Shown here: one piece after another, positions 1-6,284 of the stretch
How positions within the stretch are numbered: the first letter of the stretch is position 1
Layout of the letters: each line of letters begins with the position of its first letter
Source of the DNA: a virus
Length of the DNA: 6,284 nt
Virus record (IMG/VR): IMGVR_UViG_3300014958_000002
Direction: 5' to 3' (one strand)
The notes under the pieces: generated by a model
Databases searched by the model: none
The model's input: only the letters and a program-made list of their open reading frames with translations
Told to the model about the DNA's origin: nothing
Program-made: the position numbers and the translations under genes

Positions 1-78
1 CATATACAGATTGCTGATAACAAGGATTATTTTCAACCAATTCAGGAGTAACCTCGTTTTTAATAAAATCGGGATTTT
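1..78. repeat. Terminal direct repeat, identical to 6207..6284. This is the assembly overlap of a circular genome (unit length 6,206 nt).
   Basis: Base-by-base reading: catatacagattgctgataacaaggattattttcaaccaattcaggagtaacctcgtttttaataaaatcgggatttt occurs at 1..78 and again at 6207..6284, ending exactly at the window edge. Confidence 0.97.
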
Positions 79-97
79 TGTAAGCGAAATTTCTCAT
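1..97 (-). CDS. 5' end (first ~32 codons) of the 147-aa acidic protein whose body is at 5860..6284. The gene wraps across the circular junction and its true ATG is at 97.
   Basis: The reverse complement of 1..97 reads ATG AGA AAT TTC GCT TAC AAA AAT CCC GAT TTT ATT AAA AAC GAG GTT ACT CCT GAA TTG GTT GAA AAT AAT CCT... = MRNFAYKNPDFIKNEVTPELVENNPCYQQ. Position 97 corresponds to 6303, which is 57 nt (19 codons) in frame upstream of the TTG at 6246 that the ORF track used as start. There is no stop in between. The ATG lies 12 nt after the VP1 stop (110..112). Confidence 0.8.
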   Translation of the reverse strand, partial: MRNFAYKNPDFIKNEVTPELVENNPCYQQSVY

Positions 98-109
98 AAC
101 AACACATAA

Positions 110-1837
110 TTAATAGGGTAAACCATTTCGATCCAAGTTCTGCACAGCATAGACTTGAAAATTAACATTACACAACAACTGATCAAATGCAACAGAACAA
201 TTAGTAGAATCAACCTGAGGCACAAAAATAGAATTCAGCTGTTGAGGACGAACCTTCATAGACTGATAAGACCAAGCACCAGTAGAAGTCAATACCTGCC
301 AACCATCAAGAGGAGCAACCCAAGACTGATAAGCAGCACCAGCACGGAATCCAGCATGGATAGTATCAATATTAGATTTCCACTGCCAATAACGGAGGTT
401 ATAACCGAGAGAACCGGAAACGCTTCGACCTGGATTATTCTGAAGGTTAAGAGCAGGAACAGCCTGCATACCAAGCTGGTCAAATGCAGGTTGCGGGAAA
501 TCAGAAACAGCAGTAACCGTCAACTGGGGAGCCTGTCCTGTCAAATTCCAGTCCAACATAGGTACAGCATGATAAACACACATAATTACTTGATGTTCAG
601 CACCACAATCATAAGTAATAGTATGTCCGGAATTACTAGATACACCCTTACCAGCAATAGAAGCCTGAGAAGAATCAGAATCAAGGTTAGTATTAACTAC
701 CTCATTGATATTAATTACACTAGACCAACCTCCAATATAGTGAGCATGATTACCCATGTACTCGGGAGCCTTAATATTAAACTGGGCGGCCATCTGATCT
801 GTATAGTCCTTACTAGAGAATTGTACTACTTCTTTCCAACGCTGGAGATATTCTGTTGCACGAATTGAGAGAGCAGAAAGGTCAGAATTAACACGAATAT
901 ATTCAACAGAAGTAGAAGAGCCACCTAACACAACAGAATTACCAGTAGCCTGAGACTGAACTACTAATCCTTGACCCGTCTTTAGCAATGAATTAGAGGG
1001 GACATTATCACGGTAAGAAGATGGAAGCAAAGCTACCGAACCATATTGAGAAGACGGCAACATACCCATGAAATAATCCTTCGGATAATTGGCATAACGG
1101 AGCTTAAGCATATTCACAGCCAATGGGATTTTGCCAGTACCAGACCAATAATCAACATTGTAAGCATAAGCTAAATGCTTTTCCCACTGAGAATTACTAT
1201 AAAAATCATAATAGATTTTTTGATATGCAAGAAAAGGCAATGCATTGACAACTTGAGAAGAAGAATAAACCAAGGGGTTATCAGAATCACCAAGATTATC
1301 AACACCTAGATACCTCTGAGTAATAGCAGCCTTAGCGGAATTAGTACTAGCAAGCATAGAACCATAACCAAGTATATCAAGCAACTTACAAGAACCATAA
1401 ACAATAGGGAGGCCTGCATCGTCTCGACTATTAGGCTGGTCTCCAGCATTAGTAAGCTGAAGGAACGTACTAAGGTCACTCTGGGAAACGTAAGGAACAG
1501 AAGTAAGAGCAGGGGTATTCTCAGAAGTGCTAGCCGCACTAGTCATATAATCCGTCATCTGCGTAAATGCCTGCGGAAGAGCACGAGATATCAAACGCAA
1601 CGGCACAGCATAGAAATCATAATACTCTTTAATACGGGTATAAGCAGCCGTATTGACCGGAACAGTACGAGTAAACCAATCCGAAGAAATACGGTACTTG
1701 TTACCGGGAATAGCAATTTGCCAATAGCAAGGAAGAATCTCGCCAACTTTGGCTGTAAACAATTTTTTCGAACTCAAATCGAAAGAAGACCGATGAGTGG
1801 AAATTCTCGCTCGGTCTAAAGGATTAAAATCACTCAT
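110..1837 (-). CDS. VP1: Major capsid protein (Microviridae VP1 / phiX174 F-like), 575 aa
   Basis: This is the longest ORF. The N-terminus has STHRSSFDLSSKKLFTAKVGEILPCYW, matching the conserved microvirus capsid signature (R-S-x-FDLS ... T-x-x-x-G-x-L-x-P). Codons strongly prefer T at the third position. The ATG at 1837 is 18 nt after the VP4 stop, and the size is typical of VP1. Confidence 0.95.
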   Translation of the reverse strand: MSDFNPLDRARISTHRSSFDLSSKKLFTAKVGEILPCYWQIAIPGNKYRISSDWFTRTVPVNTAAYTRIKEYYDFYAVPLRLISRALPQAFTQMTDYMTSAASTSENTPALTSVPYVSQSDLSTFLQLTNAGDQPNSRDDAGLPIVYGSCKLLDILGYGSMLASTNSAKAAITQRYLGVDNLGDSDNPLVYSSSQVVNALPFLAYQKIYYDFYSNSQWEKHLAYAYNVDYWSGTGKIPLAVNMLKLRYANYPKDYFMGMLPSSQYGSVALLPSSYRDNVPSNSLLKTGQGLVVQSQATGNSVVLGGSSTSVEYIRVNSDLSALSIRATEYLQRWKEVVQFSSKDYTDQMAAQFNIKAPEYMGNHAHYIGGWSSVININEVVNTNLDSDSSQASIAGKGVSSNSGHTITYDCGAEHQVIMCVYHAVPMLDWNLTGQAPQLTVTAVSDFPQPAFDQLGMQAVPALNLQNNPGRSVSGSLGYNLRYWQWKSNIDTIHAGFRAGAAYQSWVAPLDGWQVLTSTGAWSYQSMKVRPQQLNSIFVPQVDSTNCSVAFDQLLCNVNFQVYAVQNLDRNGLPY

Positions 1838-1855
1838 AATTAATTAATATTTAAG

Positions 1856-3535
1856 TTAAACCATACGGTTAAATATATTATTAGCATCATTAAGCTTCTT
1901 ATGCTTAATCATATCACGACAGAATGTTGAACTACGATGCCGAAGTTGCTCAAGGAGTTGAACCGTTTCATGTGAAACGGTCTGCAAGACATCAATCTCT
2001 TGCCCGTTCTGAGGCAACGCAAACATACAATCCGAGATTCCAGGATATTGGGAACGGAGATTATATGTATCTCGTAAACTTTCATAATTCGCTTTCTTTT
2101 CATATTCTATACCTGTTTTAATGATAAACATGATACGTCCGGAAAAAAGACTAATATCAGAGCCGAAGGAAGGCAGATGCCAATTACGGAAAAACTTATA
2201 GGCATATAAGAACAACCTATATAATTTATTAATATAAGACTCAATATCGACATCACTAGAACTGTTGCAAAACCTAGTAAGACACCGAGAAGCATGTAAT
2301 ATAATTTTATCACAATCTGTAAGAATATTTTGAACCTTAAGGTATTGATAATAAGCACGAACAAGACTCAGGACCGAATCCTGTTTGTAATCGATAAATC
2401 CGAATTTTGCGATTCTCTTTGGCGTTGAGTGTACAGCGAGAAGAATTCGAGCAATCGCAGTACCATCATCATTGCGAGCAGATGAGAATCGGGGGAGTAA
2501 GGAACGGATATACGACATGGGTGGAGTTGACCAAACACTGACGCCATTGAAATTATAGACTCTTCCGTTAACAACGGAATCGATTTTTTGCTCAATTTGC
2601 GCATAAGGGTCTTCACCTTCCAAGTAGTCACAGCCTTTTTCAAAAAATCCAACAGACGCTCGCGACCTGGGTCTAAACGCGCGGCATGAGCGATATAACA
2701 AGGGAGCAGAGCACAGGCTGTTAACGTAACTCGCAACGTATGAGCTAGCTCCACCAGCGGAACGTTGGAAATCTGAACGACCGAGCTTCCAACTCTTATC
2801 GTGACAGTATCGTAAAACCTCTGCGACTTCTTGCGAGTTTGTGAATAATAGGAGATGATAATGCGGGCGGAAATGTACGGGTCCGTACTCACCCACAGCG
2901 TAAAAATGTAACGATTCATAAGTTCCTAGTTTTTGAAATAAATGTTTACGTAAACGTTTAATATAATTTTGGACGTCAACATAGTTTAAAAAGGGAATAA
3001 GGTTATCAAGACCGTATTGTTCAGCAGCGGGATATACCGCTTTCTCCACGGACTGCGTTTTATAAATAAAACTACGAATAGCATCCATACTAAGAAACCA
3101 ATTATCCTTAATAGGGACATATTCCTTAACTTCACGGTCAAACGGCACAGTGCCTTGAACCTGTTCGAAGAATATATGACGCAATGCGGAGTTATCATCA
3201 CATTTATACTCGGAAAGAGGGATATATTGATGATGTTCATGACCAAAATGAATATCTCCCGAAATACCTATAACATCCTCATAATCACTATGCAAAACCT
3301 TACAAGCCATAAGAGGAACGTTTTTATTATCATAAGTAAGTGTAACAAAATAAGAATACTTAAAAACACTTCCAGCGGTCTTCACGCGCATGGACGCTTT
3401 TTGAGCCTTCTTATGAATACAATAATCACATTGACCGCAGTCTACTGCAATACGTGCACCATTATACTTATTTGTGATAAATGAACGATGCTGACAATGA
3501 TCAACAGCCTTAAATAAATCGGGAGAAAATTTCAT
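1856..3535 (-). CDS. VP4: Rolling-circle replication initiator protein (Microviridae VP4 / phiX174 A-like HUH endonuclease), 559 aa
   Basis: Rep motif I is FVTLTYD (aa 63-69, nt 3329..3349). The HUH motif II is HYHLLLF (aa 225-231, nt 2843..2863). The two-tyrosine motif III is YVASYV (Y266-x3-Y270, nt 2723..2740), as in the phiX174 A protein. The N-terminus has the Cys cluster CGQCDYC (aa 33-39) common in microvirus VP4. There is no Walker A motif, as expected because these phages use a host helicase. Confidence 0.93.
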   Translation of the reverse strand: MKFSPDLFKAVDHCQHRSFITNKYNGARIAVDCGQCDYCIHKKAQKASMRVKTAGSVFKYSYFVTLTYDNKNVPLMACKVLHSDYEDVIGISGDIHFGHEHHQYIPLSEYKCDDNSALRHIFFEQVQGTVPFDREVKEYVPIKDNWFLSMDAIRSFIYKTQSVEKAVYPAAEQYGLDNLIPFLNYVDVQNYIKRLRKHLFQKLGTYESLHFYAVGEYGPVHFRPHYHLLLFTNSQEVAEVLRYCHDKSWKLGRSDFQRSAGGASSYVASYVNSLCSAPLLYRSCRAFRPRSRASVGFFEKGCDYLEGEDPYAQIEQKIDSVVNGRVYNFNGVSVWSTPPMSYIRSLLPRFSSARNDDGTAIARILLAVHSTPKRIAKFGFIDYKQDSVLSLVRAYYQYLKVQNILTDCDKIILHASRCLTRFCNSSSDVDIESYINKLYRLFLYAYKFFRNWHLPSFGSDISLFSGRIMFIIKTGIEYEKKANYESLRDTYNLRSQYPGISDCMFALPQNGQEIDVLQTVSHETVQLLEQLRHRSSTFCRDMIKHKKLNDANNIFNRMV

Positions 3536-3537
3536 AA

Positions 3538-3846
3538 TTATTTACGTTTATCAATCACTTGACGACGATTACGGTCTCCAAATGAAATATGAACAAATGT
3601 AGGATACAATATCAACTGATCGAATATATGAATATTATCCGAGTAACTATGGATATGCTCAAGCAACCGACTATAAGTAGTAGAGCCATAAGGCTTAATA
3701 TCAATAGCTTCGCCAACAAGATGCTGAGAATTAGGAACTCCACCAGCAGCCTTATTTTCCTCGGGTGTACGCTTAGCACTTGTTACTGTAAAATGAAAGT
3801 TAGCAGATAACAGACTGCCAACAAAATGCATAAGAGTAGTATTCAC
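3538..3846 (-). CDS. Zn-dependent cell-wall peptidase, Peptidase_M15_3 / D-Ala-D-Ala carboxypeptidase-like (candidate endolysin), 102 aa
   Basis: TSAKRTPEENKAAGGVPNSQHLVGEAIDI matches the family signature SGYR-x-x-x-x-N-x-x-x-GG-x-x-x-S-x-H-x-x-G-x-A-x-D. The proposed metal ligands are H42 (3721..3723), D49 (3700..3702) and H86 in FVHISF (3589..3591). The start used is GTG at 3846, which overlaps the TGA of the upstream peptide ORF (GTGA). The first in-frame ATG is at 3831 (M6), so the true start is uncertain. The stop is 2 nt before the VP4 ATG. Confidence 0.85.
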   Translation of the reverse strand: MNTTLMHFVGSLLSANFHFTVTSAKRTPEENKAAGGVPNSQHLVGEAIDIKPYGSTTYSRLLEHIHSYSDNIHIFDQLILYPTFVHISFGDRNRRQVIDKRK

Positions 3847-3926
3847 AATCCAATAGCATTAAGAACATAACCAAGAGCCGCAGAAACAGCACCAATCACA
3901 ATTTTCCAAATATTAGTACGTTTCAT
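3843..3926 (-). CDS. Small single-pass membrane peptide, 27 aa (MKRTNIWKIVIGAVSAALGYVLNAIGL); candidate holin-like or membrane partner of the peptidase
   Basis: This is the C-terminal part of track ORF 3843..4067, starting at the internal ATG 3926. 19 of its 27 codons end in T, which is the codon signature of the bona fide genes. Only 10 of the 47 upstream codons of the same frame do, and those overlap the 65-aa ORF. The peptide has a basic N-terminus (KR) followed by a ~20-residue G/A/V/I/L helix. It fills an otherwise unexplained 66-nt gap. Its start overlaps the end of ORF65 by 14 nt and its TGA overlaps the peptidase GTG. Confidence 0.5.
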   Translation of the reverse strand: MKRTNIWKIVIGAVSAALGYVLNAIGL

Positions 3927-4110
3927 TGTCTTGAGTTTTAAGTTCAACAAAATTGTCCACTTCTTTAATCGAGTCCACAATAACAACAAAACCCAACGAA
4001 GAAACTCGCTCAGAATATTTTCCAAGACCATCGAGAGAATTAACGATATAAGGCGGAATAACATCACGACCAGTATTTTTTTCCTTAACTGAAATAATAA
4101 ATTTCTGCAT
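3913..4110 (-). CDS. Hypothetical protein, 65 aa, slightly acidic; first gene downstream of the candidate promoter
   Basis: It has an ATG start at 4110. 35 of 65 codons end in T, matching the genome's coding signature. The composition is balanced and soluble-looking. I recognise no motif. Confidence 0.6.
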   Translation of the reverse strand: MQKFIISVKEKNTGRDVIPPYIVNSLDGLGKYSERVSSLGFVVIVDSIKEVDNFVELKTQDNETY

Positions 4111-4160
4111 AATTATAACATTTTTAAAAGGTTAATAATAGTTGTAACTTCTAACTGGGA

Positions 4161-4192
4161 CAAAGATATGAGCTTTTTTTTATATTTCCAAA
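4161..4192 (-). promoter_or_regulatory. Candidate Bacteroides-type promoter: -33 TTTG (4192..4189) and -7 TAtcTTTG (4168..4161), 20-nt spacer
   Basis: The minus strand reads TTTG-gaaatataaaaaaaagctca-TATCTTTG, an exact match to the Bacteroides primary sigma consensus TTTG / TAnnTTTG with compatible spacing. It sits ~45-50 nt upstream of the ORF65 ATG (4110), at the head of the whole minus-strand gene string. Scanning the plus strand for CAAAnnTA, this is the only exact TAnnTTTG I found that also has a correctly spaced -33. Confidence 0.4.
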
Positions 4193-4260
4193 TTTTTTTA
4201 GAAATTGTGGGGAAAAGACCATTTTAATGGAGTGTGAGTTGTGCGTTTATGGACAAGGGG

Positions 4261-4293
4261 AAGAGAATTCGAGAGGATAACTCGAATTTGCTT
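4261..4293. other. 13-bp stem-loop (aagagaattcgag / ctcgaatttgctt, 7-nt loop aggataa), nested inside a second helix 4237..4245 / 4294..4304
   Basis: Position i pairs with 4261+4293-i. That gives 11 Watson-Crick pairs, one G-T and one A/G mismatch (4264/4290). In the flanking helix, agttgtg (4237..4243) pairs with cacaact (4298..4304), and cg pairs with cg after a 2-nt bulge. Function is unknown; it could be an ssDNA or RNA structure. Confidence 0.5.
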
Positions 4294-4542
4294 CGCACAC
4301 AACTAGGGGCTTCGCTTAATTAACACACCAACATACGTTCAATACGCATCTCCTAGGAATGGAGTTTAACATTCTACAGGCGGTAAGGTTTAGGTTAAAA
4401 AAATAGGGGAAGACAACAAGTGAGTCAGCTTCCTTTTTTGGGTTCGACTATGCAGAAGGGATGGAAGTGGATGTATACAGGGGTGTATAGGCACGGCAGG
4501 GCAGATAGAACCTACCTTTGCGCACTCCGTGATAAAATACCA

Positions 4543-4584
4543 GAGCGGGGCGCTCCTATAAGGAAGACGCTCCGCTCCATTTTT
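4543..4584. terminator. GC-rich hairpin with flanking A- and T-tracts; candidate bidirectional intrinsic terminator
   Basis: gagcggggcg (4543..4552) pairs with cgctccgctc (4568..4577), giving 9 Watson-Crick pairs plus one G-U. The stem extends inward through tcc/gga around a tataa loop. On the plus strand it is followed by ca-TTTTT (4580..4584). On the minus strand it is followed by UGGUAUUUUAUC, which is weaker. It lies ~170 nt downstream of the VP2 stop, the last gene of the minus-strand string. Confidence 0.55.
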
Positions 4585-4747
4585 CAATCAAGTCCTACGC
4601 GGGCGGCGGGTGTATATCGCTCAAACACCGCGATGAACTTCTAGTCCTAAAGAATACATACGTAATATAATTTTACTACCGAGAGTCAGGATATTTCGCA
4701 AAATCAAATATTCACAACAAAAACATAAGGGAAAAAAATAGTAATAT

Positions 4748-5863
4748 TTATTTACGGCCAACAGAATTGCCAACTCCTTGGAATATACGAGTACCATAAT
4801 CGAGAGCATTACGTAATTCATAAGAGTTAACATCTTTCTGTTTCTGCTTAGAAGACCAATTATAATAGTCACGTAAGGCCTTATCTTTAGAATACTCTAT
4901 GTTCTTAAGAACATTGGTATTCTTAAAATCCCAGAGAGAAGACAATCCACGAGCACGATTAGCTTGAATATTAGCATAAATCAGGGAATCCGCAGTCTGT
5001 TCGGCAATCTTATTACTGATACGAATACCATTAGTTTCAGCAAGAGTTTTCACAGTCTGTGCCATCTGATTTTTATACTGGGCTTCAGAAAGAGCGCCCT
5101 GAGCATACAAATTAGCCAATGTCTGACCTTTGATAAACAAATCAGCTTGTTGTTGTTCATCAAGATACTTATTCAATATCTGCTGAGCTTGAGAATCGAG
5201 TAAAATCTGAGATTCTTGAGCAGAAGTAAGACGACCGGCAAACTCCATATTCTTAAGCTCCTGATATTCCTTAGACTGATCCAATAAAGCAGAACGTCTA
5301 CCAGTGGAAGCATTCCAATAACCAGACAGACCAACACCAATATTACGATAATTCGTATCACCAAGAATCTGTTGCATCTTATACGGAGTAAGGGCGGCAT
5401 TCTGTTCAGCGTTAAGCATAGCAGCACGAGCTTGAGCCATAGAGGCAAGAGCAGAACCGACATCAGAAAAATCAGGACGGAAAGCCTGTAAACTAGGGAC
5501 AGAAGCAGCAGAAGCAGCAGCACCACCAGAGGCGGGAGACTTAGAACCAGCCATAGCGGCAGAACCCTGAACAAATGGATTCAAACCACGGGAAATCATA
5601 GCATTGGGGGAATTATAGGAATTATTCATTCCCCACATCTTTTCTTGCCAATCACGTTGAATCTGGGCTTGCGCAGCATTAAATGCATTATTTTCACGAT
5701 TGATATCAATACTGGTCTGATTGGTCTTATTTTGAGACGACGCACCAATAGCATTGCCAGCAAGAGAAGCACCAGCGGCAATAATACCACCAAGAACAAG
5801 CGGAGCAATGTTCTTTTCGGAGAGCCCCATTAAGGGGCTTTCTCCAATATCATAGAATCTCAT
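4748..5863 (-). CDS. VP2: Minor capsid / DNA pilot protein (Microviridae VP2, phiX174 H-like), 371 aa
   Basis: Its size and position in the capsid module fit VP2. It has an N-terminal hydrophobic Gly/Ala-rich segment (LVLGGIIAAGASLAGNAIGA), a conserved-looking core (QRDWQEKMWGMNNSYNSPNAMISRGLNPF), and a long Q/A/N-rich helical remainder typical of microvirus pilot proteins. The ATG at 5863 overlaps the upstream stop (ATGA). Confidence 0.8.
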   Translation of the reverse strand: MRFYDIGESPLMGLSEKNIAPLVLGGIIAAGASLAGNAIGASSQNKTNQTSIDINRENNAFNAAQAQIQRDWQEKMWGMNNSYNSPNAMISRGLNPFVQGSAAMAGSKSPASGGAAASAASVPSLQAFRPDFSDVGSALASMAQARAAMLNAEQNAALTPYKMQQILGDTNYRNIGVGLSGYWNASTGRRSALLDQSKEYQELKNMEFAGRLTSAQESQILLDSQAQQILNKYLDEQQQADLFIKGQTLANLYAQGALSEAQYKNQMAQTVKTLAETNGIRISNKIAEQTADSLIYANIQANRARGLSSLWDFKNTNVLKNIEYSKDKALRDYYNWSSKQKQKDVNSYELRNALDYGTRIFQGVGNSVGRK

Positions 5864-6284
5864 TGAGCAGAAGCGTCAGGGGCGGACGAAGAATCGGGCT
5901 CTGACTTTTGCTCTGCCAACATAGATTCAGCGTACTTAGTCAATTCTGACTTCTCATTAGCCAATTGCTGTAAAACGGCCTGTCTTTCAGACATTGTCTG
6001 ACAGTGCCGAGAAATTACACAATTAAAACGTTCCTCATCAGTCATACCATCCATAGCAGTAGACTGAGTAGGATGCATCTGAGCAAGGATGTTCTGAACA
6101 TTCATATCACCAAGTAAACGACGATATTTTTCTTGATTCAACAAAATCTGAGTCATATCAACTTGAATCAAATCACCATCGGGAGATTCATCATACATAA
6201 CAGAGTCATATACAGATTGCTGATAACAAGGATTATTTTCAACCAATTCAGGAGTAACCTCGTTTTTAATAAAATCGGGATTTT
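5860..6284 (-). CDS. Acidic 147-aa protein, 5'-truncated by the linearisation point (continues at 97..1); possible internal scaffolding protein (VP3-like)
   Basis: The frame stays open from the TTG at 6246 to the window edge (…NPDFIKNEVTPEL) and is completed by the ATG at 97 after circularisation. The protein is helical and acidic with a C-terminal tail EQKSEPDSSSAPDASAQ. It lies between VP1 and VP2 and is translationally coupled to VP2. The functional call rests only on size, charge and context. Confidence 0.8.
   Translation of the reverse strand, partial: NPDFIKNEVTPELVENNPCYQQSVYDSVMYDESPDGDLIQVDMTQILLNQEKYRRLLGDMNVQNILAQMHPTQSTAMDGMTDEERFNCVISRHCQTMSERQAVLQQLANEKSELTKYAESMLAEQKSEPDSSSAPDASAQ
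6207..6284. repeat. Second copy of the 78-nt terminal redundancy (identical to 1..78)
   Basis: Exact identity to 1..78, read directly. Confidence 0.97.

What the first reader, a model, noticed from the sequence alone, without database searches (positions are those of the whole stretch)
4193..4640. One oversized, G-run-rich, hairpin-dense non-coding block in an otherwise gap-free microvirus genome
Genes elsewhere are separated by 2-18 nt or overlap, yet 637 nt (4111..4747) are non-coding and hold ~95% of all non-coding DNA.

Composition: the core (~4200..4640) stands out. The plus strand has GGGG runs at 4209, 4257, 4306, 4406, 4480 and 4547, plus gggcggcggg at 4601..4610. My hand-counted GC is 97/180 for 4441..4620, against 20/60 (1..60) and 25/60 (1021..1080). 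The Ala/Gly-rich part of VP2 also reaches ~50%, so GC alone is not decisive.

Structure: the block carries several stable helices. These are the nested stem-loop 4237..4304, the 10-bp GC hairpin 4543..4577, ggtgt/acacc at 4609..4613/4625..4629, and an 8-bp AT hairpin at 4689..4713.

Transcription context: the candidate promoter (4161..4192) fires away from the block and the terminator hairpin closes the gene string. About 350 nt (4193..4542) would therefore lie outside the main transcription unit. The terminator T-tract is better on the plus strand, opposite to all genes.

Hypotheses, in my order of preference:
- ssDNA replication signals, such as a complementary-strand origin or primosome-assembly-type hairpins as in phiX174, G4 and M13, and/or the Rep origin.
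- A structured non-coding RNA, possibly antisense-oriented.
- An attP or dif-like site for Xer-mediated lysogeny, as proposed for Bacteroidetes microvirus proviruses.
- Recently captured foreign DNA.
Basis: partly seen in the sequence, partly recalled or inferred. Interest (0 to 1): 0.8.

Follow-up and report, generated by a model that had tools for sequence, protein, structure and literature searches.

The report
Conserved folded-DNA origin-like region in microviruses
The large gap in this gut microvirus genome holds two conserved, hairpin-rich modules that most likely act as replication signals on the packaged DNA strand; one occurs in every tested relative that has the same replication protein, including a phage grown on Bacteroides fragilis.

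Summary
The 637-nt gap (4111-4747) is not coding and matches no Rfam family.

It contains two conserved structured modules separated by a lineage-specific insert.
- **Block A (4218-4317):** a three-way junction plus small hairpins. A covariance model finds it full-length in all six further Alpavirinae-like genomes searched, and it was recognised by eye in the cultured Bacteroides fragilis phage phiHBP1. It always lies after the pilot-protein gene and always in one orientation.
- **Block B (~4464-4652):** a cassette of about 180 nt. It is missing or replaced in some genomes. In one unrelated microvirus lineage it is inverted relative to the genes, yet it keeps its orientation relative to the T-rich strand, which I take to be the packaged one.

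Covariation is strong: 25 of 59 pairs show double changes, and 96% of cells pair against 32-45% in slid controls. There is almost no G.U/A.C asymmetry. On the gene-sense strand the triloops follow the c(GNA)g DNA mini-hairpin rule, a motif known at the G4 and RSF1010 priming sites.

Best reading (about 0.5): these are single-stranded-DNA replication signals, with A as the Rep-linked origin core and B as an exchangeable complementary-strand origin. A structured RNA is not excluded (about 0.2). A dif-type attP, a hidden gene and DNA captured from cellular genomes or tailed phages are not supported.

The parts
4111..4747 (.). Whole non-coding gap between the first small ORF and the VP2 stop codon.
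   Evidence: ORF maps. The ORFs inside the gap have no Pfam or PHROG hit. Relatives carry 1-nt indels inside the longest open stretch.
4161..4199 (-). Bacteroidetes-type promoter for the gene string. The -7 box TATCTTTG is at 4161-4168 and the -33 box TTTG at 4189-4192. An upstream A-tract (T-run on the plus strand) is at 4193-4199.
   Evidence: Sequence. The same arrangement is seen in relatives. The consensus TTTG / TAnnTTTG comes from my own knowledge.
4218..4317 (-). Block A, a conserved three-way junction. The functional strand is inferred to be the minus (gene-sense, T-rich) strand.
   Evidence: Covariance model R1 hit at 104 bits, E 8.5e-22. R1 also finds full-length copies in six Alpavirinae-like genomes that were not used to build it. 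All but one truncated contig among the 80 closest VP1-relative loci (66-98% aa identity) carry it.
4219..4230 (-). P0, a small hairpin (CCATT..AATGG) next to the invariant GTGTGAG at 4232-4238.
   Evidence: The stem changes type between subgroups, for example TCTAC/GTAGA versus CCATT/AATGG. The alignment is weak here.
4237..4304 (-). P1, the closing helix: AGTTGTG at 4237-4243 pairs with CACAACT at 4298-4304. It encloses junction J, P2 and P3.
   Evidence: Compensatory changes are seen within the family. The helix is replaced wholesale in distant lineages.
4244..4264 (-). Unpaired junction J. It holds the near-universal GACAAG at 4252-4257 (CTTGTC on the gene-sense strand), followed by a purine-only stretch of variable sequence (pyrimidine-only on the gene-sense strand).
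4265..4289 (-). P2, a 9-bp stem (4265-4273 with 4281-4289) with the conserved loop AGGATAA at 4274-4280 (TTATCCT on the gene-sense strand).
   Evidence: This is the strongest covariation in the element. Three to four Watson-Crick pair types occur per position across lineages, with no wobble inside the helix.
4290..4296 (-). P3 mini-hairpin: GCTTCGC, which reads GCGAAGC on the gene-sense strand.
   Evidence: The outer pair covaries (GC 69, CG 34, AT 9) and the closing C-G is invariant. Loops on the gene-sense strand are GNA, GNNA or GNAB in 111 of 112 copies.
4309..4315 (-). P4 mini-hairpin: GCTTCGC, which reads GCGAAGC on the gene-sense strand.
   Evidence: Counts are GCGAAGC 107, GCGGAGC 4 and ACGAAGT 1. 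In family 2 the stem covaries (GGCGAAGCC, GACGAAGTC, GGTGAAACC).
4324..4463 (.). Lineage-specific insert of about 140 nt between blocks A and B. It carries a two-way terminator-like hairpin at 4397-4439 (A-run, GGGGAAG...CTTCC, T-run).
   Evidence: Most relatives lack it. It is present in L012, whose core element is 99% identical to the window's, and directly after block A in L265, which has no block B.
4464..4652 (-). Block B, a conserved multi-hairpin cassette.
   Evidence: It is 82% identical across genomes that otherwise share no detectable DNA similarity. The 17-mer scan recovered element-bearing microvirus-size contigs in 110 of 113 IMG/VR loci; the other three were chance hits on larger contigs. 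Covariation is documented.
4491..4521 (-). P5a/P5, a long hairpin. The window copy carries two mismatches.
   Evidence: Pair 143/156 is AT 59 / GC 54 with no intermediates.
4522..4532 (-). P6 hairpin. On the gene-sense strand it reads CAC-GGA-GTG, a c(GNA)g loop.
   Evidence: Pair 168/175 is AT 85 / GC 28. Motif scan.
4533..4556 (-). P7 hairpin (4543-4555) followed on the minus strand by GGTATTTTA. This is the likely terminator of the gene string.
   Evidence: It is the only terminator-like site in 4050-4800. Pair 188/200 is GC 71 / AT 37.
4569..4575 (-). Fourth mini-hairpin: GCTCCGC, which reads GCGGAGC on the gene-sense strand. It sits inside the invariant GTCGCTYCGCTCC.
   Evidence: The only variable base (C or T) is the N of the GNA loop.
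4592..4604 (-). P8 hairpin (GTCC-TACGC-GGGC).
   Evidence: Pair 240/246 is CG 109 / TA 4.
4616..4634 (-). P9 hairpin (ATCGC...GCGAT).
   Evidence: Pair 264/276 is GC 100 / AT 7 / CG 4.
4653..4747 (.). Non-conserved spacer before the VP2 stop. It includes the AT hairpin at 4689-4713.
   Evidence: Conservation ends at about 4652. In some relatives VP2 follows block B within about 5 nt.

Best explanation
The gap is the phage's cis-acting replication region, built from two modules that fold as single-stranded DNA on the packaged strand. That strand is the gene-sense, T-rich strand, which is the window's minus strand.

**Block A.** This is a three-way junction flanked by c(GNA)g mini-hairpins. It has an unpaired CTTGTC-containing junction and a stem capped by an invariant TWATC loop. 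I take it to be the lineage-wide core signal tied to the long Alpavirinae-type Rep protein. Most likely it is the site where Rep nicks and re-joins the viral strand, and it may also contribute to priming.

**Block B.** This is an exchangeable, dispensable accessory cassette. It is analogous to the single-strand origins (sso/ssi) of rolling-circle plasmids and to the complementary-strand origin of phage G4. Its stable hairpins would stay free of single-strand binding protein, letting a host primase or RNA polymerase start the complementary strand. One of its hairpins (P7) also serves as the terminator of the gene string.

**Shown:** conservation, structure, modularity, orientation rules and loop motifs.

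**Inferred:** that the fold forms in DNA, which strand is packaged, and the priming and nicking roles.
For: 1. **Real conserved structure.** On 93 copies, 59 curated pairs are 96.1% paired against 32-45% for slid controls. Twenty-five pairs show changes on both sides (315 cells), and 0 of 500 shuffles reach this. An unbiased mutual-information scan returns clean Watson-Crick covariations.

2. **Deep conservation of block A.** Model R1 finds full-length copies in six genomes it was not trained on: Dulem 232, Dulem 245, MG945563, chicken mg4_76, mar64 and Dulem 263 (E from 1e-5 to 0.1). It was recognised by eye in phiHBP1, which is in the training set and scores 63.8 bits. Every copy lies in the gap after VP2. 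Rep identity to the window is only 27-29% for the two relatives compared, Dulem 245 and phiHBP1.

3. **Fixed orientation.** Block A is on the strand opposite VP1 in 41 of 41 VP1-oriented loci and in all distant lineages.

4. **Link to Rep type.** Block A is absent from the mar45-like group, whose Rep is short (397 aa) and only marginally similar.

5. **Loop rule on the gene-sense strand.** P3 and P4 loops are GNA, GNNA or GNAB closed by C-G in 223 of 224 family-1 copies. Three of the four possible N were tallied in family 2 (GAA 33, GGA 7, GTA 6). Only GNA triloops form the extra-stable DNA mini-hairpin. GCGAAAGC sits at the primase site of the G4 origin, CCGAAGG is in RSF1010 ssiA, and mini-hairpins bind SSB poorly (PMC13037366).

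6. **Strand-specific enrichment.** In the big gaps of 14 genomes there are 39 such 7-mers on the T-rich strand and 8 on the other, against 5.8 expected per strand.

7. **No wobble asymmetry.** Covarying pairs switch between Watson-Crick types with few intermediates, and G.T does not outnumber A.C. In the divergent block A set the counts are 224 WC, 9 G.T and 8 A.C.

8. **Block B behaves like a cassette.** It is missing in L253, L260, L265 and L270, and partly deleted in L248. It occurs alone in mar45, L443 and L448.

9. **Block B follows the T-rich strand, not the genes.** In that group it is inverted relative to the genes, but those genomes have mirror-image composition: third codon positions are A 0.47 and T 0.15, against T 0.50 and A 0.16 elsewhere. 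Block B therefore keeps one orientation relative to the T-rich strand. C-to-T bias marks the single-stranded form of ssDNA phages (PMC4032129).

10. **Block A is shielded from the main transcript.** Gene-sense terminators lie between VP2 and block A in L253 and L270, at the family-2 site seen in L318 and L319, and within block B in the window.
Against: - There is no experimental evidence for priming, nicking or even which strand is packaged. The strand assignment rests on composition and on what is established for cultured Microviridae.
- The block B orientation argument rests on one independent inversion event. By chance it would agree with the T-rich strand half the time.
- The 14 genomes in the motif count are related, so the P values overstate the support.
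- On the plus strand the family-1 alignment folds about 14 kcal/mol better. Some plus-only helices with invariant G.U can be drawn, and one internal G.T in P5 favours the plus strand.
- Long invariant unpaired stretches and a 290-nt multi-helix architecture are also what a structured RNA would show.
- No sequence similarity to the phiX174, G4 or f1 origins was demonstrated. The CTTG resemblance to the phiX174/pC194 nick site is recalled from memory and is only 4 nt.
- In the mar45-like group the mini-hairpin excess on the T-rich strand is not evident on its own (2 vs 2, 1 vs 1, 1 vs 0).
Confidence: 0.5

Rival explanations
1. Blocks A and/or B are genes for a structured non-coding RNA. The RNA would be transcribed either antisense to the genes (plus strand) or as the tail of the long mRNA, and would act on the host or on phage gene expression.
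For: - The architecture is complex and conserved, with invariant unpaired segments.
- The plus strand is G-rich and purine-rich, as many structured RNAs are.
- The family-1 consensus fold is better on the plus strand, -155.5 against -141.8 kcal/mol.
- Several G.U-compatible variations occur on the plus strand.
- Block B moves as a self-contained unit between lineages.
Against: - No Rfam family matches at E up to 1 in the window, and at E up to 10 the relatives give only two chance-level snoRNA-model matches outside the element.
- I saw no canonical Bacteroidetes promoter upstream on the plus strand, by eye only.
- Block A lies downstream of gene-sense terminators.
- Covarying pairs show no G.U over A.C excess on either strand.
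- Loop variation follows a DNA mini-hairpin rule on the gene-sense strand.
- Block B flips relative to transcription but not relative to the T-rich strand.
Confidence: 0.22
2. The region is mainly a transcription-end device: a cluster of hairpins that terminates, insulates and stabilises the single long mRNA on a circular genome.
For: - P7 with its T-tract is a terminator-like site on the gene strand.
- The region always sits between the last gene and the promoter.
- The window's insert has a two-way terminator-like hairpin.
Against: - Block A lies beyond the terminators, yet it is the most conserved part.
- Invariant unpaired motifs and a three-way junction are not needed for termination.
- Genomes with a plain terminator (L253, L270) still keep block A.
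- Block B is inverted relative to transcription in the mar45-like group.
Confidence: 0.1
3. The modules are selfish or neutral mobile DNA that spreads among microviruses by recombination, without a role for the phage.
For: - The pattern is modular, with presence/absence variation, inserts of about +36, +80 and +140 nt at one site, and an inversion.
- Nucleotide identity is higher than in the flanking genes.
Against: - Block A is present in every member of a deep lineage, at one place and in one orientation, with compensatory changes accumulated over Rep divergence down to 27%.
- There are no terminal inverted repeats.
- No copies were seen in the cellular genomes or other phages sampled.
Confidence: 0.05
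4. The block is a dif-like attP site used for XerC/D-mediated lysogeny, as proposed for Bacteroidetes microvirus proviruses.
For: Proviruses of this subfamily have dif-like att sites, inferred to lie upstream of the Rep gene (PMC3091885). Folded ssDNA att sites are known for CTX phage, as cited in that paper.
Against: - The best match to the 28-nt dif consensus anywhere in the genome is 21/28, equal to the mean of shuffles (21.3), and none of the best-scoring sites lies in the block.
- None of the 120 genome-contig loci returned by the 17-mer scan contains the element.
Confidence: 0.03
5. The gap hides a protein-coding gene that uses an unusual start codon or genetic code.
For: Stop-free runs of about 60 codons exist on both strands. 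GenBank records annotate hypothetical proteins over the element in Dulem virus 242 and phiHBP1.
Against: - No frame stays open across the element in any genetic code tried.
- Common 1-nt indels occur inside the longest open stretch.
- Variation falls on paired columns, not on codon positions.
- There is no Pfam or PHROG hit.
Confidence: 0.01

Closest known systems
Complementary-strand origin of phage G4 (also St-1 and alpha3), primed by host DnaG primase
   Same: - It lies in the main non-coding region of a microvirus.
- It is a cluster of stable hairpins on the packaged strand.
- A GNA/GNNA mini-hairpin closed by C-G (GCGAAAGC in G4) sits at the priming site and is thought to resist SSB (PMC13037366).
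   Different: - No sequence similarity was shown.
- The element here is larger (about 100 + 180 nt against about 140 nt) and modular, and it includes a three-way junction.
- The host is Bacteroidales, whose primase specificity is unknown.
- Priming has not been tested.
Single-strand origins (ssoA, ssoU and others) and ssi signals of rolling-circle and broad-host-range plasmids, such as RSF1010 ssiA
   Same: - Block B is a structured cassette of 150-300 nt.
- Block B is dispensable or replaceable, is exchanged between unrelated replicons, and is locked in orientation to the displaced single strand.
- RSF1010 ssiA contains CCGAAGG, which is also a common P3 variant in block A here.
   Different: - The sso signature motifs (RSB, CS-6) were not looked for systematically and none was evident.
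- The orientation rule rests on one inversion plus a compositional inference.
- Nothing is known about which host enzyme would recognise it.
Viral-strand (double-strand) origins of HUH-Rep replicons: phiX174/pC194 CTTG^ATA, the f1 gene II origin hairpin, and the geminivirus/circovirus stem with an invariant loop
   Same: - Block A co-occurs with one Rep type.
- It has a covarying stem capped by an invariant loop (P2).
- It has an unpaired junction holding a near-universal CTTGTC on the gene-sense strand.
   Different: - The resemblance to known nick sites is 4 nt and is recalled from memory.
- In phiX174 the origin lies inside gene A and is not hairpin-based.
- The nick site here is unknown.
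Conserved intergenic hairpins reported in reekeekee- and roodoodoo-microviruses
   Same: These are hairpins in microvirus intergenic regions with compensatory substitutions. Their authors proposed them as possible negative-strand initiation sites, also without experimental proof (PMC9865509).
   Different: Those are one or two simple hairpins of 13-64 nt in tiny genomes. The element here is a multi-domain structure shared across a whole subfamily, with a mobile second module.

Membership tests
Primase-dependent (G4-type) or ssi-type complementary-strand origin | Lies on the packaged single strand, in non-coding DNA. | tested here: inconclusive
   The element lies in the only large gap. The mini-hairpin strand is the gene-sense, T-rich strand. 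Packaging of that strand is inferred, not measured.
Primase-dependent (G4-type) or ssi-type complementary-strand origin | Stable hairpins, including a C-G-closed GNA/GNNA mini-hairpin. | tested here: met
   There are four c(GNA)g sites on the gene-sense strand in the window's block, against five in the other roughly 5800 nt. They are conserved and covary in relatives. The motif definition comes from PMC13037366.
Primase-dependent (G4-type) or ssi-type complementary-strand origin | Works in only one orientation relative to the single strand. | tested here: met
   This was tested by comparison only. Block A has the same orientation in 41 of 41 oriented loci and in all distant lineages. Block B keeps its orientation relative to the T-rich strand even where it is inverted relative to the genes.
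Primase-dependent (G4-type) or ssi-type complementary-strand origin | A primer is made at a defined site by host primase, PriA primosome or RNA polymerase. | not testable with these tools
   This needs biochemistry.
HUH-Rep viral-strand origin (nick site) | Co-inherited with a particular Rep family. | tested here: met
   Block A is present in every long-Rep Alpavirinae-like genome searched; the two Reps compared are 27-29% identical to the window's. It is absent from the group with a short, barely related Rep. Shared descent alone could explain this too.
HUH-Rep viral-strand origin (nick site) | An invariant short motif in an unpaired loop or junction on the viral strand. | tested here: inconclusive
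   Candidates exist: CTTGTC in the junction and TWATC in the P2 loop. Which one is cut, if either, is unknown.
HUH-Rep viral-strand origin (nick site) | Rep cleaves and re-joins at the site. | not testable with these tools
   This needs purified Rep.
Known RNA families (Rfam 15) | A covariance-model match. | tested here: not met
   No match at E up to 1 in the window. In seven relatives at E up to 10 there are only two chance-level snoRNA-model matches, far from the element.
dif-like attP for XerC/D | A 28-nt site matching the bacterial dif consensus. | tested here: not met
   The best score is 21/28, equal to the shuffle mean, and none of the best-scoring sites lies in the block.
Protein-coding gene | A conserved open frame, codon-periodic variation, or a family match. 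| tested here: not met

The most novel reading that the evidence does not exclude
Blocks A and/or B are transcribed and form the first structured non-coding RNA family known from Microviridae. Block A (~100 nt) would be conserved across the most abundant human-gut microvirus group, and block B (~180 nt) would be an RNA module traded between unrelated microviruses. The RNA would act on host or phage processes rather than as a DNA signal.
Probability: 0.2. Interest if true: 0.85.

Novelty: new variant of a known kind. Interest (0 to 1): 0.65.

Why it matters
**A testable replication element.** Replication signals are known only for the phiX174/G4 group of microviruses. For the Bacteroidales-infecting Alpavirinae-like phages, among the most abundant microvirus groups in viromes (PMC9865509), none has been defined as far as I could find. 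Block A is a concrete, testable candidate. It is present in phiHBP1, which its authors describe as the first cultured Bacteroidota-infecting microvirus (PMC13064476).

**A mobile second module.** If block B is a swappable complementary-strand origin, microviruses trade host-adaptation cassettes the way rolling-circle plasmids do.

**Practical uses.** The covariance model gives an annotation tool. It also flags several 'hypothetical proteins' in GenBank as probable mis-calls.

**A side observation.** The mirror-image composition of mar45-like genomes hints at microviruses whose genes lie on the non-packaged strand.

Tried and rejected
- **Rfam and tRNA scans.** Rfam scans of the window and of relatives, and ARAGORN on the window: nothing relevant.
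- **Hidden gene.** Rejected on stop codons in all frames and three alternative codes, 1-nt indels, and no Pfam or PHROG hits.
- **dif/attP.** Rejected.
- **Strand from energies.** Both strands fold with z about -3. Consensus energies conflict between families: plus is better in family 1, and the two are equal in family 2 and in block B2.
- **Strand from wobble pairs.** The counts are symmetric. I now read this as a point for DNA rather than a failure.
- **Plus-strand-only helices.** The long-range ACUAGGGG/CUUCUAGU helix and CGCUCCGCU/RGCGGGUG came from RNAalifold. I dropped them. They overlap P1 and P4, they rest on invariant G.U, and the one variable base in the second is better explained as the N of a GNA loop.
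- **Block B as an ssDNA signal.** I nearly rejected this when block B turned up inverted relative to the genes in mar45, L443 and L448. It was reinstated after the composition analysis.
- **Genome-contig scan.** The family-1 17-mer scan returned 120 loci, and nhmmer found the element in none of them.
- **nhmmer across families.** A family-1 profile did not detect family 2. The homology was seen by eye and then confirmed with the covariance model.
- **Not attempted.** The metagenome scan, protein-homology searches and structure prediction were not used.
Full report
**1. What the window is**

The window is a circular microvirus genome with a 78-nt terminal redundancy, so the unit is 6206 nt. All genes are on the minus strand:
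- capsid VP1 (Phage_F)
- a 559-aa Rep (REP_ORF2-G2P)
- an M15 peptidase
- small ORFs, a scaffold-like ORF, and pilot protein VP2

The closest cultured relative is Bacteroides fragilis phage phiHBP1, with VP1 33% and Rep 29% identical. A Bacteroidetes-type promoter sits on the minus strand at 4161-4192. The consensus it matches is from my own knowledge.

**2. Checking the observation**

- The 637-nt gap, the G-run positions and the hand-counted GC values are all exact.
- The block is richer in G+C (0.458 against 0.391) and its GC skew is reversed.
- It folds better than shuffles on both strands.
- It is not coding. No frame stays open across it in relatives under any of four codes, 1-nt indels are common, and no protein family matches.
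- No tRNA was found, and no Rfam family matches even at E up to 1.

**3. Relatives**

A distant blastn search found 34 GenBank microviruses, from dog, human and lemur samples. They match the block at about 82% identity in two pieces. For several of them megablast found little or nothing else in the genome.

A 17-mer from the block then retrieved 113 IMG/VR loci. Of these, 110 are microvirus-size contigs that carry the element, and the other three are chance hits. All but one truncated contig among the 80 closest VP1-relative loci (66-98% aa identity) have it.

**4. Anatomy: three parts, not one block**

- **Block A (4218-4317).** It consists of hairpin P0, then a closing helix P1 around an unpaired junction, a 9-bp stem P2 with a conserved 7-nt loop, and a tiny hairpin P3. 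A second tiny hairpin, P4, follows.
- **An insert of about 140 nt (4324-4463).** Most relatives lack it. It carries a two-way terminator-like hairpin. In L265 it occurs directly after block A, and L265 has no block B.
- **Block B (~4464-4652).** It holds helices P5 to P9 and a fourth mini-hairpin.

Conservation stops at about 4652. The rest of the gap, up to VP2, is a variable spacer.

**5. Evidence for structure**

An unbiased mutual-information scan puts clean Watson-Crick covariations at the top. Examples are GC 69 / CG 34 / AT 9, AT 59 / GC 54, and CG 77 / TA 34.

With a curated 59-pair structure on 93 copies:
- 96.1% of cells pair, against 32-45% when partners are slid by 1-3 columns.
- 25 pairs have changes on both sides (315 cells).
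- No shuffle out of 500 reaches the observed values.

On the minus strand this hairpin plus GGTATTTTA is the only terminator-like site in the region.

**6. Depth and modularity**

A sister family (Dulem virus 257, bajarodmic 1134 and about 50 IMG/VR contigs; VP1 about 37% identical) has a homologous element that nhmmer missed. It was obvious by eye.

I built covariance model R1 from families 1 and 2, phiHBP1 and mar62. It found full-length block A in all six further Alpavirinae-like genomes searched: Dulem 232, Dulem 245, MG945563, chicken mg4_76, mar64 and Dulem 263, with E from 1e-5 to 0.1. In every case:
- the copy lies in the gap after VP2
- it has the same orientation
- P1 and P2 are rebuilt from different sequences
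- TGTSAS-TT, GACAAG, the GATWA loop and the C-TNC-G hairpin are kept

Block A thus survives Rep divergence to 27-29% identity.

Block B behaves differently:
- It is absent in L253, L260, L265 and L270, and partly deleted in L248.
- In other lineages GC-rich hairpin DNA of a different sequence follows block A.
- In mar45, L443 and L448 it occurs alone, after a short and barely related Rep, and inverted relative to the genes. It still shows compensatory changes there.

**7. Which strand, and DNA or RNA?**

Folding energies do not decide this. Three observations point to DNA folding on the gene-sense strand.

*(a) Loop sequences.* Read on the gene-sense strand, the loops of P3 and P4 are GAA, GGA or GTA, closed by an invariant C-G. 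The four-base variants are GAAA, GAAC, GAAT and GGAT. This holds in 223 of 224 family-1 hairpins, and family 2 shows GAA, GGA and GTA. That is the rule for the extra-stable DNA mini-hairpin. Such hairpins sit at the primase site of the G4 complementary-strand origin, in RSF1010 ssiA (CCGAAGG) and in N4 hairpin promoters, and they bind SSB poorly (PMC13037366).

The window's block has four such sites on that strand and none on the other. The rest of the genome has five and six. Over the large gaps of 14 genomes the count is 39 against 8, with 5.8 expected per strand. These genomes are not independent.

*(b) No wobble bias.* Covarying pairs jump between Watson-Crick types with few intermediates, and G.T does not outnumber A.C. 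In the divergent block A alignment the counts are 224 WC, 9 G.T and 8 A.C. A functional RNA strand would normally show G.U well above A.C.

*(c) Orientation follows composition, not transcription.* All genomes with block A have a T-rich coding strand, with third codon positions at T 0.50 and A 0.16. This is the usual mark of C-to-T decay on the single-stranded form (PMC4032129). The mar45-like genomes are the mirror image, at A 0.47 and T 0.15. Block B, inverted relative to their genes, therefore sits in the same orientation relative to the T-rich strand in all three groups.

In addition, gene-sense terminators separate VP2 from block A in L253 and L270, in family 2, and in the window. Block A is therefore largely outside the main transcript.

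**8. Interpretation**

The pattern parallels rolling-circle plasmids. There, the Rep-specific origin travels with its rep gene, while the single-strand origin is a structured, orientation-dependent, dispensable and exchangeable cassette. That description of plasmids is established knowledge, not something tested here.

I therefore read block A as the Rep-linked core origin, with candidate nick or recognition motifs CTTGTC and TWATC on the gene-sense strand. I read block B as a complementary-strand origin cassette, one hairpin of which doubles as the mRNA terminator.

The roles are inferred and confidence is about 0.5. A structured RNA remains the main rival (about 0.2), because the architecture and the invariant unpaired stretches would fit it and no transcript data exist.

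**9. Other hypotheses**

- **dif-type attP.** The best dif-consensus score equals the shuffle mean and none of the best-scoring sites lies in the block. Proviruses of this subfamily do use dif-like sites (PMC3091885).
- **DNA captured from outside microviruses.** None of the element-bearing loci recovered is a non-microvirus contig.
- **A pure terminator cluster.** It does not explain block A.

**10. Literature**

Searches found conserved intergenic hairpins with compensatory changes in two tiny microvirus clades. Their authors tentatively linked these to negative-strand initiation (PMC9865509). I found nothing on this element. The phiHBP1 paper does not discuss non-coding regions of the phage genome (PMC13064476).

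I class the finding as a new variant of a known kind (ssDNA-phage origin structures) and score interest at 0.65.

Noticed in passing
L461 (Microvirus mar45, MZ089791), L443, L448: whole genomes: These microviruses have a strongly A-rich coding strand (A 42-43%, T 18%). Their third codon positions (A 0.47, C 0.23, G 0.15, T 0.15) are the exact mirror of the other genomes (T 0.50, G 0.19, A 0.16, C 0.15). This suggests their genes lie on the strand complementary to the packaged one, which would make them negative-sense microviruses.
   Followed up: partly
L317 (phiHBP1, PV598014) 2314-2419, inside annotated CDS 2326-2736: Block A (R1 score 63.8 bits) and further GCTTCGC hairpins lie inside an annotated 'hypothetical protein'. 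That CDS is probably a mis-call over non-coding DNA, or at least overlaps the element.
   Followed up: partly
L003 (Dulem virus 242) 1487-1813; L318 (Dulem virus 257) 3581-3784; L440 (mar45) Rep 3' end: GenBank annotates 'hypothetical protein' CDSs, or the Rep C-terminus, across blocks A or B. Given the indels and covariation, these are likely spurious or over-extended.
   Followed up: no
window 4397-4439: This is an A-run, a GGGGAAG...CTTCC hairpin and a T-run, which makes a two-way terminator-like structure. It sits in the 140-nt insert between blocks A and B. The insert is shared with L012 and L265.
   Followed up: partly
window 4258-4264 and the same position in relatives: A stretch of about 8-10 nt in the block A junction is almost entirely purine (pyrimidine on the gene-sense strand), but its A/G order varies freely between genomes. 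Composition seems to be selected, not sequence.
   Followed up: no
L026 (7121 nt), L123 (7277 nt): These contigs are longer than one genome and carry two diverged copies of the element. They look like chimeric or concatenated assemblies of two related microviruses.
   Followed up: no
L318/L319 (family 2), between block A and the promoter: An AT-rich spacer of about 110 nt contains a 9-bp inverted repeat, GTTGTAATT...AATTACAAC. Family 1 has nothing equivalent. It might be an unwinding or binding element.
   Followed up: no
L448, gene-sense strand about 1335-1887: Six mini-hairpin-type motifs (GCGCAGC, CCGGTAGG, GCGAAAGC, CCGAAGG, GCGCAAGC, GCGGAAGC) cluster in about 550 nt, far from block B. 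In this group the gene-sense strand is the A-rich one. I did not check whether the stretch is coding.
   Followed up: no
window 1-78 and 6207-6284: The contig has a 78-nt terminal redundancy, so the genome is 6206 nt.
   Followed up: partly
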